DNA of 64,000 bases from Octopus vulgaris. Its lineage: Eukaryota. Shown here in pieces: positions 1 through 64,000 of this stretch. The stretch is from positions 36,208,001 through 36,272,000 of the forward strand of contig OX597824.1 in NCBI GenBank assembly GCA_951406725.2, given 5' to 3'. Position 1 is the stretch's first letter, and every line of letters begins with the position of its first letter. The position numbers and the translations under genes are program-made. A model generated the notes under the pieces. That model saw nothing but the letters and a program-made list of their open reading frames with translations, was not told the DNA's origin and made no database searches.

Positions 1-29
1 TCTAAACTATTTTATGTATTTTTAAACAG

Positions 30-116
30 ACTGTTTTAGTGAGTGGCCATATTGACAGCTGGGATGTTGGTCAAGGAGCCATGGATGATGGGGGAGGTGC
101 CTTTATTTCCTGGCAG
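30..116 (+). CDS. CPQ: Carboxypeptidase Q (M28 peptidase), internal coding exon
   Basis: AG|...|GT exon encoding [29 protein letters not shown], with the M28 metal-binding H and D motifs; upstream exons lie outside the window. Confidence 0.95.
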
Positions 117-244
117 GTATTTATCTTAAAATTTTAATAATTCATTTTTACTTTGGCATTTTTACTAAAATATAAGTTCTGATAAATGTTTAACATCATC
201 TTATTTATTTATTTGCTTTAGTTGTCATTGAAATATTTTTGCTA

Positions 245-468
245 TAACCCTTTAGAATTTAAACCAATCACATCCAGCTCAAATATTCTACATGTATTAT
301 GGTAACTAGTCAGATCCAGCTTTTCACACCTACCCTACAATGTTATTCTAAAAATAATCAAACACTGCATTGAAATCTTTTAGCTATGATATAATGCATT
401 ATTAATTCAGAATATTGTGAATAGATAAGCATTATATTTGACAGAGTAATCTGAATGCTAAAGGGTTA
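245..468. mobile_element. piggyBac-type MITE (AACCCTTTAG...CTAAAGGGTT); related copies at 34572..34800 and 51659..51951
   Basis: Terminal inverted repeats with CCC/GGG ends; the 34572 copy has perfect TTAA flanks. Confidence 0.75.
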
Positions 469-684
469 GTTTATTTTTATGGACAGAGGCATAGCAGTTT
501 AATGCCATGTGATATTATATACCATACATAAAACAATTGGAGAATCAAATTACCTTCGAGATTATTTTGAAAGTTAAATGTCCTGCTGTATATTTGTTTT
601 AGCCTTACTGGGGATCTTTTAGTTTCAGCTTAATTCTATCATGCTGTGTTCCCAGTATACCAGGAATAGCCTAGATACATAACA

Positions 685-1000
685 TGGCAGTCCTGACTAG
701 GATTATGTTACTACTTTTTAACCCTAGGAAAACATCTTTTCCACCTGATTTATCAACACATGAAATATGTCTTAGATATACTGTAAGCAAGGGGGCTCAC
801 TGCTCCCTTCTAGCCATTGGCAGTACCAGCAGACTAATGGTTTCTGGGTTATTTCACTTCCTCAGTGCTGGATAGAAGGGAGCAGTGAACCCCCTTGCTT
901 GCAGTATGTCTAGGACACAGGTCATGTGTCAATAAACCAGCTGGAAAAGATATTTTCCTGAGATTAAAAAGTAGTAACATAGTCCTAGTCAGGACTACCA
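685..1000. repeat. Fold-back/MITE-like inverted repeat (arms about 132 bp, spacer about 52 bp)
   Basis: 685..816 is the diverged reverse complement of 869..1000. Confidence 0.85.
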
Positions 1001-2009
1001 CATTATTATGTTGGCAAGTTAAAATAACTATCCAGTACTGTTACTATTTAGATTCCAAATTGGCTATTTAAATCTAACCAAGATCTACAGGATTCCCGTT
1101 AAAGCTGTAATGAACAAGAAAAAGAAGATAAAATACTATAAATAGACAACCAATCACATTGCAGCTTTGTAATGAAGTGTGTTAATAGTAGCCTACTTAG
1201 CTGTTGTTTATTTTTGTTTCTTATAAAATAACAAAAGAACGATTCTTTTGCAATGAAATGAGTGCATAATGAACCCAGAACAAAAAAGGCCAAGACTCTT
1301 TACAGTTGAGGAAATCATTGATGATATTTACTCTTAAGATGAATAACTTATCCTTATGCAGACAATAAGAGTGATGTGGACATCAAACTGGTTAAAGAGA
1401 TGAGGAAAGTAGCAATTCAGGCAAACAAATATGTTAGTTGAGAGACAGACTTATAGTTGTTATTCTCCTGAATTTTTAACCATTTTATCCGTTTGTTTGC
1501 CATCTATCATTATTCTTGAGCTGTGTACGCAACTATTTATTTTGTTTGACTCAGGAGACCAAGTGGAGGGTTAAGTTAGACAAAAGGGCACAGATCTGAG
1601 AGAGTTAATGTGAGATGGATACAATTCATATTTAAACTACAACCAGCCATCACTTGTGGCTTGGTAAGTTGCACCATGCTTTCTCTAATTGATTCAGGGA
1701 CCTCTATAGTCATTGGTAGACATAGACGCCCTCCCAATTTTCTTACAGTTGACCCTGTGAAATATTCAGAAGGTGACACCTGGAATGAGAGAAAGGGCTG
1801 CACTGGTATCCAGTTCATATTCTTTATAGATATTTATATTGGTGGATCATGAAATGAAACACCTTGCTCAAAAGGATGCAATTCATTGTTAAGTCTAAGA
1901 ATTTACCAGTAATTTTAAGAAGAAGGAATTCGTTTTTGTTTAAAATATTTTATTTCAGTAGTTTTTTTTGTGTAAATGAAATAATTATTTATTGTAAATG
2001 ACTTTCTAG

Positions 2010-2081
2010 GCTATAACAATTCTCCATGAATTGGGTCTGCGGCCTAAAAGGACTGTTCGAGCTGTTTTATGGACTGCTGAG
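2010..2081 (+). CDS. CPQ: CPQ coding exon
   Basis: ctag|GCT..GAG|gtaagg; AITILHELGLRPKRTVRAVLWTAE; phase 0/0. Confidence 0.95.
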
Positions 2082-2820
2082 GTAAGGTATTTCTTTTTCC
2101 ATACATCCAAGGAATTTATCCAGGAAAGGGCAACAAAGAAGGAGGTAGGGGAGAGGGGCTTCCATATACCCTCCACAATCAAGTAAGAGGGAACCCTAGC
2201 TGATATGTGGCAGAATATGTGCTTCATCAACTGGGGCAAGGCATACAGGAGCATACTCCTGATGTTTGAAACCAAGAATCAGGCTGAGTTGGTGCATCAT
2301 ATGCCTATCCACTCAGGCTAATATTACAATACACAGGTCCCAGAAGTAGGAGGGTCATTCTTGGATTGCCATCTGCTTTGCATACTGAAAGGATTGGTTG
2401 ACTGGCAAAATTGTTAGGGCATCAGGAAAAATGCTTTATGGTGTTTATTCTGACTCTTAGCATTCTCTTAGTTCCAATCTTGCTGAGCTCAACTTCATCT
2501 TTTATCCTTTGAAGATTATCAAAATAAAGCACATGTCAAGTACTGGGGTCCGTGGCATTAACTTATTGCCTTTCTTCAAAATTGTTGGCCTTCTGCTTAA
2601 ATCATTATTATTATTATTATTATTATAAAAAGCACCCACTACACACTCAGAGTGGTTGGTGTTAGGAAGGGCATCCAGCTGTAGAAACTCTGCCAGATTA
2701 AGATTGGAGACTGGTGCAGCCATCTAGCTTGCCAGCCCTCAGTCAAAATCATCCAACCTATGCTAGCATGGAAAGCGGACGTTAAACGATGATTATTATT
2801 ATTATCATTATTATTATTAT

Positions 2821-3990
2821 TGAGTGAGAGAGTAGTGCATGCCATCAAAGTGACTCTGAGGTAAAATATACAAAGCCCAGTATATGCATCCTGACTACCT
2901 GTCTGATAATGGTACACCAGGCACACGCATTACAACCATATGTGCATGACATGGTGATCTCATATCAAGATAAACAGCACATGACCTTGCAGGTGGGGCC
3001 CAGTTAGAATTTTCTTCTGGTAATGTAGCCCATCATACTCAAAAGGTCCCTGAATAAGGATTGTTTAAGGATGTTGAACGAACCACCCATGTTTCCAAAG
3101 GTGAATTATCCAAACCTCCAAGAACTCTTTTCAACACATGGCTATGATGCTGCCCCACTACTTCTGCTCGTGGTCAGAGATGCACATATCGTCAGCCACT
3201 AAAAGACATGGTCAACTGGTTAAGGTCAAACAACTGACAAGCAAATCTGTGGTATTGAGCAGAATATTTGCTGTAGCCCATCTTTTATACCAAGACAAAA
3301 CAATGTACATGATAACACTTCCAATCAGTTAAGATCAGAAGCCATGAGAGTGACTGTCTGGTACTGCATCAGAGCATTCACTGCATCAGGGCATTATTAT
3401 TATTATTATTATTGAGTGAGAGAGCAGTGCATGCCATCAAAGTGACACTGGGGTAAAATATACGAAGTCCAATATACCCATCATGACTACCCATCTGATA
3501 AAGGTACACCAAGCATCACAACCGTATGTGCGCGACATGGTGATCTCATATCAAGATAAACAGCACATGACCTTGCAGGTGGGGCCCAGTTAGAATTTTC
3601 TTCAGGTTGAGTAGCCCATCCTGCTCAAAAGGTCCCTGAATAAGGGTTGTTTAAGGATGTTGAAAGAACCACCCATGTTTCCAGAGGTGAATTATTCAAA
3701 CCCCAAAGAATCCCTCTCAACACATGGCTATGATACTCCCCCACTACTTCTGCTCGTGGTCAGAGATGCACATATCATCAGCCACTAAAAGACATGGTCA
3801 ACTGGTTAAGGTCAAACAACTGACAAGCAAATCTGTGGTATTGAGCAGAATATTTGCTGTAGCCCATCTTTTATACCAAGACAAAACAATGTACATGATA
3901 ACACTTCCAATCAGTTAATATCAGAAGCCATGAGAGCGACTGTCTGGTACTGCATCAGAGCATTCACTGCATCAGGGCATTATTATTATG

Positions 3991-4043
<53 letters not shown>

Positions 4044-4541
4044 CATCATCATTATTATCATTGTGTGAGAGAGCGATGGATACAAGTATAAGAAGCCCAA
4101 TATACCTATCTGATAGGGTACACCAGGCACATGCACCACAACCATATATCAAGATAAACTACACATGACCTTGCAGGTGGGGCTCAGTTAAAATTTTCTT
4201 CAGGTCGAGTGGCCCATCCCACTCAAAAGGTTCCTGAATAAGGTTTGTTTAAGGATGAAGAGCAGAGCACCCATGTTTTCAGAGGTGAATTATTCAAACC
4301 CCACAAAATTCCTGGCTATGATGCTCCCCTACTACTTCTGCTCATGATCAGAGATGTACATATCATCAGCCACCAAGGAACATGCTCAACTGGTTACAGT
4401 CAAACAAATAACAAGCAAATCTGTGGTGTTGAGCAGAATATTTTCTGTGGTGCATCTTTTATACAAAGGCAAAACATGTAGACGATAGCACTTCTAATCA
4501 ATAAAGATCAGAAGCCATAAGAGCCATTTTCTGGTATGGCA
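2821..4541. repeat. Three head-to-tail copies of a ~480-580 bp interspersed repeat separated by (TTA)n tracts
   Basis: Copies start near 2821, 3412 and 4061 (TTGAGTGAGAGAG-like start) and end GGCATT; ORFs 3138..3332 and 3724..3918 are almost identical. Confidence 0.85.
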
Positions 4542-4574
4542 TTATTATTATCACTATTATCATTATTATATTTT

Positions 4575-5036
4575 AAAAAAGATTGATGTAACTCTTCACA
4601 AAGGTAAACAGTCAAGACGAAGAGCACGATTCAATTGTAAGATATTTTATTAGTTGAACGATATTTCAACAGTACGTCTGTCTTTGTCAAGTTCAAAATA
4701 AGAAGTGATAAAAATTCAAAATTACAGAAATTTAAACGTAAGGTATGAATGAGAGCAACCAGTGTCCACATGTTGATGGAATGACATCATCAGTTTTTAA
4801 GTTACAATTTTATAACAGGCGAAAAGAAAAAGACAGAAAAAAAGGAAAGAAAAAGAGAGAAAGAAGAATATTTAATCAAACAGTTTTGTACAAATTTGAT
4901 GATATTCTCCTGTCATCTTATTCATTCCTCCAGGGCGTGATGTTAATAACCCGCAAACATATTTTTCCTCATACATTCTGAGAAGTGAAAATAAGCAGAT
5001 TCAGAATATTTTCTGAGAATATGCACTTTCAAGTTG
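4575..5036 (-). mobile_element. Penelope-like element 3' remnant (GIY-YIG C-terminus plus decayed hammerhead)
   Basis: Minus strand reads NLKVHILRKY / LRMYEEKYVCGLLTSRPGGMN (frameshifted), resembling the PLE 'E..WI..L.T..P.GLN' ending; followed by an HHR-like motif at 4654..4696. Confidence 0.6.
4654..4696 (-). ncRNA. Decayed minimal type-I hammerhead ribozyme
   Basis: ttgaac-TTGACAA-a-gacag/acgta/ctgtt-GAAA-T-ATC-gttcaa; stem I is perfect, the core has 2 substitutions versus CUGANGA. Confidence 0.55.
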
Positions 5037-5369
5037 ACACATTAAAAGCACCGTCCGAACGTGGCAGATGCCAGCGCTGCCTGACTGCCGTCTGTGTCGG
5101 TGACACGTAAAAAGCACCAACCGATCATGGCTGTTTGCCAGCCTCCTCTGGCCCCTGTGCCAGTGGCACCTAAAAAGCACCCACTACACTCATGGAGTGG
5201 TTGGCGTTAGGAAGGGCATCCAGCTATAGAAACACTGCCAGATCAGACTGGAGCCTGGTGCAGCCACCTGGCTTCCCAGACCCCAGTCGAACCATTCAAC
5301 CCATGCTAGCATGGAAAACGGACATTAAACGATGATGCTGCTGATGATATATATATGTATATATATATA

Positions 5370-5735
5370 TTACTCTTTTACCATTTGAGTGTGGCCATGC
5401 TGGAATACCATCTTTTAGTTGAAGAAATCAACCCCTGGACTTATTCTTTGTAAGCCTGGTACTTATTCTATCGGTATCTTTTGCCAAACTGCTAAGTTAC
5501 AGGGATGTAAACACACCAACATTGGTTTCTAAGCGACAGTGGGGGGCAACAAACACAGACACAAATAGATACACATAATACATATATATAGGACATACTT
5601 CATTCAGTTTCTGTCAACCAAATCCATTGATATTGCTTTGGTTGGCACAAGGGTATAGTAGAAGACACTTGCCCAAGGACTGAACCTGGAACTATATGGT
5701 TGGCAAGCAAGCTTCTTAGCACACAGTCACACCCC
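5370..5735 (-). mobile_element. tRNA-derived SINE family A (also ~10340..10697-, 14190..14670-, 14763..15125+, 35555..35668+, 41935..42292-, 44740..44900+, 57085..57395-)
   Basis: Shared head GGAGTGGCTGTGTGGTAAGAAGCTTGC..GGTTCAGTCCC (A/B-box-like) and shared body ..AAAGCCTTGTGAGTGGATTTGGTAGA.. Confidence 0.8.
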
Positions 5736-5797
5736 ACCTATGTATATATAACTATACATTATATATATATGCATATATATATATTTATATACATACT

Positions 5798-6812
5798 GAG
5801 GGAGCTGAACACATCACAAACCCCTTCAGGTAGATGGCCCTGCTCAATCTGTAACAAAGATGTAGGTAGAAACTCCATAAGATGTACCCAGTGTAAACTA
5901 TGGACACAAAAGGAAGGTCACCAAGAAGATAGCTTTTGTGTGTGGCAGATGCACAGAGGCAACAAGCACCACAGGTGATCAGAAAACTGATTCCATCACA
6001 TGCCAGGAGGAGAAACTAGAAGTAGTTGATAGCTTCTTTCTGCTACATAGGCTACCAAGTCTGTAGTCGTGGTGGATGCTTGGAGAGTGTTGTCACTAGA
6101 ATAAGAATAGCCTGGGCAAAGTTCAGAAAGCTCCTGCTTCTACTGGTGACAAAGGGCCTCTCACTCAGAGTGAAAGGTAGATTGTATGATGCATGTGTGT
6201 GAACTGCCATGCTACACAGCAGTGAAACATGGGCCGTGACTGCATGAAAGAAATGAAGCTAGTATGATCCACTGGATGTGTAACGTCAGTGTGCACACAT
6301 GACAGAGTGTAAGCACCTTGAGAGAAATGTTGGGCATAAGACGTATCAGATGTGGTGTGCAAGAAAGACAACTGCACTGAATTAGTCATGTGCTGCATAT
6401 GGACGAGGAGAGCTGTGTGAAGAAGTGTCGTTCCCTAACAGTGGAAGAAACCTGTAAAAGAGGGAGACACAGGAAGACATGGGATGAGGTGGTGAAGCAT
6501 GACCTTCAAATATTGGGCCTCACAGAGGCAATGATAAAAGACTGAAACCTCTGGAGATATGCTGTGATTGAGAAGACCTGGCAAGTAAAGTGAGATCACA
6601 GCCATAGCCTACACCAGTGTCACATAACCAACCCACTTAAAAAGTACCTTTGAATCATTGGGTGACATTCCATGCTTGAGGAGACCTATTGAGTCAAGAA
6701 AAATCAAAATAGAAATCAAATCAAATCACAATCAAATGGAAATTGTAGTTGTGGCAGATGCCATTGCTGCCTAGTTGGCTCCCATACTGGTGGCAGGCAA
6801 TAAGCACCATTC
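5798..6812 (+). mobile_element. 5'-truncated, frameshifted copy of the RTE LINE at 18209..22024
   Basis: Encodes PSGRWPCSICNKDVGRNSIRCTQCKLWT and stays colinear with the 3' part of the ORF and the UTR. Confidence 0.9.
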
Positions 6813-7460
6813 GAGAGTGGATCAGAAATAAAATGTCTTGCTCAAGAACACAACATGCAGCCCGGTCTGGGAATCGAACGCACAACCTCATGATCATAAG
6901 CTCGACACTCTAACCACTGAGCTATGTAACTTCATTCTCTCTCTCTCTCTCTCTCTCTCAATCTACATATATATATATATATATATATATATGTTAATGT
7001 ATGTATGTAAATGTATGTATGTATGTATGTATATATCAGTGTAAGTATGTATTACTGTTTCTTTACTTTTATGTGATAGTTGTAAATGAGAGCCACTATC
7101 ATGCAAGTTGTGTCTTTCATGGGAACTTGTCAGGTAATAAAATATTACCTAATTAGGAAACAGGTGAGGGCTGGTGACAGTTTCTTTCCACTATGCATTG
7201 AGCAGACACTAGCTAACACCACCACCAGCAGCAGCAGCAGCAGCAGTAGTAATGGCAGCTGTGATAAGCAAAATAAAAAATAGAAATGACGTAAGTGTGA
7301 TATTTGCCACTGTCAACAGCAGCAGGGAAAACAGCAACATTAATAAGACTGACAAGTGTCACAGAAGTACCTGTGAAGTGGAAGGGTAAAAGATTATGTT
7401 TCAAGGTCTAACTCATTTACTGGAGAACAAAGGCAGCAGCAGCAGCAACAACAACAACAA

Positions 7461-7810
7461 CATCATCATCATCATCGTTTAACGTCCGCTTTCCATGCTG
7501 GGAAGCCAGAAGGCTGCACCAGGCCCAGTCTGATCTGGCAGTGTTTCTACAGCTGGATGCCCTTCCTAATGCCAACCACTCCGAGAGTGTAGTGGGTGCT
7601 TTTTATGTGCCACCTGCACAGGTGCCAGACGAGGCTGGCAAACGGCCACAATGAGATGGTGCTTTTTATGTGCCACCGGCACGGGGGCCAGACGAGGCTG
7701 GCAACGGCCACAATCAGATGGTGCTTTTTCCATGCCACCGGCATGGAGGCCAGTCGGGGCGGCGCTGGCAACGGCCACGTTCGGATGGTTTTCTTACGTG
7801 CCACTGACAC
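7461..7810 (-). mobile_element. RTE LINE 3'-UTR/tail fragment (many more at e.g. 2628..2795, 5040..5348, 8962..9124, 32665..33125, 48860..49033, 54142..54432)
   Basis: Matches 21690..22024 and ends GGACGTTAAAC(GAT)n. Confidence 0.9.
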
Positions 7811-7821
7811 AAACGAATATA

Positions 7822-7913
7822 CGCCTGCAGAGGGACTCGAACCCGCGACCCTCAGATAACTTCCAATGTCAGTATATAAAAGTCTGATGTTCTACAGACT
7901 GAGCTATGCAAGA
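7822..7913 (-). pseudogene. Intron-containing tRNA-Lys(TTT), probably a pseudogene
   Basis: TCTTGCATAGCTCAGTCTGTAGAACATCAGACTTTTA[19-nt intron 7858..7876]ATCTGAGGGTCGCGGGTTCGAGTCCCTCTGCAGGCG; intron at the canonical 37/38 position; mismatches at pair 1:72, in the D-arm and in the T-stem. Confidence 0.8.
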
Positions 7914-8197
7914 AACAGTAGTGAGGGCAACCTCACGAGCAATTGATATTTTGCTTTGATGGTAACGAAATCAAGGCAGTTGTGTAACTTTCCATTAGCT
8001 GACAAAATCACAAAACTCATAAAAGTTAAACAACTTGTGAAATTGAATAGAAGAGAGCAGAAGTTGTATCAGCTGAAATTTTGCAAAATCTGCCAGGAAA
8101 AACAGTCATCTATTGGTATATATTTGCTAAAACCTGACGCTTGGAATCAGCTTCACAAATACAGGTGGAAAGAGTCCTTGAAGAAATATATATTTCT

Positions 8198-8420
8198 TTA
8201 CTACCCATAACGTGCTAAACACAGAGGGGACAAACAAGGACAGACAAAGGGATTAAGTCGATTACATTGACCCCAGTGCATAACTGGTACTTAATTTATC
8301 GACCCCCGAAAGGATAAAAGGCAAAGTCGACCTCTGCGGAATTTGAACTCAGAACGTAACGGCAGATGAAATACGGCTACACATTTCGCCCGGCATGCTA
8401 ACGTTTCTGCCAGCTCGCCA
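8198..8420 (-). mobile_element. SINE family B (also ~13095..13300-, 13665..13880+, 27634..27845+, 33790..33995+, 41488..41705+, 43017..43220+)
   Basis: Shared GGCGAGCTGGCAGAA..GAGTTCAAATTCC..GACTTTGCCTTTCATCCTTTCGGGGTCGA. Confidence 0.8.
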
Positions 8421-8922
8421 CCTGCAGACATATGAGAGGATGCTGTAAAGTTCCTTGCTTTGGGTAAAAGAAAATGCAGGAGGATCAATTAATTATGATT
8501 TTATTCAACATATTCCCTTCTCAGATTCACACACTTATTGCAGTGGCCTTTCAGTTTTTCTAAGCCCTGTAAAAGAACTTGCAAGGTTGGGCTTCCAACC
8601 AGGCCTTGTGTGATACATTTAAAACCACAAACTTTTCAGCACCTCCTCGTGTGTATAGATATATGTAGCTAGACAGATGGGGAGTGTAGTGGTTTTCTTC
8701 AATAGCAAAGCACTCAAGATGAAACACTGCATAGCTCCCATTCATGACAAGGTTTTCACTCAATACTCAGTTTATTTACTGGAGGAGGTGAAAAAGATCT
8801 CAGATCTAATCTCCCAAGAGTGGAGCTGTGAGTTGTGGTTGAAGGCAAAAATCAAAAAAATCCATTTATGTGGTGCAGAAGGCCACTTCAAAGTTTTCTT
8901 CTCTCAACAAATCTCACTGAAG

Positions 8923-8958
<36 letters not shown>

Positions 8959-9092
8959 ATATTGGCGTTAGGAAGGGCATCCAGCTGTAGAAACATTGCC
9001 AGATAAGACCGGAGCCTGGTGCAGCCTTCTGGCTTCCCAGATCCCCGGTTGAACCGTCCAACCCATGCTAGCATGGAGAACGGACGTTAAAC

Positions 9093-9125
<33 letters not shown>

Positions 9126-9594
9126 ATCATCAGATATATATCATTATCATCATTACTTAACATCCGTTTTACCTGCTGGAATATGTTGGATGGTTTGACA
9201 GGATCCAATGAGTTGAAGGGCTGTGTTGAGCACCATGCCTGTCCTGGTACACATGTGTGCACATGCATGCACACACACACATACACATTACACATAAACA
9301 CAAAGGAACAAAGTATATTTAAATACATACATGTGTACACACTAGAGAAGTAAAAGAAAGGCAATAAGAAAAGCTTAGTGGCAGGGTGTAGGATGTGCAG
9401 GGGGTGGAATGGACAAGAAAAACGGAACCAAATGTATTGTTCCAAGTGTCAGAAAAAAAAAAGTGATTTTTGAAAGAATTTTCAGATTCACTGAAGTTTT
9501 TTAGGGTTGACATTTACTGAAATATTCTGGTTTATTTTCCTTTTTCTTGTATGTGAAAGATTCAAAATTATTTAAATTTCTATGTTTCATTTAG

Positions 9595-9639
9595 GAGGAA
9601 GGTTATGTTGGCTCAAGCCAATATTTCGAGAGACACAAG
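9595..9639 (+). CDS. CPQ: CPQ coding exon
   Basis: ttag|GAG..AAG|gtaagt; EEGYVGSSQYFERHK completes the catalytic WTAEE motif. Confidence 0.92.
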
Positions 9640-10012
9640 GTAAGTTGTGAAACAATTTTCTTCTAAGTAATTGTTTTTTGAAATGCTTACATATATGTGT
9701 TTGTGAATGCGTCTTGGGTTTGGCTCGAGTACATGGTGTTGATAAGCCACAAAAATAACAAAACATTGATGTCCGTCATTCTTGAATAGTATTTGAGTTG
9801 AGTTATCTCGACTGTCCATGACTTGCAGGTATTTTAACACCTGGTACTTTGAGGGAATATTCTCCACCACATGAGATCACACCCTGTCAGTGGAATACAC
9901 AAAGCATATACATTAAGTATAGCCCCTTGTGGCAATAGTTTAGCCCCTTGTGGGCAATAAAGAAATATATACATTAAGTATACGTGGATATGTGGTCAAT
10001 AATATTTTCATG

Positions 10013-10043
<31 letters not shown>

Positions 10044-10143
10044 TCAAAATAAGCAACAAGGATATCCAGAGGTAATGGATATATAATCAATGTATATATT
10101 ATTTATACATAATCAAAATAAGCAACAAGGATATCCAGAGGTA

Positions 10144-10232
10144 ATGCAGTACAATCATTTCATGCAACTCTATTTAATTGAACAATGCAATCATTACATC
10201 AATTTAAAATGTAGAGCAATCTTCAGCTGCAC
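10144..10232 (-). ncRNA. Type-I hammerhead ribozyme motif with a long stem II, core intact
   Basis: gtgcag-CTGAAGA-[ttgctcta...tagagttgcat]-GAAA-tgatt-GTA-ctgcat; 6-bp stem I; GUA cleavage triplet. Confidence 0.65.
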
Positions 10233-11117
10233 AAAGACATAGAATCTAATTTATATATATGAATTTTTATGTGTGTGTGTGTGTGTGTGTGTGTGTATAC
10301 ACACATACATACACACAGCTGTATATGTATATATTCATTTATTCTTTTACTTGTTTCAGTCATTTGACTGCAGCCATGCAGGAGCACTGCCTTAAGGGGT
10401 TTTAGTTGAACAAATTGTCCCCAAGACTTATTCTATTGGTCTCTTTGCTGAACTGCCAAGTTACAGAGATGTAAACTCACCAACATCGGTTGTCAAGTAA
10501 TGATGTGGGGAGACAAAGACACAACACAAATATATACATACATATCTATATGATGAGCTTCTTTCAGTTTCTGTCTACCAAATCCACTCACAAGGCTTTA
10601 GTTGGCCCAAGGCTATAGTAGATGACACTTGCCCAAGATACCACTTGAACCTGGAACCATGTGGTTGGGAAGCACGCTTCTTACCACACAGCCACAAGTC
10701 AAATTTGCAACAAAAAATATATATATAATGCCTAATATTTATTTCTTGTTTTGTATATCCCTATACATAAAAACCCTATAACTGGAAACACAACCATGGA
10801 TTTACAATATAGAATGGTGATGAACTATAACCTTGGACCCTGCCACTAGAATATGCAGAGTTCTTTATTAATCTAAACAATATTGTTAACCTGCTGTGCT
10901 AATAGAGAGTGTATAAAGTATTTTGCCTGAATTGACAATCTCTCACTAATAACTCTGTTTTTATATGCACATATATACATGTGTATGTATGTATTAATGT
11001 TTGTTCATAGCATGTTGTGTTAAAAAGAGTTTTACATTAACTGCAGTGATTACTCAATACTTTTTGTAGAGTACATATTTGCTATACTCTTTCAAGAAGT
11101 ATAGTGACACACACACA

Positions 11118-11165
<48 letters not shown>

Positions 11166-11820
11166 TCACCACCACCACCATGGGTCAACCAGTCACAGGA
11201 GCTGGGGAACTGTCCAGACACAAATTGTCTGTTTTGGTATGGTTTCTACAGCTAGATGTCCTTCCTGATGCCACCCACTTTATAGAGTGCGCTGGCTGCT
11301 TTCTATATGCCACCAGCATGGGTGCATTTACACAGCACTGGCATGAGTGCATTTTACGTGACACCAGCACCTGCAAAGGACATGTCTGTATGAATGGATG
11401 ACCATGATTATACTTAGCTTGATGTATTTTCTCAAGTATATCAAAACACCACATCTCCTGGTCCCTTGTCATTCCCCAGTGAGACCCACTATCCGAAGTT
11501 CCTTTCTCACCACTTTATTCCATGTCTTCCCGGGTCTACCCCTTCCACAAGTTCCATCCACAGTTAGAGATCAGCACTTCATTTAAAGATCATGCAGAAG
11601 TATACAGTGTAGTGGCTGAAGAGCAGGCAAGAGGAAAGAAGTTTTGGACTGTGCTGAACAATTTCTTATCCACAAAGCAATCCAGAAGGTGCGAAGCAGC
11701 ACCGCCAAAACATGCTGACTGTGTGCAGCTATGTTATAAGGCATTTGACTCTGTTCCTCCCACACATCAAACCCTTTAGAATTTACTGTCCAACCCACAC
11801 CAACGTGAAGATAGACATTA

Positions 11821-12005
11821 AATGATGATGATGATAATGAGGATGCTGGCGATAATGATGATGATGATGATGACGACGATGACGATGATGATGTCGCCAC
11901 TCCAGTGTTGATGAAGACGACGATGACAACAACGATGATGACGACAATGACGACGATGACGACGATAATGATGATGACGATGATGACAGTGATGATGATG
12001 ATGAC
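11821..12005 (+). repeat. Compound (GAT/GAC)n microsatellite at an RTE tail
   Basis: Read directly from the sequence. Confidence 0.9.
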
Positions 12006-12618
12006 TAGATATCTGAGAGTACTAAATATACTAGTGACCAGTATTTAGTATCAGAACAATAAAGCTATACTGTAGTTGCAAGAGATTTGCAAAGTATTTA
12101 GTTTTCCATGAGCTAAATGTAAAGTAGCCAGATGCAATATTATAGATTTAATAATAACTGCTGACATTTACATTGGATTGATGGCAGCGCCTCACAATGC
12201 TGAATGCCTTACAAGACACTTCTTATGAAAAATGGAGCACTGTGTCAAGAATATCATAACAATGTCCAGTTAGATGATGATGAGGAGGAGGTGGAATAGG
12301 AGGATATAGCATTATGTGAGTTATAGAACATTTGTCCAGCTGGTAAATGATATAGTGTTCCATTGTCATCACATTCACACTCATACACACTCTCTCACAC
12401 ACATACACACTCTCTCACACACATACACACACTCATAAAAGCAATAACAAATGTAGTTTCCAAATGTCTTATAATATTCTTTCTTATTCAAAATGTTACT
12501 GACTTTTAATAGATTTTAATTTCTCGTTTTCAAAGTATTGTTTTGAAATCATGTTTTGTTTGATGCATGTGTGTGCATTCGTATATGTTTATTTAATTAT
12601 TATTGTATATGTATCTAG

Positions 12619-12694
12619 AATAGCGTCAGAAATTATAGTTTAGTGATGGAATCAGATGAAGGCACGTTTACACCAGAAGGGTTATATTTCACAG
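12619..12694 (+). CDS. CPQ: CPQ coding exon
   Basis: ctag|AAT..ACAG|gtatgg; NSVRNYSLVMESDEGTFTPEGLYFT(G), metal-ligand D in ESD. Confidence 0.95.
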
Positions 12695-13955
12695 GTATGG
12701 ATATTATTTGACTTAAATTCTGTCTTGGTTAATTTGGAACTAAATATGAGAAACTTTGATTCAAAAGTCCTTATATTAATCTTGTCAATAATAATAAACA
12801 TGCACACTAGTTCGATATCACTTCTTCAATACTAGTTGATTGGTTAAATATCTAACCTAATCCATCGTTTGTTTAATACATTGTTTCAATAATCAATTAG
12901 TTGTTTGTTTGACTAATTCCTTTTGTCACTATCTGAAACATTATCATTGATATGCCCCCTCTCTTTTTAAGGTCTGTCTTACATTAATATTGAATTAGTA
13001 AACCAACTTTGGATCCATTTGTAACTGTCCCCTTCCACTCCCTTAGCTCCAACCGAAAGCCTAACCTAATTCTAACTCTATGGCTAATGGTTGGTTTCAA
13101 ATTTTGGTGCAAGGCCAGCAGTTTCAGTGAAGGAGTAAGTCAATCACATCGACCCCAGTATCCAACTGGTACTTATTTTATCAGCTACAAAAGAATGGAA
13201 AGCAAAGACAACGTCAGTGGAATTTGAACTAAGAAGGTAAAGACGGACAAAATACCACTAAGTATTTGTCTGACTTGCTAATAATTTTGCCACCTAGCCA
13301 CCTTTCTTATTCTTATGCACCCTTTTCAAGCCTAGCCAGGTTCATGGGCCTGGTTTCCTGGTTTCTGTGACATATGTGTTCCCCCCAGCTGGACGGGACG
13401 TCAGTCTATCGCAGCGTTACTCAAGAAACAGGAAGAGAGAGTGAGAGAAAGTTGGGGGCTAAAGAATACAACAGGGGTCACTACCACCTCCTGCTGGAGC
13501 CTCATGGAGCATTTAGGTGTTTTCGCTCAATAAACACACACAACGTCCGATCTGAGAATCGAAACCACGATCCTCCGACTGCGAGTCTGCTGCCCTAACC
13601 ACTGGGCCATTATGCCTTCATGAGCCACCTTTCTATGACTAATAAATACTGAAAGCATTTAGGTAGTAAACTGGCAGAATCATTAGCAAGTCAGGCAAAA
13701 TGCTTAAGTGGCATTTCATCTGTCTGTATGTTCTGAATTCAAATTCTGCAAAGGTTGACTTTATGGTTCGTCCTTTCAGGATCAATAAAATAAGTAGAAG
13801 TTGAACACTAGGGTCAATGTTATCAACTTTACCCCCTTTCCCCTGAAATTGTTGGTCTTGTGCCAAAATTTGAAACAAATATTGAAGACATTTCTTTAAA
13901 TGAAAAAATTCATCCCTGTGTTATCAGAATATACTCGTTCTTCATTTCTTGACAG

Positions 13956-14135
13956 GAAGCAAAGAAGCTGGAATGATAATGAAAGAAGTACTCCTTTTAC
14001 TGAAGCCAATTAATGCCAGCCGGCTAGTCAGCAGCAAAGTCTCTGGAGATATTAGCTTTTGGGTGAATGAAAAGGTTCCTGGAGCTACTTTGATGAACAA
14101 AAATGGAAAATACTTCTATTTTCATCATACAAATG
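13956..14135 (+). CDS. CPQ: CPQ coding exon
   Basis: acag|..|gtaag, 180 nt, phase 1/1; SKEAGMIMKEVLLLLKPIN...DISFW...VPGATL...YFYFHHTN. Confidence 0.95.
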
Positions 14136-14413
14136 GTAAGAATCTATTTGAAGAGAAACAAATCAGTATTTGAAGGAAAATGTTATCTTTTACCTTTTAC
14201 TTATTTCAGTCATTAGACTGTGGCCATGCTGGGGCACCATTTTGGAGAATTTTTAGTCAAATGAATTGACAAAAACAGTTATTGTTTTTTTAAGCCTGGC
14301 ACTTATTCTGTCGGTCATTTTTACCAAACTGCCAAGTTACAGAGGCTGTAAACACACAAACACTGGTTGTCAAGCAGTGGTGGGGGACAAAACAGGTACA
14401 AGGACACACACAC

Positions 14414-14500
<87 letters not shown>

Positions 14501-15851
14501 CATATATACAATAGGCTTCTATCAATTTTCGTCTACCAAATCCACTCACGAGACTTTGGTCAGCCTGAGGCTGTTGTAGAAGACACTTATCCAAGATGCC
14601 ACACAATGAGACTGAACCCAGAACTATGGGGTTGAGAAACAAACTTCTTATCGCACAATCATGCTTGTACCTACGTTTTCTTTTTTTAAGAAACATCTTG
14701 AGAAAACACAGAGTCAGACTAAAACTAGCTTGTTAGATTGGGTTAATAATTATCAATTATCATAGGCATAGGAGTGGCTATGTGGTAAGAAGCTTGCTTA
14801 TGAACCACATGGTTCTGGGTTCAGTCCCACTGCATGGCACCTTGGGCAAGTATCTTCTACTATAGCCTCGGGCTGACCAATGCCTTGTGAGTGGATTTGG
14901 TAGATGGAAACTGAAAGAAACCCATCGTATATGTGTTTATATATATGTGTATGTGTTTGTTCCCCCGCTGGTGTGCTACATCCCCATAACTTAGTGGTTC
15001 GGCAATAGAGACCAATAGAATAAGTACTAGGCTTACAAAGAATAAGTCCTGGGGTCAAATTGCAAGACTAAAGGTGGTGCTCCTGCATGGCCACAGTCAA
15101 ATGACTGAAACATGTAAAAGAGTAAATTCCTAACTATAATTAGAAATCCACTTGAGGTTAAAAATTTAAAGCATCTGAAGAATAAAAGAACATTGAGATA
15201 TCTGGAATAATGTTGTATATGCTTTATACGAGGTCTGATCAAAAAGTGTTGGAATTGTTGCTATGGTAATGGCACTAACACATACACGATAAACAAGTAT
15301 TAACATACATTCACAAGCTCTCAAATTTTCCATCTCTTTCCCTCTTTCTCTGTTTCACCTTCTGTTTCAACCCTTTCTGTTTTACCTTCTTTTATCTCTG
15401 CAAGAGGCAGTGCTCCAGCTTGGCCTCAGTCTCAATGACTAAAACAAACTAACAAACGTATGCCTGTATGCACACATTCATATATACTCATACACTTATG
15501 TACTCATACACATACACACTCATTCACATACATATCCTCATTGACGTACACATGTACACCATAAAAACAAAGGTTGAAGTTGTTTATAAGGAACCAGTAT
15601 GAGAGCCTCTGGTGCAGCTTCTCAACCTGCTGGAAATAGTTTCTAAGTCTCCCTCAAATTGCATCTTACCAACTTGAACAGGCTAATCATAGAAAAAACT
15701 AACAGAGATAGCCAGAATACTTTTAACCATAGTTCTTCTCAGCTAAAGATTAACTTGTTACTAAACAGTAACAATAATTGTTGTTCGTAGTTTTTACTTC
15801 TAACAAAATCCTCATTTTTTAATATCTTTTTGATTTCTTTTCATAATACAG

Positions 15852-15958
15852 CGGATACAATTACTGTACAAGATCCTCATCAAATGAACTTGTGTGCTGC
15901 AGTATGGGCCGTAGTGGCTTATGTTGTTGCTGACCTTCAGAACTTGCTGCCTTTATAA
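15852..15958 (+). CDS. CPQ: CPQ terminal coding exon
   Basis: acag| (A)DTITVQDPHQMNLCAAVWAVVAYVVADLQNLLPL*; matches the CPQ C-terminus. Confidence 0.95.
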
Positions 15959-16003
15959 ATGGAATATATTCTTTTCACTCTTTGATAATGATTTCCTAAC
16001 ATT

Positions 16004-16009
16004 AATAAA
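16004..16009 (+). terminator. Candidate polyadenylation signal of CPQ
   Basis: AATAAA 46 nt after the stop codon. Confidence 0.5.
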
Positions 16010-16544
16010 AAGAAAATATAACTTAGAAGTGATTCTCTCCCCTAAATAATATGCTCTCCTCTTAAGTAACAATTCCCAATATTTCCACTATATCTTAAAA
16101 TCTTTTAACTGAAAGCTTAACAGATTTTATTATCGATTGTTTACGTCTTTCTCTTTTAATTTTTCTCCTATCTTTATTCCATTTTTTCTCATTAAATTCA
16201 CCAATGTTTATCGCATCCTTGATTTTAGGAAGATCTCCAAAGACTACCTACTCTGTGACTTGGTTTATATCGAAAAACTTTTGCAGGTTACTTGTATTAA
16301 AAATGTCATCCTTACCACAAGTGTCTTGTCACTTTATTTAATCCCTACATTCAACTTAACTCTAAAATCTTTCTTCCATGCATTCAATGAATCATAACTT
16401 ACTAATAATGATAATCCTAAAACAGATTCACTAATATTAATCCAGTCTTACAAATTCTTGTCGAAATCTAATTCTAGTAATTCCGGTAATGTTCAAACTC
16501 TAATTGTTTACACTTGAATGAAATGCTAAAGTAATTAAACCATA

Positions 16545-16582
<38 letters not shown>

Positions 16583-16852
16583 CACACTTGCACACACATG
16601 TTTACATGATCAGCTTCAAAATCCACCATTCCAAAAAAGGAATATTTATATAAAGTTTATGTGCTGGTGAGACATAAAAAACACTCAGTACACCCTGTAA
16701 AGAGGTTGGCATTAGGAAAGGGATCTAACCATAGAAATCATGCCAAAACAAACAAGTGGAGCCTGGTGCAGCTCCCCAACTTGCCATCTCCTGTCAAACC
16801 GTCTAACCCATGCCAGTTTGGGAAATGGATGCTAAATGATTGATAGTATTCA

Positions 16853-16923
<71 letters not shown>

Positions 16924-16969
16924 ATAAATATGTATACACAAACATGCATATATATACATATATATTTTT

Positions 16970-17292
16970 TAGAAAGACTCCGCCGGTTACGACGACGAGG
17001 GTCCCAGCTGATACGATCAACGGAACAGCTTGCTCGTGAAATTAACGTGCAAATGGCTGAGCATTCCACAGACACGTGTACCCTTAACGTAGTTCTCGGG
17101 GATAATCAGCGTGACACAGAGAGTGACAAGGCTGACCCTTTGAAATACAAGTACAACTCACTTTTGCCAGCTGAGTGGACTGGAGCAACGTGAAATAAAG
17201 TGTCTTGCTCAAGGACACAACGCGTCGCCGGGAATCGAACTCACAACCTTACGATCATGAGCCGAATGCCCTAACCACTAAGCCACGCGCCC
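16970..17292 (-). mobile_element. tRNA-headed SINE family C (related heads at 6828..6930-, 13315..13620-, 38219..38550+, 56030..56340-, 58610..58840-)
   Basis: Head GGCGCGTGGCTTAGTGGTTAGGGCATTCGGCTCATGATCGTAAGGTTGTGAGTTCGATTCCC, followed by CCTTGAGCAAGACACTTTATTTCAC. Confidence 0.8.
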
Positions 17293-17399
17293 TCACATAC
17301 ATATATATAGACATATATACACTCACAGACACACATACACACACACATATATATATACACATACATATGCACACACATATATATATACACATACACACA

Positions 17400-17438
<39 letters not shown>

Positions 17439-17938
17439 TACCCACACACAGAGCTGAATGACATAGGCACAAATTCATGCACATATAAGAATACACATCA
17501 TGGAAGAATAGAATGGAATAAGCGGAGCAAGAGCACATATGAGGATGGAACGTGTTGCTGAAGAGGTCACAGATGTGTTATAAAAGATTTCCAGACAGTG
17601 GACATGATTTAGAATAAGAACAATAATAAATGAGTGAAGCATGAATATACTGTGCATGTGTTTATTTGGCAAAAAAAAAAAAAGATTGAAAATGACCATC
17701 TGGAAATACAACAATATTTATTTCAATAAATTGTTTCACATCATTAAACTTACAACACAAATTTATAGATGTGTATGTATATATATATATATATATATAA
17801 TTATAAATTAGGGTATCTACGAGATACCACCATGCTGAAAATAGCCATGATCTGACTCTAAAACCACCTTAATTGTCTACATATCAACACGGAGAGAAAA
17901 CAAAGAGACAAGATGAAACTAGTAAAAATTACTGGATA

Positions 17939-17997
17939 ATTCTAGATCCCGAATTTCTGGCTTTGCATTTAGGAATGCTTTGCCTCGTCAGTCGAAT
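17939..17997 (-). ncRNA. Type-I hammerhead ribozyme motif (truncated inverted partner at 22051..22095+)
   Basis: attc(g/t)a-CTGACGA-ggc[aaa gcatt ccta aatgc aaa]gcc-a-GAAA-ttcggg-ATC-tagaat. Confidence 0.65.
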
Positions 17998-18227
17998 ACA
18001 CACAGAAAAGAAACATAAATACTTACATATACGAACATATGCCTACATATATATGCACATATGTATCATGGCCAGTATTTCATCACTGTATTTACTGCAG
18101 CGATATTTTGACCATATCTCACTTGGAATTAAACGGCAGGCATTTTGAACTGGCCATGATGCATACGTGCATATATATGTAGGCATACATTTGTATATGT
18201 AAGTATTCGTATGTTGTATTTTTGCAC

Positions 18228-21200
18228 ATGAATTCTGCCAAATGCGAGCTTTCTTTTCAGGTACACGAAGCTACTGTCCACCGTCCCAGGGTCTCTAGAG
18301 CCCATGCCTCCCACACCCTCAGGGTTGGCACCCTCAACGTTGGCACTCTGAAAGGTAGGTCTGGTGAGATAGTCGAGATGCTTGAACGGAGATGTGTGGA
18401 TATATGTTGCATGCAAGAAATAAGGTGGAGAGGAGGATCAGCTAGGTTCCTCACAGGCAAGGAACGCAGGTACAAGATTTTCTGGGCAGGGAACACTGAC
18501 GGGGTTGGTGGCGTGGGTATACTTATCGCTGAGAAATGGGTAGATAAAGTAATTGAGGTAATCAGAGTATGTGACAGAATACTTAAGATTAGATTAGTGC
18601 TTCATCATAGTTTAGCAACCATTATATCAGCCTATGCTCCTCAGTCGGGGCTACCCGATGGACAGAAAGACCGATTCTATGACACTCTACTGCAGACTAC
18701 CTCGTTGACGAACGACAGAGACCTTATCTTTGTGGCTGGTGACTTCAATGGACGACATGCTGGAGGCTTCCATGGCGTACATGGAGGCTATGGCTATGGC
18801 TCCCGAAACGAGGAGGGAACCAGGCTGCTGGAGTTCTGCGATGCAAATAATCTTATGATTTGCAACACTAACTTCAGGAAACCTACCAGCCACCTAGTCA
18901 CTTACCGATCGGGCCAACATACCAGCCAAATTGACTACATCCTTGCAAGGCAAAGGGAGAGATGGCTGCTTATAAATGCCAAAACCTTCCCAGGTGAAGA
19001 ATGTACCCCACAACATAGACTGGTAGTTAGTGACTTTAGGATCAGGAGTAGGAGGACAACCAGAAGACGACCAATATGGAGAAGAAGGATCTGGAAGCTT
19101 AAAGATCCTGCAAATGGACAGAGATTTAGAGACATATTACTTGAAGCCTCTGACGAAGTAGAAGGGGATAGAGCATCACAGGGGGTAGAAGACAGCTGGA
19201 CGTTTCTAAGGGACAACCTGCTGAGAGCCACTGACCAGATCTGTGGCTGGTGCAAAGTCCCCTCTCGACCTAGAATAACGTGGTGGTGGAACAATATTGT
19301 AGACAGGGCTATTAGAGAAAAGAGACAGGCTTGGAAGGTCTGGAAAAATGGGGGTAGCAGGGAATTGTATCAGACTGCCAAAAGAGAAGCTAAGAGACAG
19401 GTTTATTTAGCCAGAGGGGAAGCAGATAAGAAAAAATTTGCCAATGTTCTGCGCCGTGAGGACCAAAGACTGGAGGTGTTTCGCGTTGCAAGACAGTGTG
19501 TGAGAGAGAATCGTGATGTGGTAGGAGAGAAGTGTGTTCGCATGGAAGATGGTTCACTTGCGCTAAATGAGGATGCAAAGAGAGAGGCTTGGAGATGCCA
19601 CTATGAAAGTTTGCTGAATAAAGAAAATGAATGGGATAAAGAGAGTCTGCCGAATGTTGACCCAACAGAGGGACCAGCTATCCAAGTTGATAGTTCCGTG
19701 GTAGCTAAGGCAATTAGAAGCATGAAGACAGGAAAAGCCCCAGGCCCATCAGGAATCACTGCAGAGATGCTCAAAATGTCTGGTAGTGTCGGCTATAGCC
19801 TAGTCACCCATATAGTTAATCAGGTGATACACAAAGGAGTCATACCCAATGACTGGTGTAGCAGCATAATAGTCAACTGCTACAAAGGTAAAGGTGACGC
19901 CCTAGATACAAATAATTACAGAGGTATCAAGCTGTTGGATCAGGTGATGAAGGTTACGGAGAGGGTCATAGCCCAACTAATTAGAGAGAGAGTTAGTTTA
20001 GATGAGATGCAGTTTGGGTTTGTGCCAGGGAAAAGTACTACTGATGCTATATTCCTGGTAAGGCAGCTGCAGGAGAAATACCTAGCCAAAGATAAGCCCC
20101 TGTACCTGGCTTTTGTTGACATGGAGAAAGCCTTCGACAGGGTCCCCCGATCCCTTATCTGGTGGGCAATGAGGAAACTAGGGATAGATGAATGGTTAGT
20201 GAGAGCTGTGCGGGCCATGTATAGTAGGGTGAGGGTTGGAAACGAGTACAGTGAAGAATTCCGGGTAGAGGTAGGGGTCCACCAAGGCTCAGTACTCAGC
20301 CCCCTCCTATTTATCATAGTCCTCCAGGCAATAACGGAGGAATTCAAGACAGGATGCCCTTGGGAGCTCCTCTATGCTGATGACCTTGCTCTAATTGCTG
20401 AGTCGCTATCAGAACTGGAGGAGAAGTTTCAGGTGTGGAAACAAGGATTAGAATCGAAGGGCCTCAGAGTCAATCTAGCTAAAACCAAAGTCGTAATCAG
20501 TAGGAAGGTAGACAAATCACACATGCCTTCAGGTAGATGGTCCTGCTCGATCTGTAGAAAAGGTGTAGGTAGAAACTCTATAAGATGCACCAAGTGTAAG
20601 CTATGGACACATAAGAGGTGCAGCAATGTCAAAGGAAGGCTAACTAGGAAGATGGTTTTTGTATGTGGCAGATGCTCAGGAACAATAAACACTGAAAATG
20701 CTCTGAGACCAACTTCCGTCACTTTCCAGGGAGAAAAACTAGAAATAGTTGATAGTTTCCGTTACCTAGGTGACCAAGTCAGCAGCGGGGGCGGGTGTGC
20801 TGAAAGTGTAACTGCTAGAGTAAGAATAGCTTGGGCAAAGTTCAGAGAGCTCTTACCTCTGCTGGTGACAAAAGGCCTCTCGCACAGAGTGAAAGGCAGA
20901 CTGTATGATGCGTGTGTACGAACAGCCATGCTACATGGTAGTGAAACATGGGCCGTGACTGCTGAGGATATGCGTAAGCTCGCAAGAAATGAAGCCAGTA
21001 TGCTCCAATGGATGTGTAATGTCAGTGTTCATAATCGACAGAGTGTAAGTACCTTGAGAGAAAAGCTGGACCTAAGAAGCATCAGTTGTGGTGTGCAAGA
21101 GAGACGATTGCGCTGGTATGGTCATGTGGCGAGAATGGATGAAGATAGTTGTGTGAAAAAGTGCCACACCCTAGCGGTTGAGGGAACCTGTGGAAGAGGC

Positions 21201-21329
21201 AGACCCAGGAAAACCTGGGACGAGGTGGTGGAGCACAACATTCGAACTTTAGGTCTCACTGAGGAAATGACTAGAGACCGAGTCCTATGGAAGTGTGCTG
21301 TGCGCGAGAAGACCCGGCAGGACAAGTGA
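18228..21329 (+). CDS. RTE LINE polyprotein: AP endonuclease, reverse transcriptase and PHD-like Cys/His finger
   Basis: TLNVGTL, MQEIRW, GDFNG, QIDYIL, QHRLV (APE); NYRGIKLL, QFGF, DMEKAFD, GVHQGSVLSP, LLYADD (RT); CSIC..CTKC..HKRC..CGRC; first ATG at 18228. Confidence 0.95.
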   Translation: MNSAKCELSFQVHEATVHRPRVSRAHASHTLRVGTLNVGTLKGRSGEIVEMLERRCVDICCMQEIRWRGGSARFLTGKERRYKIFWAGNTDGVGGVGILIAEKWVDKVIEVIRVCDRILKIRLVLHHSLATIISAYAPQSGLPDGQKDRFYDTLLQTTSLTNDRDLIFVAGDFNGRHAGGFHGVHGGYGYGSRNEEGTRLLEFCDANNLMICNTNFRKPTSHLVTYRSGQHTSQIDYILARQRERWLLINAKTFPGEECTPQHRLVVSDFRIRSRRTTRRRPIWRRRIWKLKDPANGQRFRDILLEASDEVEGDRASQGVEDSWTFLRDNLLRATDQICGWCKVPSRPRITWWWNNIVDRAIREKRQAWKVWKNGGSRELYQTAKREAKRQVYLARGEADKKKFANVLRREDQRLEVFRVARQCVRENRDVVGEKCVRMEDGSLALNEDAKREAWRCHYESLLNKENEWDKESLPNVDPTEGPAIQVDSSVVAKAIRSMKTGKAPGPSGITAEMLKMSGSVGYSLVTHIVNQVIHKGVIPNDWCSSIIVNCYKGKGDALDTNNYRGIKLLDQVMKVTERVIAQLIRERVSLDEMQFGFVPGKSTTDAIFLVRQLQEKYLAKDKPLYLAFVDMEKAFDRVPRSLIWWAMRKLGIDEWLVRAVRAMYSRVRVGNEYSEEFRVEVGVHQGSVLSPLLFIIVLQAITEEFKTGCPWELLYADDLALIAESLSELEEKFQVWKQGLESKGLRVNLAKTKVVISRKVDKSHMPSGRWSCSICRKGVGRNSIRCTKCKLWTHKRCSNVKGRLTRKMVFVCGRCSGTINTENALRPTSVTFQGEKLEIVDSFRYLGDQVSSGGGCAESVTARVRIAWAKFRELLPLLVTKGLSHRVKGRLYDACVRTAMLHGSETWAVTAEDMRKLARNEASMLQWMCNVSVHNRQSVSTLREKLDLRSISCGVQERRLRWYGHVARMDEDSCVKKCHTLAVEGTCGRGRPRKTWDEVVEHNIRTLGLTEEMTRDRVLWKCAVREKTRQDK

Positions 21330-21403
21330 GTCCATAACCCGTGGCCTTCTACTTGGGATGGAGCCAGCCTACGTATGCATACCTTCCCTTCTTGGGACAC
21401 AAA

Positions 21404-21694
21404 ACTCTACTTGTGAAGACCTGTTGAGGCAAGTGAGGATCAGAATCGAAATCGATCAATGGAAATTGCAGATGTGTTACCAGTGCCGGTGGCATGTCGA
21501 TACTCTACTTGTGAAGACCCGTTGAGGCAAGTGAGGATCAGAAATGGAAATCGATCAATGGAAATTGCAGATGTGTTACCAGTGCCGGTGGCATGTCAAA
21601 ACTCTACTTGTGAAGACCCGTTGAGGCAAGTGAGGATCAGAATGGAAATCGATCAATGGAAATTGCAGATGTGTTACCAGTGCCGGTGGCATGT
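21404..21694 (+). repeat. 3 x ~98-bp tandem repeat in the LINE 3' UTR
   Basis: Units start ACTCTACTTGTGAAGACC at 21404, 21502 and 21601. Confidence 0.95.
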
Positions 21695-22095
21695 AAGAGA
21701 ACCTTCCGTTTCGCGACCGTTGCCAGCACCGCCCCGTGTCCGTTGCCAGCCTCGCCTGGCCCTTGTGCCGGTGGCACATAAAAAGCACCATCTGTTCATG
21801 GCCGTTTGCCAGCTCTGTCTGGCACCTGTGCGGGTGGCACGTAAAAAGCACCCACTACACTCACGGAGTGGTTGGCGTTAGGAAGGGCATCCAGCCGTAG
21901 AAACACTGCCAGATTTGACTGGGCCTGATGAAGCCTTCTGGCTTCACAGACCCCAGTAGAACCGTCCAACCCATGCTAGCATGGGAAACGGACGCTAAAC
22001 GATGATGATGATGATGATGATGATATGTATTTATGTTTCTTTCTGTGTGTATTCTACTGACGAGGCAAAGCATTCCTAAATGCAAAGCCAGAAAT

Positions 22096-22692
22096 CGATC
22101 CTGGAGTAAGTGACATGAGCCACCCTTAGCCACCCCAAAGGCGTGTCTTCACCCTAAAAAAGTCTTGCTTTGTGTTTGGTGGGATTGGAAAGGAATTCTG
22201 TACTCCCAAGTAACCAGACAATTAATTCTGAGAAATACTGCACACAACTGGACGAATTAAAAGTAGCCATTCAAGAGAAACATAGAATTGGCCAACAGGG
22301 AGGGTGTTGTTTTCCAACATGATAATGCAAGACCGCACGTTTCTTTGGGAACCAGACAAACATTGCTGTAGCTCGGCTGGGATGTGTTACCCCACCATCC
22401 ATATCCACCAGATATTGCTCCTTCGGATTTCCACTTATTCAGGTCTCTGCAGAATAGTCTTAATGGTAAAAATTTCAATTCCTTGGATAATGTAAAAAGA
22501 TACCTTGATGAATTCTTTGCCATGAAACCACCTAAATTCCGGGAAGAGAGTATTTTCAAGTTAAAGGAAAGATGGATATGCATTGTGCAACAAAATGGTT
22601 CATATTTGGTTGATTAAAAATGTAATGGCAAATATTTATTGACCTTTTCCTTTCCTTAAAAACCAGCACGAACCTTCCGGACAACCCATTAA
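22096..22692 (+). mobile_element. mariner transposon 3' fragment with right TIR
   Basis: RSWSK..TPK..LHPKKVLLCVWWDWKGI, FQHDNARPH, HPYPPDIAPSDFHLF (D,D34D); stops and frameshifts; ends ..CCGGACAACCCATTA. Confidence 0.92.
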
Positions 22693-23030
22693 AATCATAA
22701 CAAGACTATTAAGAATAAGAATGTTATTCACATAAATTTACTACTGCACTAATTCATCATTTAGTTCTATTTTATTTATTTAAATTAATTAATTAATTCT
22801 CTAAGAATACTGTTGCAAGAGCATATTCAAAATGAGATAATTCAAAAATGCAATGATGTGAATGATGTAAATGCATTACGTCAAAAGCACAAATTCTGCT
22901 GGACATGTTGCAAGGATCACAAACATCAGGTGGATCCATGGAGTTGTTGAGAGGTATCCAAGGGGTCAGAAAAAGGGCTACTCAAAAAGCCTGCATGACA
23001 ATGGGAAGACAATTTAAATGATTTGGGTTA

Positions 23031-26000
23031 ATCATCATCATTGTTTGACCGTGGTCGAGACAATGGAATTTACTATGTTACGCCAGACTTCATGGTCCAT
23101 CATAGCATTACGGAGGTCCTGTTGCTGGATGCCTGTATCCCTGGAGATTACATCAGGGTAGGAGAGTGTGCGCCCTCTGGTATTGCGAGTAGATGGCTTC
23201 CAGAGGAGAAGAGTAGAAATTACTTCTTTTTCAGCTCTACAACAATGTCCAGCAAACTGGACTCTCCTACCTTTCACAAGGGATGACACAGGTGGTAGTT
23301 TCCCATATATTTGCATTTTGGTTGGATGGCGCTTCCACGAGAGATTTTGAGCTCTCATAAGGAGGCGAGTGTAGGTTCCTTCCAACCACCTCTCAAGCTT
23401 CTTTGATAACGTCCAGGTTTCTGAGCCATATAGTAGGATTGGTTCGACTGTGGCTTTGATTATTTCAAGTTTGAAGTCTCTACTTAGATTTGATGACCAG
23501 ATCTTATGCATGTCATTACAGGCTGACCAGGCCATACCCTTTCTAGTTAGAAAGTCTTTTCCAGATGATGATATGTATGACCCAAGATATTTATAATCAG
23601 AAACCATATTTAAAGGCGCACTGTTGAGAGTATGGATGATGCAATCACTGTTGGACAGGCACTTGTTTATGTATTCAGTTTTGGCCTCATTGAGGTAAAG
23701 ACCTACACAATTTGAGGCTTGTTCAAGAGATTGTAAAAGAGACTGGGCATTGGAGAGAGAATCACCGATAAGAGCGATGTCGTCAGCAAAGACAGTGTCT
23801 GTCAAGTACTCAGCTGGGTGTCTGGAACTTCTTCTTGGTTTTATTTCAAAGCCCTTGCCAGAGATGGTATCAACTGACATACGTAGCACATAATCAACAA
23901 CAATGATGAAAAGAAATGGGGTGAGTGTGTCTCCCTGCAGTATTCTGGCTTTGATTGAGAAAGATAATGTTTCTCCGTCAGGGGTTAAGATGGTTGAAGA
24001 TGTATCTGTGTAGAGGACCTTGATGGCAGAAATGATTTTGTCTGGTATCCCATAGAGCTTAAGGATTTCAAACATCTTATACCTATCTACAGAATTGAAC
24101 GCTTTAGAAAAGTCTACAAATACCATTGCAAGATCGCGATTAAATGCTTTTGATTCTTCAATAAGTCTGCGTAGGCATAGTATCTGGCTCAGCGTTGAGC
24201 GCCCATGTCTGAATCCATTTTGGTTCTTTCGGAGCAAAGGTTCAACAAAAAGGACAAGACGATTTAGGATCAGTTTGTTGTACAGTTTTGCAGCAATTGA
24301 CATTAGAGATATACCCCTGTAGTTGGTGACGAGGGATAAATCACCGTTTTTGGGTATTGGAATGATTTGAGATTGGTGCCAAATCTTTGGAGCGACAAAG
24401 GTGGAAAGTGTGTGGTTGCAGAGGTTGAGCAAAAGTGTGTGAAATCTATCATCCTTCCAAATTACAGCTGGGATGTTGTCGGGACCAAATGTTTTCGAGG
24501 CTTTTAGTTGCTTGGTGGCTGCTGTTAGTTCAAATATGGTAAAAGGGGAGGTGTTGATGTCCAGCATGTCTGATATAGGCACACTTGGAAGAGTGGGGTT
24601 ATCAGGGATTTTGGCATTCTTCCCAAGGAGGTTTTTAAAATGGGTTGACCAATTTTCTAAACGCTTCTTAGCTGATCCCCCTTTAATTCTAATTGATGAC
24701 CCAGAATTTTTGCCTGATAGGTCTTTGATGGATTTCCAGGCGAGATGGTGTTTTTTACTAATGTGCTCTTTGGATAGTTTACTAATTTTGCCATTGATAA
24801 ATTCGACCTCGGCGTTCAAGTAAGCCTCATCAAGATTCTTCTTGGCAGCTATGAGTTGGATCTTCAGTGACTGGGATGGAGAACGGTGGTAAGCTAGTGA
24901 TATAGACTTTAGATGGTTTCTGGCTTCGATGACATTTGGGGAATTAGAAGGTTTGCTCTGGCCCCTACTCTTCTTTTTGGGAAGAGTAGCCAGTGCAACT
25001 TCCTCTGTTGATTTGATGAGGCTGCTGTATACTTCTTCAATGTTCTCAGCATCTATTTCAGAAGTAGACAGAGATTGAAATGTGTTATAGACCTCAATAG
25101 TAAATTGTTTGGACATATCGGGGTTAGATAAGACTTCCTCCCAGTCGATCATTTTCATCGGGTGAGGCTTAGTTTTTTTGGATGAGCGAAGACTAAGCTT
25201 AATGGTAGCTGATACAATTCTGTGGTCAGAGCCGACAGAACTAAAGGAAGAGTAGGATCTCGAGTCTTTAACACTATTGCGCCACTTCTTTCGAAAGATG
25301 AGGTAGTCAATTTGTGCCCTATCACCAAGTGGGGACTCAAATGTCCAAAGTTGACCTTTTGGTTTCATAAAAGAATTGTTGGAGGTGTAGAGATTAAATT
25401 CCTCCAAGAAGTCTTTGAACATTTCTCCGTTCCGATTAGTTTTAGAGTTGAAAGTAAACTTGGTCTCATCGGGTCCTAGTCTAGCATTCAGATCACCAGC
25501 TATAACTAGAAAATTATGGAGAGGTACTTGCTCAATGGTTGAACGAAGGGTTGTATAAAAATTTTCAATCTCGTCTGCCACAGACGAATTATGTGGGCTA
25601 TACACACATACCAATGTTGTTTTTGGGTTTCCATCTATCTCAAGCACCATAATTCTAGGTGAGATTGACTCTATACTCAAGAGAGTGTCACTAGCTTTTG
25701 ATGAAAGTAGAAATCCGATACCTCCAACTGTTGAATTAACAGTATTCTTTGATGCTGAGGAGGTTACAAGTTGATAAGAACCGACTTGATGGTATTTGAG
25801 GATGTTGTCAGGGTGGTAAAATCGGTGTTCTTGGACAGCTATTATATCAATGCCATGTGATTCTGCATTTGCACCAAGTTCTTCTAGACGGCCAAGAGAG
25901 CCGAGGGTGTGGGCTTTGAGGGTGCTGAGTATCGTATGATTTTTACAGCTGATGAGGTGTTTGTTTGGTGTTGTTTGGTTGGGAGCTGACTCTTCTCCAT

Positions 26001-26387
26001 CAGGTGATACCCGTCTGTTAAGATTGAGGGCATCACCGTCAATGGATGCCCTTGGAGGTGCAACATGATCAGAGACAGGACCTGGCAAAGCAGGGGCTGG
26101 ACCTACATCCGCAGGTATACCATTAGGTCTGGTTCCCTGGGGAAGAGGAACCCTGGTGCAGTTAATTGTAAATTCTATAGTCTTTTCAAATGGCTAATAA
26201 TGTGTGCACGCGCCACTACTACACGCATTGGAAAGCATTGTACAACCAAGTACTAAAGAAGATCTTTCCTCCTCCATGAAACAAAGCTGTTCCCGCTGGA
26301 CGTCAACCAGTATTTCTAAGCTACGGACCGAGTGATTTATTGTAAGGTTATCTCCCTAGATAGATTGCCTTCACTATGGCTAAGGAG
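23031..26387 (-). mobile_element. Second near-full-length RTE/RTE-X-like LINE, a different family
   Basis: 1016-aa ORF; (TGA)n tail starts at the stop codon; 5' UTR of about 300 bp (5' boundary approximate). Confidence 0.9.
23038..26088 (-). CDS. LINE APE-RT polyprotein
   Basis: AVQEHR, VYSPH, GDLNA, QIDY, SDHR (APE); NYRGISL, QNGFR, DFSKAF, ILQGDTL, FADD, YKYLGS (RT). Confidence 0.95.
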   Translation of the reverse strand: MPGPVSDHVAPPRASIDGDALNLNRRVSPDGEESAPNQTTPNKHLISCKNHTILSTLKAHTLGSLGRLEELGANAESHGIDIIAVQEHRFYHPDNILKYHQVGSYQLVTSSASKNTVNSTVGGIGFLLSSKASDTLLSIESISPRIMVLEIDGNPKTTLVCVYSPHNSSVADEIENFYTTLRSTIEQVPLHNFLVIAGDLNARLGPDETKFTFNSKTNRNGEMFKDFLEEFNLYTSNNSFMKPKGQLWTFESPLGDRAQIDYLIFRKKWRNSVKDSRSYSSFSSVGSDHRIVSATIKLSLRSSKKTKPHPMKMIDWEEVLSNPDMSKQFTIEVYNTFQSLSTSEIDAENIEEVYSSLIKSTEEVALATLPKKKSRGQSKPSNSPNVIEARNHLKSISLAYHRSPSQSLKIQLIAAKKNLDEAYLNAEVEFINGKISKLSKEHISKKHHLAWKSIKDLSGKNSGSSIRIKGGSAKKRLENWSTHFKNLLGKNAKIPDNPTLPSVPISDMLDINTSPFTIFELTAATKQLKASKTFGPDNIPAVIWKDDRFHTLLLNLCNHTLSTFVAPKIWHQSQIIPIPKNGDLSLVTNYRGISLMSIAAKLYNKLILNRLVLFVEPLLRKNQNGFRHGRSTLSQILCLRRLIEESKAFNRDLAMVFVDFSKAFNSVDRYKMFEILKLYGIPDKIISAIKVLYTDTSSTILTPDGETLSFSIKARILQGDTLTPFLFIIVVDYVLRMSVDTISGKGFEIKPRRSSRHPAEYLTDTVFADDIALIGDSLSNAQSLLQSLEQASNCVGLYLNEAKTEYINKCLSNSDCIIHTLNSAPLNMVSDYKYLGSYISSSGKDFLTRKGMAWSACNDMHKIWSSNLSRDFKLEIIKATVEPILLYGSETWTLSKKLERWLEGTYTRLLMRAQNLSWKRHPTKMQIYGKLPPVSSLVKGRRVQFAGHCCRAEKEVISTLLLWKPSTRNTRGRTLSYPDVISRDTGIQQQDLRNAMMDHEVWRNIVNSIVSTTVKQ

Positions 26388-27889
26388 TTAAGATGGAAGA
26401 GAGTAAAGCAATCAAGGCTGAATTGAAAGTGCATTGTGACCAGTGGTGTACAACTGCATTTGATGTTCTTGATTCCGTGATAATTCTGTTTTAAATAAAA
26501 TGTGAAGAAACTCCTTTATGGCTGAGAACAAACCTGACCAATGAGACTGGTTTATTTCTTGCTTAGAATTACATATTCAGAATAGTTGTAGAGTAAACCA
26601 GGAACAACTGGCAGAGATTGTATGGGGTCAAAGCAGGGTTGCAAGGGTTAGAATTGGACTTTGATGGCTGTGATTGTGTCCAGGATTAAAACACTTAACT
26701 GCTGTGAGAGAAGTGAAACTAGTAGTAAAGAGGTGTTGTAAATAAGGGAAACTCCCTTCAATATATTAACGACTGTTCTCTTAGTCAGCAGCATTTAGGT
26801 AAAGTTTTTGTGTAGGCTTTACATGGGGGCAGGGATCAATTATTGAACTACATGTACCTTATACGGTGCAAGGACTGGCTTGTACTGAGGAATCAAACTT
26901 TGCTTGTGGTCATCCTTTGTGGCCCATGGTTTGCCATGTTGAAGGGAGACCAATGACCAAACTATTTAGTCTACTCTAGATTGTCTCCTTAGGAAGAGTC
27001 AGTGTGATCTGCCAAAGACCTAGACACATACATACATACATACCCACACACGCAATGATTCTACAAATCCTACAACTTCTTTTATTTGAAGGTTGTTACC
27101 TAAATGAGATACAATCTATTTTAAATCCACTGTCCATTTTGTGGCAGTATAGCTTTTCTTAAAGTTTAACACCATACAAAGTATAAAATAAGAAAAAGAT
27201 AGAATAAAATGGTAACAGATACAAAATTAAAAACTTCAAAATTATTGTATGATATTTATTGCAGTACTTAATACCACCTTAAGTAGTTTAACTTTCTTCC
27301 TGGTGGCCTTTTAGTTAAGTCACACTAAAGTAGGACAAATAACAAGAGGAGCATATTTCACTAAAAATTTACAATAGGAACGCAAATCATGGCTATAATA
27401 TTGAACCAGGGATAAAACTAGCTTTACATTACAGCTTCGGAATGCATAATGTTTGTCCAAATACCCCGTTATATATATTTGAATATTTAAAAATAAAGAA
27501 ATAGTCAGCAGGGCAGCAAGTGATACCCAATTTTTTTACTACCAAGGAATTACTTTATTTAAATGAATTTTCTCACAGGTTGGCAGTACCACAACCAACA
27601 CTATTTCATTTCCAATACATATTGATAAACTGAAGGGCGGCGAGTTGTAGGAAATCTGTGTAAAATGCTAAGCGGTATTTCGTCCGTCTTTACGATCTGA
27701 GTTTAGATTCCCCCGAGGTCCACTTTGCCATTCACCCTTTCGCGGGTCTATAAACTAAGTACCAGTTGCGCACTGGAATTGATATAATCGACTTATCTAC
27801 TCCTCCGAACTTGCTGGCTTTATGTTAAAATTTAAAATCAATATAAATAAACTGACATAAAAAAAGTCTTTCAAATCACTGAAATTAGT

Positions 27890-27979
27890 TTTATTTCTTC
27901 CATCATAAATATCAAAATCTCGTTCAAGCCTTCATTTGAAATCTCGCTCGTCTGCGTGATTTCGGACCAAATTGCCAAA
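27890..27979 (+). promoter_or_regulatory. Putative CNIH4 promoter/5' UTR
   Basis: Local CpG enrichment directly upstream of the ATG, which is in a good context (CAAAATGG). Confidence 0.45.
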
Positions 27980-28054
27980 ATGGTGTCGGACTCGCTTGTT
28001 TTTATCTTTGCTCTCCTCGATGACGCTCTTTTACTCTCGTTAACAGTTTATTTT
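27980..28054 (+). CDS. CNIH4: Cornichon homolog 4, exon 1
   Basis: MVSDSLVFIFALLDDALLLSLTVYF, followed by GTATCCTTT (U12-type donor). Confidence 0.9.
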
Positions 28055-30717
28055 GTATCCTTTTAAATACACACTTACGCTTTACTTCACATAGTTCCCT
28101 ATATCTGAAATTTCATTGTTTTAAAGTTTATTCTACGTTATTTTTAAAATTCGCCGAAGCTGCTGATATATTTCTGGTCGCACTTGTAAAAACATTCGGA
28201 GGAATCTTCAAATAGATCGATTATTTCGTAACTCCCTACTAATATTTTATATATATATGTATATATATATAATATTTTGTGATTGTTATATTGATGTTAA
28301 ATTTATTAACTTTTCATACTGTTTTATTTGTGTGTATTATTTTACATTGTATATAAGTTAATTGACGTATTCGTCGTAGAAATGTCAAGTTGTTTTTCAT
28401 ATAAACATTGTATGAATTGAGATTTAACACAGGTTTCCTACAACTGTTTTAATGATCTCGATTAAACAAAATCTTTCGTCTTGAATTGATTGTAACATTA
28501 TGTGCTTCCTATTTATTTAATCGTTAATTCCAAGGACCGAATGAAGAGTCGTATTGGGGATTCAGTTTCGTAAGAGAAAAAATCCGGTATTTGGTTTGTG
28601 TTCATGGAAAAGTAATTCTACTTGGCGGGAGAAACCGCTGTCAGGGTAAAATCACTTGCGATAGACTTGTGTCCTTTCTTATCACAACTGATATTAAGCT
28701 ACCCCTTCTTAAGTTCTTGGAAATATAAATTTTTAACCATTTTTAATGATTAATGGAAACTTATTCTATATTGATAATATGTGAATTTATTGCCTGTGTA
28801 AGCGCACTGCAAATTAAATCATTGTTTTTATTCTACAAAATGTTTAAAAGTTACTTTAGGCATACTAGTTGATTCCATTGAATTTTTTGCTTTCGGTGAC
28901 TAAAATAGATGCTGTATACCTTCACGCTCTCTAATGCTAGATCTTAGTGAACTCACTGAAAAATCAATTGTATATGCTTTCAAATATTGAAAAGCTTTGG
29001 CGTCCTTGTGTAAAATTATGCAATATTCTATATAATAGTTCCCCCTCCATATGCTATCCAAGCCTAACGTGCTTATAAACACTAACTAAAACGAGTAACA
29101 TAGTTCTAACTGCACCGAAACTAGACGAAAGCAAACTTAGTTGAAATTGTCATTTAGTTGTCAAACCTATATCCTGTATATCGAACCATCTTTAAGATAG
29201 TAGGGTGGTATTTGAAGAAGATTTGGTTACAGTTTCTTGTAGGGTGAGCTATTGTGTAAAGGCTTTCTCCCTCTAGTATTATCTCTAAATTATTTTAGAG
29301 TTCATAAGTTCTGTGATTTGTTATGTAGTTTTACTAAAAGTATGTAGACTGCACCATATCTACAAATTGAAGAACTGTCAGATATTTCTGCAAAGTGGTT
29401 AATTTGAGTGGTGAAGGAGGCACTAGCAAATCTAATCAAAACCACATTATTTTGGTTCCAGTGGCAATGCATGTACTAGAGTGTGAGGATACAGTGACTA
29501 ACCAGAAGTCAAACTAATGCGGATCAAATTTTTAAGATGTGATGACTCCATTATCTACTGAGACAATATTTTTCAGTTTAAGGACTTGACAGTTTGGAGT
29601 CAAAGTGTATAAAGTAACTAATCTATTGTTTGAAAACGAACTATTCTGCTTCCTTCATCACAGGGTATCCATAGAGTTGTCTCTAACTCCCTTATTCTAT
29701 CATTAATATGTGTCAAGACTCAAGACCCTTCTCCCACATTCAATGACAGATTTTTTTTTGGGGGGGGGGATACTACGCATACACATACACACGGAGTCTT
29801 TCTTGCATTGGCTCAACTTGTGGATCTATCAAGTCATTTTTATGCACAGCTATTGATTTCTTCAGATGTTCCAATGTATAGAACTAATGGAGGAAGGGTA
29901 TCTTGGTTGCAGTTCTAAGAAACAAAATTGTAAACACTTTAAAACAACTTGTAGCATCCATCATTTCCGACACGAACCCTCCTTGATGATGTACGATGTG
30001 TTCTTCACTTGTTCATTTTCATCTGTTTTCCAAGCCTGCTTGGGTTAGATAGATATATTGCTGGAGCCTCGTTATATAGCCGGATGCTCTTCCTGTCGCT
30101 AATTCTTAGCTGTTCGCACATCTGTGGTGGCTCAACCATACTGCCATATCATTTAATTACTTAAAGCTTACTTTAAAAAAGTAATAATTAAATGAAAGAA
30201 ACCATAACATTCAACAATGGAATTACCAATGCTGATTTTAACGTCTGCAATAGTCACAAATGAGTCGGCTGATGTAAACCGTAGAATTTCAAGCAAGATT
30301 TCTTCACTGTCAACAATGTACCGATCCATACATCTGCTTCAATATCTGCATAAAGTGTTTTTACAACTTCTGAAAATTGATAAAACTCTATTGCACGCTT
30401 ATTTAACTCCTTTCAAAACATGACATAGCAAATCGGATGTTACTTAGAAGTTATCTCGTTGTAAAAACGAAATATTTTAATGAATCTATTTAAATAAGGT
30501 ATCCACCACAAGGAGTGAAGTTTTGAAAGCAATATTTTTTGTTTTGTTAAAGATACTACACATTCATAATTTTACACCTATATGCCACAAAAGACTTCAA
30601 AATCTGTCTCAAAGATCAACCGCTGAACCGTCTTCAGTTTATATATTTGTCCATTATTTTGCTGTTGATACCTATGTATGTAGAATATTTTGGCTGTTAT
30701 TTCTCCTTCATTGTCAG
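28055..30717 (+). other. U12-type (minor spliceosome) GT-AG intron of CNIH4
   Basis: Donor GTATCCTTT is a perfect U12 consensus; the 3' end is TTTCTCCTTCATTGTCAG, with a TCCTTAAC-like branch site close to the AG. Confidence 0.8.
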
Positions 30718-30786
30718 GTTATCACACTCTCAGATTTAGAATGTGATTATTTAAATGCAAGATCGTGTTGTGGAAAATTAAACAAG
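30718..30786 (+). CDS. CNIH4: CNIH4 exon 2
   Basis: [23 protein letters not shown]|gtaagt; cornichon signature. Confidence 0.97.
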
Positions 30787-31716
30787 GTAAGTCATATAGA
30801 TTTTACGAAGTGAAACTATTTCGATTTGTTCTTTTGTTAGGTTGCAAAATGAGTTTAGTCGAAAGTTATCTCCCCTGCCTCAGTACCCGTTTGCTTTCAA
30901 TCAAGTCGAATAAGAATTTCGCGAAAAAATTGAAATTTACTTTCTTAATCAAAACTTTTTATGCTTAATTTCTCAAGCGTAACAATATTTCATTTGTAAG
31001 TATCGTCATACTTGTGGCACCATATGGTAGAGTTTAAGAGTAGCACCACATTGTTATTGTAGAATTTATGTGAAAGTGTCTCCAACAATTTTTCTCTTAA
31101 ACAGCTTCAGTTTGCTGCTGTTATTTTACGCAGAGAAAAAAATTTATCCAAATACATTTGAAGAATTTTATTTCAGTTGATTTCCAGTGAAATTTGTTAA
31201 GATTTAGGCTCAACAGAGTTAACTATACATCTCGTGAGGAGCTGTTCTTGAAGTATCTTGTTTTAATATTTTAATGAATTTAATCTGTCATGGTCGAGAT
31301 CTTTTGTGAAGTGGAGATCTAATAACAGCCAGGATTTTATCCTGTTTGTAAATCCAAATTTACTGAAGGCAGGTATATGCTGTATGCATGCGTTTGATAC
31401 ATTTTCTAGCTTAACTAAAAAGTTCATCCTGTGAAGAGCTATTTATTTCTTTCCAGAAACCAGATTGACCAAGAACAACATTTAATACCTGTTGATCTAT
31501 CACTTCTTTTGATGTTTATCTTACCACGACTCTGTTGAATGTATCAATGCAATATTTGGTGTATTATTGATTTCCCTATCATTGATGATTTTATTGCATA
31601 AGAATGTTATGATTTGATTACTGCTACAGAGCTGTAATTTTATGTACATATTATGTGACAAGATGTCAGTATTATCAAAATATGAATTTATTAAATATAT
31701 TGTAAACTAAACTTCC

Positions 31717-32155
31717 TTTGTTATTTTTCAGGTTGGTCTTTTTTTTTTGTTTTTTGCCAAATAAACACACACTATATGTTTGTTGTTCTTCAGCTTTATT
31801 ATTGTTCTTATTTTTAGTGTCCTTTGTCTAAAATCTTTCATCACATGTCCTGTGAGCTCTTCAGTGACTCTCCATCCCACGTGTTTCCTTCTGTTCTATT
31901 TAATGAAAGATTTCAAACAGAACAGAAGGAGACACATGGGATGAAGAATCACTGAAGAGGTCACAGGATGTGATGAAAGATTTCAGACAAGGGACACTAA
32001 AATAAAAGCAATAATAAAGCTGAAATGGAGAACAACTATATAGTGTTTGTGTGTTTATTTAACAAAAAAATAAAAATAAAAATGACCGTCCCAAAATATA
32101 ACAATATCTGTTTCAACTCACGATTTCACAACAAGAATCTTGTAAAACAAATACA
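31717..32155. mobile_element. Palindromic insertion with two hammerhead-like motifs (related copies at ~17440..17720 and ~44920..45305)
   Basis: Inverted arms centred near 31910; CTGAAGA-g-gtcaca..tgtgat-GAAA-GATTT(C/T) in each arm; 15-bp direct repeats at 31708..31722 and 32156..32170. Confidence 0.65.
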
Positions 32156-32182
32156 TAAACTTTCTTTGTTTTTCTTCTTTAG

Positions 32183-32295
32183 TGGGTGTTACCAGAAATA
32201 GTTGCCCATGGCTTGGTATCATTCAGTTTAATAATCTCTGGCCACTGGATTTTATTTTGTCTCTATTCTGCAATGACTGCTTGGGTGATTTACAC
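32183..32295 (+). CDS. CNIH4: CNIH4 exon 3
   Basis: ttag|WVLPEIVAHGLVSFSLIISGHWILFCLYSAMTAWVIY(T)|gtgag; 113 nt. Confidence 0.95.
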
Positions 32296-33269
32296 GTGAG
32301 ATATCTTTTTCACTTTTTCCCATTTGTACAACTTGAACATGAATGCTTCTACAGTTTAACCTATTGTCATGTATCTTTCATAAGTTCCTTTGTATATTTT
32401 GTATTTATATTAGTTTATTATATTTACCATGAAACTTCCTTGTCCCATTTAAACTGAATCTGGCCAATATTTATGTCTTTCATCTGTATATTTTCAGAGG
32501 TAAATAAACTATTTATAAAGGATGGCTTATATATATTTATACATGCATCCACATTTCTTCAAGATTATCTCTAAGTGGAGGCAGTTTGGATGGATATGAA
32601 GGTAGTGAGGGGTGTTGTGGGCTCTGGCCTTCAATCAAACAGTATAAAAGCATACACAATTCTTATCATCATCATCATCATCGTTTAACGTCCGTTTTCC
32701 ATGCTAGCATGGGTTGGACAGTTTGACCGGGATCTGGGAAGCCAGACGGCTGCACCAGGCTCCAGTCTAATCTGGCAGTGTTTCTACAGCTGGATGCCTT
32801 TCCTAATGCCAACCACTCCGTGAGTGTTGTGGGTGCTTTTTACGTGCCACCAGCACAGGTGCCAGGCGAGGCTGGTAACGGCCACGATCGGTTGGTGCTT
32901 TTTACGTGCCACTGGCACAGAAGCCAGTCAAGGCGGCACTGGCATCGGCCACGTCTGGATGGTGCTTTTTACGAGCCACCGGCACAGGGATCACAACTAA
33001 AATTTCCATTGATTTTTTTTATGTTGATGTACTTGACTTAATCGGTCTCCTCAAGCACAGGGTCGAAACAGTGTTTCTTTACTTGCCACCTGCACAGGAG
33101 TCAGTCCAGCGGCACTGGCAACTGCCGGGTTACTTGTAAAGTATTAATTAAATTTCTTGAAAGTATATCAGTTGATTGAGGTGAATTGGATGATTATTGA
33201 ATTAATTTGTATGCTCCCAAAGTTTGCTTTGATTATACAAAAACTTTCAAGTTATCTTGATTACACTAT

Positions 33270-33755
33270 TCTATATTTTTGAGGCAAGTAATTATGTATA
33301 TTATTTACAATGGATGAATAGGTGTCCTAGCCTTATTTGTTATCACAATGTTTCGGCTGATGTATTCTCCAGCCTTCATCAGGTGTTCTGGTGGAATTTC
33401 AAACCCAACCCTTTATTTGACTAATGGGGTACACCATTCTCATTCCTAAGGTATGTTGCTGATGTTATTTTTCTATTGATATTATATGCCTTTGGGCATA
33501 TAGCATAGTGGATAAGAGCGTAGGCTACTAACCCTCAGATTCTAAGTTCAATCCCAAGCAGGGACTTGAAAAAGAAAGTAATAACAACAGAAAAGTAACA
33601 TCAGCAACATACCTTAGGAATGAGAATGGTGTACCCCATTAGTTGAATGAAAGGTTGGATTTGAAATTCCACCAGAACACCTGATGAAGGCTGGAGAGTA
33701 CATCAGCTGAAACAACAAACAATGTGAGGACACCTATCCGTCCATTGTAAATAAT
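33270..33755. mobile_element. Palindromic Penelope-derived insertion: tRNA-like head plus a hammerhead in each arm
   Basis: Arms 33300..~33470 and ~33590..33755; HHR motifs at 33342..33387(-) and 33676..33713(+); A/B boxes at 33501..33554; 16-bp direct repeats at 33254 and 33754. Confidence 0.7.
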
Positions 33756-34183
33756 CTTGATTATACTATAATATTTATATTCTTAACTAAGGTGGCAAGC
33801 TGGCAGAATCACTAGCACGCTGGGTAAAATGCTTAGTGGCATTTCATCCATCTTTACATTCTGGGTTTGAATTCTGCAGAGGTTGATTTTTGCCTTTCAT
33901 CCTTATGGGGTCAATAAAATTAGTACCACTTGAATACTAAGGGTTGATGTAATCAACTTAACCCTTCACCTGAACTTGCTGACCTTTGAAACCAATATTT
34001 ATATTCTTAACTGAGTGCAAGTAAGATTAAACATGTTAAAAGTACATTATTATTTTAAATGTCTTTTATCTCTATCAATAAAAAAAATGATTACCTCTGT
34101 TCTGACACCCCTATCTTATTAATTATCTTAATATCATTTCTTATAAGCTACATTAATTTTAATCTGTTTCTATGAACTTCTCC

Positions 34184-34411
34184 TTAACCCTTTCATTACC
34201 GTATTTATTTTGAGATGCTTTGTGTTTCTTTCTATTATTTTATATATAACAAAGAATTTAGTAAAATAACTTGGTTATCATTCAGCTAGTGTTAGGAACA
34301 TAAGTTGTGATCAAGGTTTGTGGAAGATTTTAATTCAAAACTTATGAAAACAAGACATTTGTACTACAGAGTCAGAGCCGGTTTCAGCCGGGCTGGTAAT
34401 GAAAGGGCTAA
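34184..34411. mobile_element. piggyBac-type MITE, second family (also 59672..59879; related 34445..34895 and ~52390..52615)
   Basis: TTAA-CCCTTTCATTACC...GGTAATGAAAGGG; the 59672 copy has TTAA on both sides. Confidence 0.8.
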
Positions 34412-34964
34412 AAAGGAGTTATTTCTCTCACAAATGCTATCAATTCTTTTGATATCAACCCACTTAAAGCCTTGCTTGGTTCTATGATACAAATTCCCCG
34501 TCTTAAAGTGATCTGAATTAAAATTTCCCATTTAAAATTTCATGTTAATATATATTACAAGCACCAGCTTATTAACCCTTTAGTGTTTAAACTGGCCAAA
34601 TCCGGCCCAATATATTCTACATGTTTTATATTCAAACTGGCGATATCTAGCCTCTCACTCCTAACCTACAATGCCATTCTGAAAATAAGTAATCACATCA
34701 TTGAAACCTCAAAGCAATAAGATAATGCATGATTAATTCAAAACAATTTGAATGAAAAAGTATTACATTTAACAGAGTGTTCTGAACACTAAAGGGTTAA
34801 TGACAAAGTTATTCCAATAAATTCTTTAATTGCTTTTCAAACGAATTGAAATAAGGCAGTGTATCTCACCATAACTAGAGTAACAAAAGGTTTAATCTCT
34901 AATATTGGAACTGAACTCCTCATCCTTCAGTGTTTGATTTCAAAAAATATTTTCTCAATTTCAG

Positions 34965-35105
34965 ATTTGTTAGCATACCTTCTGGAAATATTGGAATGTA
35001 TGATCCAGCCGAAATTCACAACAGACAGCAACTTAAGAACTGCATGAGAGAATGTCTTATAAAATTAGTGTTTCATTTAGTTTTCTTTTTCGTCTTCCTG
35101 TATAA
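34965..35105 (+). CDS. CNIH4: CNIH4 exon 4
   Basis: [46 protein letters not shown]; 141 nt with AG/GT boundaries. Confidence 0.97.
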
Positions 35106-35670
35106 GTGAGTATCATTTTCTTCTTAATCATGGGTCCTGACCCTCTGTTATTTTGTCTTAAAATATTCTCTATGAAAGCATTAATGCAAACCTGATTTAC
35201 TAAAAGAACATTTTCATTTTACTTTTGCTTATTTAAAAAAATATTTTGGGAAAGTTGTGACTGCTTAATTCTTTATGTCCTGTCATGAGTGTGTGACAAA
35301 GATGTCTCCCCATGACTCATTTTACTTCGCTCTAATATTTAGTGTCATTGATAGGTGCATTTTACTGCTATATAGAACAAGGAAAATGCACAATTAATGT
35401 ACATATACGGTGCTTGCTATTCAAGGAAGAGACATCTCTTCAACACCTTGAAAAATTGGATATACACTTGTACATTACTCATACCTTTTACTTGTGGAGT
35501 CTGACTAAAAGAACAAAAAAGCAATTTCACGATGTCTGAAAATCATTTATACATAGGCACAAGCGTGGCTGTGTGCTAAGAAGCTTGCTTCCCAACCTCA
35601 TGGTTCCAGGTTCAGTCCCACTGCATGACATCTTGAGCAAATGTCTTCTACTATAGCCTCAGGCCAATCA

Positions 35671-36373
35671 AGAAGCATCAGATGTGGTGTGCAAGAGAGA
35701 CAACTGCGCTGGTATGGTTATGTGTTGTGAATGGATGAGGATAGCTGTGTGAAAAAGTGTCACACCCTAGCAGTTGAGGGAATCTGTGAAAGAGGTAGAC
35801 CCAGGAAAATCTGGGATGAGGTGGTGAAGCATGACCTTCAAACATTTGGCCTCACTGAGACAATAAGTGACAGAGATCTTGAGAAGACTTGGCAAGCCAA
35901 GTGGGACCTTAACCATGGCCTATGCCATTGCTGTATAACCAGCCTATTTAAGAGTATCCTTCAATCATTGGATAATTAACTACGCTTGCGAAGACCTGTT
36001 GAGGCAAGTGAAATTGCTGTTGTGGCCAATGACAGTACCGCCTGGTTGACACCTGTGCCAGTGGAACATTAAAAGCACCATTCGAGCATGATTGTTGCTA
36101 GGGCCGCTGACTGGCTCCTGTGCAAGTGCCATGTAAAAAGCACCATTTGTGTATGGCCGATGTCAGCACTGCCTTACTGGCCCTCGTGCCGGTGGCACCT
36201 AAGAGCACCCACTACACTCTTGGAGTGGCCGGCGTTAGGAAGGGCATCCAGCTGTAGAAACTTTGCCAGATCAGATTGGGGCCTGGTGCAGCCTTCTGGC
36301 TTGCCTGCCGTCAGTCAGACTGTCCAGTCCATGCCAGCATGGAAAGTGGATATTAAATGATAATGATGATGAT
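35671..36373 (+). mobile_element. RTE LINE 3' fragment joined to a SINE-A head
   Basis: MDEDSCVKKCHTLAVEG..GRPRK matches the C-terminus of the 18228 ORF; (GAT)n tail. Confidence 0.9.
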
Positions 36374-36699
36374 GTTTATTTGTGGAAATATAAAATTGCA
36401 AAAAAATCTTTGAGGTTATATCTAGGAGACAACTCATAGTTTTTGCTGTCTTAGAAATAGATACTGGAATAATTGTTTTGAAGCCAACAAAACCATTAGC
36501 AAATCATTGTAAAGATAAAATATTGAAGTGATATCAGTTAAAATTTTATAGAAACCATTTTGAAAAAACGTAACAAAAACAATGCTGGGCTAACAAAATA
36601 TTTACAAATAATTTGCTAATGTTTTTTTTTAACATTAAATTTCTGTCTTGAGTGGGTTTTTTTTACTCCCCAGAAAGTGATGTCAACCCATAAATTGTG

Positions 36700-37365
36700 A
36701 CAGCACAATAGCTATAGTGTTACCAGTTCAAAAACAATTCCAAACTGGAGTTTGTATGCCCAAGATACAAATCTACTTCTGTCTAACATGAGTGAGATAT
36801 TCATACACTAAAAAGATGGATTGCTTAGTGCCTGAAATATCAAGCAAAGAATATAAGTTGTGATTGTGATCAGTACACCACGAAGAAATGATCAAGCTCA
36901 ATAACAAGCTATTAAGCAACAACTACCCCCAAAACATACTATCCACTCTAATTATGAAGAACACCACTGGAAAGTACGAAAACTAAAAGAAGCAGCACAT
37001 GCTAGGACACAACAACCTCCTAAGCAGATCGAGTGCAGATATGAATAGCATAAGGGAGTTGATATAAAGGAAGGATAGGAAAATATTAGATTTATAAGCT
37101 CTAAAATTCACTCCATAATTGCCCACTGGCATATGGCATAGTGGTTAAGAGTGCAGACTACTAACCCCAAGATTCCGAGTTCTATTCTATAATTATAATA
37201 ACATTGAAAAATACTTAGGAATGAGAACCTAGGTTCAAAATTTCCCCAAGACACCTGAAGAAGGCTGGAGGGTATATCAGCCGAAACATTGTGTTAACAA
37301 CAAACAAGATGAGGACAAATATCTGTAAAATGTAAATAATTTCTCATCTCTTAAATATAGAACTG
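36700..37365 (+). mobile_element. Penelope-like element 3' remnant: GIY-YIG C-terminus, tRNA-like box and hammerhead
   Basis: EEHHWKVRKLKEAAH / MLGHNNLLSRSSADMN (degenerate); A box 37134..37144; HHR 37250..37295; 5' boundary approximate. Confidence 0.6.
37250..37295 (+). ncRNA. Minimal type-I hammerhead ribozyme motif
   Basis: gacac-CTGAAGA-a-ggctg..cagcc-GAAA-C-ATT-gtgtt; stem III is one substitution away from the palindrome AACGTT. Confidence 0.65.
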
Positions 37366-38114
37366 TATTAGTGTTATAATTCTCAAACCTAATACTTCTA
37401 ATTCTCTCTGTTCCACAAACCATTTCCATTAATACTTTCCATGCCAAGTTTACATCCATCTGTGTGTTCACCAGTAACTCATAACCAGTCACTGTATTCT
37501 GAAAGGCCTGCTGTGATAATAACTTAAGTCTACTCTTTCAGACATTATTTAGTTGATGGTTAAATTATCTTTTCTGTGCTGAATCAAAGAGCATGTTCTT
37601 TGTGTTTTACTACAAATTGCTCCTTGCTTGAATTTGTGACAGTCAGTTTTGTGTCCATATTGCAGGTGGTTGTTCTAATCAGGAAAATGTTCTTTCAGTT
37701 AATTGCTTGTTCGTTTCTGACTTTTTCTTTCTCAAATGTGTTTCCTTTCCAAGACTTTCAACTATGATATCTATTATTATTATCACCATTAACAAATGAA
37801 TTTGATGTTTAAAACCATTAAAGATTGATGAGTTACATATGATTTTGATTTCATCATCATTGTAATGACTACTTTTCCAAGTTTGCATGAGTCAGTTTTT
37901 TTACAGCTGGATGCCTTTCTTGTCATCAACCTCTACTATCAAATGAAGTAATAATCTGCTATAGCAAACCCCAGAGATGGTTATATGTAGAACTGGAAAA
38001 AACAACACCATATGAACAAGCCTTTTGCTTACAAAGATTGCACATGTTAAGAAGCAATGATGTGCTTTTGTGGTGGACTGTAAACAAATGACTATAGTTT
38101 ATAATCAGTGAACA

Positions 38115-38152
<38 letters not shown>

Positions 38153-38914
38153 CAAAGAAAATACAAACTTTCTCATCCATGCACACACACATATATGCAT
38201 ACATGTATATGACAGTGAAGGCGCATGGCTCAGTGGTTAGAGCGTCGAGCTTACAATCGTGAGGTTGTGAGTTCAAATTCCAGACCAGGCTGCATGTTGT
38301 CTTCTTCAGCAAGACGCTTTATTTTACATTGCTCCAGTTCACTCAGCTGTAGAAATGAGTTCCGAAGTCACAGGTGCCAAGCTGTATCGGCCGTTGCCTT
38401 TCCCTTGGATAACACTGGTGGTGTGGAGAGGGGAGGCCGGTATGCACGGGCGACTGCTGGTCTTCCATAAACAACCTTGCCTGGACTTGTGCCTGGGAGG
38501 GTAACTTTCTAGGTGCAATCCCATGGTCAGTCATGACCGAAGAGGGTCTTAGCAGCTCAGCATATATATGACAGTTTCTGTCTGCCAAATCCTTTTGAAA
38601 GACTTAGGGTGGCCTGGGGTTATATTAGAAGACATTTGCCCAAGGTGCCATGTATTAAGACTGAATCCAAATCCATATGGTTGAAAAAGAAACTTCTTAA
38701 CCATGACAATATTTATTATATATCAATAAAGCATGTGAACTGGAGAAATATTCATAACATCTAAAAAAATTATAAAAAGGGCCTCCTACCATGTAAGTTC
38801 ACTTTAACAAATTCTGTCTGACACATGCGAGCCGAAAAAAGTAGACATTCAACAATGATGATGGTGATGATGTTATTACTCATAAAGTAATATAACATTT
38901 AATTTTCATTTCAG

Positions 38915-38957
38915 TATGATACTTTCACTCTTAACCGGAGAACCTGAAATTGCTTGA
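38915..38957 (+). CDS. CNIH4: CNIH4 terminal exon
   Basis: tttcag|(N)MILSLLTGEPEIA*; phase compatible; spliced protein is 146 aa. Confidence 0.9.
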
Positions 38958-41900
38958 ATTACATGAGACAGCAGTGGCATTAACTTGTACAACAGAAGCT
39001 CCTGATAAACTCCCGTAAATTATGTCTAGATGTCTCCCTCTCACTATCTTCCAACTATCCTTGTTAGTGTCATCTGGTTACAATGGTTCTGTTGACTGAT
39101 TTGCTTTAATTCTTATTTTGGTGTATGTATGATACAGCTATCATATGATCTTTTTTTTTTTCCGTATTCTGCTCTCAGCAATCTGAAGAATTTTAATCAC
39201 TGTTTTGTACCATGAGTAAAATTCTTAAGATACTTCTCTACTTAAGAAAGATGACTTGTCATTTTTATGTGACAACTTGATAATTAGCCAAGCGTATTGG
39301 TAACTGACAGGATAAAAGACATCTTGATAAATGCTGTATATCACCCCCACCTACCCACTTTGATTCTCCATTTATTTCATAAGTCACCAATGTAGGATGA
39401 CTGTACATTTCTGATCCTTATATGCCATGCACCAAGTGGAGTTTATTAAATAAGTCTTCAGGAATACATAAAGACATTTTAGTGCAATATTATTCCAGAT
39501 ATGTAGTTTATTATTATGATTATTTAAACCTCTTTTTGTTCCAATGTCCATGTTTACAATTATTTTACAATCACTCCAGCTTTACCTTCAGTTGACTCAA
39601 ACTGTTGTTAAGAATATAATTTTTTGAAATATTTAGGAATTTACCAAATCTTTTTTTGAATTTCTTTCAAATCAGCTCCATTCAAAGACTGACATTATTG
39701 AAGCTAAGAGAACATTTACTGAATTTTGTTTCAGTTAATCTAGCTTTTAAAATTAAAAATCAAAATATTTTGAAAATGAACAAAAAAGATCATTTGTGAA
39801 AAAAAAATTTTCTCAAATACAATTTTGTAGGGCACTTTAAAATTATTTTGATATATATTTTTATTATTAATGGTTATTAAGAAGTTTATCCAAATTGATA
39901 ATCTATAGACTAAATTTATGATAATTAATTCTTTTTAACCAAAGAAAATCACAAATATTTTTTGTGTTTAAGAAAAGAATGTAGAAATACGTTTCAGAAT
40001 TAATTGTTAAATATGCAAATCAATTGATAAGGATAGCAGTCTAATCAATAAATTTAGGAGTCTATAAATCATTAGATAAGGATAGCAACCTAATTAATAT
40101 TTTGGGAGTTAATTATTTATTAAATATGCAAATCAGTCAGTTAATGGTAGCAGTGTAATTAATATTTTTATCACTCTGCTCAACCTTCCAAATAGCTGTT
40201 TGCTGCTTTTCCCTATCACTTAGTGTTGTAATCCTCTTTCAAAAAGTATACTTCACACTCTGTAACATTATTTATAAAGGAAATATAGCTTACTTTCCAG
40301 GAAAATATATAAACTATTATGTTGTGTTAATAAGTCTATAATTTCTCCTCTGATGAACTCTGAAGTAAAATCCAATGCTTTTAAATAGTATTGATAACTG
40401 CTCAATGGTCACAACACATTACTAAACTTCTTTCAGTACACTTGTTTCTGCATCACCTTTTTTCACCTGTAATTATTGGATATCTGTCCCACCGATTGGA
40501 AATTAATGCTTTTTATCCTTGACTACTGTTCAAAGGTTATCTAACAGTGTCACATAAATGAGCCATGGAATAAAATATCACTATTTTTCACTAAATAAAT
40601 ATTTGTATCATTTTCTGTAGTTGGTTCTTCTTGAAATGAGTGAATTTTCTATTTGTTCAGTTTTTGGTTCAGTTTATTTAAATTTCAGCACCAAACAAAC
40701 TCTTAAGGTAGATTCTGGTTTTGCTCTTATTTCTTCATGTCTGTGCTCAGCTGTTCTCTTTTGAACAAATCAGAAATGATAAAATTGACATATGTTGGCA
40801 GGTTAATTGAATCTTTTCCTGTTCATATTTGAGCAAATAGTTTACAATAGACTTGATGGTAAAAATGAAATTAGAAGCATCATCATCATTGTAAATGATG
40901 CAGATACAGAACCAGTTTTATCAAGGAATGGTAAACATGGTTCTTTAGAATTAAGAGACCCAGTGACTTGATAAACAGATTTAGAGATATAGCAGTTTAC
41001 TAATCTGAAGGTACCATCACATCCTGCACTACTAATTTACTATCTAAGATTGTAAGTTTAGATGTAGACCTTTCTAGACTAATACTCCCTGACCCAGGTT
41101 GACTACTAAAAGATATTTACACTCTAAAAATAGCTACTTGTCAATATATCTTGAAAAATCTTGGTTTCACTGATAGCTGTCACATCAATGTCATAGTAAC
41201 CTTGTTTCCAAGCTATATAGATTTATATACTTTACTCTGAATGTAACTAGGTTGGTTGGGAGAAAAGTAAAAAAGGAGAGGCCACTTACATTAGTTTTTG
41301 AAGAACAGGCAGCCGAGTCTTCTTGCAGTCAGTGTGTCTTTGAGAGGCCTCTTTGAAATGTTATTGTTTTTTTATGAAATTACCAACATTTTAAATTATG
41401 TTGGTTCAAAAGTTGTTACAATATGATTGCAACCATTCAACCAATTTACAGGAATAAAGAGAGACACAGAATGGTAATAAATGTAGAGGGTGGCGAGCTG
41501 GCAGAAACTTTAGCACGCCGGACGAAATGCTTACCGATATTTCGTCTGCTGCTATGTTCTGAGGTCGACTTTGCCTTTCATCCTTTCGGGGTCGATTAAA
41601 TAAGTACCAGTTATGCACTGGGGTCGATATAATCGACTTAATCCGTTTTTCTGTCCTTGTTTGTCCCTTCTGTGTTTAGCCCCTTGTGGGTAGTAAAGAG
41701 ATAGGTAATAAATGTAGTATATAGATAGAGAGGGAACTAAAGAAGTGAATCTAGATTGGAAAAGCAATGATTTATGTTTCAATCTATCGATATTCTGCAC
41801 TCCATTTGGTCTGCATACCTCCTATACACATACAAACCGGGTGGATTGGTTGTAATTGAGAGAAATTGAATGGAAATCCATGAATCAGAGTGAAAACCCA

Positions 41901-43639
41901 TTAATAATTGTCAATAAACACCAATCTTTATCTTTTACCTTTTATTTATTTTGGTAATTAAACTGTGGCTATGCTGGGGCACCACAAAATAATTTTTAGT
42001 CAAATGAATTGACCCCAGTGCATATTTTTTTGAAGCCTGATAGTCTATTGATCTCTTTTGTGGAACCACTGAGTAACAGGGATGTAAACACACCAACACC
42101 ATTTGTCAAGCAGTTACAGGGAATAAAGACACAGATACATTTATACATCAGGCTTCTTTCAGTTTCCCTCTACCAAATCCACTTACAAGACTATAGTAGA
42201 AGATACTTGCACTAAGTACCAAACAGTAGGACAGAACCTGGAACCATGTGGATGAGAAGCAAGCTACTTACCACACAGTGCCATGCTTGCATCTATAATG
42301 GATAAATGTTGTCAATTACATGAAGCTAATAGTTTATGTAATAGCTATTCCAACCTGAATTCTCAGTTCACCGATTCATGTGGATCCCAATGGTGTGGCA
42401 TCATATGCCAATGCAATTGAAGAGTCATAGTCTCATAAAAAAGGAAATATGCCATTTTTGAAACTTGAGATAATTTATTCAAAACTTATTTACAAGTTTA
42501 CCTGGCACCATTCACATCAAGTACATAAGACATTACCAACTTATAAAATTATACTTTGGTTTATGAATTTAAATCATATTTTACCAATTATTGTATATCA
42601 TTTCCTAAACAAGTAAAAAAAAAACCCCACCCCCACCTCACCAAGAGTATGTAACAAAAAGAAATAATGTTGCATCCATTGTCCATGTATTTAAACTTTA
42701 ACATCTATTCATAACAGACATAAGATTGATTATCTGTTCACAACTGCTAACCTTATTCATCAAGGTATTCACTGACAAAATTATATATTATATGTGTATG
42801 TGTGTTTGTTTTCATGAGTGTCTTTGTTGTATGTCTGTTTTTGTATATGTATATATATATATCTCTGTGTCTTTTGCATGTATATCATTTTCTTATTGAC
42901 AGTTGTTTAGCAACAGAAGTAATTTTCTTTGTCATACTGATATAATGAGTAACAAAATACTTTTACTTTGAGGGTCTAGAGCCTAGAAATGTACAAAATT
43001 ATTTTATGCAAAAAGAAGGCAATGAGCTAGCAAAATCACTAGCATGTCAAAAATTGTTTGTGGTATTTTTTCTGGCTCTTTATATTCTAAGCGAAAATTC
43101 CACACAGGTTAACTTTGCCTTTCATCCTTTCAGGGTCAATAAAATAAAGTAGCAGTACACATAAAATATCAACTAACCCCTCCTATCAAAACTGTTGGCC
43201 TTGTGCTGAAATCAGATATCAATATTTGAGGTAAAGAGTAAATTAGTAAGAAGCATTCTATTGCTATAATGTACAGTTTTCTCAAAAATCCAGGAACACA
43301 CTAACAGACTTTAAATTTTAGTATTATAAGGCAAGTTTATACAGGAAAGTCTGCACATTGGTCATAACAGTAAAGATGAAAAAAATTATCAGAAACAATG
43401 TTTTTATGATATAAAAAATACTGCATTTGTTCCTATAAGAACCTAAGTACAATACACAGCATTAAGAGTTATGAAATCCAAGAAAAATCTCATGCATAAT
43501 AAGCACATTTTAAAAGCATAATGAAATATAGAAAAAGTGTTTGAGAGAGACTGGTGATTTTTTTTTTGTTTTGTGGAGAACAAATGAAAGGAGGTGGAAT
43601 GAATGAATCACAATTGTTAGTGATGGTGCATTTGGATTC

Positions 43640-46170
43640 TCCAATAAACAATATTATTCAAATTCTTCATGGAATGCCCAGTTGACATGCAGACAATCTA
43701 CAGATAACTGCATCAAATTGTTTCCAATATCCAGTCTTATGAATGTTTCCTTAAAAATCACTCAACTCTTTCACTCAAATGCCGCATGAATTGGGATCAA
43801 AGATAATTTCACTTGATTCTGTTGGTAACTTCATCAGAATAAATAATATGAATATCCAGTTGTGCTGAAAAACTGAATTTTTTAAACAACTCATCAAAAC
43901 AGGTCACAAACTTGGGTAGCAGTCTAGTGCCTTTTGGTGCTAATTCACTCATGGTATCTGCTCTAAAAACAAAAGATGTTAAGCTGTGATTTATAATGCA
44001 GCTTAGCTTCATTGACGAGAGAAAATTCTTTGGCAATACTGCTACCAGGGAACATTGCTTGAAGCAATTCTGACATACCGCCTGAACTGTCCCAACTGTG
44101 GTGCTTGTAGACAACATGAAAGGCACACAGTATCTTACATTTAACAACTTGTTTGAATTCCCTCTTGATGACAGCTTGTACTATAGACGTGGTGGATTGA
44201 CTTGGCTTGCTTGACTGAGCAGAATTATCAGTGCTTGATGATAAGTTACATTTATTTGGTTGATTTAACGGAACAGTTTTAATCAATGTTACATCTTGAA
44301 ACTCCAGAATCGACAGAACTGGCAGCAGATGTTGAGTTTCCAGAGATGGAAACAGAATTCTTATGTATACCACTTGTTTCTGTTAAAATTCTATTATCTG
44401 GCAAGAGGCCCTTCAATGTGCAATTTTATTGCACTGGTAACTATCTTGTTCAAATTAAGCTTACCACTCTTAGAAATTCTGCAAATAATATCATCAGCAA
44501 AACCAGTAGAAACTGGCTGGATCCATCTAGTAATATCCAGATACAGGGAACTGTTTTCCCTATCTGTATTGTATTGAGTTTTTCCTGGAACTCTCATTAT
44601 CTTATCCTGAGAAAAATGAGAGAAAGAAAGATGTTAGTACCGTTTAACAAAGTAAACAAGTAACACCCCAAAAAGTTTACATATGACATGTAAAAATTGA
44701 AAAAAATGTTAAAAAAAAAATTGACAGGTGTGGCTGTGAAGGTGCAGGTGTGGGTTTGTGGTAAGGAATTTGTTTCTCAACCACATGGTTCTAGGTTCAG
44801 TCTTACTGCATGGCACCTTGAGTTTTTTTCCATTATACTCTCAGGCTGACCAAAGCCTTGTGAGTGGATTTGGTAGATAGAAACTGAAAGAAGCCCATCA
44901 AGTATATGCACACACATATCTTTATATTTCTTTTTCCTTGCCAACTAAACACACGCACAATATATATATGAGACTTGTTTATTATTGTTCTGATTTTATG
45001 TCCATTGTCTGGAAATCTTTTGCCACACATCCTGTGACTTCTTCAACGACTATCCATCCCCTATATTTCCTGCTCTGTTTAGTCCATTCTAAACGTGAGA
45101 TGAGTAGCTGAAGCGGTTATGGGATGTGTGACAAAAGATTTTTGGACAATGGACATACAATAAGAACAACGATAGACAAGTGAAGAACGAATATATAGTG
45201 TGTGTATTTATTTGTGAAGAAAAAAAAAATGGCCATCCTGAAATATAACAATATCTGTTACAACACATGATTTCACATCAGGAATATTGCAAAACAAATA
45301 TATAAACGTATATATACTTAAAAGTACAAAGTGAGATAGGGGTTATGAGTGTAATCCACTATGGGATATCAGTTATCCAATATACTGCTGGTGAAGCACC
45401 CAAATGCCAAATACATATATGCTTATAATTGCAATGCAATTAATCCATTTATTGTATCAGATAGGTGAAGGTAAAATATTTTACCTCAAATTCATAATAC
45501 AAACAAGAAAATGGAGGAACAAATTCATTTCAATCATCGATTTACAGATATTACCAATTCATATTATTTATTAACTACATAAATAGGAACATCTAAATCC
45601 AACAAAACAAAACAAAGGATGTTCCTATTTATGTAGTTAATAAATAATATGAATTGGTAATATCTGTAAGTTGATGATTGAAATGAATTTGTTCCTCCAT
45701 TTTCTTATTTGTATTATAAACGTATATATACTTATATATATGTGTGTGTCTTTGTGTCTTTATATGTACCCCACCACCGTTGACCATGAGTGTTGGTGTG
45801 TTTACGTCCCTTTAACTTAGTGATTCAACAGAAACGATCCCAATGGAACAGGTATCTGAATATGTCATGGTATAGGATGCAGAATGTTGTCTTAGGACTG
45901 TGACTTCCTCTTTTCAATGATGAGTTTCCAGAGATGGAGACAGAATTATTATGTATGCCACTTATTTCTGTTAAAATTCTATTATTTGGCAAGAGACCCT
46001 TCATGTGCGATTTTATGAAGGATATCAACCAGTCACCAAAAAGTATACTGAACACTAAGTTATTTTCTGTTACTATATCAAGTCAGTGTTTCTCTAACCA
46101 ATAAAATATTAGCTTCTTTAAAGCTCAACAGATGGTGTTACAAGATTTTATGCAACTGGCAGATGTGAAA
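43640..46170 (-). mobile_element. Degenerate hAT-like transposase, interrupted by younger insertions
   Basis: SELLQAMFPGSSIAKEFS, IINHSL, FVTCFDE..QLDIHIIY, SQFM, QLSVDCLHVNW (SMDGPNVN-like); BED-finger-like remnant IKSHMKG near 46000. Confidence 0.65.
45321..45717. mobile_element. Insertion with an internal 100-bp-arm hairpin and a 20-bp target-site duplication
   Basis: Arms 45494..45593 and 45618..45717; TATAAACGTATATATACTTA at both 45301..45320 and 45715..45734. Confidence 0.8.
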
Positions 46171-46676
46171 CATTGTTGTCACATTGAGTGAGAGTAAATG
46201 TGAATGTTCAGAGCCTGTGTGTACCAGTGTTAACTTAGTGATCATAAAAGTAAATATTGATACAATATTTACTCATAGTATCTTATTTATTTCAACTTTA
46301 GTCTCTGTGTTTTTGTCACTATATTGTTCATCTATTTCTACATTAGCTCTATAATTATTTCGGTTAAATAAAAATATCCTGTTGCAAACAAAAAAACAAA
46401 ACAATATGATATAATTTTTCACAAATATAGAATTGTGTTGATTTATTCTTTCAGTGTAAAAAATAATTAGAATGTATTTGTAGAATAGTGCATGACAGAA
46501 GGTGGCCAGCTTTTGGCCGTGTAGCAGAAAAATTAGAACAATTTCCGATGATTAATGAACCCTTTCTAAGCAGAAAACCCTCATATATTCTATCAATTCC
46601 AAGAAATGATCTTTTGAAAACATTAACACGTCAAATAGCAATAAAATCATGAATTTTACAATACCCCTCAAATAAA

Positions 46677-47090
46677 CCACAAGTCCAGATCTGTTGCAAT
46701 GACCCACAAGTCCAGATCTGTTGCAATGACCCACGAGTCCAGATCTGTTGCAATGACCCACGGCTCCAGATCTGTTGCAATGACCCACGAGTCCAGATCT
46801 GCTGCAATGACCCACGGGTCCAGATCTGTTGCAATGACCCACGAGTCCAGATCTGCTGCAATGGCCCGCAAGTCCAGATCTGTTGCAATGACCAGCAAGC
46901 CCAGATCTGCTGCAATGGCCCACAAGTCCAGATCTGTTGCAATGACCCACAAGTCCAGATCTGTTGCAATGACCCACAAGTCCAGATCTGTTGCAATGAC
47001 CCACAAGTCCAGATCTGCTGCAATGGCCCACAAGTCCAGATCTGCTGCAATGGCCCACAAGTCCAGATCTGTTGCAATGGCCCACAAGTC
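46677..47090. repeat. 27-bp minisatellite, about 15 copies
   Basis: Unit CCACAAGTCCAGATCTGTTGCAATGAC; contiguous, no spacers. Confidence 0.97.
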
Positions 47091-48198
47091 TTTATATTTT
47101 CTATTTGTAGTGATTATGAGTGGTTATGTGTCTTATGTGTAGCTCAAGCATGATTCCTTTCCCATAATTGTTAAACTTGGAAGCAGTTTATGCAAAAGTA
47201 TCTTATATGTGAACGTATATGGTACACTATTTGTTAGTAATAAATATATTTTTATGCAAAGTTTTTTCAATATGTATAAGTTTTAATGTACAGGTATGGC
47301 AGTGAGATGGCTTGAATGCAGAATATTTATGAAAGAAATGAAGTGAGAATGCTCTGCTGTAATGTCAGCGTACATGAACATTAGAATAGAAATGAGCTGA
47401 AAGAAAAGCTGGGTTTAAGAGGAATCAGAAGTAGTGAGCAACAGAGAATACAGCACTGGTATTGTATGTGAAGTATATTGTGGATGACAGCTGTATAAGA
47501 AAGTGTCAGAGTGAATGGAACCTGTGGAAGACAAAAAATGAGGAAGACTTGGGGCAAGCTAGTGAAACCTGCTCTCAAGTTCTTACATTTCATGAAAAAG
47601 ATGACAAAGGACAGTGCTGACTGATATTGAGGACTTGCAGGAGAAGACCCAACAACCCATGTATGCAGGGTGAAATGCTAAATTCGGGGTAGCATTGGAG
47701 GTTAGCATCTATGTGTGTGCATGTGTATCATTATTCTCTTTTAACGTCCATATTTCATGCTGGCATGGGTTGGACGGTTTCACCAGAGCTGATGACCCAG
47801 TGAGTTGCACCAGGTTCCAGTCTGATTTGGCTTGGATTCTACAGCTAGATGCCCTTCCTAAGCCAACCACTTTACAGTGCGTACTGGGTGCTTTTAACGT
47901 GGTACCGGCATTAGCGTTTTTACATGGTGGCAGCACGAGTGCTTTTTACGTGGTACTGGCACAAGGTCTTGCAGGCCAATCCTCTTCATCAGCAAGAAAA
48001 ACATTAACAGTTCTGCTGTGGAGGACAGGTCTTCTTGAGTACAGTGCAGTGCCAGATATCTTGGACCTTTGTCATCTCCTCAGAAAGGTTCAGTGTCATG
48101 AGGTTGTCCTTCAGTACTTTGTTCCATGTCTTTCTGGGTCTCCCTATTCTACAAGTTCCATCCACTTTGAATGATCAGCACTTCTTTATCACTCACAT

Positions 48199-48232
<34 letters not shown>

Positions 48233-49256
48233 CATCATTGTTTAACGTCCACCTTCCATGCTGGCATGGGTTGGACAGTTACAACTAGTACCCTCCATAA
48301 AGGGGTTAGGGAATGATTAGAAATGGAAGCAGATTTGAGATGAGCCTCTAGTCTCATGTTGACAAGAACATGACGACTCTCCAAAGCTTGTGCCATGATA
48401 AAAAGTACTCAATACACCTTGTAAATCGTTGGTCATAGGAAGGGCACCGGTTTATGAGGGAAGGGCTCCCAATAAGTACTTGAGCCATGGCAATTCATCT
48501 AACTCATGCCAGTATGGAAAGCAGACATAAAAACAGTGAAGATGGTGATGGTGATGATGTTAACATTAACAGCATTGTACTTTCCAAATCTATGCTGAAT
48601 CATTACCCACTGGAATTTAAGGTTGCAACAGTATTTCCATCTACTTTGTCTGGCTTCTACATCAAATCATGTCCAGCTTGGCTGGACCTGTTTGGTATAA
48701 TACATTTAATGTTTGGAGTCAAGCAGGCACAGGAACTTTTTCTTCACAAATTTAATCTTTTTTTTTTCATATTTCTCTTCAAATGCAAAACTCACCCAGT
48801 ATTCAATTCTCTCCTTAATAACTGCAACCCCATGAACATTGTAATGATGTGTGTATGTGTTGGCATGTAAAAGCACCCACTATACTCTTGGAGTGGTTGG
48901 CATTAGGAAGGGCATCCAACTGTAGAAACTCTGCCAGATCAGATTGGAGCCTGGTGCAGCCATCTGGTTTGCAAGTCCTCAGGCAAATCGTCCAACCCAT
49001 GCCAGCATGGAAAGCGGACATTGAACGATGATGATATATATATATATATATATGGATGTGTGTATTTTCCCCTTGTTTACAATTAACATGGAAAAAATAA
49101 ATAAACAGTTACCAGGGCAGCAAAAAATCACACAAGTAATAAGGACGTAACACCCTGTTTGTGAAGGTAGAAACTCTGGGTTGATGTGAAATATTTTATA
49201 TAATATATATAAATAAATAAATGGAGTTAAATGCAAGTGTTATTCAAATTCTGTTA

Positions 49257-49342
49257 CTTCCGACATGTTTCGAAGACAACACTGGTATTATTCCAAAAGG
49301 AATAAAATGGTGTAAAACAATATAATCTTCTCATCAGGGAAA
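49257..49342 (-). ncRNA. Intact minimal type-I hammerhead ribozyme
   Basis: tttcc-CTGATGA-gaaga[extended hairpin]tcttc-GAAA-CAT-GTC-ggaag; palindromic stem III ACATGT; GUC triplet at 49262..49264. Confidence 0.82.
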
Positions 49343-49968
49343 GAAAGAAAGAAACCAAACTCATCAATAAGACATTTTAACAGAATGTGATGGATGTGTA
49401 TAATTATGAATGGAACGCTATTAAGTTTTTTTTTTTAAAAACTGTTAGAAGATATAATGTCAAAGGTAGCCTATAGAAAGAGGAGGGGTAAAGGAAAGAA
49501 ATATGTAGAAAACTAATAAAGGAGAAATATAGAGCGATATGTGAATTAAAATAAAAGCTTAAAGGCTTGGAAATAGATATATCTAGTTGAAGTTAAATGT
49601 AAGAAGAAAATCAATGTTCAAATTATATAGAATGGTAGATATCACTTATATGAACTAAAAGTATACCTTTAGTTCATATAAGTGATATCTACCATTATAT
49701 ATAATTTGAATATTGATTTTCTTCTTACATTTCACTTCTACCAAATATATCTATTTCCAAGCCTTTAATTCACATATTACTCTATATTTCTCCTTATTAG
49801 TTTTTCTGCTTATTTCTTTCCTTTATCCCTTCTCTTTCTATAGGGCTACCTTTGACGTTATATCTTCTAACGTTTTTAAAAAAAACAACTTAATAGCGTT
49901 CCATTCATAATTATACACATCCATCACCTGTTAAAATGCCTTATTGATGAGTTTGGTTTCTTTCTTTC

Positions 49969-50056
49969 TTTCCCTGATGAGAAGATTACATTGTTTTACA
50001 CCATTTTATTCCTTTTGGAATAATACCAATGTTGTCTTCGAAACATATGCCAGAAG
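49969..50056 (+). ncRNA. Mutated partner hammerhead
   Basis: Same motif but GAAACATATGCC (GUC changed to GCC) and a stem I mismatch. Confidence 0.65.
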
Positions 50057-50099
50057 TAAAAGAATTTGAATAACACCTGCGTTTAACTCCATTTATTTA

Positions 50100-50131
<32 letters not shown>

Positions 50132-52877
50132 CACATACACACATATATATATATATATCATATCCCTCTACCAAATTCCTGCAGTTTCCTTCAGTTACTT
50201 TCATTATCACTAAATTAACTTCTAGCAGGAAGAAAAATGCAAGAAGATGCAGTACAAATGTTTACCAATAATGATGCTAAAGTTTTCAGAAGGCCAATAT
50301 TTGTCTCATTATAACAGCAAGAATTTTTGTACAGATTCCTGAAGATGTTGAAGTACTGTTGGGAATATCATAGTCTTTGATGATCTTCCTTAGTGATTCC
50401 ATGTGGATGTTCTTAAAGGCCTTTTAAGCTCCATCAAATAATCTGACAAAACTTGCTAGAACTCTATGTCCCATTCTATGATGTTTCTCAATGGGAAAAA
50501 TTTGCTCAGTAATGTGTAAATGGACCTGATACTAAGCTCTTTTTCTGTAAACAGGAGGACTGATCTTTGACAGATTAAGTTTCTGTTATTTTTGGAGCCT
50601 GCAAACTCCCTGACAATGAGGTACAGTATTATAGTATCATTCCTACAACCTATGTTTTCTGCTTCTTGCAACTATCTTTCCTGTTATTCCTTTTTGTCAG
50701 TTTTGCCATGCCACTTTACCGAGCAGTCTAATTTCTAGTATTCTACAGCAATTTATTCTCTCTCCTCTGCTGGTATTTCCTCCTGTTTTACACAATCCCA
50801 CAAAGACCAGTTAAGTTCCATGATCCTTCTCTTTCACCCTAGACCATCCTTTGTAATTGCCCTCTTTTCTACATGTTACCTTGAACAAAGACCACATAGA
50901 GCAGTGAGACTTTTAAGACAAGGCGCTTCACATATATCACAAATCAACATGGTCCTCTGTCATCAACTTCATCAGATATGACATCTTGAGATCATTTGTT
51001 ACTACACTGTTCCAAGTCTTTCAGCACTCAACCCTATCTTTATGCAGCTGTCCTCCATACACAGCACCTGCCCATACAAGTGCAGTCCTGCTGTACACAA
51101 CATCTGATTTTTCTTTTACTCTGTCACTCAGTTCATCATTCAAGTTCACTAACATGACACAGGGTTACATGGTGGTATAGATACATTTTTAATTCTTTCT
51201 TTCTCCATTATAATTGCATGCACCAAGCCTCCCACTGAATATAAATAATATCCCCAATGTGAAAATGAGCTATATTCCCAAGGACACAACTTCATTACTC
51301 CAACCAACCGACAAAGGCATATTATCAGAAAATAATTTTGAAACAACATTTTGAGAAAATATTGAAGAATTTTTAGCAAAGAGTTTAAATAAATCAATTA
51401 ATATTGAAAAGCTATTCCGCAACCATTAAAAAATTTTTTTTATTATTATCAGATGTCTGCAATTGTGAAACAGAGAAAACATATGCATTTACTACATTAC
51501 AAATTCCATATTTCAAAAAATCTTGCTGTGATGAAAAATTCTGTGGTGCAATATCTGTTTATCATTGATTTCAAAGTTATAAATTGAGATGTGTTTTTAA
51601 TGGAATATGAAAATAAGGGCTAAAACAAGGAATACACCTATTTTGATGTGAGAATATATTAACACTTTAGTATTCAGATCACTCTGTCAAATATAATGCT
51701 TATTTATTCATATTTTTTCGAATTAATTCTACTTTATTTCGTGGCTTTGAGATTTCAATGATGTCATCATCATCATCGTTTAATGTCCGTTTTCCGTGCT
51801 AGCACGGGTTGGATGGTTGGACGGGTTGGATGTGATTGTTTATTTTTAGAATAACATTGTAAGGTAGGTTTGAGAGGCTGGATATAGCCAGTTTGAACAC
51901 AAAACAGGTAGAATAGCGCCAAGTATGGCTGGTTTAAATGCTAAACGGTTAATTAAAAAAAAAAAAAATATCCACATTATACAGTCTCTATGTATAAAAA
52001 GAATTGAAGAGAAATGTACAACATAAAAATTACAAGAGGTGTTTATAATGAGTTCAGTTCCTACACTGCAGTGTACAAAGAGATGCTACATTCTAAATGA
52101 GTAATGACAATATATAAGTTATTTACTCCTGCTGCTGAAGATAGTGCCCCTCTCCCTTCAATGAACTCTCATTACACCTTCCCCAATTACACAGTTATTA
52201 ACATTATTTGTAATCTGCACACACTGTACTATATTATGGTAGTTTTATTATTTCCTGCACTATTTATATACATACTGTATAGAGTGTGTGTGTGGTTAAC
52301 AATTAATATATACATGCATAAAAGTGGTCATATTCCTTGTTCTTACTTTTTTTTCTATGAAAATTCAGTTAAAACCCATCTCATGGATATTGACCCTTTT
52401 GTTACCATATTCCTTTTGAAATATACTTTGCTTCAATTAATTCGGAAAATTATGAAAAATTTATTAAAATAACTTGGTCTATATTAAGCTGGTATTTGGA
52501 ACATAAATTAACATGAAATCTTAATGAAAGATTTTCATTTAGATCACTTTAAGACATGAATTTTGGATTAAAAAATCTGGGGTGCTTTGGGGCAGATTGG
52601 TATTCGAAAGGTTAATAGTAAAATAGATTTCACAGAATTTCACGTGATAGCAAAATGTCGAGGAACACAGAATTCTGTAATGTGGGTGATGCCATTATTT
52701 TCTCTATATTTCTGTGGTTAAGTATATCTCAACTGGCAATTGGAGATGCAAGACAAAATGGTTAGCTGAATGGTATTTCGATATAAATTGATTTCTTTAA
52801 ACATCCTGCAAAAGCTTCATCAATATTTTCTTAAAATTTTGAGATTCAAATTTGATATGTTTAAAAAATTTAGTAAA

Positions 52878-53028
52878 TTAGTCCCTGAACCGCAGTACTA
52901 AACAATTACAGCTCTCTTCTTGTTTAAGACCAAACTTATTGTAGAAAGGTATCAGTTCCATTTTACATTCTAAGGAGATCTTATAGCAACCCAGCTTTTG
53001 ACTTCTTTCAATTAAGATATCAACCAAC
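52878..53028 (-). CDS. GNPNAT1: Glucosamine-6-phosphate N-acetyltransferase, terminal exon
   Basis: LVDILIERSQKLGCYKISLECKMELIPFYNKFGLKQEESCNCLVLRFRD*; GNA1 motif CYK..LEC..FY.KFG. Confidence 0.95.
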
Positions 53029-54594
53029 CTGTTGAGGAAAAAATAACAACAGATGTAAATTAGAAAGCAAGAATTATTTATCAATTAATTGGGCTTGTTT
53101 AATCTACATATATTTGAGAGAAATGAAATAGAACAAACTGAAATGTTGGCCAAACAGTTGCAGGGTTTCCAGAAACAGTAATTTATATTGGCAAAGAAAC
53201 AAATGGTATTGTTTTCATTAATTTACTCTTTGGCTACAAGACTCAGCCACTGATCAGCTGAACATTTAGAAGCTGACACCTCCTAGGTCAAGGAAAATAG
53301 GGAAATTAGCTATTGGATTCTTGTTTTAGTTTATCTTATTATACTATAGAAACTTAATTAGGTTTGAGGTTCTGGTGGTTCTAGACAAAATAAACTCTTA
53401 AACTATTGTAGCAGATCTATAAGGAGCAGCTGATAAGAATGTGCTGAGAAAGAAAAACAAACATTTGGTGAAACTGGGCTCTTACTGTGTGGCTGATATA
53501 AGAATCTCAAAGACATTCTGTCACACCCAACAGAGATCTGACATTGTTCAAAGTAAACCTGTTGAAAATCCTTAATAATTAGTGTTATGTGTTTCTGGTC
53601 AATCAGTTTTGGTTTGGTTAGTGACAGTATTAAATGACCAGGTAATTTGATAAAAATACCAGTATTTTACCAACATTATTAATAAGGATCTATCAATGGA
53701 AGCATCTGCAACTGAAACAAGTGTATTAAAAACAGAAGTTCGCCAGACTCTAAAAATCAAGTCCTTCGGAAATCTATATTGCAAATAAATTCAGAAATAT
53801 TATTATATTATTATTGTTGTCATTATTATTGTTGTTGTTGTTGTTGTTATAATTATTATTATGCTAGTAAATACTAATTTAGTTAGCAGGTATGTCTCCA
53901 CAAATCTCAAGAATTTCCTTAGGGTTCTTATAGAATATAGGATGGTACTTTTCTGCAGGTTATCATTGCCGTTTTTCCCTCAACCTTTAAAGCACAAAAC
54001 GACCACTAAAAGTTCTCCCTAAATGTCTAACTATTTGAACAACATTGATGTAACAAGAAACACAGAAATCATTTCCTATTTCTAAAAGATTGTATAGGTA
54101 GAAGAAATATCTAAAGAGTAAATATTTTCTAGTAATTTGAGTCATCATCATCATCATCATTTAACGTCCACTTTCTATGTTGGCATGGACTGGACGATTT
54201 TACTGAGGACTGGCGAACCAGATGGCTGCACCAGGTTCCAATCTGATCTGGCAGAGTTTCTACAGCTGGATGCCCTTCCTAACGCCAACCACTCCAAGAG
54301 TATAGTGGTTGCTTTCATGTGCCACCGGCACAAGAGCCAGTCAGGCGGTACTGGCAACGGCCATGCTCAAGTGGTGATTTTTACGTGCCACCTGCACAGG
54401 AGCCAGTCCAGCGGCATTGGCAATGACCTCACTCAAAAAATCCTAAATATCAAAATTTTGAATGCAAAAACACTTAAAAGTCTTTAAGGTTTCCTGGATT
54501 TATATGAAAACAATGTAATGATACGGACATGATGCAACTAAGCTATTAAACAGTTAAAGAAATAAATGAAAAAAAGTCCCTTTATCATACTTAC

Positions 54595-54656
54595 AATTTT
54601 CCTAATTGTTGCCCCCGGTAGTCATTTTTAATAACTACATCTTCTATTCTTCCACG
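54595..54656 (-). CDS. GNPNAT1: GNPNAT1 coding exon
   Basis: RGRIEDVVIKNDYRGQQLGK(L); GNAT acetyl-CoA motif A; 62 nt with AG/GT boundaries. Confidence 0.97.
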
Positions 54657-54982
54657 CTAAAAAAACAAACAAAATAATTACTTGATACAGAAGGGATTTA
54701 TAGTAAAATTTCGTATTTTATGAAAATCAAAACTATACTCGAAATTAGCAGTTTAAACACTATTATAATAGAGGTTAGATAATGGTTGTGAATAGCCTAG
54801 CTAAAGATATGGGCCAAAAATTGATAACATTATGCATTATATATATATAAACATTTAAATAATGAGGGAGATAAATTGATTAATTTAATTAATATCAATT
54901 TAAAACCAGTAGCCTAGCATACAAAAATCTGAAAAAACAGAGAAAATTCTAATACATATGTATATTTTAAGGTTTTTAGCCC

Positions 54983-55046
<64 letters not shown>

Positions 55047-56637
55047 AGAGAGAGAGAGAGAGAGAGATGGATACAGAGAAGAGAAAGTGAAAGATGTATG
55101 AACATGTATATGAAATGGATGTTCACTCACTCTCTCTCTCTCTTTCTCACACATGCACATGTACATACAAAAAAGATGTAAACATATGTATTGATGCATG
55201 TATGTATACATGACAACACCCACTTCACTCACTCTCTTTTTTTTCTCGCTCTCTCTCTCTCTCTCTTTCACACATACACATCCACTTCATATACACATAC
55301 ATACGTCTTTCACTTTCTCCTCTCTTTCACTTTGAAACATAGGTAAAGAAATAAAGATTTTTGACGGAAATTAATAAACTCTGGATGACAAGCGAAAGAT
55401 TGACATTCACTTGAAAATAATTAAAAAAAACATAAAAATATAAATACTAACAGTACAAACAACTTACATTTTTGAAATCACATTCAGTTAAAAATATTAC
55501 CAAATGATTAAACTGTTGTGTATGTCAACGTTTTTTTTCATAGAGAGTGCAAAGACTATGTGTGTGTGTATATGTCACAGATAGCAGACGTGTTTGTGTT
55601 AATTGACAGCCATGACATTCATTATATGTGTGTGTGTGCTCTGTGTGTGTATGTGTTGACGTCACAAGAAGCCATGTTTTTTTTCCATCAAGAAAAAAAT
55701 TTGTACCTCCTCTACCTCCACCCATCTCTAACCATCTGTCATTTTCACTCTCCTGTCACTTATGAACCCCCACCTCTCAAATAGTCCATCGTCACTTCTC
55801 TTTCTCTCTTGCAAATAACTTGGCAACTTCACTAGTGTTGGTACCACAATTAATGCACCCAATACACCCTGTAAAGTGGTTGGCATTAGGAAGGGCAACT
55901 AGCCATAAAAACCATTCCAAAGCTGATACTGGAGCTCAACATAGCTCAGGCTTGCTGTATCCTGTCAAGCTATCCAACCCATGCCAGCACTGAACATAGA
56001 CATCAAATGACAGTGATGATTGGAGGAGGGCCTCTTCAGTCATGACTGACCATGGGATTGTACATAGAAAGTTCCCCTATGAGGCATAGTCCAGGAAAGG
56101 TTGTTTATAGAAGATCAGCAGTTGCCCGTGCTTACCAGCCTCCCCTCTCCATGCCGCTGATGTTATCCACTGGAAAGGCAAAGACTGATACAGCTTGGCA
56201 CCAATGACATTGCAACTCATTTCTACAGCTGAGTGAACTGGAGCAACAAGAAATAAAGTGTCTTGCTCAAGAACACAACATACAACCTGGTTTGGGAGTC
56301 AAACTCACTACCTCATGATTGTGAGCCTGAGCCATGTACCTTTTTTATAAGTGACATTATTTGGAAGTATAATTAAAAGCCAACTAGCTTGAAACATCAG
56401 TGTCTGGGAATCTTGACAGATGGCGACACTGCAACTTTTTACCATGACAGAAATATTTTCTCTACGATAACTGCAGTGTATTTACCTTTCAACTGTTGAA
56501 ATATGTCACAAACATTTTAACTAACCTAAAATTTGCTTATACCTAAAACTGCTTGGAGCTAATAATTCATTATAATTAAAAGTGAATTAAGTACGACATG
56601 ACTGAAAATGAAAAGATAAGGAATTAACCATACTTAC

Positions 56638-56768
56638 ACTTGAGGTATTGTGAATAAATTTCTGTTCAATAACAAGCGTAGCACTGCCAATTATTAACCC
56701 CGTGCTCGTATCTTCTATCACAACTATATAATATGTGTTAGAACAAGACTTCATGGAATTAAATCGAG
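56638..56768 (-). CDS. GNPNAT1: GNPNAT1 coding exon
   Basis: RFNSMKSCSNTYYIVVIEDTSTGLIIGSATLVIEQKFIHNTSS; 131 nt. Confidence 0.97.
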
Positions 56769-57678
56769 CTAGAAGTAATTAAAAGAAAAAAAAAAACAAT
56801 ATTAAAAAAATATTAAAAGAAAACTTTGTTCTTAGGATCATTTTCAGCATGTCATTATGGTATAGGGTACACATATATATATATATGTGTATGAAGGTGT
56901 ATAGCCTAGTGGCAATGGTGTTGCACTCATGATTGCTAGATCATGGGTCTGATTCCTGGACTGGGTGGTGTGTTGTGTTCTTGAGCAAAACACTTCATTT
57001 TACGTTGTCCTGTGGGTGGAAGTGAGGCAGAATCATCGGCATGTCAGTAGAAATGTTTGTGGCTCTTTACATTCTGAGTTCAAAGCCTAGTACTTATTCT
57101 ATCAGTCTATTTTGCCAAACTGTTAAGTTACGGGGACGTAAACACACCAGCATTGGTTGTCAAGTGATGTTGGGAGAGGGGGGGGGACAAACATACAAAC
57201 ATATACACACACATACATATATATACATATATACGACGGGCTTCTTTCAGTTTTTGTCTACCAAATCCACTCACAAGGCTTTGGTCGGGCTGAGGCTATA
57301 GTAGAAGACGCTTGCCCAAGGTGCAACGCAGTGGGACTGAACCCAGAACCATGTGGTTGGTAACCAAGCCACTTAACACACAGCCACTCCTGCACCTATA
57401 TATATAGACATATATATATATATATATATCATCATTGTTTAACGTCCGTCTTCCACTCTCAACAAGGATAGCTGGTCCCTCTGTTGGGTTCCTATAGGGG
57501 AGATTGCCTTTTCCCCATTCATTATCCACATTTAATAGTCTTTCATAATAGCACTTCCACGTGTATTTCTTTTCAGAGTCATTAAGTGCAAGCATACCAT
57601 TATTCAGCTATACACACTTTTCACCCACAACATCTCAATTCTTCTTGGCACATTGACTAGTGATCCCAAACACCTCTT

Positions 57679-58122
57679 GGAATTTTTCGGTTTGAACAGC
57701 AGTTTTTAACATAATTTCTAGGTAACTAAAAAATTTTAAACTTCGTATACAGGTAGAATGTGTTTATAAAACATCTTTTTCTCTTGGCTTTATTGAGAAA
57801 ATTCTATAGTTTGTAAGATATTTGTTGTTTTTTTCTTCTTCAATTTCTGCAATTTCAACCAATCACTGACACTATTGAGGTAAAAAAACATGTGCCGTAT
57901 GAATATGTCTCTCATTTAAGAAAGATTGGGTTTATTTACATTTGTGAAGAAAAAAAAGATATCCTTCCTCCTAACCCTAACTAACCCTAACCGTAGAGCA
58001 GATTGAAATTCCATGCTAGCATGGAAAGCAGACGTTAAACGATGATGATGATGATGATACTAGAGTCATAATTATGGGTGATAATTTCATAGAAAAAACT
58101 GCCGTTCAAACCGAAAAGATCC
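57679..58122. mobile_element. MITE with GG-starting ~28-bp TIRs and an 8-bp TSD (Merlin/hAT-like), nested in an RTE fragment
   Basis: GGAATTTTTCGGTTTGAACAGCAGTTTTT...AAAAACTGCCGTTCAAACCGAAAAGATCC; TSD CACCTCTT at 57671..57678 and 58123..58130. Confidence 0.85.
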
Positions 58123-58423
58123 CACCTCTTATCTCTGATCCTTACACTGAAAGACATTGGTTGTTCTCTTTGTTTCTGCTTGTGCTCTTACTAGCTAAAT
58201 CTGTTGCAAGGCTTCCCTTATAGCTACCTGATATGGTTCTTTGCTATCTCCATTTTCTCACTCTTTCCTTTTATGATCCTGTCTATCTCACTGTTCCACC
58301 ATCATGACACCTTTGGTCTGGTAGAAGCTTTGCTCTTACCACAGGTAGTAATTATGTTAGAAAACAATAGTGAATTATTGAAGGACATCACACAGCAGAT
58401 GTGATTGTAAACACTGATCTTAC

Positions 58424-58486
58424 CTTGGAATTGTTCATACGAAATATCTCCAACTTTAGTTAACTCGGATAACAACTTCAAATAAC
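58424..58486 (-). CDS. GNPNAT1: GNPNAT1 coding exon (no first coding exon found; probably beyond the window)
   Basis: (G)YLKLLSELTKVGDISYEQFQ(A); 63 nt, phase 1/1. Confidence 0.93.
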
Positions 58487-61433
58487 CTGATAAAAAAGAG
58501 AAGAAAATATGTTAAGCTTTTACATTTTGTTAGCAAAATTCCTGATGTGAATGCATGAGCTGAAACAGATTTTTTGTATCTTCAGAAGTTTACTGGAAGG
58601 AAGAAGGACACTGTCAGACATGTGTACCCTTAACATAGTTCTCAGGGAGATATGTGATACACTGAAAGTGACAAGGCTGGGCCTTTGAATTACAGGTAAA
58701 ATTCAGTTTTATCAGCTGAGCTGACTGGAGCAATGTGAAATAAAGTGTCTTGCTCAAGGACACAATGTTCCACCAGGAATTGAACTCATGATCTTACAAT
58801 CGTGAGCCAAACACCCTAATTACAAATCTATGCGCCTTCACTATTTAACCAATCAACTACTTGATTATTTGATTAATTATTCAGTTAATCGATCAATCAG
58901 TTATGTTTATTAAAGTCCTTTCATTGCCATTTGCAAAGCTCTTCAATGAAATGCTCTCTCTACTCCAGCTCAAATAATTGATTAGTTACTTGGTTAAATA
59001 GTTAATGAATTGACCAATATTAAAGCTGTGAAGTAGAACCATTGTTTGTTTATTATTGGCACAATGACCCTCCCAAGATGCAACAAAAATATGTAAAACT
59101 TACTGATATTTAGAAAAAGGAATGGCTGATTGTGATAAAAAAGGGAAAAATAAATAAAGTGAAATGAACAAATATTGAAAATTTGCAAAGAGAAGGAAGA
59201 ATAATAAGGAAGATAGTGATTAGTATTTGATATTGTTGGATGGTTCACAACTAACTCTGGTGAGGTGCAGGAGTCAGGAAGGCCCAAACAACAACCAACA
59301 TCATTTTCAGTCTAGCAGCTGAGAAGTTTGCGCTGGAGAAGAAAGTAGTGAAACCTTTCCACATTATGAGTAAAAGAGCCAGTAAAATCCATCAGCTCAG
59401 GTTTGGGAGTTTAAGGGTTAAGTACAAGGGGGTTAATGTGCCTCTCTTCCACATCCACCCTTACCTGCAGAGACTTGAGGAGCTAAGGATTTGGGCTTGC
59501 ATAAGTTTCAAACCAGTCAAGTTTGAAGCAGGGTTAGCAACAAGTTCATCTTGGTTGATATCATACAGATAGTACCAACAAGAAACCAGAGAAGAGTCTG
59601 TGAAAGGTGTTTGATGGTAGCCTGAATGGTACAGCATCCATAGCCAAAAACTGGAAGCCTACTAGGCATGTTTAACCCTTTCGTTACCAACCCGGCCAAA
59701 ACCGGCTCTGGCTTTGTAGTACAAATGTCTTGTTTTCATAAGTTTTGCATCAAAATATACCACCAAACCTTAGTCACAATTTATATTCCTAACACTAGCT
59801 TAATGATAACTAAGTTATTTTACTAAATTCTTTTTTATATTTAAAATAATTGAAATAAACACAGTAACGAAAGGGTTAAGACTTGGATTTACAAACATGA
59901 CATCCTCCCAGATTCATGTATTCTTTGGTCACCATTAGTATATGAGGTCCAGATAATGACAATCGGGGGCTTTGGGGAGGAGGTCAGCAGATTCTTACAG
60001 AAATGACAAGAACTGAGCAGAATAATAACACAAATTTCCCCACCGGTAACCCGAAAAAAGAATTTGTAGTATCCATGTTGGAAAAGTACTGCAATGTTAA
60101 GAGTTCTGCAATGTAGAAGTCTGTTGGGTTGATACTGAAGTCAGGATAAAATGGAAATGAAGAGCAGATGAAGAGAATCACATCTAAAGCATGGATTGCT
60201 GGTGGATGTAGTACCATGTGGAAAGGTTGACCTGGGTAGCAACACTACACCTCACTGTGACAAGTTGTAAGAAAAGAGTGGGTGATTACTGATCTGCAAC
60301 GAGGTGTGAGTATTAATTGAGGAGTAAGCAAGCAAGAGGGTTAGGGTGAGACACCAGTGGTGACATGCAAAGTGTCATAGTCTGAGCTTTAATGAGTGGA
60401 ACCCCACTAGACAGAATTATTGATTTAAGCAGACTACATCATTCTAGTGAGTCCATCCAACTTGTTCTGCTGGATAAAGGTAGAGTTATCAGATTTCACT
60501 CTGTGCATAATAAGGAGTACATCCTCAACTGTTGTCAAAAAACCCGGGAAGAAGGGATGCTACCACCAGTATCAAGACCAGATCCAGTACCCAATGAAGA
60601 AACCTATTGCTTTTGTCAAAGCTGATGTGAATATGATACCAATTGCCAAGATTTCCCCTCAACCTACTAAGTTTACTGGCAATGGCATAAGACTAAGAAC
60701 TGAAAGTCTACCTGGGAATATAGCTAGGTTGCCAGAAACTGCTGCCTCAACAACATAAAGGTCAAATATGACAACTCACCACTTGCTGAGAAAACCAAAG
60801 TGAGAAGATAAAAGAGAAAAAGAGATCAAAATATGCTGAGCTGGAGAAGTTATGTCAAAACAACAGGTGTCAAGTAAAATGTGAGGGATGCATATAGTTC
60901 ACAGGTGAGTCTCTCCGCAGAGCCTACAACATGAAGAGTATTAACAGGGGACAATAGGTAGAAGAACATCAAGTTGACTATGGAGACAGAAAGGCTTGCT
61001 TCAAGGTGGCTGTGGATCAAGTGTGAGCCATGGATGGAGTAGAGTTAACTGGACTTAAGCTGAAACTTGATCAACCTTAGCTGGGTTACCTGAGTGTATC
61101 TGACTGTTAAAAGAACCAAAATCAATCAATCAATCAGCTCAATGACATGCCCTCCCTACTCCAGGTCTCCTTCAGGCCTGTCTCTTGGTTTAAAGCTTCT
61201 TTGTATGTATTTTTATAAGGATATGAATGAGAGAGAGTCTGTGTGAATGTGGAGTGAATAATGTGAGTGTGTGAGAAAGAATATGTGTCCACATGTCTGT
61301 ATGTATGTATACATATGTTCATATACAGTGTGGATTCAGTGAAATATGTCAGTAGTTAAACTTTTAATTCTATATTTATTTATCTATTTATTTTATAGTT
61401 TATGATTTTTAAACAGACTAACTGTGTATAGGT

Positions 61434-61472
<39 letters not shown>

Positions 61473-62289
61473 CATTTAAGTCCAGTCACTTTACTTATTT
61501 TGGGGATAGAGAGTGTCTTTCTCAATGTTCAAAAGAGAGCAGCAAAATAATTAAAAGGATTAAATTAATAATACTGTTTAACTAATCAAACAATATTTCT
61601 ACAAGACATATACATCCTGCACATTTTCCAATTAGATATTATTAATTAACTTTCTGATGGTACAAAGATAAAGTTAAAGCAATGAACACTTTCACTACTA
61701 CCAGATAGTATGGGTCAAATCACAATTTAATGGTTCTTCATGTCTCATTTTAATAACTCAACAAAACAAGAGACTACCATCATCACTCGTAAATACAAAG
61801 CATTTTTTTACTCATAAATACAAAGCATTTTTTCATAAACACGCCGACGGGAAATAACATCATTAGGTGAGACAAGCTGACTGACAGGTGACGGTCATTT
61901 AGAAAAAGCGCGGGCTAAAACTACGTGCCTTCACTAGTCAGTTAAGGTGAGACAGTGTCACGTGACAACTTGCTGGGGCTGCCTGCTGGAGCCTATGCGG
62001 CACGTATTTAAAGGGAAAAATTTGACAAGACAGTCAGTCACCAGCTGACACTAGCTGACGATACATCGAAGAGGCCAAGGAACAGAAGAAAGAAGACATG
62101 CACCCAACACCAGAGCTGAAGACACCTCTGAAAGTGGGGGCCCCACCACGTCAAAATGGTAGAGGAGTAGGGGCCGAAACCGGACATGATTCCTCCTGAC
62201 GATGTCTTGAGCTAACTGGATCCTATAAAGGAGCTGTTGTGGTAGCAGACCACGAAATACGGTTGTAATTCCTTGCATACACATGAAAC

Positions 62290-63840
62290 ACACAGATATC
62301 TCCTCCTCCTATTCTTCCTTTAATGTGTTTCCCAAGCTGGCATGGGCCAGAAAGTTTAACAAGAACAGGTAAACTAGAGAGCTGCATAAAGTTCTAGTCT
62401 GATATGGCTTGATTTCTACAGTTGGATGCCCTTTGTAATGCCAAGCACTTTACAGTGTGTGCTGGGTGCTTTTAAGGTGACACTGCATGAGTACTCTTAT
62501 GCGGCACTAGCATTGAACTCGTGCAGGTCAATTCTCTTCACCAGGGGATGTGGCCTTAACACTTCTGCTGTGGAGGAGGTTCTCTTGAGTACAAGCAAGA
62601 TGCCAGGTATCTTGGTCCTTTGTCATCTCGACTGAGAGGTTCAGTGTCCGGAGGTCGTCCTGCAGTACTTTGTCCCCTATCTTTCTGGGCCTCCCTCTTC
62701 CATATGTTCCATTCACTTTGAGAGACCGGCACTTATTTATGGAGTTGTTGGTAACCATCCACATCACATGACCAAACCAGTGCAGTCTTTTCTCGTGCAC
62801 AATGCATTTCTCTTATGCTTAATTTCTCTCTGAATACGAGAGGGTACCCAAAAGAAACTGGAAATTTGCAATATCATTTTATCCATTTACTTTTACATGT
62901 TTACACTTTTATTGCCTTCGAAGTATTTTTCATTTGAAGCAATCCTGGAACTCTTGCAAAATGATGCCTTTTAATGCCTCTGTTGTTTTTTCATTCACCT
63001 TTTCCACATTAAGAACTTTTTTCATTAGGAGAATCAGGAAAAAGTCACAGGGATCAGGGTCACTTATCTGACGTGGGTAGGGTACTGTCTATTTTCTTGC
63101 TTACTAAGACCTCAGTCATTGCTAAGTTAACCTAAAGGTCCTTAGATTTCAGGTTTTGTTTTCACACCTGGAATTTCTTTTCTAGCTCTGATACAGAATC
63201 TGCTATAAGGGCAAGATCATCAATATATATAGGAGTTCTCAGGGGCTCCTGGTTTTGAATTCTTGTGTTATTGTCTGGAGGACAATGATGAACAGGAGGG
63301 AACTGAGGATGGAACCTTGATAAATGCCTACCTGTACACCAAATTCTTTATTGTACTTATGGTTAACTCTCACCTTACTGACAGAATCTTTGTACATAGC
63401 CTGTACAGCTTTCACAAGCTACTTTTTTTATCACTAGTCTTCTCAGAGCCCACCATATCACACAGCAGAGTATCTACCAAAGGTGTTCTCTAGATCAACA
63501 AATGCTAAGTATAATGGTTTATTCTTAGCTAAGTATTTCTTTTGCAGTTGCCTGATTATGAAAATAGCATCCATAGTACTTCTACCTGGAGCAAAGTCGA
63601 ACTGCATTTCATATAGCTTAATTCTGCTCCTAATTAATTAGGCTACAACTCTCTCCGTAATTCTCATTACCTGGTCCAGGAGTTTTATACCTCTATAATT
63701 GCTTCTATCTAAGGCATCTCACTTACCCTAGTGGCAGCTAACAATAATGCTGCTACACTAGTACCGAGTATTACACCTTCCTGAATAACCTGATTAATTA
63801 TGCAGGTGATTAGCCTATATTCTACTTTACTGGATATTTT
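62290..63840 (-). mobile_element. Degraded RTE LINE fragments with a mariner-like piece inserted (~62835..63080)
   Basis: EKRLHWFGHV..GRGRPRK in ORF 62528..62800; RT-region similarity at 63085..63840. Confidence 0.75.
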
Positions 63841-64000
63841 GTATATTTATTAACACACAACAGTATATCAAATAAACTAACACACACACCAACCTATGTA
63901 TACCAAACTATAGCTCTACAATTTATTTTCACTTCTGGGCATGTTAGACCACCTCTACCACCCCCACCAGATCTCAAAGCCAAAATATTACCAATATAGG

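Follow-up and report, generated by a model that had tools for sequence, protein, structure and literature searches.

A palindrome of about 910 bp lies downstream of a GNPNAT1-like gene of Octopus vulgaris and carries, in the same sense as the gene, what looks like a complete hammerhead ribozyme. Does this motif act on the host transcript, or is it a remnant of the element that brought it there? We analysed a 64-kb window, that is, the whole stretch of DNA around the palindrome, starting from a sequence-only reading that had proposed an RNA switch in which the long fold-back hides the hammerhead. Our answer, held with good confidence, is that the palindrome consists of two 5′-truncated 3′ ends of a Penelope-like element (PLE), set head to head in a (TA)n tract and since decayed, and that the hammerhead was inherited with them and is likely silent. 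Nothing we found points to a co-opted hammerhead; the locus is to be read as ordinary genomic debris, not as an RNA switch. Among titles and abstract openings of the literature on PLE hammerheads, octopus, inverted pLTRs and tails, and UTR editing, searched by these topics and not by gene name, no paper dealt with this locus.

The insertion and its flanks comprise the following features:
49197–49664 (−): left arm, the 5′-truncated 3′ end of a Penelope-like element
49054–49196 (−): element tail of about 145 nt, the "long end", on the left copy only, followed by (TA)n
49663–50115 (+): right arm, a second 5′-truncated copy with its stop codon at 49683–49685 and a tail-less "short end"
49663–49664 (unstranded): head-to-head junction, both copies cut at the same family base and having a self-complementary AT in common
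49034–49053 (unstranded): left (TA)n flank, abutting the end of a SINE-like dispersed repeat (48861–49035)
50110–50163 (unstranded): right (TA)n/(CA)n flank

The palindrome is as the earlier reading described it. The arms abut at 49663|49664 with a spacer of 0, and pairwise alignment of 49224–49663 with the right arm found 399 matching and 23 mismatching positions plus 7 gaps totalling 22 columns, an arm-to-arm divergence of 5.5%; complementarity extends through the (TAAA)n/(TA)n ends to a total of about 910 bp. With this level of mismatch and gapping, extrusion of a full-length cruciform would be less likely here than in a perfect palindrome. What had been missed is that the left arm runs on for about 145 nt past the palindrome as the element tail. 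The family stop codon sits 20 bases inside each arm, so that an arm holds the last seven codons and the 3′ UTR: in the left arm, which shares 90% identity with the 3′ terminus of a longer copy (L025), the stop at 49644–49642 is followed by the 3′ UTR/pLTR with the hammerhead, while the right copy finishes at a (TTTA)n run and then (TA)n.

Searching one arm against its own genome (2.8 Gb) returned 2,659 first-look candidates, with full-length matches of 88–92% among the 40 that were scored. At 30 fetched loci, homology ended sharply outward and continued past the palindrome centre in a stepwise ladder, a thinning that therefore points to 5′ truncation of the copies; the longer copies contain broken frames with RT and GIY-YIG-like motifs. 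Across 100 loci we distinguished 105 family 3′ ends (50 short, 49 long and 6 intermediate), a count that is not a random sample of the family, the loci having been chosen by likeness to the window's arm, ribozyme or RT region. Within this sample, 29 head-to-head pairings were found at 27 loci, two of which give two pairings each: 26 join a short end to a long end, two join long to long, and one joins intermediate to short (binomial p = 1.5e-6 for 26 of 28 classifiable pairings under even pairing). The window insertion itself is long plus short, and near-spacerless centres were also seen at L039, L060, L062 and L087. By a rough pattern, a TA-type repeat began within 6 nt of 33/50 short and 28/49 long ends.

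The two arms lie 3.7% and 4.8% from the family majority, compared with a median distance of 8% to 50 other rows; one other copy equals the right arm in its distance to the left arm (5.5%). In a star-like tree built from 51 arm copies the two arms stayed unpaired (joint clade of 36 rows, support 0.45), and a single variant was private to both arms (0/49 others). The arms show no sign of homogenisation, and a single template is likely for both. At another locus (L038; G000:C3:169873232–169875105), two direct arm copies 1.4 kb apart differ at 1/431 sites, both being 6% from the family majority; this pair represents a recent local duplication or an assembly duplicate.

The protein of the element was approached through a sister family (about 82%) whose open frames are long, reaching 778 residues from stop to stop in L064:
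L064:739–3072: PLE protein frame

Broken copies belonging to the same family as the window arms match the L064 protein at 47–90%. The frame contains SDKTG at 124, YRDD at 356, SIY/YIG at 659/674 and, C-terminally, CLLCNSE at 738 and CKH at 766 (CxxC..E/N..CxH), and in both L064 and L059 direct repeats lie on both sides of the ORF (pLTR arrangement). A Pfam search with L064 and L066 gave zero family matches, and a PDB search with L064 alone or with a 13-row profile gave chance matches only. One search found 11 relatives of L064 and another 8,231 at E 0.001; among 50 aligned relatives, five match RVT_1 (best 1.6e-4) and five match GIY-YIG (best 9e-4) in Pfam, and the best PDB match of a profile of relatives is a retron RT (E 0.006). 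A fragment from L025 matched GIY-YIG at E 0.007, under the cut-off. By eye, L064 resembles the printed Hydra-1_Obim protein over the N-terminal and RT parts.

Copies of the family and its sister, as distinct from the window stub, thus have the organisation of EN+ PLEs: a single ORF with RT followed by a C-terminal GIY-YIG, direct pLTRs plus an inverted 5′-truncated copy, a tail at one end, and a hammerhead in the pLTR. Several features agree with the Hydra clade, namely DKT for DKG, insertion into (TA)n (at both window flanks), absence of CCHH (by eye in the alignment), and CxxC and CxH flanking a conserved E and N. For the N-terminal RWK, L064 reads RIRWL and most relatives RW[KR]; the CxCX5C linker before the endonuclease is absent from L064 and L066, and 10 of 11 relatives have a CxC..CP..C form. 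Placement was by motifs rather than by a tree with reference PLEs. We class the element as Hydra-like and read its linker as lost, stopping short of calling it a proven member of the Hydra clade. The Cys-rich linker is thought to guide (TA)n targeting. L064 lacks it and has Asn-rich stretches there instead, yet the family sits in (TA)n.

These likenesses follow the Hydra-clade description in the available text of Craig et al. 2021 (PMC8557442), which gives DKT, CxxC..E and N..CxH, and no CCHH. Hydra-clade PLEs as presented there share with the octopus element a single ORF of RT and C-terminal GIY-YIG with DKT and CxxC/CxH and without CCHH, as well as a type I hammerhead with a palindromic stem III near the 3′ end and (TA)n targets; among them, Penelope-13_HM has a 5′-truncated inverted copy. 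The differences are the missing CxCX5C linker and RWL for RWK in L064, a tail of about 145 nt where 30–40 bp is described, and a structured loop II of 47 nt where the listed Hydra motifs have 3–9 nt. Hydra-1_Obim, from Octopus bimaculoides, is listed in the supplement of PMC8557442 as inserted in (TA)n; its ribozyme sequence differs from that of the window family, which is therefore another family.

Both copies were likely laid down in one insertion and have since decayed. The endonuclease would nick both strands of the (TA)n target, and reverse transcription would start twice, at the element's two internal start sites, giving the long end on the left and the short end on the right. Both cDNAs would end at one common base close to the ORF stop, to be joined through the 2-nt AT overlap; alternatively, the join could arise by fold-back self-priming at the AT, which would suit a symmetric case such as the window's and has been proposed for Penelope junctions (in the available part of PMC3846280). 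The layout is a known Penelope footprint, of which this locus is one further example: an inverted 5′-truncated copy with a tail at one end is described in the accessible sections of PMC8557442, palindromes at PLE copy junctions are reported in those of PMC3846280, and two RT start sites generate the tail in a lizard PLE (PMC11167929). Taken together, the Penelope elements of Adineta vaga, as far as PMC3846280 is available, and Poseidon of Anolis (PMC11167929) offer the same head-to-head inverted copies with a palindromic junction, the optional tail on one end and two preferred 3′ ends. Unlike there, the two window copies are truncated at one common base, which makes the whole insert palindromic and leaves it without an ORF body, and the short/long pairing is near-strict in the octopus family sample. 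This pairing (26/29) is a testable constraint on how PLE inversions form.

Whether host RNA enters the palindrome depends on the gene upstream, for which three features matter:
52878–53028 (−): last coding exon of the GNPNAT1-like gene, stop at 52880–52878, spliced to exon 54594–54656
50170–52877 (−): long 3′ UTR of the GNPNAT1-like gene, 2.7 kb, from contigs of spliced runs
50092–50109 (−): overlapping AATAAA, four in all, supplied by the (TTTA)n end of the right arm, then CA and GU/U-rich bases; a candidate poly(A) signal

Exons 56638–56769 and 52881–53027 match glucosamine-6-phosphate N-acetyltransferases in PDB (E 4e-8 and 2e-7); a GNAT-family search of the genome missed the gene's short exons. 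The stop codon lies 2,778 nt from the near arm's end and 3,616 nt from the predicted cut site. For expression, we compared four runs from four studies, out of 24 listed, over 49620–54900. None of the 24 is on record as RNA; X1, X2 and X11 (three studies) were taken as RNA given a splice joint at 53026–54593 (CT..AC) and a near-empty intron, and X12 is of DNA type. Contig depth in X1, X2 and X11 was about 50–80 from 53026 down to 50170, as against 0–3 in the last intron; this cover consists of several pieces, none of them spanning, with a break at a SINE-like repeat near 51760–51830, and its continuity is inferred from similar depth. Of the earlier proposal, the long 3′ UTR thus stands, reaching at least 50170 and so the (TA)n flank at the near edge of the palindrome, whereas an mRNA that reaches the ribozyme finds no support, four AATAAA lying at the palindrome entry.

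We lean towards the GNPNAT1 mRNA ending at the right arm's AATAAA run, which lies some 25 nt inside that arm; the cut site follows about 840 nt further on. Four such hexamers are carried by 2/63 family short-end sites, the window's included. Much of the RNA evidently continues past seven AATAAA located further upstream in the UTR, and therefore a hexamer run alone does not prove an mRNA end. Poly(A) signals donated by TAAA runs of transposable elements are known in dogs, where, in the available text of PMC11699766, Can-SINEs likewise provide overlapping AATAAA from a retroelement TAAA run at the far end of a 3′ UTR; here, unlike there, the candidate signal lies on the antisense strand of the PLE end.

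A different outcome, which we consider doubtful, is that GNPNAT1 transcripts in substantial proportion run through both arms and form a fold-back of about 440 bp for ADAR or Dicer, with the hammerhead as a locked passenger. Such read-through is compatible with a PLE origin and competes with it solely on where the mRNA ends. UTR cover of about 50× extends to 50170, the last place where contigs fit before the repeat; the predicted uninterrupted helices of a two-arm RNA are 118, 41 and 31 bp long; and T>C differences at 52796–52798, seen in spliced runs but missing from the DNA run, suggest editing elsewhere on the mRNA. Against this stand the four overlapping AATAAA with their U/GU-rich downstream bases at the entry, and the arms themselves yielded none of the editing-like differences specific to them among those listed at 95% likeness, which is a weak test. 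Depth over 49620–49973 in X1, X2 and X11 was 0–21 vs about 50 in the UTR (0, 0 and 3.5 at 49843). This low arm cover is at most a weak hint of termination and was not counted as evidence, because the DNA-run contig also breaks at 50170, with the repeat stretch skipped, and because a strong or hyper-edited hairpin could escape libraries or fall below 95% likeness. A depth of about 50 near 50000–50015 in X2 and X11 is mixed with other family copies and uninformative. The locus is a clean case of a PLE fold-back at an expressed 3′ UTR end, setting a donated poly(A) signal against a long dsRNA.

Site by site, 52797 and 52798 read T>C on the plus strand (A>G on GNPNAT1 mRNA) in X1, X2 and X11, and 52796, 51399 and 51413 read T>C on the plus strand in X11 only; all are absent from the DNA-type X12. 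Positions 52796–52798 lie 80 nt after the stop within a predicted 12-bp local stem, and are candidate A-to-I sites on a comparison of spliced runs with a DNA run from unmatched individuals.

The palindrome holds two versions of the ribozyme sequence:
49257–49342 (−): full-core type I hammerhead motif; its loop II is structured (47 nt), its palindromic stem III shortened
49969–50056 (+): broken hammerhead copy, GCC for GUC and the first stem I pair lost

As previously claimed, every core nucleotide is present on the minus strand, in a dimer-type arrangement sense to GNPNAT1: CUGAUGA at 49337–49331, GAAA at 49271–49268, ACAUGU, and GUC at 49264–49262, with predicted cleavage at 49262|49261. The motif has the CUGANGA, GAAA and NUH elements and the stems I and II of a type I hammerhead, and a type I descriptor search of both strands of the window returned it as the sole match; Rfam gave no hammerhead match here, either at the gathering score or at E up to 10. 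Stem I pairs 49342–49338 with 49261–49257 over 5 bp, the outer pair being U-G. Stem II is present as described, at 6 bp rather than 5, the sixth pair being U-G, and loop II holds a second 6-bp helix and a 7-bp hairpin. On the opposite strand, the expected inactivation is confirmed by GCC at 50049–50051, to which the loss of the first stem I pair (A at 50052) is added. Rfam miRNA-family matches at the palindrome centre fell below the gathering score and merely reflect the mirror hairpin shape.

The motif had been called the best-preserved ribozyme. Its core does look complete; its stem III is shortened, so that it is not the family's best-preserved form. ACAUGU represents a 2-nt deletion, overlooked earlier, from the family's ACAUAUGU, and the predicted dimer helix weakens to −4.6 kcal/mol from −7.0 for the family form. 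As a monomer, stem III would consist of 2 bp around a 2-nt loop, short of a stable stem, and only a dimer duplex is possible. Minimal dimer-type PLE hammerheads, as described in the available part of PMC4209133, likewise have a short stem I, a long stem II, G10.1–C11.1 and a palindromic stem III; the window motif differs from them in having no unpaired base between A9 and stem II and in the extension of stem II by further helices. Pairs of hammerheads on opposite strands 100–700 bp apart have already been noted there (Cervera and de la Pena 2014, PMC4209133).

Predicted folds depend on which RNA is made. An isolated 96-nt ribozyme region folds with stems I and II and the two loop II helices (z −1.9; 9/200 shuffles as good), with predicted probabilities of 0.43–0.78 for stem I and 0.85–0.98 for stem II, and a short RNA with the left arm alone could fold the hammerhead, stems I and II being favoured in the prediction. 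The proposed sequestration in read-through RNA agrees with the predicted fold of a 971-nt RNA spanning both arms (−634 kcal/mol), in which 16/16 checked core and cut-site bases pair with the other arm (P ≥ 0.97) and the probability of stem I is negligible. Minus-strand transcription makes the antisense arm first, which would pair with the ribozyme. The ribozyme is predicted not to cut, and is likely silent at this locus, because stem III needs a second same-sense copy, none of which lies near, and because the antisense arm is made first. In the accessible text of PMC4209133, metazoan PLE hammerheads in vitro do not cleave as monomers and cleave poorly as dimers; the motif of a lizard PLE cleaved only in the presence of its protein and proved dispensable for insertion in vitro (PMC11167929).

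Across the family, exact intact-core patterns occur genome-wide in 67 copies with the 8-nt stem III and in 2 with the window's 6-nt form (controls 0), and 29/68 sampled copies retain the full core together with the closing G-C and 4 bp or more of stem I. Because subfamilies differ at position 7 (U/A/G) and in one stem I base pair that has switched on both sides, from C-G to U-A, the motif is, by comparative criteria, genuine at the family level. In the 53 of 68 aligned ribozyme regions at ≥87% identity, the core changed at 26/579 sites (4.5%) vs 244/4203 (5.8%) for the rest (p = 0.21), with stems at 4.8%; across these regions the core decays like its flanks, and no selection is visible on this hammerhead copy.

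These figures weigh on the switch first proposed, in which the hammerhead was co-opted to cut or end the GNPNAT1 transcript under control of the hairpin, and which we regard as highly improbable. The full set of core nucleotides, the sense orientation and the long UTR speak for it; with 29/68 copies equally complete and 67 intact matches in the genome, however, one intact sense copy needs no selection. A second same-strand copy that could act as dimer partner was sought within the window and none was found, the predicted sequestration in read-through RNA is total, and the deletion in stem III makes for a weaker predicted dimer helix. An elaboration that we hold to be just as improbable has the mRNA crossing the palindrome and ADAR editing or unwinding freeing the ribozyme, which would then cut as a dimer with a transcript of the same family. 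If true, host mRNA stability would depend on editing and on retrotransposon RNA levels; a PLE hammerhead cutting a host mRNA under editing control would, if shown, be the first co-opted PLE hammerhead known to us.

The sister family (L058–L070; e.g. L064:3250–3420) has CCGAAGA in place of CUGANGA in 15/16 parsed ribozyme regions (21 rows listed), together with near-identical arms (97–99.6%) and long open frames. It is apparently a younger family of PLEs whose spread occurred with a broken core, consistent with dispensable cleavage.

That several near-spacerless palindromes exist in the family could instead suggest a MITE-like or foldback DNA element, or a non-coding retrozyme, moving as a palindromic unit. 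This is very unlikely and largely refuted: truncation points differ between copies, spacers in head-to-head pairs range from none to >3 kb, the copies do not have both ends in common, and most are single or asymmetric and continue into the RT/EN frame. Metazoan non-LTR retrozymes, in the available text of PMC7229834, resemble the window element in having a type I hammerhead in a low-GC repeat; they consist of tandem monomers of 150–450 bp, whereas the window element forms no tandem array and is continuous with a coding PLE. Related families could figure in the supplements of a retrozyme preprint (bioRxiv 10.64898/2026.07.22.740005). A fold-back chimera in the assembly is scarcely credible: the centre is unbridged among the contigs listed, but a read chimera would not yield 23 arm differences, 7 gaps and two distinct family-typical ends, and an independent run of DNA type supplies a contig of 102 nt, at single-copy depth, that agrees with 49815–49916 but for one difference.

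Four other inverted repeats in the window (679–1006, 14484–14952, 33349–33714 and 45491–45720; spacers 24–89 nt) are unrelated to the Penelope-like family and lack a full hammerhead by pattern search. Elsewhere in the window, a tRNA-like match at 7822–7913 (−) (34.8 bits, with a 20-nt anticodon-loop insert) adjoins a 62-bp tandem repeat and is possibly a SINE head. A 27-bp tandem array of 15 copies at 46677–47090 is open in several frames, and open frames of about 1,050 residues at 18183–21329 (+) and 23038–26193 (−) resemble, by eye, a LINE endonuclease and RT.
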